Source: Mobula hypostoma (Eukaryota). From it: a DNA stretch of 64,000 bases. Below are positions 1 to 64,000 of the stretch, one piece after another. Position numbers and translations under genes: made by a program. The stretch is taken from assembly GCF_963921235.1 (NCBI RefSeq), contig NC_086097.1:74278001-74342000 (forward strand), given 5' to 3'. Each line of letters begins with the position of its first letter. The stretch's first letter is position 1. The notes below the pieces were generated by a model, which had not been told where the DNA came from, did not search any database, and saw nothing but the letters and a program-made list of their open reading frames with translations.

Positions 1-251
1 ACAATGTGAAAAGAAACAGTCCTAACACTACCACCTGCAAAAAAACACTGGACACCAGAAGCCAACCACAATAGACCCTGTCTATTCCCACTCTTTGTCT
101 CCTTCCAGTCAGTCAGCCTTCTGTCCATGCTCACATCTTTCCTGTAGTACCATGGGCTCTTCTCTTTTTAAGCAGCCTTATGTGCATCACCTTGTCAAGG
201 GCCTTCTGAAAATCCAAGAAAGCAACATACATTGACTGTCCTTTCTCTATC
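1..251 (-). mobile_element. Older CR1 LINE, ORF2 RT fragment (left part, interrupted at 252)
   Basis: Minus strand encodes LDFQKALDKVMH (RT DFxKAFDKVPH motif). The sequence resumes at 3309 and resembles the CR1 at 28800-29300. Confidence 0.8.
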
Positions 252-3200
252 ATAGAAACATATAAACATAGAAAACTTACAGCACAATACAGGCCCTTCA
301 ACCCACAATACTGTGCTAAACATGTACTTATTTTACAAATTACCTAGGGTTACCCATAGCCCTCTATTTCTCTAAGCTCCATGTACCTATCCAGGAGTCT
401 CTTAAAAGACCCTATCGTGACTACCTCCACCACCGTCACCGGCAGCCCATTCCACGCACTCACCACTCTCTGCGTAAAAAACTTACTCCTGACATCTCCT
501 CTGTACCTACTTCCAAGCACATTAAAACTGTGCCATCTTGTGTTAGCCATTTCAGCCATGGGAAAAAGCCTTTCATTATCCACAAGGTCAATGCCTCTCA
601 TCATCTTATACACCTCTATCAGGTCACTTCTCATCCTCCGCCGCTCCAAAGAGAAAAGGCCGAGTGCATTCAATCTTTTCTCATAAGGCATGCTCCCCAA
701 TCCAGACGACATCCTTGTAAATCTCCTCTGCACCCTTTCTATAGTTCCCACATCCTTCCTGTAGTGAGGTGGCCAGGACTGAGCACAGTACTCCAAGTGG
801 TGTCTGACCAAGGTCCTATATAGCTGTAACATTACCTCTCAGCTCTTAAGCTCAATCCCACTTTTGATGAAGGCCAATGCACTGTATACCTTCTTAACCA
901 CAGAGTCATCCTGCATGGCAGCTTTGAGTGTCCTATAGACTCAGAACATAAGATCCCTGATCCTCTACACTGCCAAGAGTCTTACCATTAATACTATATT
1001 CTGCCATCTTATTTGACCTACCAAAATGAACCACCTCACACTTATCTGGGTTGAACTCCATCTGCCACTACTCAGCCCAGTTTTGCATCCTATCAATGTC
1101 CCGCTGTAACCTCTGACAGCCCTCCACACTATCCACAACACCCCCAACCTTTGTGTCATCAGAAAATTTACTAACCCTTCCCTCCACTTCCTCATCCAGG
1201 TCATTTATAAAAATCACCAAGAGAAGGGATCCCAGAACAGATGCCTGAGGCACACCACTGGTCATCGACCTCCATGCAGAATATGACCCATCTATAACCA
1301 CTCTTTGCCTTCTGTGGGCAAGCCAATTTTGGATCCACAAAGCAATGTCCCCATGGATCCCATACCTCCTTACATTTTCAATAAGCCTTGCATGGGGTAC
1401 TTTATCAAATGCCTTGCTGAAATCCAAATACACTGCTCTACCTTCATCAACGTGTTTAGTCACCTCCTCAAAAAATTCAATCAGGCTCATAAGGCACGAC
1501 AAATCCTGCCTCTCAAGATCTTTTCCATCAACTTACCAACCACTAAAGTAAGTCTCACTGGTCTATAATTTCCTGGGCTATCTCTACTCCCTTTCTTGAA
1601 TAAGGGAACAACATCTGCAACCCTCCAATCCTCCGGAACCTCTCCCATCCCCATTGATGATGTAAAGACCATTGCCAGAGGCGCAGCAATCTCCTCCCTC
1701 ACCTGGGGTGCATCTCATCAGGACCTGGAGACTTATCCAACTTGATGCTTTCCAAAAGCTCCAGTACATCCTCTTTCTTAATGTCTATACGCTCAAGCTT
1801 TTCAATCCACTGTAAGTCATCCCTACAATTGCCAAGATCCTTTTCTGTAGTGAACATAGAAAGTATTCATTAAGAATGTGTGTTATCTCCTCTGGTTCCA
1901 TACACACTTTTCCACTGTCACACTTGACTTGTCCTATTCTGTCATGTCTTACCCTCTTGCTCTTTACATACTTGTAGAATGCCTTGGGGTTTTCTTTATT
2001 CCTGCTTACCAAGGCCTTCTCATGGCCCCTTCTGGCTCTCCTAATTTCATTCTTAAGCTTCTTCCTGCTAGCCTTATAATCTTCTAGATCTCTATCAATA
2101 CCTAGTTCTCAAACCTTTCATAAGCTTTTCTTCTTGACTAGATTTTCAACAGCCTTTGTACACCACGGTTCCCGTACCCTACCATCCTTTCCCTGTCTCA
2201 TTGGAATGTACCTATGCAGAACACCACTCAAATATCCCCTGAACATTTGCCACATTTCTGCCGTACATTTCCTTCAGAACATCTGTTCCCAATTTATGCT
2301 TCCAAGTTCCTGCCTGGCAGCTTCATATTTCCCCTTACTCCAATTAAGCACTTTCCTAACTTGTCTGTTCCTATCCCTCTCCAATGCTATGGTAACAGAG
2401 ATAGAATTGTGAACACTATCTCCAAAATGCTCCCTCACTGACAGATCTGACACCTAACCAGGTTCATTTCCCACTCTCAGAACAAGTACAGCCTCTCCTC
2501 TTGTAGACTTATCTCCATATTGTGTCAGTAAAGCTTCCTGAACACACCCAACGAACTCCATCCCATCTAAACCCCTTGCTCTAGGGAGATGCCAATTAAT
2601 ATTTGGGAAATTAAAATCTCCCACCATCTCTTATCTATCCCGTGTATGTCCCTTACCTATCATCTGCCTATCCTCCCTCTCACACTGTCTCCAAGCTTTC
2701 TCTATTTGTGAGCCAACTGCCCCTTCCTTCATCTCTTCAGTCGGTTCCCAACCCCCAGCAATTCTAGTTTAAACTCTCCCTAATAGCCTTAGCAAACCTC
2801 CCTGCCAGGATATTGGTCCCACTCGGATTCAAGTGCAACCCGTCCTTTTTGTATAGGTCGCGCCTGCCCCAAAAGAGGTCCCAATGATCCAGGAATCTGA
2901 ATCCCTCCCCCCTACTCCAATCCCTCAGCCATACATTTATCCTCCACCTCACTCTATTCCTATACTCACTGTCACATAGCACAGGCAGTAATCTGGAGAT
3001 TACTACCTTTGAAGTCCTGCTTCCCAACTTCCTTCCCAAGTCCCTGTAGTCTGTTTTCAGGACCTCCTCCCTTTTCCTACCTATGTTGTTGATACCAATA
3101 TGTACCACGCCCTTTGGCTGTTCACCTTCCCACTTCAGGATATCGTGGATGCGATCAGAAACATCCCAGACCCTGGCACCTGGAAGACAAACTACCATCC

Positions 3201-3308
3201 GTGTTTCTTTCCTGTGTCCAGAGAATCACCTCTCTGATCCCCTAACTGTAAAGTCCCCTATTACTGCTGCCTTCTTCCTTTCCCTACCCTTCTGAGCCCT
3301 TCCACCCT
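252..3308 (-). mobile_element. CR1/HER1-like LINE, degenerate, with ORF1 esterase end and ORF2 EN-RT (internal deletion near 2625)
   Basis: ORFs give YLDFSKAFDKVPH, SGVPQASVLG, SKFSDDTK, NYRPVRLT and LYRTLVRHHLEYC. (CATAGAAA)-type tail at 252-275. TCTATC on both sides (246-251, 3309-3314). Confidence 0.93.
2764..3198 (-). pseudogene. CR1 ORF1 SGNH/GDSL esterase domain remnant
   Basis: VVCLPGARV..., VVHIGINNIG (GxND block) and DGLHLN (DxxH block) match the esterase domain of CR1-clade ORF1. Confidence 0.85.
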
Positions 3309-3625
3309 TCTATCCTGCTTGTTATTTCCTTAAAATAATTCCAATGGGTTGGCCAGGCAAGATTTTCCATTAAGGACACCATGCTCACTTTGCCATGTTT
3401 TGTCATGTGCCTCCATTTACCCCAAAATCTCATTTTTAATAATGGATTCCAACATCTTCCTAACCACTGAAGTCAGGCTAATTGCCCATAATTTCCCTTA
3501 TTCTGTCTCCATTCCTTCTTAAAGAATGGAGTGACATTTGCAATTTCCTACTCCAGAACTATTTCAGAATCCAGTGATTCTTGAACAATCATTACTAATG
3601 CCTCCACAATCTCTTCAGCTACCAA
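3309..3625 (-). mobile_element. Older CR1 LINE, right part (continuation of 1-251)
   Basis: Minus strand reads as GNYxxISLTSVVRKMLES-like and VTPFFKK. It joins 1-251 across the TSD. Confidence 0.8.
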
Positions 3626-4529
3626 CCCTATTGTCCCTTACCAAGAAAAACCTCCCACTAATTAGATGGCACACATTCCACATCATCCCTTATCTTCAAA
3701 AATAACTCAAAACAGGCTGAAAGCAGAACAAACAGCTCTTACAGAACTGCTAAATGAAATACCTACAGCATAACAGTAAAGATGTGAACCAGGACATGTA
3801 ACCCTTCAGTTCTTTATTCACCACCCTTTTCAATTTTGCCCCCATGTTACTCTTCCTTATCCCACTGACTGAAATCTTGCCCTATTATCTACCTGTCCTT
3901 TCTCACGGTCTCACTACATGCTGCATCTATTTGTTTACCAACTACCCCATTCTCAACCCTATCACTCCAATTCTCATCCCCATGCAAAACTATTAGCCTA
4001 CAGAGCAGGAGCTGGTGGGAAGAAAAAGAGAGCTTCTCTAATAGAAAGCCAGCATGGATATTTTGGCTTAAATGATATCCCTCCGTGCTGAAAGCATTCT
4101 ATCATTCTAGTCTGTGCAATGCTGTGGATACCGTACAATGGGATAGTGGTGGTGGTGTCATATTTGTGGAAGTGTGGGGAAGTTAAAGACAGTAGGTCTT
4201 GGAATCAAAAAATTAGTCGGGTGGATGACTGACAAAGAAATACTGGGAAATTGGAAGTAGAAGTAATTTAGAATGGAAAGTCCAACACATTTTGTTCAGA
4301 GGTGGGCTGGTTTGGGAGTGGAAGTTGGAAATTTGAGGGGGTTGGAACAATTTGGACTAACGTCACATTGCAGGTGTTGTGCATTTGGGGTGGGGCATCA
4401 GCTTTGAGCTGGGTAGGGTTAAGTGGACAGCCGAGAGAATGGAGAGAAATTTTGGGTTGGTGTTGTTCCAGCAGAATGGGTATCCGGTGGGGGCTTGGTA
4501 ACTAAAGACAGAATAGGAGCAATAGTACA

Positions 4530-4870
4530 AAGCATGAATTAATGTGATAAGGATGTTGAAAGGCCAGGCCAGAGAAGACATGGAGAGGGTGCTTCCACTC
4601 ATAGGGGAGTCTAAGATGTGAAGGTATAGCCTCAGATTAAAGGGATGACCCTTTAAAACTGAGATGAGGAGGAACTTTTCAACCAGAGGATGGTGAATCA
4701 GAGAGTTGTAGAGTACAATCTATCAAGTGAATTTAAAGCAGAGATTGGGAAGGTGGTTAACAGTTATAGGCAGAAGTTGAGTGAATGGGGTTGAAAATAC
4801 ATGATTTAATGGTAGAGCAGACTTGATAGACCAAATGGCCTAATTCTACTACTATATCTTCTGACCCTAA
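4530..4870 (+). mobile_element. CR1 3' end fragment
   Basis: Encodes FKTEMRRNF, followed by a CR1 3'UTR-like ggcctaattctactactatatcttctg. Confidence 0.7.
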
Positions 4871-5239
4871 TGATGATGAAGGGCCTCACTGTTTTCTCAA
4901 AAGCCATAGCTTAATGAACAGCAGTTTTACAGACCAAGGAGACACACACACACAGCGGCTAACTACTTTTACAGCTGAACAAAATTGATCACATTAACTG
5001 ATACCCTTCATTGAAAACTAGACCATCCTTACAATAGTTAACAGCTTCCGTGTAATAAAGGCCCTCAAGTTATCATTTTTTGATCATTTTACTGCTTCTC
5101 ATGATATGATGTAATTTCTATAACTACAAATTATTAGTCCACTATCAGATCAATTTTCGACAATTCCCAAACTAATGGCTTGATACAAGTGCCCATTGAA
5201 AAAGGTACACTGGACACAATAGACAACCCCAGCAGATTT

Positions 5240-6070
5240 GCAAGTGAAGCGTTGCCTCACTTATTTGGGGCCCTGAATGGAGGTGAGGGAGGAGGTACAT
5301 GGACAGGTGTAGCACTTAGGCCACTTGCAAGGATAAGTACCTGAAGAGAGTTTGGTGGAGAGGGGAAATAGACAAGGGAATTGCGGAGGGAGTGATCCCT
5401 GTGGAAAGCAGAGGGGGTGGGAGGTAAAGATATGTTTTGTGGTAGGATCTCATTGGAGATGGCGGAAGGATAATGTGTTGGAAGTGGAAGATGATGGGGT
5501 GGTAGATAAGGTCAAGAGGTTCTTGATCTTTATTATGGCGGAGGAGAAGATGGGGTGAGTGCGGATGTATGGAAAATGAAGGAGATGCGAGTGAGGGCAG
5601 CATCAATAGTAGAGGGAGGGAAACTCCATGTTTTTTAAAGAAGGAGTACATCTCTGATGTTCTGGAATGGAAGTTCGCGTCCCAGATGCAGCGGATGCCA
5701 GGAAGCTGAGAAAGGGGAATAGCATTTTCACAGGAGATAGGGTGGGAAGAGGTATAGTTGAGATAACTGTGGGAATCAGTAGGTTTATAAAATATGTCAT
5801 TTTGACAGTTTGTCTCCACAGACGGAGAAAGAGAGATCAAGAAAGAGGAGGGAGGTGTCAGAGGTGGACCACATGAACTTAAGGGGTGGGTGGAAGTTAG
5901 AGGCAAAGTTGATAAAATTGACAAGCTCAGCATGAGTGCATGAAACAGCGCCAGTGCAGTTGTCAGTGTAACGGAGGAAGAATTGGTGAGTATAGCTGGA
6001 GAAGGCTTCGAACATAGACTGTTTCACATAGCAGACAAAAAGGCAGGCATAGCTGGGGCCCATGCAAATG
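5240..6070 (-). mobile_element. Penelope-like element, RT/thumb fragment
   Basis: MGPSYACLFV, FFLRYTDNC (YxDD equivalent), FHPPLKFMW, FLDLS and YKPTDSHSYLNYTSSHP are Penelope RT motifs. It shares sequence with 18920-19110. Confidence 0.88.
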
Positions 6071-6524
6071 GCTGATGAAGAGGCAGTCATAGCCTTCCAT
6101 CAGTAGCTAAGGTATATTGAGCCAATACTTCATTACTGCTCACCAGGAGAAAGTCAGGAATGGCCAGTTGTCCTCAAGATAGGAATCAAGGGCATGCCAT
6201 CTGAGAGAATCTGTTCCCATATCATCTTCAGCACACTACATCTTACTTGGCCTTCCTTCAGTAATGTATTTGCAGGCTCAGGTTTCTAAGACAGTTATCA
6301 AATCTATTGGGGAAGCTTGCTGGATTGTGTTCTCAGTCAATGTTAAGGTAATAAATCCCATTGATTGGATTATTCCAGGTATCTGTGTCAGATCTATGGT
6401 GGCTCTCTCAGTATGCTACTCAACAGAACATAAAAAGTCATCTAGTTCTCTTGGGCACTGGGTTCTGGCAGGATTTACGGCTTCTTGTGATCATAAGCAA
6501 TCACTTACTGCACCCATGTACTTA

Positions 6525-6700
6525 GAGTCATAGACCACAGCACAGAAACAGGTCCTTTGGCTCATCTAGTCCATTCTGAACCATTAATCTAGTCCTATCA
6601 ATCTGAACCTGGACCATAGCCCTCCATACCCCTCCCATCCATGTACCTATCCGAATTTCTCTTAAATGTTGAAATTGAACTCGCATCCGCTACTTGTAAG
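6525..6700 (-). mobile_element. CR1 3' tail fragment
   Basis: Encodes FKRNSDRYMDGRGMEGYG, followed by 3'UTR. Confidence 0.75.
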
Positions 6701-6739
6701 GAGTCAGTAAATAATTTGGACCTTTCCATAGAAAATGCC

Positions 6740-7130
6740 ATTGGTCTCATAAAGGTAAGATACCGTTGCATGCATGGAATAGAGCTGAGGAAGTAGTGGC
6801 ATTGATGAGCTTTCTTGGCCATGGCATCTGTGACATGCTAAGTTATGTTCACATCCCAGAATTTAAAGCAGCCAACCTCGTCAACCACAACACCGGTGAT
6901 GTAGACAAGAGCATATGCACCAACCCCTTTTCTGAATTCAATGACTAGTTCTTTGTTAACATTGAGGGAGAGGTTGTTGACATGATACCATGTCACTGTG
7001 CTCTCTGTCTCCTTACTGTACTCTAACTCACTGGTATTTGATATGTGGCCACCACAGTGATCTCATCTGCAAACTTGCAGATGGAGTTAGAAGAGAATCT
7101 GGCCATGCAGTCATAACAGTAGAGTAGGGA
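6740..7130 (-). mobile_element. Rex1/Babar LINE RT fragment
   Basis: Encodes KFADE, WYHVNNLSLNVNKE and MAKKAHQCHYFL. Confidence 0.7.
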
Positions 7131-8529
7131 GGTTGATGAAATCAAAGTGAGTATGGTAATTTCAGTGGGATACTGCTAATGAATGTACTTAGCAGATGTG
7201 GGAGCTGATTCTGTCTGTTTCCCGCATGGCCAAATGTCAAAACCCACACTGAAGTGAGTACCTCATCATCCGCAGTGCACTTGGCGGACCTTGGAACTCA
7301 ATTATCACATGGAGCATTCCAGATAACAGCCCCCTCTTTTCTTCTCTCTCCACAAATGGAGCTGTGCTGTTCCATTTCAATTTGGTGCTTTGTTTCTTTC
7401 TGTCCTTTGGTCCTTTGCCGTATCTTAACAACCCAGGTCTCCAGCCTTATACCTCAGATAATAAAATAGAGAAACTATTTTATAATAAAATAATGAAAGT
7501 ACTCATTTGGAATCTTTTAAACCATTGCCAGAAATTTGTTTTTGACCAACCCACGTTCTTTCTCTGCAGAAATGTAATTTGTCTCAGTGCTAAATGCAAC
7601 AATGTTTTAGCGTGTCCATAAAAATAAAGGGTCTGACCCAGGTGCTGAAGTTTCTGGTTCAATAATGGTGACTTGAGAAGCAAACATTTACCATCAGGTC
7701 CGGGTTCTTTAGGAGCAACCTCCAGCAGAACAGCCCACACAGTGTGACACAATCTACTTACCAAATCCCCCTCCCTTTCACCGCAGCGATCCAGGCTCTG
7801 ATTCTACATTCAGCTGACAAAACTCAAAAAGCATTATTAACAATGCTGGACTTAACCCATATTCAAACCTATGGCTCCCATTCTACTGCCTTTTTTCTTA
7901 CAGATCCCTGTTCTCCTCTCTTTTTCTCTGTCTAAATCCTTCTGGGCAGATCTCAAGCCAGGATTGGGCGGAATTCAAAGAACAGAAAGACACAAATTTG
8001 GCTACAGGCTTTGGTCCCCAGATGTTATCAAACCAAACTCAGCAAGGCAAACTTCCAGCAGTCATCAGGCACCAAGAACAAATTGAGCTGTGCATGTTAT
8101 ATAGCAAACTTGCAGTGACTTTGTAAAGCACATACTTTTCAAGACTGTTTTCTCAAATCTGTTTTATCCGATGTAACCATGCATTTTCAAATTTCTGCAA
8201 GACATTTGTCTCAAATCTCACACTCATCAAATACTGATCAACTGTAATTAAATAGGTAGGTCCCATTTATCAATCAAATAAAGGAAAATTAATGGATGCA
8301 ACAACTAAGTAATGGGGCAAGAGAGGGGGTCTGGAGACATTTTGCAAATCCAGCAAAATACAGAGGAGCCCATAAAATTAGTCCATTATTTTTGCAAAAT
8401 TTTCATTTCATTTCCCTTGATAAACATTTGATTATTAAGCTATGAAATAGACTAGTTAAATAATAATATCAAGTTAATTCTCAAACTTCCTTTACCAATT
8501 CATCAAGCAGGTGGCTACATTATTAGCTT

Positions 8530-8720
8530 ATCACTGGCCTCACCCTGTAAGAGATAAACCCTTTATTTTACTTAACCCTCTCCCACCTGCTCTGCAAATT
8601 AAAATTAACGTGTTCTTTTTCCCCTTGATTCTGACAATGGGTCTTTGACCTAAGATATTAACTCTATTTACACAGGTGCTGCCTGACTTGCTGTTTCCAA
8701 TACTTTATATTTGACTTCTC
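8530..8720 (+). mobile_element. Old Penelope-like pseudo-LTR/tail remnant
   Basis: ttctgacaatgggtctttgacctaagatattaac...ggtgctgcctgacttgctg is a decayed version of the pLTR motif at 15430-15530. Confidence 0.55.
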
Positions 8721-10204
8721 AATTCTTTCTGAGATTATTGAAGATGAATATAAATGCCTCAAATCTGTGTCTTCACATTTATCACTGTTGAATCATTTTG
8801 TGCAATATTTCTTCGGCATGCTTTCATAGAATTGTTACATTTGTCCCAGAATTTTAAAATAATCTTGAATACAAATAGTACATGGGTTACCTAAGCCTTA
8901 TTCAGAATTAACTTAAAATCACTGTCAGAAACAAGAATTTAACTTCCATCTCAGGTGCTGGTGGGATTTTCTGATTTGCAAAATGTTAAGATTGAGGCTG
9001 TGCTCTAAGTGATTATTTTTAATATTTCCTGAAAGGAGGTCACATCTTCTAATATAAAGATTTGGGAAAATAACATTAACCAACTTTAAATTCATGAACG
9101 CTATTAAAATGGAATCATCAGTAGCAGAATTCTTTTCTGCATGTATCATATCTGCAGAGTCAAAAGAACATTCAGTTGGAAACCATGAATATGAAGTAAA
9201 TTCCATTTGTTCGCAATACTTTTATAATTCACTCATCTTAGTCACTCATAAATTATGAGGCTCTCTCTCCTCCTGGGATGTTTCATATTCCACACTTTAA
9301 ATAGCCCTTGTTTTAATGCACTATCAATGATCAAGTCATTGAACTACAAGTAGAATAACGCCACAATAGAATTCAAAAGCTTAAGAAATACTTTCAGAAT
9401 AAGTCACAGCCAAAATGATCATCAATAATGAGCAATAAAAGTGACAAGAATGATAATGGACTTGGTCCAAAACCTAGACCTAGTGACATTTTACTCAGCC
9501 TGAAACAGAGGTTATATGCAGACCAACCAGCTAATCCAAAATATAAATCCGAAAGTCAAACATTTTGATTAGATTTCCGAGAATTCTTTGAAGATTAATT
9601 TTGAAGAAATATTAGATTCACATGTCTATAAGCTATTAAACCAGTAAATGGTTCATGGACTAGTTATCAGCAATATAATATTGCTTCCTTTCAGTTTATA
9701 TTATGAGCATATAATATTTTACAGAAATACTTTCTGACTATTTTGCCCACAATGTACTGTGAAATTGGCTTCTTATTCAATCAGTTTATATTGTAAACCA
9801 ATTCTGCTTTATTCCAAAACATTTGCTTGGGGTTTTCAAATCACATTCTCTTTTATGTTGTTAAGAACTCCCATGTGACTGGATGCATAATAGATTATAA
9901 AAACTATGTTTCACCTTTGTTATGTGGGCTAGAATCCAACTGTTGAGTGCAATGAGTCTCAGTCAAAAAATTACTCTAACCTTGTCTACATCATTGGTGA
10001 GGATAACTTGAAAAAATGTGCAGAGGCTGGAACAGCAAAGCACTGGAGCTCCTGAAAGAGTCATGAGGTTGATTCTCAGAGCTCTAAGCCATGAAAAGAG
10101 CCTTAAAGAACAGTGCACAGAATTTGTTTTAACTGGGGGGGGGGAAAGTGCAAAGGGAGGGAACATGAAAATGTACAGAGTAATGGATAATTTAAGAACT
10201 GTAA

Positions 10205-10420
10205 TTTGAACAATGTCTTCTCATAACCTCAAAGATTTCAAGGTGCTGTACATTTGATTAACTACATTCCTGTGGGGTATTTTTGTTCACGGTAAGAGCC
10301 AATAAACAGCAAACAAAATAACTTACTCAAGGTTCAGTTTGTGGTGTTAGAAATTGAAGACAAAGCCTTGTGCTAATCATTGGTCTCTGGATAGTGTCCA
10401 TGGATCTTCTGTATCCCCTC
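10205..10420 (-). mobile_element. Possible ancient Deu-domain SINE remnant
   Basis: Patchy similarity to the 22410-22620 remnant and to the recalled AmnSINE1/SacSINE1 body (ataacctcaaagat...; atagtgtccatggatctt). Confidence 0.35.
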
Positions 10421-11384
10421 AATCACGAGAGAATTATATTTCCAATAATATTGGAATGTGCACCATTTGGACCGTGACCATACAGTTAAAATTTACAAGT
10501 ATAAGATTAACAAGCCTCAAGTGAGGTATGAGATTAGTTGAAAATGTCCCTTTGAGCCTACGAAATGATGGATAGGTGGATTATTGGATTCTTAGGTAAA
10601 CTAGTTAATGCTGTGCCAATTAACAGCTTTAGAACAGTTGGATGCACATTTGATTAGCATCAGGATTAAAGATAAGTACAATTAGAAATAATCAAATCTA
10701 GCGTGGAACATAATGGTTCCTGAATTACCAGGATAATAGATGTCATGTCAAAGAAGGCAATAGACTGGAAATTGCTGCTGGTGGGGATATTTAACTGGGG
10801 TGGGAATTGTGCACATGAGGGTTGGAAAATTGGAAGCTCTTCAAATTGCATCCTTTTTTCCCAGCTCTGTGTTTTAAATTCTCCAGCTGCTTGCCCGATT
10901 ACGCTGTCTTGCACAGAAAGTGTGAGAGCTTCATTACCAAGTCATATCTCATTCTGAACAGTGGTTAATAGGAGCAGTTGTTGGTTTATGCTGGTTTTCA
11001 AACACCTGGGAGTCAAATTACAGTGAAACCCTCACCTGGATCAGAGATCAAAATATTCATACCATTCTGAAGATGGCATTCCTGAAGTTGGAAAGCACCA
11101 GAGGTTATACACACACACAGACACACACACGCGAGAAACCTTGAAAGTTCACCAAGCGGATCAGTTAGCAGGACCTCTAGATTTGGCTCACAAACGTATG
11201 TTGCAAGTGTCTAAAATAAATAATGGGTAGAATAAATCTAGAATAAATACCTGGGTACTGAGAACAAATGGCATTTCACTTGCATTCCTGCTAGGTGCTG
11301 TCAGGACTAGAAGGATGTAGTTTTCCTCAAGAACAGGAGGGAGAAACTTATAATTCTCATCAGGACAGTTGGAGTTAACTAAGG

Positions 11385-11820
11385 AGGTGAATATTGGAGT
11401 CCAGGGGCAAAAGTCAAACTATCCAGGGAGCTTAGTATGTCAGGCCGCATCAGTCAGACACCACCTAATCGGTGTTTAGACCATAAGATATAGGAGCAGA
11501 AGTAGGCCATTCAGCCCATCGAGCCTGCTCTGCCATTCAATCATGGGCTGATCCAATTCTTCCAGTCATCCCCACTCCCCTGCTTTCACCCCATACCCTT
11601 TGATGCCCTGGCTAATCAAGAACCTATCTATCTCTGCCTTAAATACACCCAATGACTTGGCCTCCACAGCCTCTTTCAGGTCAAAACTCTGCAGCAGGTC
11701 TGTGGATGGATGGTCTCAACCTGAAATGTTGACTATCACTCTGTCTGCCTGACCTGATGAGATCCTCCAGTAGCTTTTTTTTTGTTCCAGTTCCCAGATT
11801 CTGCAATCCCCTGTGTCTCC
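11385..11820. mobile_element. Penelope-derived hairpin element interrupted by a CR1 3' fragment (11478-11672, minus)
   Basis: Inverted tttcaggtcaaaac / ggtctcaacctgaaatgttgac and ctgcctgacctgatgag...ccagattctgca tail. The insert has an agaccataagatataggagcaga CR1 tail. Confidence 0.65.
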
Positions 11821-13237
11821 AATAACAGAGGCCTGGTGCCCAGATCACAAATGTACTCACTCAGAGAAGCAGTTTACTGATCTAACTAGTCAGGGAAAAG
11901 CTGAGTGTGCTTACTTTCTCAATTATCTCCTGTGTCTAAGACCCATAACCTCTTTCCCTCGTCTTGCCAAGTAGTCTGTACATGCATGTGAATGTGCACA
12001 CACACACTTGGACTCAAAATCATGCATTAGGAACACTTGGCTTTGAGTTGAAAAAACTATGTGACAATTTATTTACTTTTTAAAAAAATCCTTGAGGGCA
12101 AATCTTATTCCATATTGCGAAGTTTTGGACTGTGATTTGTAAATTCTGTAAGAGTGAATTTCTCTAACCCAAGCAACTGTAACATAGGGATTGCCTGCAT
12201 TTCTGAGAACCACTCTATCAATTTCCTGAAAATAGATAACAGCTGTACCCAAATGAAACTGGTTAATGATAGCCAATATTGTAAAGTGAAGGTCAATGCC
12301 TTATCCCCAGAAGTGGTCATAAAGGGATTCTACGGTTGACTATTTGAATTTGGTTAGTCTGGATGAATGTTTCCTCAGGGTCTAAACCTTCCTTTTGGTA
12401 CTTCTGAAGTATCCAACTATAGAATGAGAGTACAAATTTAAATACACATCAAGAGAACAGTCATGTGTGCCAGCACTTGGCTGATACATCTTTTGCTACC
12501 AGTCTGTTTTCGATCTTGAACCTTCCTTTTAACATCTGGAATAATATCTGCATCTGGTAGTGCTCCATCCCAAAGAGATAGCTCCCAGCAAGTTTGGACT
12601 GAAGGACTAAACATAATGTGTCAGTTTTATGGAACAAGTAAGTGCCAGATCCTTCATTTCAGTCCCAGTAGATGTGCACTGCAGGTAGAACAAAAAGGAC
12701 ACCACGCTTTAATTTGACAGCATAATTCTTAGATCGGGCATTACTCCAATATGCTGATTCTCAATCAGTTGAATGTCAGGATCAGTAATTTAAAACACAA
12801 ATGTCAAGGTTAATTTTTTGATGCAATATTAAATGCATCACACCAGAAGGGACGGTTGCAAAGAGGTCTTCCAAACCTCAGTTTAACACTCCAATCAGAA
12901 ATAACCCATTTGTGTCATTACTGCAATTTAAAGAGACTAAACATCCTGAACTTAAATAATGGGCTGGGATCTTTTGTACAACTGGTTTAACTATGACATG
13001 GCCTGCTACTTAAGCATTGAATGCTCTATTATATCATTCAATTTCCTGGTTACTTTTTCTCTCTTTTGTTTCTCTTTGTTTCTCTTTTTGTTTCTACCAG
13101 ATTATTTTCTGACTTGTGTTTGCAACTCTTGATAATGTTCAAGAGCAATCTAATGTCATCAATTTCACTAGTAAATTAGGAGCAAAATTTTAAGTATTAC
13201 TCTGAGTAATCAAATTATGTAAGAGATATTATATATG

Positions 13238-14334
13238 ATCTTCTTCTTCCCATTCAGCTGGCAAGATCAAAACCATCAACACATTCAGCCTACCAGTCAT
13301 CAGAAACCCAGCCGCAATAGTGTGTTGACCAAGGAACGAACTGGAAACTTTTGACATCAAGACCTGGAAACTACTAACTGTACATGGAGGATTCCATCCG
13401 AAGTCCAACGTCGAGTGACTGTACACCCGCCAGAATAAGAGAGGACGGGGACTTGGAAGTGTCAATGCCACAGTCCTGGGACGAAATGCAAAACAGCCAT
13501 GAGTATGTCAGGAAGATGGCCACTGAGGATGACCTGCTAGAAGAATACCTCAGTCAGCAGGCCAAGGCAGGACAAGCCACTACATGGGGCGTACTATCAC
13601 CAGATATCAGAGGTGGCTAACATAAGGAAGTCCTACCCAGGGCTGAGGGACAGACAGAGGTGCAGCTCATGGCTGCACAAGAACAGGCACTGAGCACAAG
13701 AGTAATAGAAGCAGGGTCTATCACACCAGACAAGATCCAAGATGCAGACTGTGCAAGGAACCCACTGAGACCTTCCAGCAGGGTGCAAGATGCAGCCAGG
13801 GACAGCATAGACCGAACAGCACAACCAAGCTGCAGGCATTGTGTACAGGAACATCTGTGCTGAGTATGGATTGGACACTCTCAAGTCCAAATGGGAAACC
13901 CCCAAGGAGGTATTGGAGAATGACAGAGTTGAGATCCTGTGGGACTTTCAAATAGAGGCTGATAAGTAGGTACTGGACAACCAACCGGACATAGTAGTAT
14001 TGGACAAGGAACTGAAGAAAGCAATAGTAATAGTTCTGGCAATCCCGAATGACAGTAACATCAGGAAGAAAAAATATGAGTAGCTGGAAAAATACCAGCG
14101 CTTGAAAGAGCAGATAGAAAGGACGTGTAAGGTTAAAGCCAGAGTAATCCTGGTGGTGATAGGATCACTTGGAGCTGTAACACCTGGACTGGGAGAGCGG
14201 CTCCAAAAAGTCCCGGACTGAGATCTTGGTCCAGAAGAGTGCACTACTAGGAACAACAAGGATACTGCCCAGAGGACCCGAGATTGAGGGAAAATTACAC
14301 ATACACACCACTCATAAGGGGTGAGGAAAAAAAG
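13238..14334 (+). mobile_element. R4-clade (Dong/Rex6-like) non-LTR retrotransposon, 3' part with restriction-like endonuclease
   Basis: Frameshifted translation gives HGGFHPKSNV..LY..GRGL, LMAAQEQALST, RCRLCK, HNQAAGIVYRNIC, ILWDFQI, QPDIVVLDK and VVIGSLGAV. Flanked by ATATATG at 13231-13237 and 14335-14341. Confidence 0.88.
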
Positions 14335-14629
14335 ATATATGTATATACACACACTTACCAACAATAATATTACTACATTTGAATTGAGGATGGCACTTCA
14401 CTGCCTTGTCAGAAATCAATGGTATTATTTTATTTCATCTGGTAACCTGAGAGATTCACTGTGCTTGAATAGGTGCAGTATCCCTGCTACCAACAGTGGT
14501 CCTTTGTGTTGTCCTTCTCACGTATCAGATTGGAAATATTAACATTAGCATACATGTGAATTAAAATGTTGAGGTCAGAGGGGAAGAATTGCATTAAAAC
14601 AATTGACCGGCCTGTATTTCATCAGAGAA

Positions 14630-15315
14630 TGTATTATGATTGTAACCCTGAGCTTCCTGTTCCCTGCTGTTTTATTTCTTCACCCTGCTCCCACTCTTGG
14701 TCTGAGAGCCCTGCACTGTTACGTTCTGAAGCCCAGCACAAGATTGAGGAGCAGCACCTCACATTCTGGGCGTTTTGCAGCCTTCATGACTTAATATTGA
14801 GTTCTACAGCTTCAATAGCTTGCCTTCATTAGCTGTAACAAATGCCTAGCTACGGAATTGGCTCAGTTTGTTTATTTTGTCCCCTTTTTGCTTTTTCATT
14901 CCTCTAGAAGTGGGATATATACCACCCTGACCTGCTGGGCAAGTCTTCCTGCTCGGCAATTCACACTATCACAGTTTTTTGTCTGTGATCTCTTCTCCAC
15001 ATCCTCACTCTCTTACTGATCTGATTCATTCATCGACCAAATAACCTTGTGTTACAGCTAATCACGATGGTCACCCCCATAAGAGACATCCTCCTTCCCC
15101 AACTTCCCTACAACTTTTCAAAAACTATGTTTTTCTAATCACAGATGCACCCAGAGCTGCTGAGTAACTCCCGTAAGAGACGTCCTCCTTCACCAATTTT
15201 CCTATAGCTTTACAAAAACTATGTTTTTCTAATCACAGATGCACCCAGAGCTGCTGAGTATTTTCAGCACCTTTTGTTACTTTAGACTTCCCATATCTGC
15301 AGTTTTCTTGATTTC
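14630..15315 (+). mobile_element. Old Penelope-like 3' remnant (GIY-YIG C-terminus plus tail)
   Basis: Encodes ELPV...SEAQHKIEEQHLTF. Tail is cagatgc...ctgctgagtattttcagc...catatctgcag. Confidence 0.7.
15080..15260. repeat. 94-bp tandem duplication
   Basis: taagagac...aaaactatgtttttctaatcacagatgcacccagagctgctgagta starts at 15080 and again at 15174. Confidence 0.9.
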
Positions 15316-15849
15316 CAATGCGGGTATCTCCACAAGGATGTAACTAGCACCAGCAGAGCAATAATCCTTATTAACAAGGATCATTGCAGATTACAAACCT
15401 GAGAAGATCTGCAGATGCTGGAAGTCCGAGCAACACACACAAAATGCTGAAGGAACTCAGCAGGTCAGGCAGTATATGGAAAAGAGTACAGTCAACATTT
15501 CGGGTTGAGACCCTTCGGCAGGACTGGAGAAAAAAAGCTGAGGAGTAGATTTAAAAGCTGGGAGGAGGGGAGAGAGAAACTGGGATGGAGAGGGATGAAG
15601 TAAAGAGCTGGGAAGTTGATTGGTGAAAGAGATGCAGGGCTGGAGAAGGAGAAGTCTGATAGAAGAGGACAGAAGACTATGGAAGAAAGAAAATGGTGGA
15701 GGAGAAACCAGAGGGAGGTGATGGGTGGGCAAGGAGATAAGGGATGAGAGGAAAAAGGGGATGGGGAATAGTGGAGGAGATGGCGGCATTACCGGAAGTT
15801 CGAGAAATCGATGTTCATGCCATCAGGTTGCAGGCTACCCAACAGAATA

Positions 15850-18666
15850 TAGAACATAGAAAACCTACAGCACAATACAAGCCCTTCCACCCACAATGCT
15901 GTGCTGAACATGTACTTGCTTTAGAAATTACCTAGGGTTACCCATAGCCCTCTATTTCTCTGAGCTCCATGTACATATCCAGGAGTCTCTTAAAAGACCC
16001 TATCGTATCCGCCTCCATCACTGTCGCTGGCAGCCTAATCCGTGCACTCACTACTCTCTGTGTAAAAAAACTTACCCCTGACATCTCCTCTGTACCTACT
16101 TCCAAGCACTTTAAAACTGTGCCCTCTCATGTTAGCCATTTCAGTCCTGGATAAAAGCCTCTGACTATCCACACAATCAATGCCTCTCATCATCTTATAC
16201 ACCTCTATCAGGTCACCTTTCATCCTCCATCACTCCAAAGAGAAAAGACCGAGTTCACTCAACCTATTCTCATAAGGCATGCTCCCCAATCCAGGCAACA
16301 TCCTTCTAAATCTCCTCTGCACCCTTTTTATAGTTTCCACATCCTACCTGTAGTGAGGTGACCAGAACTGAGCACAGTACTCCAAATGGGGTCTGACCAG
16401 GGTCCTATTTAGCTGCAACATTACCTCTCGGCTCTTAAACTCAATCCCACGGTTGATGAAGGCCAATGTACTGTATGCCTTCTTAACCATAGAGTCATCC
16501 TGCACAGCAGCTTTGAGTGTCCTATAGACTCAGACCATAAGATCCCTCTGATCCTCTACACTGCCAAGAGTCTTACCATTAATACTATATTCTGCCATCA
16601 TATTTGACCTACCAAAATGAACCACCTCACACTTATCTGGGTTGAACTCCATCTGCCACTTCTTAGCATAGTTTTGCATCATATTACTGTCCCGCTGTAA
16701 CCTCTGAAAGCCCTCCACACTATCCACAATACCCCCAACCTATGTGCCATGAGCAAATTTACTAGCCTATCCCTCCACTTCCTCATCCAGGTCATTCATA
16801 AAAATCACAAAGAGAAGAGTCCCAGAACAGATTCCTGAGGCACACCACTGGTTACCAACCTCCATGCAGAATATGACCTGCCTACAACCACTCTTTGCCT
16901 TTTGTGGGCAAGCCAGTTCTGGATTCACAAAGCAAGGTCCCCTTGGATCCCATGCCTCCATACTTTCTCAATAAGCCTTGCATGGGATACCTTATCAAAC
17001 GCCATGCTGAAATCCATACACACTACATTTACTGCTGTACCTTCATCAACGTGCTTAGTCACATCCTCAAGAAATTCAGTAAGGTTTGTAAGGCACGACA
17101 AAGCTATGCTGACTATTCCTATTCATATTATGCCTCTCCAAATGTTCATAAATCCTGCCTCTCAAGATCTTTTCCATCAACTTACCAACCACTGAAGTAA
17201 GACTCACTGGTCTATAATTTCCTGGGCTACCTCTACTCCCTTTCTTGAATAAGGGAACAACATCTACAACCCTCCAATCCTCCGGAACCTCATCCATGTC
17301 CCCATGGATGATGCAAAGATCATTGCCAGAGGCTCGGCAATTCCTCCCTCGCCTCCCACTGCAAACTGGGGCACATCTCGTCCAGTCCCAGAGACTTATC
17401 CAACTTGATGCTTTTCAAAAGCTCCAGCACATCCTCTTTCTTAATGTCAATATGCTCAAACTTTTCAATCTGCTGTAGGTCATCCCTACAATCGCCAAGA
17501 TCCTTTTCTGTAGTGAATACTGAAGCAAAGTATTCATTAAGTACCTCTGCTATCTATCCTTTTCTGTAGTGAATACTGAAGCAAAGTATTAACTAAGTAC
17601 CTCTGCTATCTCGTCCGGTTCCATACGTACTTTTCCACTGTCACACTTGATAGGTCCTATTCTCTCATGTCTTATCCTCTTGCTCTTTACATACTTTTAG
17701 AATACCTTGGGGTTTTCATTAATCCTGCTCACCAAGGCCTTCTCATGGCCCCTTCTGGCTCTCCTAATTTAATTCTTAAGCTCATTCCTGCTAGCCTTAT
17801 AATCTTCCAGATCTCTATCATTACCTAGTTTTTTGAACCTTTTGTAAGCTTTTCTTTTCTTCTTGACTAGATTATCAACAGCCTTTGTACACCATGGTTC
17901 CTGTACCCTACCATCCTTTCCCTGTCTCATTGGAACATACTTATGCAGAATACCACTCAAATATCCCCTGAACATTTCCCTGATAACTTCTGTTCCCAAT
18001 TTATACTTCCAAGTTCCTGCCTGATAGCTTCATATTTCCCCTTACTCCAATTAAACACTTTCCTAACTTGTCTGTTTCTATTCCTCTCCAATTCGATGGT
18101 AAAGGAGATAGAATTATGATCACTATCTCCAAAATGCTCTCCCACTGAGAGATCTGACACCTGATCAGGTTAATTTCAAAATACCAGATCAAGTACAGCT
18201 GCTCCTGTGTCAGGAAACCATCTTGAACACATATAACAAACTCCACCCCATCTAAACCCCTTGCTCTAAGGAGATGCTAATCAATATCTGGGAAATTAAA
18301 ATCTCTCACCATGACAACCCTGTTATTATTACACCTTTCCAGAATCTGTCTTCCTGTCTGCTCCTCGATGTCCCTGTTACTATTGGGTGGTCTATAAAAA
18401 ACACCCATTAGAGTTATTGCCCCCTTCCTCTTTCTAACTTCCACCCACAGAGACTCAATAGACAATCCTTCCATGACTTCCTCCTTTTCTGCAGCTGTGA
18501 CACTATCTTTGATTAGCAGTGCCATGCCCCCACCTCTCTTGCCTCTGTCCCTGTCCTTTCTGAAACATCCGAAGCCTGGCACTCTAAGTAACCATTCCTG
18601 CCCCTGAGCCATCCAAGTGTCTGTAACAACATGTCAAGTGTCTGTCTGTAACAACATCATAGCTCC
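15850..18666 (-). mobile_element. CR1/HER1-like LINE, 5'-truncated in the EN domain, nested in Penelope
   Basis: GVFYRPPN, DFNFPDI and SDHN (APE endonuclease) plus NYRPVSLTSVVGK and RT motifs. Near-colinear with 252-2625. Confidence 0.93.
17500..17611. repeat. 56-bp tandem duplication inside CR1
   Basis: atccttttctgtagtgaatactgaagcaaagtatt...tacctctgctatct starts at 17500 and 17556. The copy near 1840 has one unit. Confidence 0.92.
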
Positions 18667-19604
18667 ATAAGGTTTTGTTCCTCCAACCTAAGTGTGGCCT
18701 CATCATGCCAGTGGAGGAGGTCATGGGTAGACATATCAGAATGGGAATAGGAGTGCAATTAAAATGAGCGGCCACTGGTAGATCCCGCTTTTTCTGGCAG
18801 AAGGAATGTTGGTGTTCGGCGAAGCGGGTCTCCCAATCTACGTCAAATTTCACTGATATACAGAAGGCCGCACCGGGAGCACCAAACACAGACTTTGACC
18901 CCAACAGACCCACAGGTGAACTGTTACCTCGCTTGGAAGGACTGTTGGGGCCCTTGAATGGTCATGAGGGAGGAAATATAGGGCAGGTATAGCACTTGTT
19001 CCGTTTGCAAGAGTAAGTGCCAGGAGGGAAATCAGTGGGGAGGGATGAATGCACAAGGGAGTCGCGTAGGGAGCAATCCCTGCGGAAAGCAGAAAGTTGG
19101 GGGGAGGGGGAGAGAAAAATCTACTGCTCAGCTTTTTTTCTCCAGTCCTGTCGAGGGGTCGCAGTCCAAAATCTCAACTGTACTCTTTTCTGTAGATGCT
19201 ATCTGGCCTGTTGAATTCCTCCAGCATTTTGTCATCATTGCATCATTGCATATTACCCGGTTTAATGGAGAGGATCTGTCCCTAGAAAATCGATATCTGA
19301 ATTGCTTTCTTTCTTCTTCTAATGTGCCCATTTGGGGTGAGGGATGACCTTCACTACTCCATTTGGAGAATAGAGAGTACCTGGTGCATAATTGCTTTTC
19401 ATCTGGGATGATTATTATACACCAATCATCTTGTGGACACAAAACCCTTGTCCAGTGGCAGGGAGGTCAAAGAGCAAAGGATATCAGCTCAGTTGTGTAA
19501 AACAATCTGTGTGTGGGCACAGTAGCAATAAACCTGTATCAGCAGCCTGTGGGCTTTCCATCTGCACACCATCTATCTTGACCACAAACTACTTTAACCC
19601 ATGA

Positions 19605-21655
19605 CTCCGAATCGGAATCTGGTTTATTATCACTGATATATGTCCTGAAATTTGCAGTAGTGCTGAGCAAGGCAAAAAATACTATAATTTACAACAGATA
19701 GATAGATAAATGACTAAGCGCATACATAGCTACATACAGACATAGTGCGAAAGAGAAATAGTGAAGTAGTGTTCATTGGTTCATAGACCATTTAGAAATC
19801 AAATGGCAAGAGGAAAGAAGCTTTTCCTAAAATGTTGTGTGTGGATCTCCAGCTCTGATCCCCCAGGGAGGACTAGCTCATGGACCTCTGGTTTCCTCCT
19901 TCTGAAGTCAATAATCAGCTCCTTGTTCTTACTAACATTGATTAAGAGGTTGTTGCTGTGGCACCACAGAACCAGATTTTCAATCGCCTTTCTTTCTGCT
20001 GATTTGTCACCAGCTTTGATTCAATCTAGGACAGTGGTGTCATCAGCAAGTTTGAATGTGGCATTGGAGCTATGCTTAGCCTCACAGTCATAAGCGCAAA
20101 GCAAGTAGAGCAGGGGCTAAGCACATAGCCTTGGAGTGCACCTGTGCTGATGGAGATTGTGGAGGGGATATTGTTGCCAATCTAAACTGACTGAGGTCAG
20201 CAAGTAAGGAAATCAAGGATTCTATTACACAAGGAGATATTGAGGCCAAGGTCTTGAAGCTTATTGATTAGTTTTGACTGGTATTGCATGCTGAGCCGAG
20301 ATTGGTAAAGATCATCCTGATGTATGCATTTTTGCTGTCCAGTTGTTCCAGGATTGAGTGAAGAGTCAATGAGATGGCATCTTCCTCCTCCTGATCTTGT
20401 ATGCTCTGCTTCCAATTCAAACCCAAAGAAGGATGAACCCTCATTTAAGGTACAAAGTGAGAAGTGCCCAAAGTTACCCAACTTGGAGACACTTGGGTGT
20501 TCTCCGCTAAATAAGAGCAGACAAGGGCTGAAATGTGTACCAAGTGCATCAGTGGCTCAGTGTTCAACAGAAGGTATCACAGAAACAACTGCGCAGCCCT
20601 CACTTGCTGCACCAGACTGAGGTGATAAGTTACCACTGGATAATAGTTTGACTGAGATGCTGAGTCTGGACGGAGCAGCCACGAGGCAGAGTCAGTCTGA
20701 ATGTGGACAAGACAGTCGTCGGACTGTGGGGAGAATCTGAGGAGAGTAGCAAGGAGAATAGAAATACAGTGCAATATATTTCAGAACACAGGTGGACACA
20801 TGGTGCAACACATACCAGAGGTCTCCAAGAGTCTGAGCCAAGAACCTATTGACACTTCAGAAGAACTAGACCCAGATACAGCTGTAAATTCAGGGCCAGC
20901 GCCTTGGGCTACTGGTTCTAGCACTCCTGAAAGAGATACAGGGCTGGAGAAGGGGGAGTCTGATAGAAGAGGGCACAAGCCCTCTGGTGCTCCTCCCCTC
21001 TTTTCTTTCTTCCATGGCCTTCTGTCTTCTTCTGTATGACTCCCCCTTCTCTGTCCCTGTATCACTTTCACCAATCAACTTCTCAGCTCTTTACTTCACA
21101 CCCCTCCCCCTTCAAGTTTCTCTCTCCCCTCTTCCCACCTTTTAAATCTATTCCTCAGCTTTTTTCCTCCATTCCTGCTGAAGGATCTCGGCCCAAATAT
21201 CAACTGTATGCTTTTCCATAGATGCTGCCAACCCTGCTGAATTCCTCCTGCATTCTGTGTGTGTTACTTGGATTTCCAGCATCTGCGGATATTCTATTGT
21301 TTTCTCCACATTTCATGCCTGGTTTTCTGGTACAGACCTGGGTCACCACACGTGAATGCCACAGATCTAGCCCTCAGCAGACTACGGACCTCTTGGTTCA
21401 TCCATGGCTTTTGATTTGGATACGTGCAGTAAGTTCCCATAGGCACATGCTCATTCACCCAGGTTTTAATGAAGCCAGTGACAGCTGTGGCATACTCATT
21501 CAGATTCAAAAATGAATCCCTGAATATTGATTCAATACAGCACTCCTGCACCTCCCTTGTCTATATCCTCTTGATCCTCACAACTGGTGCTGCTGTCTTC
21601 AGTCTGTGCCTATATTCAGAGAGTGGAAGTACAGCCAGGTGACTAGACTTCCCAA
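19605..21655 (-). mobile_element. Rex1/Babar LINE, rearranged, with inserts at ~20382-21302
   Basis: Encodes YPNQKPWMNQEVRSLL, KLINKLQDLGL..LCNRILDFLT, TGALQGYVLSPCSTC-like and KLADDTTV. Tail is gaatcggaatctggtttattatcactga. Confidence 0.82.
20929..21302 (+). mobile_element. Penelope-like pLTR fragment with a 5' inverted hairpin
   Basis: 20985-21300 is the reverse complement of 15405-15720. 20929-20983 is an inverted copy of about 21015-21070. Confidence 0.88.
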
Positions 21656-21829
21656 AAATGTGTGGTTTGTTAGGTTAATTGTCCCCCGTAGATGGGTGAT
21701 AGAAGAATCAAGTTGGAGTCAACAGGCTGATGAAAGAGAATAGGGCACAAGATGATAAGTTACGGTAGGGAGCTGTTGAGAATACACTGAGTGCTGGGCT
21801 GAACAATTTCCTCCTATGTAAAAAAATAT

Positions 21830-22085
21830 GGAATGACAAGAAATTTGTTCATCCATAGGCTGGTGATTCTTTGAAATCCTTTACCCCTGAGGGCTGTGGA
21901 GACTCAGTCACTGACTGTATTTAAATGGGAGATGATTAATGTCTGGACAGTGAGACAGAGTGAAATGATATGGGGATAGTGTAGGAAGATGGCACTGAGG
22001 CAGAAATTCAGCCTTGAGCTTGATGAGAGATGGAAAGAACAGTCTCAAAGGGCCCAATGGCCTGCTTCGGCTCCTTTTCCTTTGT
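21830..22085 (+). mobile_element. CR1 3' end fragment, preceded by a short V-SINE-like piece at ~21660-21820
   Basis: gggctgtggagactcagtc...tatttaa, then aagggcccaatggcctgcttcggctcc 3'UTR. Confidence 0.6.
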
Positions 22086-22409
22086 CTTCTGGATCACAAG
22101 TTTTCATACACCAAGAATACAACACTCCTGCTTTATCATGAATAACTTTAGAACTTGTTGTTTTCTAGAGTTTACAGACTTGATTTCACCCAGAACTGGG
22201 GATCACATTAAGGTCATGAGGTGAATCCACGTTAGTCATTGGGCTGGTGCTTGAAAAGCTGGTTCTCATCAGACAGAAAACATTCAATACGAAATTTAAG
22301 TCACCTTTTACGCTGCAAAGCATTAATATAACATTTTGTGCTCAAGTTATAGCCCAGTCATGATCATGCATAACCTCGAATTATGTGTAAATAACTGATA
22401 TATCAAAGA

Positions 22410-24150
22410 TGGAATTTGCATTTATATAGTTTCTTCCACAATTGCAGATGCCAAATGTTTCACAGCCAGTGAAATACAATCAAACAGTTTCCACAGCTGC
22501 AATATGGCAGATAATTTGAATATGTTGAACTCAGACAAAAAAAAAACAAACGGCATGAAGTTATTAAGACCAGCCCAAGAGGAGGAGAACACTGGTGTTT
22601 TGTTTCATCTATCAACCTGAGAACATAGTCATAGTCATACTTTATTGATCCCGGGGGAAATTGGTTTTTGTTACAGTTGCACCATAAATAATAAATAGTA
22701 ATAGAACCATAAATAGTTAAATAGTAATATGTAAATTATGCCAGTAAATTATGAAATAAGTCCAGGACCAGCCTATTGGCTCAGGGTGTCTGACCCTCCA
22801 AGGGAGGAGTTGTAAAGTTTGATGGCCACAGGCAGGAATGACTTCCTATGACGCTCTGTGTTGCATCTCGGTAGAATGAGTCTCTGGCTGAATGTACTCC
22901 TGTGCCCACCCAGTACATTATTTAGTGGATGGGAGACATTGACCAAGATGGCATGCAACTTGGACAGCGTCCTCTTTTCAGACACCACCGTCAGAGAGTC
23001 CAGTTCCATCCCCACAACATCACTGGCCTTACGAATGAGCTTGTTGACTGTGTTGGTGTCTGCTACCCTCAGCCTGCTGCCCCAGCACACAACAGCAAAC
23101 ATGATAGCACTGGCCACCACAGACTCGTAGAACATCCTCAGCATCGTCCGTCAGATGTTAAAGGACCTCAGTCTCCTCAGGAAATAGAGACGGCTCTGTC
23201 CCTTCTTGTAGACAGCCTCAGTGTTCTTTGACCAGTCCAGTTTATCATCTATTCGTATCCCCAGGTATTTGTAATCCTCCACCGTGTCCACACTGATCCC
23301 CTGGATGGAAACAGGGGTCACCTGAGGGCTCTACTCAGGTCGACCACCAGCTCCTTAGTCTTTTTCACATTAAGCTGCAGATAATTCTGATCACACCGTG
23401 TGACAAAGTTTCCTATCGTAGCCCTGTACTCAGCCTCATCTCCCTTGTTGATGCATCCAACTATGGCAGAGTCATCCGAAAACTTCTGAAGATGAGAAGA
23501 CTCTGTGCAGTAGTTGAAGTCTGAGGTGTAAATGGTGAAGAGAAAGGGAGACAAGACAGTCCCCTGCGGAGCCCCAGTGCTGCTGATCACTCTGTCAGAC
23601 ACACAATGTTGCAGGCACACGTACTGTGGTCTGCTAGTCAGGTAATCAAGAATCCATGACACCAGGGAAGCATCCACCTGCATCGCTGTCAGCTTCTCCC
23701 CCAGCAGAGCAGGGTGGATGGTGTTGAACGCACTGGAGAAGTCAAAAAACATGACCCTCACAGTGCTCGCTGGCTTGTCCAGATGGGCATAGACATGGTT
23801 CAGCAGGTAGACGATGGCATCCTCAACTCCTAGTTGGGGCTGGTAGGAGAGCTGGAGGGGATCTAAGTGTGGCCTGACCATAGGGCGGAGCAGCTCCAGA
23901 ACAAGTCTCTCCAGGGTCTTCATGATGTGGGAGGTCAATGCCACCGGTCTGTAGTCATTGAGGCCGCTGGGGTGCGGCATCTTCGGCACATCCAGGGGAC
24001 TTCAGAATGATACTTCATCTAAAACACAGCATGTCAAGCAGGCTCCAAGTCACATTGGAGAGTCAAGTGCGATTATATGGTCAGATTTGTGGAGGAAGAA
24101 GTGAAGCTGTTTGTCAGCTTCAGTGGAGGCAGTGTTATCACCAAACCAAA
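22410..24150 (-). mobile_element. Ancient Deu-domain SINE remnant (AmnSINE1/SacSINE1-like), split by the Rex/Babar insertion
   Basis: tttgcatttatatag...tttcacagccagtgaa...ggcagataatttg (22415-22520) and cacattggagagtcaag...cagtgttatc (24050-24140) follow the recalled Deu-SINE consensus order. Confidence 0.55.
22624..23990 (-). mobile_element. Rex1/Babar LINE, young, 5'-truncated
   Basis: 223-aa ORF with LNDYRPVALTSHIMKTLERL, FFDFSSAFNTI, TGAPQGTVLSPFLF and KFSDDSA. 123-aa C-terminal ORF. (TATGAC)n tail after AATAAA. Confidence 0.93.
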
Positions 24151-24274
24151 GCAAACATTTAGAGAACCAAAGGGTAGGAAATCAGAATATACAATATACT
24201 CTGATGTATAAACTATGAACATTTCACATTTAGAAATCTATATATTTATTGTGCAGTTCCAATACCTTTGTTAA

Positions 24275-24475
24275 TGTTGGGTCTGTGCACAGCTATGGGA
24301 AAATTAAGTAACAGCACAGACACCGGAGATGGCTTTAACTGGTGCATTCACATTGCAGAGAGAGAGAGAACAATGCACATGCATAGGCAACAGCGCATAC
24401 ACCGATAACAGATCAATACATAGTGCTAAGGGGGGGTGGGTCATTGAACTACAGGAAATAGATCCATACATTACA
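24275..24475 (-). repeat. 3' LTR of the Gypsy element, with PPT at 24476-24490
   Basis: Minus strand TGTAATG...CAACA, preceded by purine tract TAAAGAGGGAGGAAG. Similar to 27146-27353. Confidence 0.9.
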
Positions 24476-24652
24476 CTTCCTCCCTCTTTAGATTAATGCA
24501 ATATCAACTGTATATGTACAAAATATTCAATTTCCCTTTCATAAACCCATATTCCAAATAAACATGCTTTCACAATAACACTCCATAACAACTTCACAGT
24601 TCTAAAGGTTCAGTCTTTTAGGTGGTGCTCTGTTTCTTTCAGGATAGCGCAT

Positions 24653-24916
24653 CTGGACCTGTGGAGTGGCATCAGGATGGGCAGGAGTCTTGTCAACGAT
24701 AACGTACTCATTGAGTCTCTGGACCTGTGCAGTGGCATCAGGTTTGGCAGGTGTCTTGTCTAAGATAACATTCTTGTTGCACTTCTAGACCTGTGCAGTG
24801 GCATTAGGTTTGACAGGTGTCTTGTCTAAGATAACATTCTTGTTGCACTTCTAGACCTGTGCAGTGGCATTAGGTTTGACAGGTGTCTTGTCTAAGACAA
24901 TGTTCTTGGTTTCCAG
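24653..24916 (-). repeat. Four 66-bp in-frame tandem units in the integrase C-terminal tail
   Basis: Units start at 24653, 24719, 24785 and 24851. The peptide unit is approximately KNVILDKTPVKPNATAQVxKCN. Confidence 0.93.
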
Positions 24917-27145
24917 TGTTGTTTTGCGGTCAGTGACATCATCACTGACAGTTAAGTCCGGTAACTGTAATGTGTCCATTTTGTTGGATGCAGTCAACTC
25001 AGATGTGTTCTTCAGTTGAGCATCCAGTATCTGGTCCACATGACATCTCCATATCTGATCTCCAACATCCACTGTGTACATCAGTGGTCCAGTTCCTGTA
25101 ACTATCATACTGGGCGTCCAGTTGTCTTCTCAGTAATCTTGCTCTAGGACTCCTGTCTAACCTTGAAGTTCCTTGCTGCTTCACTTGGCAACTGGCTGAA
25201 CTGTTTATTCTGCACTTGCCTCAGTAGATCTGGTTTCAGGAGGTCTATGCAAGATCTCAGATTCCTGCTCATGAATAATATTGCAGGTGCTTGACTTGAC
25301 ATCGCATTGTCAGAGTTCTGACATACAAAAAGGAAGTTGTTCACCTTGTGCTGTAGAGCAATATCCTCCTTGTCCATTGCTTTAATGGGCTCCTTGAAGG
25401 TTTGGATAAACCTTTCAGCCAACCCATTTGATGCTGGGTGGTGAGGAGCTGACGAAACATCTGATGCCATTTTTCTTCATGAACAGTCAGAATTCTTCTG
25501 AGGTGTATTGTGGTCCGCCGTCACTCATAATTTGTTCTGGTAAGCCATTTCTGGCGAAGATAGTCCTCATTGTGGACAAGGACTTTGCTGAGGTAGTTGA
25601 GTTCATTGGTATAGCCTCCGGCCACTTCGAATGAGTATCCACAGCAATCAGGAACATGGAGTCCATGAATGGCTCTGCAAAGTCAATATGTACTCTTTGC
25701 CATGGAGAGATGATGGTCACTTCCACAGGTGCTAATGGAGCCTGTGGGGGTGCATTTTGAACTTTTTGGCATCCTGAACAGCTTTTGGCCAAGTCTTCTA
25801 TCTGTTTATCTATTCTCTTCTCAAACACCTTCTGATTAGCATTAAGCAGCTGTGCCAGTGTCTATTTAGCACTATCACTTAGGCTGCCATTGCCTATTGA
25901 TGTCACACTGAGAGCTTTGACTAAGAGCCAGTCTAGTTAGATTTTTCCCAAACGCTCACGTTTGAAAAGTGCTGGTCCTCCACTTTTCAATAGCTCTAAC
26001 TGATGTGTTTGGCCTCCATATGTCACATTTATTTTCATTTTGCCTTTGGGAGACACTTCTTTCGCCTCAATAAGTCTTTTGCATCACTGTGGTCTTCTCA
26101 AATGGTATCTTAGAAAAAAGTCTGTTGTAGTCCGTCTCTAGAATTATGGACAAAACTGACCCTGTATCCAGCTCCATTTTTAGTTTTACACCAGACATAT
26201 CAGTTGTGATCTAGATGATTTTGTGATCTACCTCAGTTATACTATGCAGTTCTAGGCATGACAGTTCACCCTAGTCAGACTTTATGTTGTCTGATTCTGT
26301 TTTAATTCAGTAACTTTATGCATTTGCTTATTTTTGTGTTTGAGACTTTTCACTCTGTTATGCTTTTTGTCTGCCTTGCACATTCTCCCCATGTGACCTT
26401 ATCTGTGATGCTTTCTGCAAACTTGTTCTTTGAACCAATAGTCATTTGCAACCTGAGAGGATTTGCCACATTGATAACATTTTCCGCTTTTTACACCATT
26501 CGGGGACATTTTGTGCATTTCACATTCTAACCACCTTTTCTGTAGTTCTGCTGCATCCTTTGCTGCATTCTGTAATGATATTGCAATGGACAATTACTGT
26601 TCTAAGGTAGGTTAGGGAAGTTTGCACAGTCCTGCAATGTGTTCAGAAAGGCTTTCATCTTTTGACTGGTTTCTTTCGTAAAATCTAAATCTCTCAGCTA
26701 TTACCTGTGGTTTAGGGCTCAATTGATTTTGTAAAACTGCAACAATTTCATTGAATGTCTTGCTTGCGGCTTTGCAGGGGGTTACTAAGTCTTCTTGGGC
26801 CTTCTTGGACTATACCTTCTTGGGCCCATTAAGCTAAGAAGTGTAGGGGCTTTCTTTTGCTCCTCCAAGTTGCTCGTATTACAATACAGGTCAACCCTCT
26901 TGATATATGACTCCCAGCCATCACTAGAACTATCAAATTTGTCAACTTTCCCAACTGAAGTCATTGCCATGTTATTTTCACTTTAGATTCAGTGCGTCTT
27001 CCACTGTCACTATGCACTGTAATTACGCGTTTGTTAGTGTCTGTGACAGCCTTCTCGTGCTGTTTAACGCTTGCTGTTTCATCCTGTAACTTTTGATGCA
27101 GATGGTGATATTCTCTGACATTTAGATTCATACTCGTTGCCAACT

Positions 27146-27353
27146 TGTTGTGTCTGTGCACAACTACATATCTATTAAATAAAAGTGCGCGGGAGATGGC
27201 TTATACTGGTGTATTTACATTGCAGTGAGAGAGAGACGGAGACCATACACATGCATAGACAACAGCGCATGCACAAACAGCAGATCAATACCTAGTGCTG
27301 GGGGCAGGGGTTTGGTGGTCATTGCTCTAAAAGAAATAGATCCATACATTCTA
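27146..27353 (-). repeat. 5' LTR of the Gypsy element, with PBS at ~27127-27142
   Basis: Similar to 24275-24475. Followed on the minus strand by TGGCAACGAGTATG, resembling the tRNA-Ser(GCU)-type PBS TGGCGACGAGGATG. Confidence 0.88.
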
Positions 27354-27419
27354 GTTAACATGGCTTTATTTTGGATATGTTAATGACTTTATTATGATAG
27401 TGTAAATCTACATTTTTAG

Positions 27420-29580
27420 ACTAAGACTTTTAAGAGTAGGAGCAGAATTAGGCCACTCAGCCCAATAAATCTACATCACTATTCCATCACAGCTGGTGTA
27501 TTATCCTTCTCAACCCCATTCTCCTGCCTTTCCCCATTACCATAAACCATAAGACCATAAGACATAGGAGCAGAATTATGCCATCTGGCTCACCAAGTCT
27601 GCTCTGCCATTCAATTATGGCTGGTCCTTTTTTTTTTATCTCCTCCTCAATCCCAGTTCCTGGCCTTCTCCCTGTAAGCTTTGATGCCATGTTCTTTGAC
27701 ACCCTGACTAACCAAGAACCTATCAACCTTCACTTTAAATATACTGAATGACTTGGCCTCTATAGCTGTCCATGGCAATGAATTCCACAGATTCTCCACC
27801 ATTTGGATGAAGAAATTCCTTCTCATCTCTGTTCTAAGTGGACATCCTCTGTTCTGAGAATGTGCCCTCTGCTCTAGACTTACCCACTAAAAGAAACATC
27901 CTTTCCATATCTACTCTGTCTAGGCCTTTCAATATTCAATAGTTTTCAGTGAGATCTCCCTTATTCTTCTAAACTCTAGGGAGTAGTATAGACACAGAGC
28001 TATCCAACTGTGGTAAACTATATATTGTAGCTGGGTTAACTGTTTGGACACACTCCTCTGCTGACTGCTCCTGTAGCTCCTCCCACAGACCGTGAACAAA
28101 GGCGATTGTGCCACTGCTCCTCCTCTCAGTCCAGGGGCAGATACTCAGCATGATGGAGGTCACATTTTACTGCTAATAAAAGCCTTTCAGTATTTACTCT
28201 ACTTCCAGTCTTTTGGAGTTATTGATAGTGCATCACAAACAATCCTCATATATTAAATCTTTCATTCCCAGAATCATTTTTGAGTACCTCCTTTGGATGC
28301 TCTCCAATGCCAGCACATCTTTTCTCAGATAAGATGCCCAAATCTGCTCAATATACTCCAGTGCGGCCTGAAAAATGCCTTACAAGGCCTCAGCGTTGCA
28401 TTCTTTCTTTTATATTTTGAGTCCTCCCAAAATGAATCCTAACATTGGATTTGCCTTCCTTACCACTGACTCAACCTGCAAAATGAACCTTTAGTGAATT
28501 CTGCCCAAGGACTCCCAAACTCCTTTGCACTTCAGGTTTTTGAATTTTCTCCCGGATGCCTTTATTTTTCTACCAAAGTGAATGACTATACACTTTCCTA
28601 CACTATTTTCCATCTGCGACTTCTTTGCCTGTTCTCCCAGTCTGTCCAAGTCCTTCTGCATATTCCCTGCTTCCTTAACACTTCCTGCCCCTCCAACTAT
28701 CTTTTTATCATCTGCAAACTTGGCCACAAAGCTATTAATTCCTTCATCCAAATCATTGACATATAACATGAAACTAAATTGTCCCAATACCAACTCCTGT
28801 AGGACACCACTTGTCCGTGGCAGCCAACCTGTATAGGTCCCATTTATTCCCAAACTTTGGCTCCTGCCAATCAGTCAATCGTCTTGCCATGCTAGTATCT
28901 TTCCCATAATACCATGGATTCTTATTTAGCTTAGCAGCCTCATGTGTGGCACCTTGTCAAAGGTCTCTGAAAATCCAAATAAACAACAGCTACTGAATCG
29001 CCTTTGTCTAATCCTGCCTGTTATTTCCTCAATGAATTTCAACAGATTTGTCCCTTAAGGAAACTATGCTTACTTCAGCCTATTTTATCATGTGCCTCCA
29101 AGCACCATGAAACCTCATCTTTAATAATGAACTCCAATATCTTCCCAACCACTGAAGTCAGGCTAACTGGCCTAAAACTTCCTTGCTTTTAACTTCCTTC
29201 ATTCTTAAAGAGTGGAGTGACATTTACAATTTTCCAGTCCTTCAAAACCATTCCAGAATCTAGTGATTCTTGAAAGATCACTACCAATGCCTCCACAATC
29301 TCTTCAGCTACCTTTTTCAGAACCCTGTGGTATAGTCCATCTGGTCGAGGTGACTTATCTAGCTTCAGACCTTTCAGTTTCCCAAGCACTTTCTCCTTTG
29401 TAATAGTTTCTAAAATATGAGTCACCCAATAGAGAACTGCCTTTCCCCTAGTCGTTCGACCGCAAGCTGCTCTAAAAAGCCATCTGGTAGGCATGCTACA
29501 AATTCCCTGTCTTGGGCTCCAGCACCAATCTGATTTCCCAATCTATCTGCATATTGAAATCTCCCATGACTGTCAGGACA
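27420..29580 (-). mobile_element. CR1 LINE (second subfamily), degenerate, with a nested CR1 tail (~27540-27695) and a solo LTR
   Basis: Encodes DKSPRPDGLYHRVLK, DWKIVNVTPLFK, SGVLQELVLG and AKFADDKK. (CCATAAGA)n tail. Confidence 0.88.
28009..28235 (+). mobile_element. Solo LTR (Gypsy-type)
   Basis: TG...CA ends and an internal AATAAA near 28175. Flanks are CCAAC and CAAAC (5-bp TSD, one mismatch). It interrupts a colinear CR1 sequence. Confidence 0.75.
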
Positions 29581-30323
29581 CATGCATTTATATGAGGGCT
29601 AAAGCACAAGTGTTAGTTCTGGGCAGCAAGCATAATTTTATTTTGAAATAAGTAGAGCTTTGCTGATGCCATAATTATTGTGGTACATTTGAATGCCTTT
29701 GTCTGATAGGGTTACTAATCCTATTAGTTAATAACATTTGCTTAAGTCCATTGTGTGTTCCATAATGTTTGGTGTTAATATAGTGTTAATCCTGTTAAGA
29801 GGAGAATGCTAATTGTTAAGCAACTGTCTAATTTCTTCCCAGAAGAGGAGTTAATACATCATATTTTTGAAGTGATATTGACCCCCTGTGGTGGGGCAAA
29901 ATGTATACCTCAGTGGTTCACACCTTGTCTGAGTTTTGTTTCCAGTCAGAATATAAAAAAGAAGTACCAAGCAGTTACCATTCTTTCTGTACCACTGCCA
30001 ACAGTGGTACTCCTCTAATAGTATCCAATAAAACTTACTTGTGCAATTAATATTATCTGAAATGGACAATGCAAGGTGGGGTGCAGGCAATCTAAATTTT
30101 AATGGACTAAATGAATCCCAAATACTGAGAGTGAATTGCAAGTCAGTTATTTAATGGGAATCCACGATCATCTGTTTCAAGATTCCACAGGCATCTTTTA
30201 ACTCTTCAGAAAAGCTGTAGCATCTATTAAAGACACCTAATTTGTTAGAGCCTATTTCATTTACCTCCAAGTTTCACAAGTGAAGAGATTTAAATAATTA
30301 TTTAAGCACAGACCCATCTTTTC

Positions 30324-32572
30324 TTTTCCTTTTCAATATTTTATTAATTTCTTACATAAAAGAATACAGAGTACAGTAGGATATATAATATATATCGATT
30401 ACAATATATCAAAATCACAAATATAGTCTCATTACCTTATATCCATATACATTAAATTTAAACATAATATTGAAAAGAGGTAATTTTATTATACAAAAAA
30501 CATCTAAACCCACTACCAGAAAAAAAAACAGCTGTTTGGTTAAAAAAAAGGAAAAAATTCTTATCATATGATAAAACATATTGTTAGCCAACATCTGTGC
30601 TTAATAGCAAATCAAAAATTTTGAAGATAATTCAAAAAAGGTCCCTACAATATTAAAAAATCTTGTCTAGGTTCAGAAATTGAACAGCGAATCTTCTCTA
30701 AATTTAAACATGACATAACATCATTTAACCAATGAGTATGAGTAGGCAGAGTGGCATCCTTCCGCTTAAACAACAATGCCCTCCTGGCGAAAAGAGAAAT
30801 AAAGGCCAAAATATGCCAATCATGTGACTCCAAAATAGTATCATTTCCTTCAACAATACCAAATAAGGCAGTCAAAAGATTAGGTTTAAAATTTACTTTA
30901 AAAAGCACCGAAAAAGTTTGGAATTCTTCCTTTTAATATTTTTCAAGACTTGGACAAGTCCAAAACGTATGAATTAGTGAAGTTTCTCCATTGTTACATC
31001 TATCACAATAGGGAGATATATCTGAATAAAAACGAGAGAGCTTGTCTTTAGTCGTGTTGGCCCTATGAACCACTTTAAATTGAAGAAGGGAATGACGGGC
31101 ACATAACGATGAGATATTAACCAATTTAAAAATTTCATTCCAAGTGTCCTCAGAAATTGAAATCTGTAAATCTTGTTCCCAGAGATTTTTAATTTTGTCT
31201 AGAGGAATAGTTCTCATTCCCAACAACATACCATAGATATAAGATATAGAAGTGTTTCAAATTAAAAATTGTATCAAATAAATTCTTATCTGGACTTTTA
31301 GGAAATGTATGTACTTGAGAGTGCAAAAAGTCTCTAATTTGTAAATATTGAAAAAAAGTGGGGTTTTGGTAGGCTATACAATATGTAGATACATATACAT
31401 ATGCTATATGTAGGCAGACAGTTGTTCAAATGAAGAGAGACTATCTCCAACAAACAAATCCTGAAAACATTTAATACCCAATCTATTCCACACTTTAAAA
31501 ACTACATCAGTCATAGAAGGTTTAAAAAAATAGTTAGAAGAAATGGGACTTGAAAGTGAAAAACTCAATAAACCAAAATATTTTCAAAATTGTACCCAAA
31601 TCCTCAAGGTGTGTTTAACTACAAAATTATCAGTTAAATTATTTAAAGATAAAGGAATTGAGGATCTAAGAAGAGAAATGATAGAAAATTTATTAACCGA
31701 ATTAGCTTCTAAAGAAACCCAGACAGGACAGACCTCTCAATTAATATAATATAACCAAAACGTAAGGTTCCGTATATTGACTGCCCAGTAATAAAACCTC
31801 CATTCATTTTAGCTTTTTGAAGATGAACTTTATTTAATTGAGAAATTTTATTTTTCCATATATAAGAAGATATAATAGAATCCAGAGAATCAAAAAAGGA
31901 TTTAGGGATAAAAACAGGTACGGCCTGAAATAAATATAAAAATTTAGGCAAGATATTCATTTTAATAGAATTAATTCGGCCAATCAACGATAAAGAGAGG
32001 GGTGACCAATTTGATAGTGCCTTCTTAACATAATTCAGAAGTGTAAAAAATTTTTCTTTAAAAAGGAATTTATAATTCCTAGTAATTGTTACGCCCAAAT
32101 AAGTAAATTGATTTCTTACAACTTTAAAGGGAAGGTTAGTATTAACTAATACCAAATTATTCAAAGGAAAAAGCTCAGTCTTATGAAAGTTAAGTTTATA
32201 TCCTGGAAACTGACTAAAGCAGGAGAGTAAAGAAAGTACGGAAGGTAAAGAAGACTCCACATTAGAAATGTAGAGCAAAACGTCATCAACATAAAGTGAC
32301 ACTTTGTGAGTAATACCTCTCCTTAAAATACCAGTGATATCATTAGATTCCCGGAAAGCAATAGCTAAAGGTTCTGAGACCAAATCAAAAAGCAAAGGAC
32401 TCAAAGGACAACCTTGTCTGGTTCCACGTTGAAGTTTAAATAGTTTAGAATTCTGGGAGTTAGTAAGAACCTGAGCAGATGGAGATAAGTAAAGTAATTT
32501 AATCCATTGAATAAAATTGTGCCCAAAGTTAAATTTTTCTAAAGTTTTAAATAAATAATTCCATTCAACTCG
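30324..32572 (-). mobile_element. L1-clade LINE, 5'-truncated in RT
   Basis: Encodes RVEWNYLF, RGTRQGCPLSPLLF, LYVDDVLL, YLGVTI and INSIKMNILPKFLYLFQ, with C-terminal CDRC..HTFWTC. A-rich tail. TSD AGACCCATCTTTTC at 30310-30323 and 32573-32586. Confidence 0.94.
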
Positions 32573-32794
32573 AGACCCATCTTTTCAAGTTGCCCTTTCC
32601 CTGGAGTCAATGCAAATATTTCCTTTGTGTCTAGATCCTTTGTGAAAAGTATGATTGAGCCTCCTGTCTACACAATCTAAATGATTACAACATCATGTCC
32701 TATGGCCATGTATTGATCTTTCCACTCCCACCATTAAACCTGAAAATTTACTCTCATAAACTCTGCTGTCATTTTGAGCATCTCTGCTAAATGC

Positions 32795-33830
32795 TCACTT
32801 CAGGATGTCAGGAAAGCAAAGTTAGGAGAACGCATACTGATATTCATCGAGGGGTCAGCAGGGTGAGCAGCTTCAAGTTCCTGGGTGTCAATATCTCTGA
32901 AGATCTATACTGGGCCGAACGTTTTAGTGCAAATACAAAGAGAGCATACCAGCGGCTATATTTCATTTGGCGATTGAGTAGATTTATTATGTCACCAAAG
33001 AGTCCAGAAAATTCTACCGCCACAATTGGTCTGCAGTGGATGCAGTCTCACTGGCTCTCCATTTGGCCTTGGACCACCCTGGACAATAACAACACCAATA
33101 TCAGGCTGCTGTTTATTGAATACAGCTCTGTGTTGAATACCATCATACCCTCAGTACTAATCAACAAGCTTCAAAACTTGCCGTCTATACCTCCCTATGC
33201 AACTGGATTCTTGACTTCCTCATCGGGAACGTCACAAATGGTGACAAGGAGGCATATAGGAATGGGATATATCAGCTATTGGTGTCACAACAACAACCTT
33301 GCATCCAACATCAGTAAGACCAAGGAACTGGTTGTGGACTTTGGGAACAAGAAGTTGGAGGAACTTCAGGATGCCAGGAAGGCAAAGTTAGGAGAACGCA
33401 AACTGATATTCATCGAGGGATCAGCAGTAGGAAAGGGTGAGAAGTTTCAAGTTCCTGGGGTCAACATCTCTGAAGGTCTATCCTGGGTCCAACATATTCA
33501 TGTAATCACAAAGAAAGCACGATAGTAGCTAAATTTCATTGAGGTTTTGAGGAGACTTGGCATGTCACCAAAGATTCTAGCAAATTTCTACAGATGTACT
33601 GTGAAGAGCGTTTTGTCTGGTTTCATCACCATCTGGTAAAGAGGGGCCACTGCAAGGATCAGAAAAAACTGCAGGAAGTTGCAAACTCAGCCAGCTCTAT
33701 TACAGGCACTAGCCTCCCCAGCACTAAGGACTTCTTCAAAAGGCGATGCCACAAAAAAGCAGCATCCATCACTAAGGACTCCCTTCACCTAGATATGCTC
33801 TCTTCTTATTACTACCATTAGGGAGGAGGC
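32795..33830 (+). mobile_element. Rex1/Babar LINE fragments with an out-of-order duplicated segment
   Basis: Encodes SSFKFLGVNISEDL, IRLLFIEYSSVLNTIIP and WCHNNNLASNISKTKELVVDF. 32798-33015 repeats 33365-33590. Confidence 0.85.
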
Positions 33831-34635
33831 ACATTGCCTTATAATCTATTTACTTCAGTAGTTTCCCCCATAGGGAAGGAAATGGACCCACCCTGGAATA
33901 TCCAAAACTCCAGACACGTAGCTCTTAATCACCTCTGAAATGGCCAATTAAGGAGACTTACAAAATAAAGTGTAACAAGAGTAAAACCTGACCAACTAGC
34001 TTATGTTAGACAAGAAATAGTTTTGAAAACAACAGAGGCACATCCAGCAATGTTGACCTTGCAAAATATCTCACATGAAAATCTGGGGAATCTGCCAAAG
34101 TGCGAGATTCAAGCAATTGCCTGAACATAATTATTTTCAGATTATATGCCAAATCTTCCATTACAAATGTTGGATATGTCCCAGTAGGGTAGAGTCTCTG
34201 GAGATGACATCATACTGCTATAAAGTTGGGAGGAAGTCCCTTGCACTGAGTCTGGTCTCCATGGCTGCGTGACATCAAATCAAACATGGGCAAGAAAGCC
34301 TCTTGCTGATCCCAGCTGCCCTTCTATTGCTCCCTGTTGAACATCACTTGGGAGAAGTACTGAGGCACTTCAATGTCTATCATCTATTATTTATTGCATT
34401 ATTAATGGCTATTCCAGAAGTACACAGATGCCGGCCTTGGCTTGAGAATGGTGGTGAGGGAATATGCATCAAGGAAAATCCTTGTGCAAGACAAATACCA
34501 TCTTTACACTGATGACACCCTCTGTCGTGCCCAGTGGAGTTACTGCGGTACAAAATTCAAAACTGGGTCATTAGAAGCAGTAGGTTTGTACAACACTGAA
34601 AATTGATCTTACTATTCTTATTTGATCCATCATGT

Positions 34636-35338
34636 GACAGATGGAGTTCAACCCAGATAGGTGTCAGGTGGTTCATTTTGGTAGGTCAAATATGATGGCA
34701 GAATGTAGTATTAATGGTAAGACTCTTGGCCTTGTGGAGGATCAGAGGGATCTTGGAGTCCGAGTCTATAGGACACTCAAAGCTGCTGTACAGGTTGACT
34801 CTGTGGTTAAGAAGGCATTTGGTGTATTGGCCTTCATCAACCATGGGATTGAGTTTAAGAGCTAAGAGGTAATGTTACAGCTATATGGGACCCTGGTCAG
34901 ACCCCACTTGGAGGACTGTGCTCAGTTCTGGTCACCTCACTACAGGAAGGATGTGGAAACTATAAAAAGGGTGCAGAGGAGATTTACAAGGATGTTGCCT
35001 GGATTGGGGAGCATGCCTTATGAGAATAGGTTGAGTGACCTTGGCCTTTTCTCCTTGGAGCGATGGAGGATGAGAGGTGACCTGATAGAGGTGTATAAGA
35101 TGATGAGAGGCATTAGCCGTGTGGATAGTCAGAGGCTTTTTCCCAGGGCTGAAATGGCTGTCACAAGAGGGCACACTTTTAAGGTGCTTGGAAGTAAGTA
35201 CAGAGATATCAGCTGTAGGTTTTTTCACACAGAGAGTAGTGAGTGCATGGAATGGGCTACCGGCGATGGTGGTGGAGGCGGATATGATAGGGTCTTTAGG
35301 GCCTGTATTGTGCTGTAGTTTTTCTATATTTCTATGTT
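34636..35338 (+). mobile_element. CR1/HER1-like 3' fragment
   Basis: Encodes MEFNPDRC and LYGTLVRPHLEDC. Tail is tttctatatttctatgtt. Confidence 0.92.
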
Positions 35339-37309
35339 GATGCTGGTTTTAAAAAGGCTAACTGTTCTAATGCCACCATCCAGCAATACAGCATTGGCAC
35401 TAAAGGTATCACAAACAATCCAAGTACTTTTAAATTTTGAAAAGGGTTTCTGACTTTACTAGTAATTTCCAGTCCCAACCATTCATTGCCTCCTCCCCAC
35501 AAATACTTCTCCCAACAACTTTAAATATATACTTTGTTTTTTCAGCTCCAGTATTAATCCAGTATTATATACTCCAGAATTAATCTCCCTTAGCCTCGTT
35601 ATTTTCAAAGAAAACAAACACACGTGTTAACTCCACAGATGCTGCCTAACCCACTGAGTCACTCTAGTAGCTCAGTTATGCTCCAGATCCCAGCATCTGT
35701 GGTCTTTTGTGTCCATTGAGGCTATCCTGTCTTTTTTCAAAGCTCCAGTCCAGGCAACATCCTTGTTAATCTTCTCACCATCCTCTACAGTGCAATTAAA
35801 TCTTTCCTATAATTTGGTTTCCAAAACACCGCTACTGCCAAACCTGCATTGTTCATAGTTCTAGTCAAACCTCCCTACTCTTATATTCAGGTTGTTGGCT
35901 AAACAAAGTTTGGCAAATGTTTGTTAACCCTCCTCTCAACCTATTATGTTATATTTAAGATAAACAGATGTTTAGTCCTTTACAACTCTAAGCATAAACT
36001 TCTTTATGTATATTCCTCTTGCCTTGTGCAAGTTGAAATGGAATTTTATGGAGTTTTATTGTCTGCCCGATTGATCAATGGGAAAAGCAGAACAAAAAGG
36101 CCATGTGGTGAGGACAATTACTAATCACAATGAAGGCACCCATCTGGGAGAAAGTTTTGGATTCATTGATGTGGTTGGAAGCTTTATTTAAGAACAATTG
36201 TTGGTGGGTGCTTTTGGATCTCGTAAAAATGACATAATTTTGTGCATTTCATATCAAAACAAGCATTGCGCGCATCTCATATTATTACGTATGCCCAGCA
36301 GCACAGTGTGCATGTCCTTCGGTTAAAAAAAAAGTGAAAAGAATCTTGCTAATTTCAATATAGGCTTTCGGGTAAATCCTGTTTCATCTGGTACTCAGCA
36401 AACTTCCATTGTAGACATAACTGTCCATTACAGCATTAATAGAGTAGCTCCTTCAAATTGTGTAATTTGGAGGAGTCTGTGAGATTCCCACAAATACCTG
36501 TGGGATTCTGGTCCTGGCTTTATGCTGAGAAAACCTTTTTTGTGTTGCGAATGGATTTACGATGGTTCAAATAACTCAAAACCATTGCCAAGTCACAAAC
36601 TCAGAATTCCCGATTAAACATCACAAATCCCTGTGCAGATTACCAAAGCTCACTGCCAGTTTCCAATGGAGCACTGGGTGAATTAAATAAATCTCCTTGT
36701 AGACCACTTTACATGTAGCCATCTGATTTGTCAAAACCTCTGAACTCTTAGCTCACCCTTCCTGCTATGTGTGTAGGAATGATCCTGTTGATCTTCAGGG
36801 TGTGAATATACCTGCACTGCTCAGGCATGGAGAATTTACAAAGGAGGTACCCTGAGCCTTGTTCACAATATTTTTGAGAAGGTTAAGTGCGAGAATGGTA
36901 CAAGTAAAATATGCTCAGTAATTGCCTTGCAGAATCCTTAAGAGCAGTGTCCTGTGGACACCATTTGTGTATTATTCGAATGGTAGCATGTTACATTGAT
37001 AACTGTCTAGTAAAATTGGTGCAATTAAACCCGGTTTGAATTCAGCCAACCATCCTTCCAAATCGCCAACATGAATGGGGAAGAGATGGTATGTTTTGCT
37101 GTGGATTCGTGTCTGGCAAGCAGCAAAGCAGCTTTTCAAAGTAAACTCTGCCTTATGGTACTATAGGATTATTGTACTAATCAGATTGTTGGGAGCGACT
37201 TCAAGATGCACACTAGTTCTTTGTAATATCTGTTCTTACCTGACTTGGTTTCATAGCCCATTCATTGTCTGTATCATTTGGATGGAACAATGTTCAGGGA
37301 AATTGTAAC

Positions 37310-37940
37310 TGGCCCCAGTAGCCTCAGCAGTGTGGGATCTGCACAATCTCTTTGCCTCTGTGGGCTTTCCTCAAGTAGTCTGATTTCTTCCCATGTGCCG
37401 AAGGCAACTGGGTTGATTGACTGTCTTGCCACTGTAAGTTGCCATGAGTATATGTAGGTGAGTAGTCAAATCTGAGGGGCACTGACAAGAATGCAGGAAG
37501 CTTAACCCCTACACAAAAAGAAAGAAGCGCAGAATACTCATGGAATATTAACTGGAGGGCTTGAGCTATCAGGAGAAGCCGGGTAGGCTAGGACTGTTTT
37601 GCCCTGGCAAATCGGAGATGGAGGTATGACCCTATAAAGGTTGATAAAATGACAGGGAGTATCAATAAGGTGAATAGCCACAGACTTTTCCCTGAGTAGG
37701 GCAGTCCAGAAGACATAGGATTATGATGAGAAGGGACCTCATCTTAATGAAGGGCAGTGTTTTATTTTGCATAGAGGATGGTGGGTATGTGGAATGAGCT
37801 GCCAGAGGAACTGAGAGAGGCAGGAATGATTTTTAAAACATTATTTAGACAGGTATTTGGATAAGAAAGGTTTAGAGGGCTATGAGCCAAATGCAGGCAA
37901 ATGGGACTAGCTCAGCTCATTGAGTTGGGCTGAAGAGTTT
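37310..37940 (+). mobile_element. V-SINE/HE1-like remnant (~37310-37500) followed by a CR1 3' fragment (~37550-37940)
   Basis: gtgtgggatctgcacaatctc...tgtgggctttcctc...tttcttcccatgt...cactgtaagttgcc, then gggtatgtggaatgagctgccagagga. Confidence 0.6.
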
Positions 37941-39239
37941 CTGGTTTCCTGAGTAGGTTTTCAGCAATAAAACAGCGTGAGGCATGTTATGTTTAAGAAA
38001 AACCGTAACCATTCATTTATTGTACTCCAAACACTGAACAAAAAGCATGGTAAGAAAACTTCACGTAATTACGGCATCACGTCAGCTCAGCCTGCGAAAG
38101 TGAACCCGGACTCAATGATGTGAATCATGTACGGTACTTCATTACCCTACACTGGCACTGGGCACCTCTGCTGCAAATGCTAGTTCAACGTAGTTGTGGA
38201 GTCCTAACTATGTTATATCCTGTTTCAAAATAGTGACATGAACAAATGCTGAAGCACACTGCAGCTTATTTACATGTGACATTTATGTAGAGCAGATCAG
38301 TTAAAACTCGGGGCTTTACCACCTAAGCTCCCGTATGAATAATAAACATTGAGCTAGTAGATCGGACAAGACAACATCATCAGGACAGAAGGGGGAGAGA
38401 TTAGGAGAAGAGGGACAGTGACACTAGGCACCATTGGCAAGGCTGTGCAAGAATTAAATCTGTTCTAAAGTCATCTATCCTAATTGAACTTTCTCTTCTA
38501 ATGAGATTCACACTTTCATTATGCTTTGGATTGCAACATCACACAAATATGAAAATTACTTGTCACACTGATAAATTTTCTGCACAGATTTTGAAAATAC
38601 ATTCATTGGTCATCATGCAATTAAATAATGTAACGGCGAGATTTTCATTTCATGATTTCAGTACTCATCAGTGTATGAAGAATCATGGCCTTATGCTCTA
38701 ATTACATGTAATGAGAAGAAAGTAGGAAATTCACATTATGGATCTAAAGATTAAATATTTTAAAAAGCGCTTTCTCTTTGCAATTTACAGAAATGGGCAG
38801 TTTTGAAGCCGGCCATACTGCATGTGACTCATGTAATTGAGGAAGAAAAGAAAAAAATGCATTTAGACACTTTCAGTAAACATACATCCACCCAAAGGAA
38901 GATGGCCAAAAATAAAGTCAAGCAAATACAAAATATCCAGCCTAATTTCAATACTCCAACTGGCAGCTTAACAAACACCCAAAATGTTCTTGTTTTGCCT
39001 TTCTTTTCAGCTCATTAGCAAAATGAAAATCTTTCCTCTCTTTATTATTTTTCCTTCTTTCCAGTTCTCTCCATGTTTAATTCAGGATCTGTGGCCATTG
39101 CCAGCAAGGTGAGCATCGATTGCATAGCCTCAGTTGTCCTCTCATGTTCATAAGCTTCTTTCTTGAACCTTTGTGGCCCAAGTAAGGAAGAGAATTCCCA
39201 CAGAGATGCTTAGTGAGTGTTTCAGCATTTTGAGCTGTG

Positions 39240-40325
39240 CCTAGCCACACAGTTGTAGGTGAAGAGAGAGTGGTCAAAGCACACATACTTGAGGTGCACC
39301 AGTGTTGACTGTCAGCGAGGAGCAACTGTTATTTCCAATCCATACAGCCTGTGGTCTCCCAGAGTGGAAGTCAAAGATCCAGTTGCAGAGGGAGGTACAG
39401 AGGCCCAGGTTTTGTAGCTTGTTGATTAGAACTGAGGGTACAATTGTGTTGAGTGCTGAGCTGTAATCAATAAGTAGCAGCCTGACATAGGTTTTGTTCT
39501 TGTTCACGTGATCCAAGGCCGAGTGAAAAGCCGGTGAGATTGCATCAGCTGTAGTCCTACAGTATTATGGCAATAGGTAAATTGCAGTGGGTCTGGGCTC
39601 TTGCTCAGGCAGGAGTTGATTCTGGCCATGACCAACCTCTCAAAGCACTTCACCACAGCGGATGTGAATGCCACTGGATGATGGTCTTTGAGGCAGCTCA
39701 CCCTGGTCTTCCTGGGCACTAGTGTGATTGTCGCCCCTTTGCAGCAGAGGGGAACTTTTGACAGCAGCAGTGAGAGATTGAAGATGTCATTAAACACTCC
39801 TGCAAATTGTTTGGCACTAGTTTTTAATGCCCTGCCAGGTACACCATCAGGGCCTGACGCCTTGTGAGGGTTAACGCACTTGAAAGATGCTTTGACGTCA
39901 GCCTCCGAGACAGAGATCACGGGGTCACCGGATCTGCAGGGATTCACACAGGTGTAGTTTAAGTTTCCCTTTTAAAGCATGCTTAAAAAATGTTGAGCTC
40001 GTCTGGGAGTGAGCTGTCACAGCCATTCATGATGTTAGGTTTTGCCTTGCAGGAAGAAATAGCCTGCAGATCCTGCCAGAGTTGAAGCATAGCTGATTCC
40101 ATCTGAATTGTTCTATTGCTCTTAAAATAGCCTTCTGTAGATTGTACCTGGACTTCTTGTATAGTTCTGGATCACTGGTCTCGAATGCCACAGATCTAGC
40201 CCTCAGCAGACTATGAATTTCCTGGTTCATCCACAGCTTTTAGTTTTGGTATGCCATTAAGTTCCCTCACCCATTCAGGTGTTGCTGAAGTTGGTGACAC
40301 TGTGGTGTATTCATTCAGATGAATG
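39240..40325 (-). mobile_element. Rex1/Babar LINE RT fragment
   Basis: Encodes [38 protein letters not shown] and [10 protein letters not shown]. Confidence 0.9.
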
Positions 40326-41724
40326 GGGCTGTATGGGTGGCAGACAATGCAGGCACTTTGCAGATGATGGGAGTGAATGCTTGAGGTTGTGAATGAAGAG
40401 TTGCTGAAATCAGAGGTTTTCTTTTGGATGGTTTTGAGTTTCTTGAATGTTGTATCTGCACTCATCCAGGGAAAATTAGGAGTACTCTATCATTCCTAAC
40501 ATGTGCCTTGCAGAGAGTATGAAGACTTTGGGATGTCCCTAAGATTTATGTAGAAGTATCTTCATTCACCTTGGCAAAATCATGCTTTCTGGATGTATGT
40601 CCTTCATAAATTACTTATTGCACATAAAACTTCCACAATCTTTACATATTATTTATGACAGAACAGAAGAAAAACAATCACTGTATCTTATTTCTGCTTG
40701 ATTAATTATTTCTTTCTGTTATCCTACAGAGTTAATGGAGGTTAATGTGATTGAAAACGATGAAGAGATGTCCATGCTTCCAATAGCCTCCACTACGTTA
40801 GTTGAAGACAATTTGTAAAAGCAAATTAAATTATAATCGCTTTTTGGAAAACAATAGCACATTGCTGCAGGTTTGGAGATATGTATTCAGTAGATCTGAC
40901 AATATGTGTTTACATGAGAGTGCTTTTTTATATCATAATGCTAATGATCACAAACAAAAGAATCTCATGTTGCTCAATGTTGAAACTGTGAGCCATTTGT
41001 TTCAATAACAATGAAAAATGTGAATTTATACAACCTCTGGATCTCAGATTATTTTTCAGGAAGATGTAAGCCATTAAGAATGCAAGCTCTTAGAGACCAT
41101 GATTTCCTTTGTCTTGATGTCATATGTGCTTCACAATGTTGCCAAATTATGATGCCAGAAAATTGAACTAAAATCAGGCTAATTGGCCAATTATGCCTTC
41201 AGCTGTAAATTAATTAAGATTGGAACAACAAAAGAGATTACCTGAGCCTTGTGATAAGGTAAGTAAGGTGAATGATGTCAGTCTTTTTTTGCAGGACAGC
41301 TCAGTCTAAAACTAAAGGGTATAGATTCATGGTGTGTGGATAAGATTGAAGGGGGATGTAAGAGGCAACATTTTCACCCAGGAGGTGGTGGGTACATGGA
41401 ACATCCTACCATTAGGCAAATACACAGAAGGGGAAAGGTTAGAGGGGTATGAGTCAAACACAAGCAAATAGGACCAGGTCAGGTAGGCAATCTCTTTGGC
41501 ATGTGCAATTGGCCTGAAGGGTTGTATCCATGTTGTCTAATGCAATATCTTATGAGGTCAACAGAGCATACAATATGCACTCCGGCTATAATCATTTGCT
41601 CCATAATTTCCGTTCAAGCACCCGATTGTAATGGAGAAAGCGACCAGGAAAACTGCCAGTTATAATGTGCAATTTATAGAACCAAACCAGGGCAAATAAT
41701 TTGACTTGAGTCATTGCTGTGGGG

Positions 41725-41804
41725 CAGGTGTTACCAACCTGGGGTCCACGGACCCTGTGCTTAACAGTATTGGTCCATGGCATAAAAAAGGTTGGGAACC
41801 CCTG
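41725..41804. mobile_element. hAT/Charlie-like MITE, 80 bp
   Basis: Terminal inverted repeats CAGGTGTTACCAACC and GGTTGGGAACCCCTG. The 8-bp TSD is only partly preserved. Confidence 0.75.
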
Positions 41805-43513
41805 CTCCAGGGCAATAAGCTGCATTTCCAGAGTTGCTTCATAGAAAGGTAAGTTAAAGAAAGCAAAATCACATTGCCTGAATAACCACATGCAGGTTAT
41901 AAAATTATTTAGACGAAGAGACAGTAGGTTTAAAAATAGTAAGCTTTAATGATTAAGGAGCTGAAGTGAATACACGCGCTAGCCAGTAATAAATCAAAGA
42001 AAACACTTTCTACATTTTAGTATTCACTGCCTTGGCTGTGCTTTCGTTACCAGTTGGGTATGTGATTATGAAATATGATCTGGGAATATGATGTTAGTGA
42101 AACCACTTTTAATAATTGAGATGATGAATAAGTTCAACCTCCTAACACCATCCATATCTACGCTGATCTTACGAAATTTAATCCATCACTTCAAAAGTAA
42201 AAGTTTGAAGTGTTTTTAGTAATCTACATGATATATGGCACATCAATATAGCAGCCTTAGAAATCCGCACCACTTACTTTCAACCAGATTAACATGCTGG
42301 TGGCTCATGTGCATAAAATTTCCATAAATTAGTTAGAAAGGTTCATTGCTGCCTAGGCTGTATAATTGTTGGCCATATCTAATTCACTACTGCCTTGGAT
42401 TATATATGAAAGGAGTTGAGCAGTTTGGAAAGTAATCTATTTTATGGCTTAGAATCTTAATTTTAACAAAAAAATGTGTTTATGATGCTGGATAGTGGTT
42501 ACACATTTCTGTGTCAATTTCAAAGTAGGACAGCTTACAAAAATAAACTCCCCTTTCAGATGTTTTGAAGGACAAATTAGCTGCTGTGCAATTGAGGGGA
42601 ATTCTGAAGTGAGCATATACAGAAAGCTAGAAACTTACAGAGTGAGCAACGTTGTAACCAAGTATGAGAAGGAGAATATATAAACCAAAGAAATGCAAAG
42701 GAATTCATTATGGGCAATCATCATGCTGTCAAAAGATTTACTTATCAAGTACACAGAAAGTGAGCTGGTTATGTTCTGAGGGTTGAGTAACGGATATCTG
42801 AAGTCATTGAGCTTAACAACCTTATTCTAAAGCCTAGAAGGCAAGACTGATATTTTTATAACATTGTGGAAAGGTAAATACAAAGAAAAAAATCAACCAA
42901 ATAATATCAAGTGATTCGCTGACTGAAGACAAATGCAACAAAAAAAATCACGTTAAGAAGGATTGGACTGAGTTACAACACTAAATGAACAAAATGCTGA
43001 CTGAATTCCTGAGGCATTAGCATTAATGTGTCACAGTAGCTTGGCCATGTAAGGCCAATATGACAGCATTTGACTCTGTTTGTGAAGTCACCTCTGTCCA
43101 TGACAGCATGCTGCCAGTGCATTTAATGAGGAGAGTGTTTGTGATTAAAGGGAAGTTCTACAAAAATTTCAGCAAGACATTTAGAAGAAATATTATTTGT
43201 GCTTGTCACTAATGGTAATAATGAGGAAGCCAGTGTGCAACACATAGCAACAGAGAACTTGAAGCAGGTTAAAGCACAAGGCAGTGTTTCATGTTTTAAT
43301 CAGCTTGCAATCATCCACCACGGCTTAAAGTACATTGAAATATTCATTAGAATAGCAACATATAATTGCCCCAAATTTTTGCAGAAAAGAAGTGTAATTC
43401 TTTGATTTTGAAATGGAATCAGGTTTAGTTTGAATTCTGTACAATATTAAAGCATAGTTTTCCTTCTCAATCACTGAATGATGCAACAATTAAAACCAGT
43501 GTTTAATCATCAG

Positions 43514-43688
43514 CACAAGAGATTCTGCAGATGCTGGAAATCCAGGGTAACACATACAAAATTCTGGGGCATCTCAGCAGGCCAGGTAGCATCTATGGAG
43601 AGGAATAAGCAGTCGATGTATCGGGCTAAGACCCTTCTGGTGATACTGCCTGACCTGCTGCGTTCCACCCAGTATTTTGTGTGTGTTA
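43514..43688 (-). mobile_element. Penelope-derived hairpin mini-element
   Basis: ~45-bp inverted arms (taacacatacaaaatt...gtagcatc and gatactgcc...gtgtgtgtta) flank a partial hammerhead scaffold. Confidence 0.85.
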
Positions 43689-44376
43689 ACCAGGACTTAA
43701 TATCTTGCATGACATTTGTTAATTACTTTAACCGATTACTCCCACATTCTAAAAAAACAGATGTTTCACAGCTATTGCTGCCAATTTCAACACACTGCAA
43801 GGGAGATGCCATATAAGAACCGGGCTCCAGAATAATCAAGCAGATATTTATTCCCTGATGTGCTGGACACAAATTGTCGCATAGTGATAATCCAGGGTAA
43901 ATTACTCATCATCTGTGCTGTTGATTTCTGTTTCTAGACATTACATGGATGTTACACAAAGCCAGATATTTAACAGAGCCATGGATTAAATGCAGTTGGA
44001 TTTAAAGTAGATGCTGTATTTGTGCTATTATCTGAGGCCACTATTGTCCTTTGCTCCAATACAGTAGTCTTAGATCAATTCCTTCATTTTTTTAAGTGCA
44101 AATTTTCTATCTGCCCATTGGAGGTGAGTTTTTATTATTTTAAATCCTAAATATGACAATGAAAGTAAGTGTGAAAGCAATATTAGACAGAGCAAGCAAC
44201 CACAATGAGTGCCTGTACGACTGTAGAAGAAATATATAAATATTTGGAAACCAGTTGAAAGAACAATATTTCAATATTTCCTCATCATTCCAATTTTATC
44301 ATTCAATCATTAATTCAGCCTGACTATAACCAAGCAAATTTTTAACAAAATATATTATATTATGAACCTGATGTCT

Positions 44377-44547
44377 AACACACACAAAGTGCCAGAGGAA
44401 CTCAGCAGGCCAGGCAGCATCTATGGAAAAGATGAAGGGCTCTGTCCGAAATATCAACTGTTTACTCTTTTCCATAGGTGTTGCCTGGCCTGCTGAGTTC
44501 CATCAGCATTTTGTGTGTGTTGCTTGGATTTCCAGCATCTGCAGATG
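44377..44547 (+). mobile_element. Penelope-derived hairpin mini-element
   Basis: 56-bp inverted arms at 44377-44432 and 44466-44521. The arm/loop junction and loop read GATGAAGGGCTCTGTCCGAAA. Tail is gatttccagcatctgcagat. Confidence 0.88.
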
Positions 44548-45459
44548 ACGTTTGTAGCTCACCTCTAATAATGCAGGCTCTATTCTTTAATTAAGTGGTT
44601 GTTAACAATTAATAAACAAGGCTTCCTTTTTACAGAGAGATTTTGCTTAGTTGGAAACAGGTTATCAATGGGATATGAATGAATGGAGAAAATTTAATAC
44701 ACTGGAATTTTAAATGTTATCAAACAAGTGCTTAACTTGTGTTTTTCCTATCAAAAGATCATTTCATATTTGGCATTCCTATATGTTTTCAATTAACCAC
44801 TTCTATTAAGCTCTTTTTTCTATATCCAGTGTACTGTTACAACAATACTGGTTAAATTTTAAAATTTACTTTGGGCATTTTATTACATTACAAAAAACTA
44901 TGCAAACATTAGCTGGGTTTTCTGAGAAGTGCATGTTTTCTCTTAACTCCCCTTTACTAGAATTTGTGTTTAATTATTTTCCTGCCCCTCCTCACCATGA
45001 GTATGTTTGCATTTAGTTACCCAGCAGACCCAATAGTTTTTAAATTAAAGCCTAGAGGCAATTAATCTGCCATTGATTTTTCAATAGTTCAAACCCTGAA
45101 GTGCATTTGCATTTCTTTTTCTTTATTATATTTTTGCTTCAATCGCAATTTTGCAGTCTACAAATGAAGATTCCAAAGGAGGGCTGCATCTGTCAGCTTG
45201 CTCTACTACTGCACTCTGCATGGAGTCCAACAGCCTAGTGTTCCAACATAGTTCTGGAGCCTTACCACTTGGGTGCCGCACCAAGGCAATCCAGCGGGAT
45301 TGTGTGAGAGCCCAGTTTTTTCCAAGAAGATCCAGGCTAACAGATTACGAAGAAACAGATGGAAAATTACTATTTTTTAACAGTTGTTCTATTTTAATGT
45401 ATTTAATTGTTTTTCAGTTCTTCTATATAATTTTAATTAACTACTTTTGAAGAATATTC

Positions 45460-46075
45460 AAAGATTCAAAGTACATCTATTATCAAAGAAAGCAGCTGGG
45501 GCAATCTTAATAGCTATTTTTGGTAGTCATAGGAGAGGAGCAACAATCACAGAGAATGAGCCAAATCAGCTCTTGCCCTGGATCCCGACACCAGGTCTTT
45601 TCAGTCTATCTGGATCATTTAAAAGTTGACTAAACAACAGGCTCCAGTGCCCTGTAGAGAGCAGTGAACATTGCGGAGTGTGAGCGAATTCGGCTCTCGT
45701 CTCCGATCTGGCCAGCATTTAAGTTGTTTAAATAGCGGACTGCACCTTGCACTAGGACATGGCTGCAGCAAAAGGCTCCAGGCCTAAGCCATGCCATCCA
45801 GTGACTCGCTCTGGGCCTAAATTTCACCGCCCAGCCTGAAGCCACTCTCAATCTCTTCAAATCAGCTTGGTACCCAGAGTGATCCAACCTCGTACCCGGG
45901 CCATTTGAACAGGCATCAAATCTCCTCTGCCCAGGCCCCAATTTCTCCTCTTGACATCCAGAGTGATCCAACCTAGTACCCAGTCCAGTTATATGGGCAT
46001 CGGAACTGCTTCTGCAACGATTCTCCAACATACCATCTCGGCTCATCCCACAAACTCACTGCGCCATCACTTGCT
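45460..46075 (-). mobile_element. Non-autonomous SINE-like element with a Rex/Babar-type tail
   Basis: The minus strand starts near gatggcg and ends actttgaatctttgaat, like the tail at 56505-56522. GC-rich, with internal repeat ccagagtgatccaacct at ~45874 and ~45958. Confidence 0.6.
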
Positions 46076-46287
46076 CTTCACTATTTGCGGCGACAAATTA
46101 ACAAAATTTACCTCAGTAAAAGTATTTTTAGTGATGTTTTAGTCTGATTTCTTAACTTTTTAACTACCAAAGAGCTGTCACATGCATTCAGTAGTATCAT
46201 CTTAACTGGAAATTCAAAAATACATGAATAATTTGTAAAATTTCCAAGAATTAACAATTTATAAACATTTCTGAATTTCAGAGATAG

Positions 46288-47005
46288 AACATAGAACAAA
46301 GAAATCTACAGCACATTACAGGCACTTCAGCCCACAATGTTGTGCCGGCCATGTAACCTACTCTAGAAACTGCCTAGAGTTTCCCTACCGCATAACCCTC
46401 TATTTTTCTAAGCTCCACGTACCTATCTAAGAGTCTCTTAGAAGACCTTATTTTATCCACCCCTACCACCGTTGTTGGCTGTGCATTCCGTGCACCCACC
46501 ACTCTCTGTGTGAAAAACTTACCCCAACATCTCCTCATATCTACTTCTAAACACCTTAAAACTCTGCCCCCTCGTGTTAGCCATTTCAGCCCTGGGAAAA
46601 AGCCACTGGCTATCCAGATGATCATAAGGCATGCTCTTCAATCCAGGCAACATCCTTGTAAATTTCCTCTGCACTCTTTCTATAGTATCCATGTCCTTCT
46701 TGTAGTGAGATGCCTGGAACTGAACACATGGGCGGTCTAACTAAGGTCTTATATAGCTTTAACATTACCTCACGGCTCTTAAACTCAATCCCATGGTTGA
46801 TAAAGGCCATCACACCATACCCCTTCTTAACAACTTTGTCAAACTGAGCAGCGGCTTTGAGCGTCCTATGGACACGGACCCCAAGATCTCTCAGATCCTC
46901 CACACTGCCAAGAGTCTTACCATTAATATTATATTCTGTCTTCAAATTTGACCTACTGTAATGAACAACTTCACAGTTATCTGGGTTGAACTCCATCTGC
47001 CATTT
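46288..47005 (-). mobile_element. CR1/HER1-like 3' fragment
   Basis: Encodes WQMEFNPDNC and LYKTLVRP. Same family as 252-1070. Confidence 0.92.
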
Positions 47006-50000
47006 CCATCTGATATTTTGAAAAATTATTAAAATCAGTGACAGAAGACAAAGCATCTGCAAAGTGTGTCTGGACATTTAGTGAGCTGGCATTTGGCACA
47101 ATGCCACCCAATATCCAATTGCTGCTGATCTGGATGGTTGAAAAAGCCAAAGAGATTTTCCCAGGGCTTGAGTTCCTGTGTCACCGGTAATGAGCAGTTG
47201 ACCAAATCCATTAATCTGGACAGAAAGAAAACAAATCTTCAATATTTTTTTCCATCAGATAGAGCATGAAATGCGGATTCTGTTAAAGATACTGGGCAAC
47301 TTTATAGAAATGAACCCTTTGCAAGTGCATATCTAATTGCCTTTTGCAATGTCCATGTAGTCCAGTTCTGCCATTTTTTCAATAAATATTTATCCATTTA
47401 TGTTTAAGAGCTTTTCTTCTTTTCTCAGCTTGCTCTTTTGCAATAATGTCAGATTGGTTTTGGATCTACTTTTTGATTTCTCCATCACTGTTTCTTGAAA
47501 GTCGCTCATAACTGTAAAAATGTACTAACATACAGCCTTTACTCCGGGGACAACACTGCCGTCGTCCCAGTCTGCCTGCAGACCTGGAACTTCTTATCCT
47601 ATGTATCATTCATTTTGTGTCTGAAGAGTGATAGAAGCTCCACAGTGGAAGTTATCTGTGAAGATGAGCTGCTTCTTTTAAATATTCAGCTTACATTTCT
47701 CCTCCGTGCCACTTTTCACAAAGTGCATTGCTTCATACTGAACGGCATTAGACAGCAACTGCTAGGCATCCACCTATTTCCCTAGTCCATGCCTCCCGGA
47801 GATCTACTGTGGTTATGCTCTCCATTTGCTCAAATTAGTGCCATTGGTAATTTTTACTGTTGTAGTTTCTATAGCCAAGTGCATTCCATTTATAAATGAC
47901 AGCATAGGCAATCAAATCCAGTACTGACTCCGGGATGAGCAATGTGTATTTCTTTTCAGTGAGAATAACATGGACCTGGAACATCATAAAGGATACAAAT
48001 GAGGAGCATTTCTGGTGATTGAGGGTGATGTTGGGACACATAAAGCTGGTACTAAAGAAATGAAAATAATCTTCCTTGTATAATTGAATGAAATGGGAAG
48101 TTGCTTATGCCGGGGCATATAGGAGTTTTTCTTGAGTTTGGCCCTGACAATGGTGCCAGAAAAACCACTTAGGGATCAAATAACAGTGCCAATATTTAAT
48201 TGGAAATAGTTTATCTTTACTGAAAGACTGATGTTGGGTGGATCTAAAAAGTACATTTGTTTTTCACAGCTCACACTATTTCTAAGATAAAAAAGAAGAA
48301 AGAGATTGCATATGTAATTATTTCTATCATATTCTTTTCTATTTTACATCACAGGCATATATAAATAAAATAATTTTAAAATTTTGGACTTCAAATTTTA
48401 AATTGACCAACTTCTAACTGTTGTATTAAAGAATATTGTCAGAGTAATCATTGACATCAAAATTCTAAAATGCACAATTTCCTGAAAGAAATGTACAAAT
48501 TCTCGATCTATTTGTCTTCAATAAAAACATTTTAATATGTATTATCTGGTGCCAACTTTCTTTTTGTAGTTCACATCACTGGTCAGATGAGGGAGCTAAA
48601 ATGTGCTAAAATGTTCATATCTTTGGTCGTTTAAGGGACCAGCGTATCTGAGCATATTAATTTTTATATAAAATAACAACCTAATTAATAATTTAGTCTG
48701 TGGCACTATGAAATATCACTGAAGTAGAAACTACCTTCTAATCCTTTCTACTCACTGGATAAAAATCTCACCTCTACTATTTTTAGGTATTTCCACTTTA
48801 AGATAAATCGAAAATATTACCATAATCTATTCCTGATGTGGAAGTTTCTTTATCCAATAAAAATTAATTACCTGATGATTAAAAATAAATAATGTAGATA
48901 ATACAGCCAAAAAGGAACTTAATTCCAAGAAACTGAATTATCAGACAAAGAAATTTTGAAAAACTTTAACTTCAGAAGCACAGACTAAATTGATAAGTGA
49001 CCCAACTGGAATCTACATATTTTCAGATTAAGATTCTCTGTAGCAGTCAAGTGTATTAGCCAACCCCTTAATGTGCCACTGTTTTATAATAAACACTTAA
49101 CAATGTAATATACCTTCATTGTTCATGTGATTTATACATTACATTATTCTATTTGTTTCACTCATTAATCTCAAGACACAAAGGAATCGGGGGTTCATGG
49201 CCCCCTGCCTGAAACCAAATCAGACTCCTCATATTTTTATATATGTAGATAAAACTACAGATCTGATGAAAGGAGAGCTGGAATGTGTTACAAGATGACT
49301 GTACTGTGGCATGAGTCTACACTACTTATAAAATTATATTTACTGAGTCATTTGATTGTCTAATTTTCCAATAACTCATTCGGCCCTTTGCAATAATAGT
49401 AATAAAGAAGATGAAGGAGGAGTCAAATTGTCCATTTTTGAACTCCCAGGCAAAACTCATTTGAAAAACCCACATCTTTAAACTCATTATTGCCATTGTT
49501 TGCTGGATTAGCTAGCTCTGTTATATCTTCTCTATCAAGATATATCTTCAGCAAATCTTCTGTTTGTTCAGGTTTGCAACGCTGCTGCAGAATGGCTGTT
49601 GATATAATAATGGCTCAACTTAACAAAACTACAATTCCTTATTGATCAGAAGGGGCCTGCATTAGTGTAGAGAACCTGATCAGTTAACAACATTTCATTT
49701 CAAGTTATAATTCCTGATTAAATCAGTACTAGCCAGTCTAAATGTACAACCTACTAACACAGAAAATTCTGACAGAAGGCTGGAAACAATGTGGCAAAAA
49801 TATGTAGTTCCTCTCCCTTTACTAGGAAAATTAGGTCTACACTATATAGTCACTAGTTCTTTGTGCAGTAACTATGCGGTATTATTTGTACGGTTTTTTT
49901 TTAAGATTTAGGCTTTCCTGGGTGCAAGCAATCTATCATGTATTGCGTGGTGAGAGTGTTATGACTTACCGAGAATGGATTGTTGTTTCAGTCTTCTTAA

Positions 50001-50454
50001 TCTGGTCAAGAAATTTTCAAAGGGAATCTAGTTAACAGTCTATTATGTTATTAAAATGACATTGATCAAACAGTCAACCTAATAGGCTGAGGCAAATACC
50101 CCAACTATTTGTAAGCAAGAGGGTTGGCACCTTGCTGTTTTTATTATTGCTTAATGGGGTTCAGATTGCAAACAGAAGCTTTCACTTGAAGAACGTGATA
50201 AGCTCCGTTTCCCAGCAGGCACGTTACAGAGGATATCCAGCAGAGTGTTATTGAATACCATAAATATTCAGCCAATAGGCCAAGCTCACACCCTGCCAGC
50301 AGATTCTTACCATCGTTTTCCTCCATTATTTAAAACACTATGACAACTCTTTCATTGTTACGGGTAGTAATTTTTGGAAGTTTCCATACAAAGCTCCACT
50401 TTTACTCTAATTCATCTGGGAAGATATCCCACCTAATCCTTACTGAGCATTTGC

Positions 50455-50972
50455 ATAAGACCATGAGACACAGGAATAGAATTAGGCCATTCAGCCCATT
50501 GAGTCAAATCCACCATTCAATTATGGCTGATCTATTTTCCTTCTCAATCCCATTCTCCTGCCTTCTTCCGGAAACATTTGACACCCTGACTTATCAACAA
50601 CCTATCAAGCTCTGCTTTAAATATACCCAGTGACTTGACCTCCACAGCCATCTGTGGCAATGATTTCCACAGATTCCCCACCTTTGACTAAAGAAATTCC
50701 TCCTCATATCTGATCTAAAGGGACACGTTTGTATTCTGAGGCTGGTTGTGCCCTCTTGTCCTAGATTCTTCCATGTCCGCTCTAACAAGGCTTTTCAATA
50801 TTCAATAGGTTTTAGTGAGATACCCCCTAATTTTTCTAAACTCCGTGAGTACAGGCCCAGAGCCATCAAATGTTCCTCATATGTTAACCCTTTCATTCCC
50901 AGGATGATTCTTATGAACATCCTCTGGACCATTTCCATTTCCACCCTATCCTTTCATAGATATGGGGCCCAG
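50455..50972 (-). mobile_element. CR1 3' fragment
   Basis: Encodes PFRSDMRRNFFSQR. cataagaccatgagacac tail. Confidence 0.85.
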
Positions 50973-51194
50973 AATTTCGGAACACAGGTGAAGGTAAATA
51001 ACAGATGATAACAAAACAGCTAGTGTGTGTGTGTGAGAAAGAGAGAATGAATGACCCTACAGTAAATTTATTGGGGACATTGGGAGGATTATTCCCAAAT
51101 CAACATTGGCCTTACCCAAATCCTGGTGATAGACCCCATTGACTATCAGTGGGTTCACTCTATCTATGACTAAATGTAAGGAACATTGATTAGT

Positions 51195-51325
51195 GGATAC
51201 ATAAGATGTATGCTGGGATCTGGAGCAACAAACATAAATGCTAGAGGAACTCAGCAGTGTGAACAGCATTAGTGGTGGTGGGGGAGAAGAACTGTCAACA
51301 TTTTGGGTCAAAACTCTGACTGAGT
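51195..51325 (-). mobile_element. Penelope-like pLTR fragment
   Basis: atgctgggatctggagc...aatgctagaggaactcagc...gtcaacattttgggtc. Confidence 0.7.
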
Positions 51326-53431
51326 ACTGTTAGTATCTGAAAATATTGAGATTTGGATACTTGCTACTGGAAGTTTCTAGCTAAGGACTGTATTTCCATT
51401 GCTGGTGGGCTCACTCATCTCACAGCTGCTGGGACATCTGCCTGTTCATCCTAGTAGTGAGGCATCTCTCTTCCCACTTGCAGTGGACAGCTTTTCTAAA
51501 GTTCTACCATTCCCCATGTGCTATTGGAGCTCTGATAGAAGACTTTGGTTGTTGGAGCTCTGAACCCACATTGGGTGGGGGGGGGGAGGAGGACTTCAAC
51601 TTCCACTCCTGGTGGGATCTCAGATTCAACTGCTACTGAGTGTCTCTGATCGTGTTGCCACTGGCAACCGCCACTTCCATTGGGGTTCTTGATCCCATCT
51701 GATAGGTATCTCTAGTCCCACTCACAACGGGAAGGAGTTGGGGTGGAGTCAGCTTTGATTTCTGATCAAGGGTCTTCAGTCACATTTCATGGTCACTGCA
51801 TGCCTATTCTGCCTGTATGACTGTGGCGTCTTCCCAGCACAAATGATAACACCCCAGTTCCTTATATCCACAAACATGGCTGAAGTAGTAAAGCTGATTC
51901 TTTTTATTTAATCCATTTCTGCTCAGATGCATCAGACCCTGTTAAACCTCAATGAAAAATTGATCACTGCCTTTCATAGTTTTCAAGCTGTTTCTTAAAA
52001 TGTGTCATTACTGCTCATAAAGATCAATAAAAGATGTATAGTAATTGCATTGCAGTGTTTATGTTCAATAAAATATATCCATTACAGAAATATATGCTTT
52101 GAAGAATTTTAAACATATTCATTACTAAGTCTGGAAATCACACAGAGAATTAAGATCAATGGCATTCTCACCAATTATTATGATGACAACTTAAAAAGTC
52201 AGAATTCATTTGACCAGATAACTTTTTGTTTTCTCCCATAGGATTTCCAAGGAGCATGTTTAAATAACTTAGGAAACTTGAACAGTATATTTGTTCCCAG
52301 CATACAGGAAGGAACTTGACAGACAGGAAAAGGATATGTGATTGTTTGCTTGCAAAACTAGTACTCACATTCTGGACCTTTCCACACTCACCACACAACA
52401 AGAGAGCCCTGCATTTCCTTTACGGGCTAATGGAAGGAAGGGCGTGAGGCTCATTGACTGACATTATCATCTTATACCCACCTCACTGAGGAAACTGATC
52501 TTACCCCAGCTGATCCTGTGAAAAATAAAATGATGTGACCCTGACAATACTAACAAGGCATTTCTGATGCTTCAACTCACAATGGAATGGTGCTCAACAA
52601 AATCTGAACATTTCAGCTAGTAGCTGAATCTCTGGTTGTGTTTATCAGAGTAAACAATGATTGAAAGAAAATTTGTTGTGGTATATGACCGGCTTAGATA
52701 AAGTAACTTGAGGAGGTTCAGGAGCCAAAAGTTCAGAAGTAGGGTAAAGAATCAAAGGGTGGGGGGTATGGGAGTGGAGGGAATGTGTAAGGAAAAGCAA
52801 TTTTTAGAGAGCAAGTAGTTAGGATCGGGAATACATTCTGTACTCGGTGTCATCAAATGGGAATTGGATAGGCACTTGATGTTGAGGAAAACTGCTGGGA
52901 ATTTGTTTTGTAGGTTGAATGGCTTCCTTCGGTTGCATAACTGTTCTATCAGTCTGGTATTGCCTCACTGGTGCTTAAGGCACATTGTTCTTGTCATACA
53001 AAATTATCTTTTCTCCAAATGCTCAAGGATAAAAACAGACACTTTTCCTGTCAGAGAAAAGTTGTCAAATCCTTTGTTATCAACATTTCAATCCAAGAAG
53101 CCTTCATTTACTTGAATAGTTGTTAGAAACAAATACAATTTACTATAATGGTTATTCATTCCCCTACCACATTCCAGCAATTAAAAACAATTGTAAGTTT
53201 AATTAAAGACATATGAGACTTCCAAGGGTTAATTAAAAACAAATGTACAGTGAAATGAATTCAAAGAAAGCTACCTAAAGTTACCTGTTAGATGTTAGTC
53301 AAAGGCCCCATTCAAATTAAACTGAGGGGGTAAATAAAAGTGCAACTGACCTTTGGCCTCAGTAACTTGGCTTCAGTGAATTCAACACCAAGTAGTTAAC
53401 ACGAAACAATTGCATATGATCCTCCAAAAGG

Positions 53432-53826
53432 ACCACAACCTTGTCATGGTTTGGAGATATGTGCTTCAGTGACCTGGAGAGCTATGTGGACTGGAATTAA
53501 GGCTTTATACTTTGGCACTCAGTAGGGTCAGCCATGCTAAACAGGTCACAGAATAGAGACCAGACTAAGAGTGGTCCGCCGGTCCTCCAGGTTTGGGTGT
53601 CATCTCAGGGCTAACAAGTCTGACTGGTAAAAACAAAACTGTTACAGAAACAGCAGTGAAGAATCCTTCTACATCCAAGTGCCGTGGTATTGGCAAGTCT
53701 CCGCCCAGAACTTGCATGACTGACGGTAGTGAAAACTGAGCTACTGACATGAGGTAGGAATCCCTGAACACCAGCAGAGATGGAGGACCTTCATTGCTGC
53801 CCTAAATACCAGCGACAAAATAGGCC
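53432..53826 (+). mobile_element. Bipartite non-autonomous RTE-type element (5'UTR joined to 3' end)
   Basis: aaccttgtcatggt...gagctatg...tagggtc...ccagactaagagtggtcc resembles an RTE 5'UTR. The end encodes RWRTFIAAL, like RTE ORF C-termini. Confidence 0.6.
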
Positions 53827-54544
53827 ATAGAATAGAGAAGGGAATATGATCTCCACTTGGTTCCATGCTGCAGCATGTAGAGGTGCAAGCCTGGAATGTG
53901 GCACGATAGTTTCTGCAGTGAGCTGATGGCTGGTCAGCACATTCTGATCAGTCATAGAAAGTCTGAGAGATTAATAATGTAAAACAAAATAATACATGGT
54001 GAGATGTACTTCAGTCCAGATTTTTATAGCTCATAATACTTCCATTTATTAAGAAAATGTACATATTTGTTCTCAGTTTTGCTGAGGAAGACCTGCTATC
54101 TAGACATATCACCCAAGTACTTCATTATCATGTAATATCCCTGCCCTTACATGGAAAATATAATTCAACAAGCCAAAACCAACCTGCAACTCAGCATCTA
54201 GGCTGTCCGTGACAACAGCTCCTCGTATGATGTAGCTGAGATAGGAGAATGGATCAGAAACAGCCATGCTCATAACACACTAGACAAACGTCCACAGAAA
54301 TCATAATCTCACACCCTGTTTTGCTACCTTTTACAGCTGTCAGTGTTTTACAATACTTTTCAAAGTCCCTGACATCCAGGAACATTTGAGATAAGTATGT
54401 AAAAATGACATCTTTTTTAAATCTTTTAAATCACCTGAAACTCATAATACTGAGTAATGTTACTGCAATTAGAAATATCTAAGGAAGTAACCAGCATTAT
54501 TCTCATCTTTTCTCCACACGATTGTAAAATAAATTAACTAATGA

Positions 54545-56522
54545 ATCTTATTAAAACATCTGTAGATGAGTGTGTCCCCATGAAGTTGTTCGGGAGTTAA
54601 CCCGTTCAGAAGCGCTGGATGAATCATGAAATCCAGAATTTGCTGAGGCCAGGTCAGAGGCATTCAAGTCTGGAGATCAAGAATGCTACAAGAAATGCAG
54701 GTATGATCTCCAGAAAGCCACCTGTCAAGTGAAGTGGAAATTTTCAGACTAGACTGTGATCAACAAGGGACGCTCAACAGCTGTGGCAGGGTTTAAATGC
54801 CATAACTTCCTACAAAGTTAAATCTAGTGACATTGGGGACAGCAGAGCTTCCCCTCTGGATGAATTCAATGCCTTCTTTGCTCACTTTAACCACCAGACT
54901 GGGAGGAACCACCATGCACCCCCTATGTCTCTTGATGATCCTTTGGTCTCGGTATTTGAAGATGATGCGTGGGCTGCCTTCAAGAGAGTGAATCCCAGGA
55001 AAGCATCTGGTCCGGACAGAGTAATGAGACCTGTGCTGACCATTTGGCTGCTGTATTCAAGGATATCTTCAACCTCTTGCTCTGGCAGTGTGAGGTACCC
55101 ACCTGTTTCAAGCAGGATTCAATCATACTGGTGCCCAAGAAGAGTGTGGTAACCTGTCTCAATGACTGTCGTTCGGCGGCACTTATATCTACAGTAATGA
55201 AATCTTTTGAGACGGTAGTGTTCAGACATATCAGCTCCTGTCTGAGTGGCGACTTGGATCCACTCCAATTTGTCTTCTCACATCCCTGGAACATCTAGAC
55301 AGCAAAAATGCATTCATCAGGATGCTCTTTATCAACCTCAGCTCAGCATTCAATACTATCATCCCCTCAAAACTAATCAGTAAACTCTGAGACCTGGGCC
55401 TCAATAACCCCTTGTGTAATTGGATTCTGGATTTCCTCACTTGCAGACTCCAGTCAGTCCAGATTTGCAAACACATCTCCTCCACAATCTCCAGCAGCAA
55501 GGGTGCTTCATAGGGCTGTGTGCTTAGCTCCCTCCTCTACTTGCTTTACACCTGTAACTGTGTGGCTAAGTACAGCTCCAACACCATATTGAGGTTTGCT
55601 GATTACACCACTGTTGTGGGCCGTATCAAACCTGGTGATGAATCAGCATACAAGTGAAAGATTCAAAATTCGGCTGAGTGGTGTCATAACAACGACTTCT
55701 CACGCAATGTCAGCAAAACCATTATAGACTTCAGAAGAAGGAAACCAGAGGTCCATGAGCCAGTACTCATCGGAGGAACAGAGATGGAGAGGGTCAGTAA
55801 CTTTAAATTTGTGGGTGTCACTATCTCAGAGGACCTGTTCTGCATCTATCATATAAATGTAATTGCTAAGAAAGCACAACAGCGCTTTCCAAGGAGTCTG
55901 CGGAGATTTGGCATGTCATCAGAAACCACAACAAACTTCCGTAGATGTGTGGGGGAAAGTGTGCTGACTGGATGCATTATAGCCTGATACGCGAACACCA
56001 ATGCCTTTGAGCAGGAAATCCTACAAAAGCTAGTGGATTCGGCCCAGTACATCATGGGTAAAGCCCTCCAGACCATTGAGCACATCCTCATGAAACATTG
56101 CTGTAGAAAAGCTGCACCCTTCATCAAAGATCCTCACCACCCAGGCCAGGCTCTTTTCTTGCTGCTGCCATCAAGTAGAAGGTACAGGTGCCTCAGGACT
56201 TGCACCACCAGGTTCAAGAATAGCTATGACCCCTCAACCATCAGGCTCTTGAACAATAGAGGATAACTACTCTTATTCTACTTCTGGTGTTCCCACAACC
56301 GGTTATCTCACTTTAAGGACTCCTTATATTGTTATTTCATGCTCTTGTTATTTATTGCTATTTATTTATATTTGCATTTTGACAGTTTGTTGTTCATTGA
56401 TCCTGTTTACAGTTACTGTTCTATAGATTTGCTGAGTATGCCCACAGGAAAAAGAAATCATATGGTTGTATATGGTGACATGCATGTAGTTTGATAATAA
56501 ATTTTACTTTGAACTTTGAACT
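54545..56522 (+). mobile_element. Rex1/Babar LINE, ~2 kb degenerate RT through the 3' tail
   Basis: Encodes [33 protein letters not shown] and SNFKFVGV. Ends AATAAA...(ACTTTGA)n. Confidence 0.92.
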
Positions 56523-57814
56523 TTGTATCCAATGCCAAATCCATCCTGGGGTAAGATATGGGAACATTTTTTACAGAGAATATATTCGATACCAGTGGCA
56601 GAGAATACACGAGACAATCCAGAGGAAAGTCTGGCCAGTAAGTTCAAAACTTTTGCATTTCTGCCAGAATGCCAAGTTCAATATCTCATACAATAATAAA
56701 CAGCCACAGTTTCAAAAGCCAACATAATCCAAGTCAGTTTCTCACATGTAATGCAAAGGATAATTAAGCACTCCTAATTCAATAGTTTTATGTTTAATGG
56801 TTTTATTGATAGCCCAAAACCATATTTCTTTAAAAACAAAATGCACAATATAAGTCTGGAAACCAATATCAGTGCATCCTTACATTATTGATCATTTGAT
56901 ATCATTATTTAAGTTATGCAAACTAAAAGTATAAATCTACACAAGCTGACGTATTGACATAAACTGTGAAGAATTCACAAGAAGCTTTAATTCATTGCAA
57001 TCGTTGCCCTTACTGTCAGCAAAAAAATGAAGGCAAAATAAAGGAAAATATAATTTTAAAATGACAAGCAAACAAATTAAAATGTTATTTATGCATGAAG
57101 CAGGAAATTTTTTATGGCTTGGAAGAGATGTAAATTAATGTGATCTTTTTAAAATATAATATCTGAATAATTTTGCATTTTGCTTTGGTCAGCTTATTTT
57201 AATGCAATGTGAATCAGTAAACATTTATTCCATAAAATCAACATCATGCCTTTTATCTTTGTATTGTGTACACCTTTAAGCAAATTATTCTTCTCTGGAT
57301 TGATTTTTTTGTAATGTGAGGAGCTATCCTTCCTGTTCAATTGTACAGCACATATTAATAAATTATTGACTGGGCTGCTGTGCTGGGACTAAGGGCAGGT
57401 TGTGGGCATAAGGGGACCCAGAGCTGTGAGCTCACCAATCCCACATCTCGGTTAATCATGATTCAACACATCCTGTTCCATTTATGATGTTGGCAGCTAA
57501 ATGATCTCTTAGGTTTTCCAGTTAGTTTTTGCAGGGTTTACTTAAAGGGGCTCTGTCCTTGTGAAAATACAATCTTGCTTTTAATCAGCTGAAGATTATC
57601 AAGAAATGATACAGAATAAAGTAAAATCCAAATGTTAATAGTGTAATTTGACCATATACTTGTGTCAATTGAAATTAAATTGGGACAGTAGTTCCAATGG
57701 TCATGTTAGGAGGCGGTGTCGAATGACAGGCTGAATTTTACTGGGATATGCTGTTCCATATAAAAACCTGAACCCACTGGCAGTTAGCCATTTACGCATT
57801 TAGTCTCTTAAACC

Positions 57815-58260
57815 TCAGGTGACTGAAGAATTTTGGCATGAGTTCCCAAATCCTCAAGAACTTCTACAGGAGCATCATTGAGAGCATCCTGACTGGCTGT
57901 ATCACTGCCTGGTATGGGAACTGCCCCAGCCTTGATCGCTGGGCACTGCAGAGAGTGGTATGGACAGCCCAGTACATCTGTGGATGTGAACTTCCCTCCA
58001 TTGAGGACGTTTGCAGCAGCAGATACATAAAGAAGGCTTGGAAGATCATCAATAATACCAGTCAACCCAACCATAAACTGTTCTAGCTGCTTCCGTCTGG
58101 CAAACGGTACCACAGCATTAAACCCAGCACCAGCAGGCTATGGGACAGCTTCTTTCTACAAGCTATTAGACTTATAAATTCACATGTCTGTAGATTGCAA
58201 CAGAGCCATAACGCAAAGATCTTTACTCCCTCAGGTTGTGGGACGGCTGTAAAATTTATA
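57815..58260 (+). mobile_element. Rex1/Babar 3' fragment
   Basis: Encodes ILKNFYRSIIESILTGCITAWYG and LLPSGKRY. Confidence 0.88.
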
Positions 58261-59439
58261 TTTAAGTAAATTTTTAGTCCAGTAAGTCCAAGACTTCCAA
58301 GCGCATGTCATGAAAAGCAGGAGTACTGGACTTGCTATTATACTGATAATGTTGTACCTGTTAATAGGTTCCATTGCTGGATGCCCCATGGAGTTAAATG
58401 CCAGAAACTTCACCTTACTCAGCCAGCACAGCATTTACACGGGAACAATGGTTTTGAATCTTGTATGGAATCTCAAACCGCACTGATTTTAATAGGAGTT
58501 TTAGGGCTGCTATTACAATTTCCTAAAATTTAGTTCAATTCTGTTTAATGTCTTTTTTAATTATTTAGGACTGCTTATGGGCATTTTATTTATTATTAAT
58601 ACTTTTAATATTTTTTGCAATTTTTAATTGCTTTATTTAAAAGATTTAAGTATCCCTGAATGTTAAAGATTATTGCAATTCCAATTTTATGTTTCACAGC
58701 TGACAAATATGGGATAGGGCTTTGCCAGCAGTTAACACTTTCAAGAGACTCCTGTGGACAGGGCTTTCATTGAAGGCCTTTTGATGGCTCAGACTACATC
58801 AGTGAGTCCAAGACCTTCGGTCATCTATTTCTGAAGCAGGTGCATTTAGTTGTGAGGAGATGGCAGGCTTCAGTGCTGTGCAGTACAACCCATCCAATGT
58901 CATTCAGCCCAATATCATCATTACTGGATGTAAAATTAGAAAGAAAGTATATTGGGAAAAGTTGGTTCTGTCAGCAAGGTTTATTCTTCCTGCCGTACAA
59001 GCCGATGTTTTAATTTGTAAGTATTACATGCTTATTTTTGAACACCAACATCAGAATGAAAGACCTAAGTGCAGGAATATTTTCACCTTTGGTTACAGTT
59101 CTGCTGAATCAAATATACATTTTTTCACCACACTTAGAAGTCAGAGTTAGCAGAAGTTAAAAGTCCAACCTATTTCATTTATACTCTGAGTATTCTTGTT
59201 AAAGACTATTTAATATAAATGTTGAATCACCAGAATAAAATCCTTTGGGTACTTCTTATGTAGAATAAATTAGCAATCTCCTGACTGAAACAAAAATTGA
59301 GTCTTTTGGCTCAGCTGGTTGATATCAATCTTTGTACCCCATTGGGTTTTAGATGTCTTTTTCAACCTCTTCAACACTTCTTCAGCAAATAGGCTACTCG
59401 AGCAAGTTAAATCTTTGGTATAATTCACAAACGTGGCAC

Positions 59440-60250
59440 ATAAGTGCTGAGATGTATCAATGACCTCATCATCCTCATTTGGATAGAGAGATGGCATGCC
59501 ATTTGTTCCTGCAGATTCCATTGTCATAATCATTCTCCTGCTGTCTGCCTCAAGAGAAGTCATTGCAAAATCGTCCACATCCTTACCTTCCCTGTGACCA
59601 AAGGATTCGTCCACGAGTCGAGAGGTACAAGGGAGTTGATCTGCATTGGGCAATAAACCCCAGCAAAATTCAAGGAGCAGCAGCAACAACTGTGCATTGC
59701 TTCCCTTGACTTAAAGAAGGCTTCTGTACTGTCAACCATGACAACATTATCTGGAAGACAGAGACTCTTCACCAACCTGCATGCACCACTCAACACCAAC
59801 CTTTGATTATCAAAATCCCTTACCAGACTCTGGACTATATGGGTTACTTTCTCCTTCTCATTAACCATTTCCCAGTCAAGGCAGGCATCAATGATGGAAT
59901 TCACCAGAGCTTCCAGCGAGACTTCACAACCTTCAGTCACAAGAGGGAGAGAGTGTTTGAAGATCAAGACTTCAAACCCAGCACCAAGCTCATGGCCAAT
60001 ATACATTGCCAAATTCTTGAAAGCTTTGGAAATATAGAAAACCTACCTTTCCACATCAAAGCACCAGAGATGTACCGCCATCCTGTCATTGGAAGGAAGA
60101 TTTTGTAGATGCAGTGTTAAGGCAAACCCTTGCTTGCTTTGGCTCACAGGCCAACATCCTCAACACTGAGATTCTCAATCAGTGGGTGGATGACATTACA
60201 TGCACTGACACTTGACTCTCATTTTCAGTCATGGCAAGCAACTCCCAGGA
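59440..60250 (+). mobile_element. Old RTE (BovB-like) LINE remnant with large deletions
   Basis: Encodes GADGMP, KGDRSxCxxY-like, AGINDGIHQ and RVFEDQDFKPSTKLM. Confidence 0.7.
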
Positions 60251-60530
60251 GAACAGAGAAAGTGCTTCCAGGATATTGTCAATGTTTCCTTGAAAAAAAA
60301 TCCTCTCTGAGGGATTGTCAAGGAAAGGAATTACCAATGGTTCCTTTTGCTTCTTTGTTCTTTACTCATTTATCCAGTGCCCCCTTAAATCTTTAACCCT
60401 TCTTTCTGCAGCACCCACAAATCTCTGATTCAAACCAATCTTCGATTCAAACCAATCTTCTTTAACCTTGTTCCTGAAAGAGCTCTTGACCTTTTGTTGC
60501 TGCTACTTTGCCTTTAAGTAGCAGGAGGAG

Positions 60531-61196
60531 GAGGAGAAGATGGCGACTCGACTGCAGCGCACGTGGCCACTTCGGTGGTGATGCCTGTTAACCGTCAAGT
60601 AGGGGACCGTGCACAATTCTGATTTGATGGAGACGGACATGAGAGTATGGAGGAACATCTGGAAAACTTCTGAAATGCCCACTTCGCTGCCGCTGCTACT
60701 GTGTGGTAACGGGAATCTCCAGAGCAGAAGGCCCCGAAATCCTCGGCTTTGCTTGTTTCAGCGGCCGCGGCGAGGTCAAAGGCGCTCGGGAGGCTGTATC
60801 GGAAGGGCTGGTCGGGGTCTCGAAGTTTTCGGACAGATGGACTCAGTGTCAGCTGTGGTCGGCTGCTTCCAAGGCATCGGCAAATTGACAATGCCTGGAG
60901 GTTTATGGCAGGGAGTTTCTCCCTTTTGCCGCCTGCTATCGGGGACTCGGGAGTCGATCGACTCAGGGACTTTTGAGACTTTTTTTACAGTGCCCATGGT
61001 TTGTTCTTCATCAAATTATGGTATTGCTTTGCACTGCTGTAACTATGTTATAATTATGTGGTTCTGTCAGTGTTAGTCTTTGGTTTGTCCTGTTTTCTGT
61101 GATATCACTCTGGAGAAACATTGTATCATTTCTTAATGCATGTATGCATTTCTAAATGACAATAAAAGAGGACTGAGTGTTCTCATAATCTAATCT
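60531..61196 (+). mobile_element. Young GC/CpG-rich non-autonomous retroposon
   Basis: Starts GAGGAGAAGATGGCG and ends GACAATAAA...ATAATCTAATCT. Sharp composition boundaries and no convincing ORF. Confidence 0.65.
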
Positions 61197-62421
61197 AGTA
61201 CATATAGTTTTCTTTTGACATTTGTTTCATCTGGTTCACAGTCAGCAAGCACATCTGTCCAGTTGTTCACTATTCAGGTTGTTCACCAGGTACACCCTAT
61301 GACAACAGAAGCCTCAGAGTCAGAAGGGTGTACCACAGCAATGGATTCTCTCCTGAGGTCTTCTCCCAATTATCTGAACAATTCCCCACCCAACCTGAAA
61401 CTGCAATTTGGTTTTTAGATTTTTACTTGGCCAGGTAAGAGGGTGAAACAAGTGTCCTGACCCCAGGAAATGAGCTGAATCCACACCATAAGATTGGTGT
61501 TGGACATTATCTTGCAGTGTTAGCTGGGTATTTTTTTTTTGTGATACATTATATATTATCGCTTTACTACACAACGTGCCATGCCTGTTACCAGGGTAAC
61601 AGAAGTGTTTCATTAACATTGATACAATCTGTCAGAGTGGCATCCACCTCTGACCCATTCTAGGTCACCGTCATAAAAACTGTGAACAACAACTTCATCT
61701 ATCCAATGAGACATTCACACAAGTTACAGATATCTGTGACTGTAATAGAGAGATGAGCATATGCATTTCTATTGTCAGTTCTGCAATTTACTGCAGAAAT
61801 TTAGCCAAGCAGCCTTGCAGGTGAAAATATACAGTGAAAGTGTACCTGAAAGAGTTCCCAGGGCCCAGTAACTGCTTAGACTTAGACCCTGACTCTGGGC
61901 AAGGTCCCAGAACACAGAGTGTGACCTTCCAGTTCTCAGATCAACCCAAAGTGCAGGAAAAATAACATTCGCTTCAGATGTCTGGATTACATTTTTTTGT
62001 TTAAAACATTCCTGATGTTAAATTAGCCAAAATAATTTGAGTAATAGGCAAGTGTTTGCATTACTCAGGGTATTTTAAAATTTTCATATTTTATTTCGTT
62101 TGTTGTTTACTGTAGAGGATTCAATTTTCTTCCTATTTTCTGAACAATAAGCAAAAAGCATACTCTGATCAAAGCAACAATATACTTTGTTTTATGGCAA
62201 ATACCTTCATACCTTACAGGGCCTTCAAAAGTGACCAGATATTCTAAACATTCCTCATTTTGGATAGCTTGCTTTTATGAAGGGGGCTGAGGAGCTTAGA
62301 CTGTTCACTCAGTGAGTGTGTGTTGGAAAACTTGCAATGATATAACTATGCCATTCATTAAGTTCAACCAGAATGAGGTTAACATTGTTTTTGCTGCACT
62401 TTTTCATTTTCTTGGTCTGTT

Positions 62422-62458
<37 letters not shown>

Positions 62459-62459
62459 T
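62422..62459. repeat. Compound (TC)n(AC)n microsatellite
   Basis: Read directly from the sequence. Confidence 0.95.
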
Positions 62460-63069
62460 ACGTGAACGTTAAATGCAAACCTCCAGAATACAGCTGCATG
62501 ATGTGCATCTGTGAATTATGCACTTGACTGGTTTGATTTGACCACAAGCAAAATTCTTGCGTATATTAAGGTATCTGAGACACTTAATGTGGCAGCAGAT
62601 CAAGCATTAATAAGACCAATATAAACAGAAAGTCAGAGGCAGTGGCATAAAGGCTAGAGGCCCTGTCATGGCTGGCATGGTTCAATCAGGTTTAGGGCTG
62701 CCTGAGCTCTGAATATATACACAGGAAGTCATTTTGAATTGTAATGGTGATTAATCAAGGAAAATTAAACCTTAAGCATCAGTAACCCACTCCTTCCTGG
62801 CTGCTTTTTGTCTGTTTATTTAGTGTAACCTCTACTGGAGCATAGCTGACCTAGAAATATCAAAAATTGCTGCAATTGCAACCAAGCATAAACAAAGATA
62901 TTTAGTAATGAAAGTAATGGCAAAAGAAATTCTTCAGTCGGATCCAATCAACCAACCACAAGATAGGCATCAGTTGAAATATTGCATATTTATTTGTTTG
63001 GTGAAATAGAAAAAAAATTACACGCTGGCTGGTGCATAATTTGATTTATTTATCATCACCTTCCTGGTC

Positions 63070-64000
63070 CAAATATGGACCAAGGAGCTAAATACCAGAG
63101 GTGAAGTGAGAGTGATAGCCCTCAACATCAAGGCAGCATTTGATGGAGTATGGCATCAGGGTGCCTGAGCTAAAATGGAGTCAAGGGGAAAACCCTCCGC
63201 TGGTTGGAGGTCAATCTTCTCATCCTCAGGATAGCACTGCAGGAGTTCTTCAGGGAAGTGTCCGAGGACCAATCATCTTCAGCTGTTTCATCAATATCCT
63301 TCCTTCCGTCATAAGATCAGAAGTGGGGATGTTTGCAGATGACTGCACAATGTTCTGCACCATTCGTGACTGTTCAGATAGTGAAGCAGTTCATACCCAA
63401 ATGCAGCAGGACCTGGATAATATCCAGGCTTGGGCTGACAAATGGCATGTAACATTCGAACCATGCAAGTGCCAGGCAGTGATTACCTCCAACAAGAGAG
63501 GTCCTAACCATTGTCCCTTGACATTCAGTGGCATCACCATCACTGAATCCCCTAATATCAACAGCCTGGGGGTTACCATTTTTCAGCAAACTGAACTGGT
63601 CTAGCCATATAAACACCGTGGCTACCGGAGCAGGTCAAAGGCTAGGAATCCTGCGGCGTGTAACCCACCTTCTGACTCCCCAAAGCCTGCCCACCATCTA
63701 CAAGGTTCAGGTCAGGAGTGTAATGGAATACTCACCACTCGCCTGGATGAGTGCAGCCCTGTCAATACTCAAGAAACTTGACACCATCCAGTACAAGCCA
63801 GCCTACTTGATTGGTACCCCATCCACAAGCATACAATCCCTCCATCGATGTACGGTTGCAGCAGTGTGTACTATCTACAAGATGCACTGCTACAAGACAC
63901 CAAAGTTCCTAAGGCAGCACCTTCCAGACCCACGACCACTACCATCTAGAAGGACGAGAACAGCAGATACCTGGGAACACCACCACTTGGAAATCTGCCT
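63070..64000 (+). mobile_element. CR1-group LINE RT fragment (third family), running to the window end
   Basis: Encodes EVRVIALNIKAAFD, AGVLQGSVRGPIIF, MFADDCT, WADKWHVTF and YKVQVRSVMEYSPLAW. Confidence 0.88.

Follow-up and report, generated by a model that had tools for sequence, protein, structure and literature searches.

The locus examined here raises the question of whether a hammerhead motif with cytosine at core position 6 (C6), where the CUGANGA box has adenine (A6), is a product of decay or the trait of a Penelope-like element (PLE) subfamily that spread with it, and what such a change would have meant for self-cleavage. At least nine pieces of the Penelope-like repeat lie within the window, that is, the whole 64-kb stretch of DNA analysed. 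The features referred to below, in window positions, are:

15489..15526, minus strand: hammerhead motif, minimal type I, a decayed copy of a C6 (CUGCCGA) master (from sequence and fold)
15526-15522 and 15493-15489, minus strand: arms of stem I (from sequence)
15513-15502, minus strand: stem II, followed by GAAA at 15501-15498, minus strand
15515..15521, minus strand: core box C3-A9 with C at positions 6 and 7; position 6 is base 15518
15494..15498, minus strand: palindrome of helix III with the letter at the cleavage site (by comparison of the focal copy with its subfamily consensus)
15538..15552, minus strand: subfamily marker 5′ of the motif, independent of the core
15402..15842 (approximate ends), minus strand: 5′-truncated Penelope-like insertion with ORF end, pseudo-LTR, hammerhead and tail
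15789..15842, minus strand: end of the ORF (GIY-YIG endonuclease part), final codons with the stop; the frame at locus L125 ends in the same motif
20928..21295, plus strand: second C1-type insertion; motif at 21170-21206, CTGCTGA core by CpG decay, stems damaged
19117..19241, plus strand: third C-family fragment; motif at 19143-19180 with T6
44377..44546, no single strand: two fragments of the older A6 subfamily, arranged head to head; the one on the plus strand begins inside the core at 44431

Among the genomic copies we distinguish three successive C6 subfamilies, C0 (CUGCUGA), C1 and C2 (both CUGCCGA), together with a young subfamily, Y (CUGACGA), and an older one, A (CUGAUGA). The focal insertion is closest to C1 (90.5% over 419 nt). 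Its roughly 440 nt open with the last ORF codons, continue through a pyrimidine-rich pseudo-LTR of about 260 nt and the motif, and finish in a 90-nt tail. On the minus strand, positions 15526-15489 read as the original prediction had it: a 5-bp stem I, CTGCCGA, an extra A, a 4-bp stem II, GAAA, four letters and the 3′ arm of stem I. The four letters had been taken for a very short stem III; they are instead a loopless palindrome (ACGU in the masters, AUGU in the focal copy) that is unable to close within one molecule. The family masters carry ACGU and the triplet GUC (C17); relative to the subfamily consensus, CpG-type changes at 15497 and 15494 have broken the focal palindrome and turned N17 from C to U. 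As judged by the loss of both the palindrome and C17, the focal copy is inert. Its 38-mer folds with a z-score of −1.8, which for a single 38-mer is weak evidence on its own, and an Rfam scan returned no hammerhead family among four matches at E≤1, as expected for a hammerhead without helix III.

The motif class itself is known: metazoan PLEs carry minimal type I hammerheads in their pseudo-LTRs, and these also occur as solo copies in very large numbers (Cervera and De la Pena 2014, PMC4209133). A stem I of 4–5 bp, the G10.1-C11.1 pair and an extra base after A9 are present in the focal copy and in the C1, C2 and A consensuses; GAAA, a palindromic 15.2-16.2 and GUC are present in the masters (ACGU, C17) and decayed in the focal copy (AUGU, U17). 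The 5-bp stem I, the extra base after A9, G10.1-C11.1 and the loopless palindromic helix III are thus shared with the published minimal hammerheads, whereas stem II is 4 bp here and 7–8 bp in Schistosoma (PMC4209133). The core sets the locus apart: the CUGANGA box is present in A and Y and absent from the focal copy and the C6 subfamily, which carries C6 throughout, while the core variant named in the text of that study is U3-A8 (PMC4209133).

For the sister copies, the cores had been predicted correctly, namely CTGTCGA at 19143-19180 and CTGCTGA at 21170-21206 (both plus strand), with the copy at 44431 (plus strand) beginning at GATGA, but neither plus-strand sister still folds as a hammerhead. 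Since the 19143 copy nearly carries the upstream marker of the C6 family, we assign it to that family, and its T6 is best read as a C-to-T transition. Fold-back head-to-head pairs whose turning point is the front edge of the motif, or close to it, are common (44377-44521 in the window; L133:1295-1486; L154:5786-5993; L135:2429-2605). A second, longer repeat family, which looks LINE-like and ends in short ATAGAA-type repeats, occurs at window positions 265-2499, 15853-18206, 34634-35297 and 46286-47006 (copies 82–96% alike) and adjoins the 5′ end of the focal insertion. Within that insertion, a splice-donor-like site overlaps the ORF stop (15792-15787, minus strand; the donor-like GT is missing from Y), and a polypyrimidine tract with CAG ends inside stem I (15540-15524, minus strand). 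A genome search for the joined, spliced form gave three matches, none with the ORF upstream (0/3), and the idea of an intron is not supported.

To ask whether C6 is inherited, we queried the genome with an exact 30-mer of the motif in which positions 6 and 7 were free, with the reversed sequence as control. The query gave 1,266 matches (999 A6, 189 C6 followed by a pyrimidine, 78 other) and the control none. Under the C marker, which lies outside the core, whole counts were 1,770 C6, the focal copy among them, versus 46 A6, so that C6 makes up 97.5% of C6 plus A6; the young A6 subfamily Y holds 160 C6 among 75,976 copies (0.2%). The first 100 of the 650 C-marker matches listed, read by eye, comprised 89 C6, 5 A6, 5 T6 and 1 deletion, with CTG in 36, CCA in 29 and CCG in 20, the pattern of symmetric CpG decay; C6 was seen by eye in 6 of the first 100 of 210 matches listed for the sister marker. 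Clustering of 166 copies with core positions 6–8 masked placed C6 in two clusters (52/62) and rarely in the main others (0/28, 4/41 and 1/21). Motif columns differ among the subfamily consensuses less often than flanking columns (8/38 vs 35/57, p=1e-4). The marker-linked counts and the clustering support genome-wide the proposal that a subfamily spread with a CUGCYGA core, and the position-6 tally against background, which had been put forward as a possible refutation, does not refute it: C6 lies far above the 0.2% of the young A6 subfamily. C6 is a subfamily trait, not noise.

The claim of a C6 subfamily holds alongside an overall predominance of A6, which is the commonest state both among the exact matches and in a random sample. 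In sixty evenly spaced 10-kb stretches (600 kb) we found 112 family matches, corresponding to roughly 650,000 fragments genome-wide, and among the 79 readable cores 63 were A6 and 9 were C6. The latter extrapolate to about 52,000 C6 copies (24,000–99,000), an estimate that leans upward, as two of the nine sampled C6 cores resemble degraded copies of older families. We also considered an A6 intermediate carrying the C marker and rejected it; its 46 matches look like scattered back-mutations, and 12 of 24 such loci have the C2 loop. At G000:C9:199637091-199684163, a stretch of less than 50 kb, both strands together carry four identical C0-type matches, probably through a local duplication.

The A6 majority would also fit C6 being either mutational noise or the mark of non-autonomous passengers moved by A6 elements, as would the decay of the core after insertion, which is at least as fast as that of the tail (24/270 vs 50/854). 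Noise is already refuted by the counts, given the contrast between 97.5% and 0.2%, and passengers would have to be reconciled with purifying selection on the ORF between C6 masters, described below; taken together, this explanation is very improbable.

A 623-aa RT-EN frame at L125, a Y copy, terminates in the same ORF-end motif as the focal insertion, and the hammerhead lies about 260 nt 3′ of the ORF stop, inside the pseudo-LTR. Pfam gives this frame a GIY-YIG match (E=6e-4, 20.4 bits, under the 22.6 cut-off) and no RVT_1 match, and the frame has no PDB match; Atlas clusters of RT type matched it at 0.97. RT and EN motifs are visible in the C2 consensus, with a CxxxxCxxC Zn-finger-like motif between them at codon 478. 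Ahead of the Zn-finger-like linker, the open frame at L125:8131-9999 is shifted over a short stretch by two indels that compensate each other. The element thus has a single ORF with RT and C-terminal GIY-YIG, as expected of EN+ PLEs, and its anatomy and linker are those of the Neptune/Nematis type, with which it shares the RT, the Zn-finger-like linker and the C-terminal GIY-YIG, as well as partial tandems and inverted 5′-truncated copies (Craig 2021, PMC8557442). The motif stands at both ends of a 3.5-kb unit at L122 (Y), forming a direct pseudo-LTR pair; inverted C6 pseudo-LTR pairs occur at L205 and L206. Of 14 loci that we extended, none held a C6 element with a direct pair of pseudo-LTRs. 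A non-LTR retrozyme (non-coding tandem repeats, non-autonomous) was considered and rejected: the copies are dispersed and the coding ORF is under purifying selection.

Evidence for that selection comes from 73 aligned long copies, which we grouped with an ORF tree and with diagnostic sites; the alignment of C6 copies to the young element extends to as much as 2.9 kb. In two in-frame segments (367 non-CpG codons), the C1 consensus (13 copies) and the C2 consensus (20 copies) differ at 10 synonymous and 4 non-synonymous sites (pN/pS 0.15, p=7e-4), with no stop among the called codons. On other branches pN/pS is 0.09–0.19, versus 0.73 for copies compared with their own consensus. Since the ORF differences are mostly silent, the C6 masters would have needed their protein while carrying C6, and they were likely autonomous. 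Copies now differ from their own consensus by 6.6–13.6%, and the C6 masters are extinct.

We then analysed the order in which the cores arose. The C0 class is defined by 217 matches in which C6 occurs together with the older A-type marker and position 7 is mostly U; C0 loci read CTG in 23/29, CCG in 4/29 and CTA in 2/29, and CCA was not seen by eye among the first 100 matches listed. The prevalence of U7 and the lack of a listed CCA indicate that the C0 master read CUGCUGA. At position 7 and at four ORF columns (1572, 1579, 1731 and 1788), C1, C2 and Y have derived states, whereas C0 copies mostly retain the ancestral ones. The same pattern is seen at columns 2095 and 2099, though these lie in or beside the marker, and column 2069 conflicts with it (Y ancestral; C0, C1 and C2 derived). 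In trees of seven consensus rows, with CpG columns and positions 6–8 left out, Y groups with C1/C2 and away from C0 (bootstrap/SH-aLRT 97/99; ORF alone 95/91; without marker columns 95/99). Constraining C0, C1 and C2 together gave AU p values of 0.050, 0.048 and 0.091 (seven consensus rows), and a per-copy ORF tree was too weak to place Y. By divergence in the 3′ region, A, C0, C1 and C2 are inseparable in age (9.2–10.0%), while long copies give 11.7% for A and 8.6–8.7% for C.

These data suggest, with borderline support, that Y, the youngest and most abundant subfamily, nests inside a C6 grade. The simplest path of the core then appears to be CUGAUGA to CUGCUGA to CUGCCGA to CUGACGA, in three single steps of which the last is a reversion. 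Along the Y stem we saw no intermediate with C6; of the earliest Y-type copies, taken without selection, those whose core is readable carry A6. Y may also owe its A6 to recombination with an A6 lineage that went unseen. We rejected as a candidate a stage with C6 inside Y: the 20 Y-type C6 loci are scattered over the Y subtypes, and the readable early-Y cores are A6.

Changes along these branches are unevenly distributed. On the Y stem, 2/36 motif columns changed versus 82/245 upstream (p=3e-4); one of the two motif changes keeps a G-U pair and the other is position 6. For the C6 phase the comparison is 1/34 versus 27/245 (17 of them from one deletion), with p=0.22 and low power. C2 copies (e.g. 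L177, L182 and L198) have a UUCG loop II and a 17-nt pseudo-LTR deletion, both of which arose within the C6 lineage. The youngest Y copies (L115, L122, L125, L130, L141 and L162) have U at 11.1, so that G-U replaces the usual G10.1-C11.1, and this is a second non-canonical change in a successful subfamily. By eye, the AUG in the CUGAUGA of subfamily A (e.g. L027 and L083-L111) would open a short upstream frame; C0, C1, C2 and Y are without it.

What a C6 core does to cleavage can be approached from other hammerheads. A natural A6C occurs in the hammerhead of phage Bcep176, which has k_obs <0.1 per min (Perreault 2011, PMC3088659) and prefers Mn2+ to Mg2+, cutting at 0.004 per min in 1 mM Mg2+ versus 0.31 in 1 mM Mn2+; in a second hammerhead the change lowers the Mg2+ rate by orders of magnitude, and A6C retains Mn2+ activity (Naghdi 2020, PMC7151607). 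The PAc hammerhead of Anolis carolinensis Poseidon, likewise a pseudo-LTR hammerhead with stems I and II and a tail beyond the motif, cuts only with its protein, and its catalytic mutants still insert in vitro (Frangieh 2024, PMC11167929). In PAc the core is canonical and the ORF begins within stem II (PMC11167929); in the young element here the long frame apparently begins some 160 nt further downstream, and its protein has the CxxxxCxxC linker of Neptune/Nematis type. PAc insertions are made from uncut RNA (PMC11167929), and the copy ends suggest the same reading here: of 187 copies, 4 have their 5′ end within 2 nt of the cut site and 33 within the first 8 nt of the motif, counts for which we use the total only, as a split by family is biased.

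Based on these observations, we propose, with a probability of roughly 0.55, that the focal motif is the decayed hammerhead of a C6 PLE subfamily in which C6 likely weakened cleavage, that spread nevertheless continued, and that the change was probably reversed later. In a tandem transcript, two motif copies would form a double hammerhead, held together by pairing of their ACGU palindromes. By analogy with the A6C rates, which come from architectures other than the dimeric minimal type, C6 would lower Mg2+-dependent cutting, and insertion from uncut RNA would allow this loss to be tolerated. The surviving lineage Y (CUGACGA) would then have regained A6 by a point change, after which the motif came under constraint. 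A weakened ribozyme whose cut lies off the direct path of insertion is favoured by (i) the A6C rates, (ii) insertion of the anole mutants and (iii) the lack of a pile-up of copy ends at the cut site. The wide spread of the C6 lineage and the apparent return to A6 in its youngest branch suggest that these elements benefit from cutting without depending on it.

Folding predictions add a possible compensation. The G5-C17 pair has a predicted probability of 0.95–0.98 in the A6 consensuses versus 0.01–0.07 in C6, and the palindrome is predicted to be mostly unpaired only in C6. The energy gap between the double hammerhead and the best dimer is 8–9 kcal/mol for C6 and 14–19 for A6, and the double hammerhead is never the predicted minimum. 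C6 is thus predicted to open a self-inhibiting helix and may regain in folding part of what it loses in chemistry.

Taken further, the same predictions could mean that C6 is a working, retuned ribozyme: it would break an A6 lock, in which G5-G8 pair with the palindrome and cut site, and free the palindrome for dimers, and net cutting in the cell could be similar, perhaps aided by the element's protein or Mn2+. The predicted absence in C6 of the G5-C17 lock and blocked palindrome, and the smaller computed dimer gap, agree with this, as do the position of both C6-phase motif changes at free sites (N7 and loop II), the protein dependence of the anole hammerhead (PMC11167929) and the Mn2+ activity of A6C (PMC7151607). 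However, nearest-neighbour folding ignores tertiary structure and never yields the double hammerhead as minimum, the Mg2+ penalty of A6C is large in both tested ribozymes (PMC7151607), and if C6 were equally good a return to A6 would need chance, at about 4% (a rough figure from the synonymous rate). We consider a fully retuned ribozyme unlikely.

The copy ends could also be read as saying that cleavage is irrelevant, the motif being a structural or protein-binding signal near the RNA 5′ end in which position 6 drifted both ways. Ends do not pile up at the cut site, the 5′ end position does not differ between C6 and A6 copies, and front-edge ends are equally common in C6 (16/56) and non-Y A6 (28/75, p=0.35). 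In the youngest Y masters G-U replaces the conserved G10.1-C11.1; Naiad PLEs lack canonical hammerheads and have spread nonetheless (PMC8557442), and hammerhead mutants insert in vitro (PMC11167929). A plain hairpin signal would not, however, need the unpaired catalytic letters C3, U4, G5, A9 and G12-A14, which are invariant in six subfamily consensuses, and the sole core change on the long Y stem goes towards the canonical base. A motif that was simply of no use would be hard to square with the probable return to A6 later on, and a signal indifferent to cleavage seems doubtful to us.

Within the preferred reading of weakened cleavage and later reversal, a more specific history can be offered tentatively: a long A6C phase that traded chemistry for folding, maybe with dependence on Mn2+ or protein, followed by a selected reversion to A6 before the largest expansion. 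If true, this would be a recorded loss and repair of a ribozyme active site in a vertebrate retrotransposon lineage.

A6C itself is known from one phage hammerhead (PMC3088659, PMC7151607). No description of A6C in a Penelope element came up in our literature search, which extended neither to Lunse et al. 2017 (PLE variants) nor to the figures and one supplementary file of Cervera 2014. Bcep176 has the change at the same core position, but as a single intergenic phage motif (PMC3088659, PMC7151607); here it occurs in a dimer-type hammerhead of an animal retrotransposon, in an estimated tens of thousands of copies with a lineage history. Searches fixed on CUGANGA overlook about a tenth of the copies in this genome. 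The role of the hammerhead in PLEs has been called open (PMC8557442, PMC11167929), and this genome provides a natural series of four cores on a near-constant 38-nt scaffold, each with a record of its spread. That series shows how a lineage that was likely autonomous could build up tens of thousands of copies, by our estimate, while carrying a change at the core that is crippling in hammerheads elsewhere, and it suggests a later return to the canonical base.
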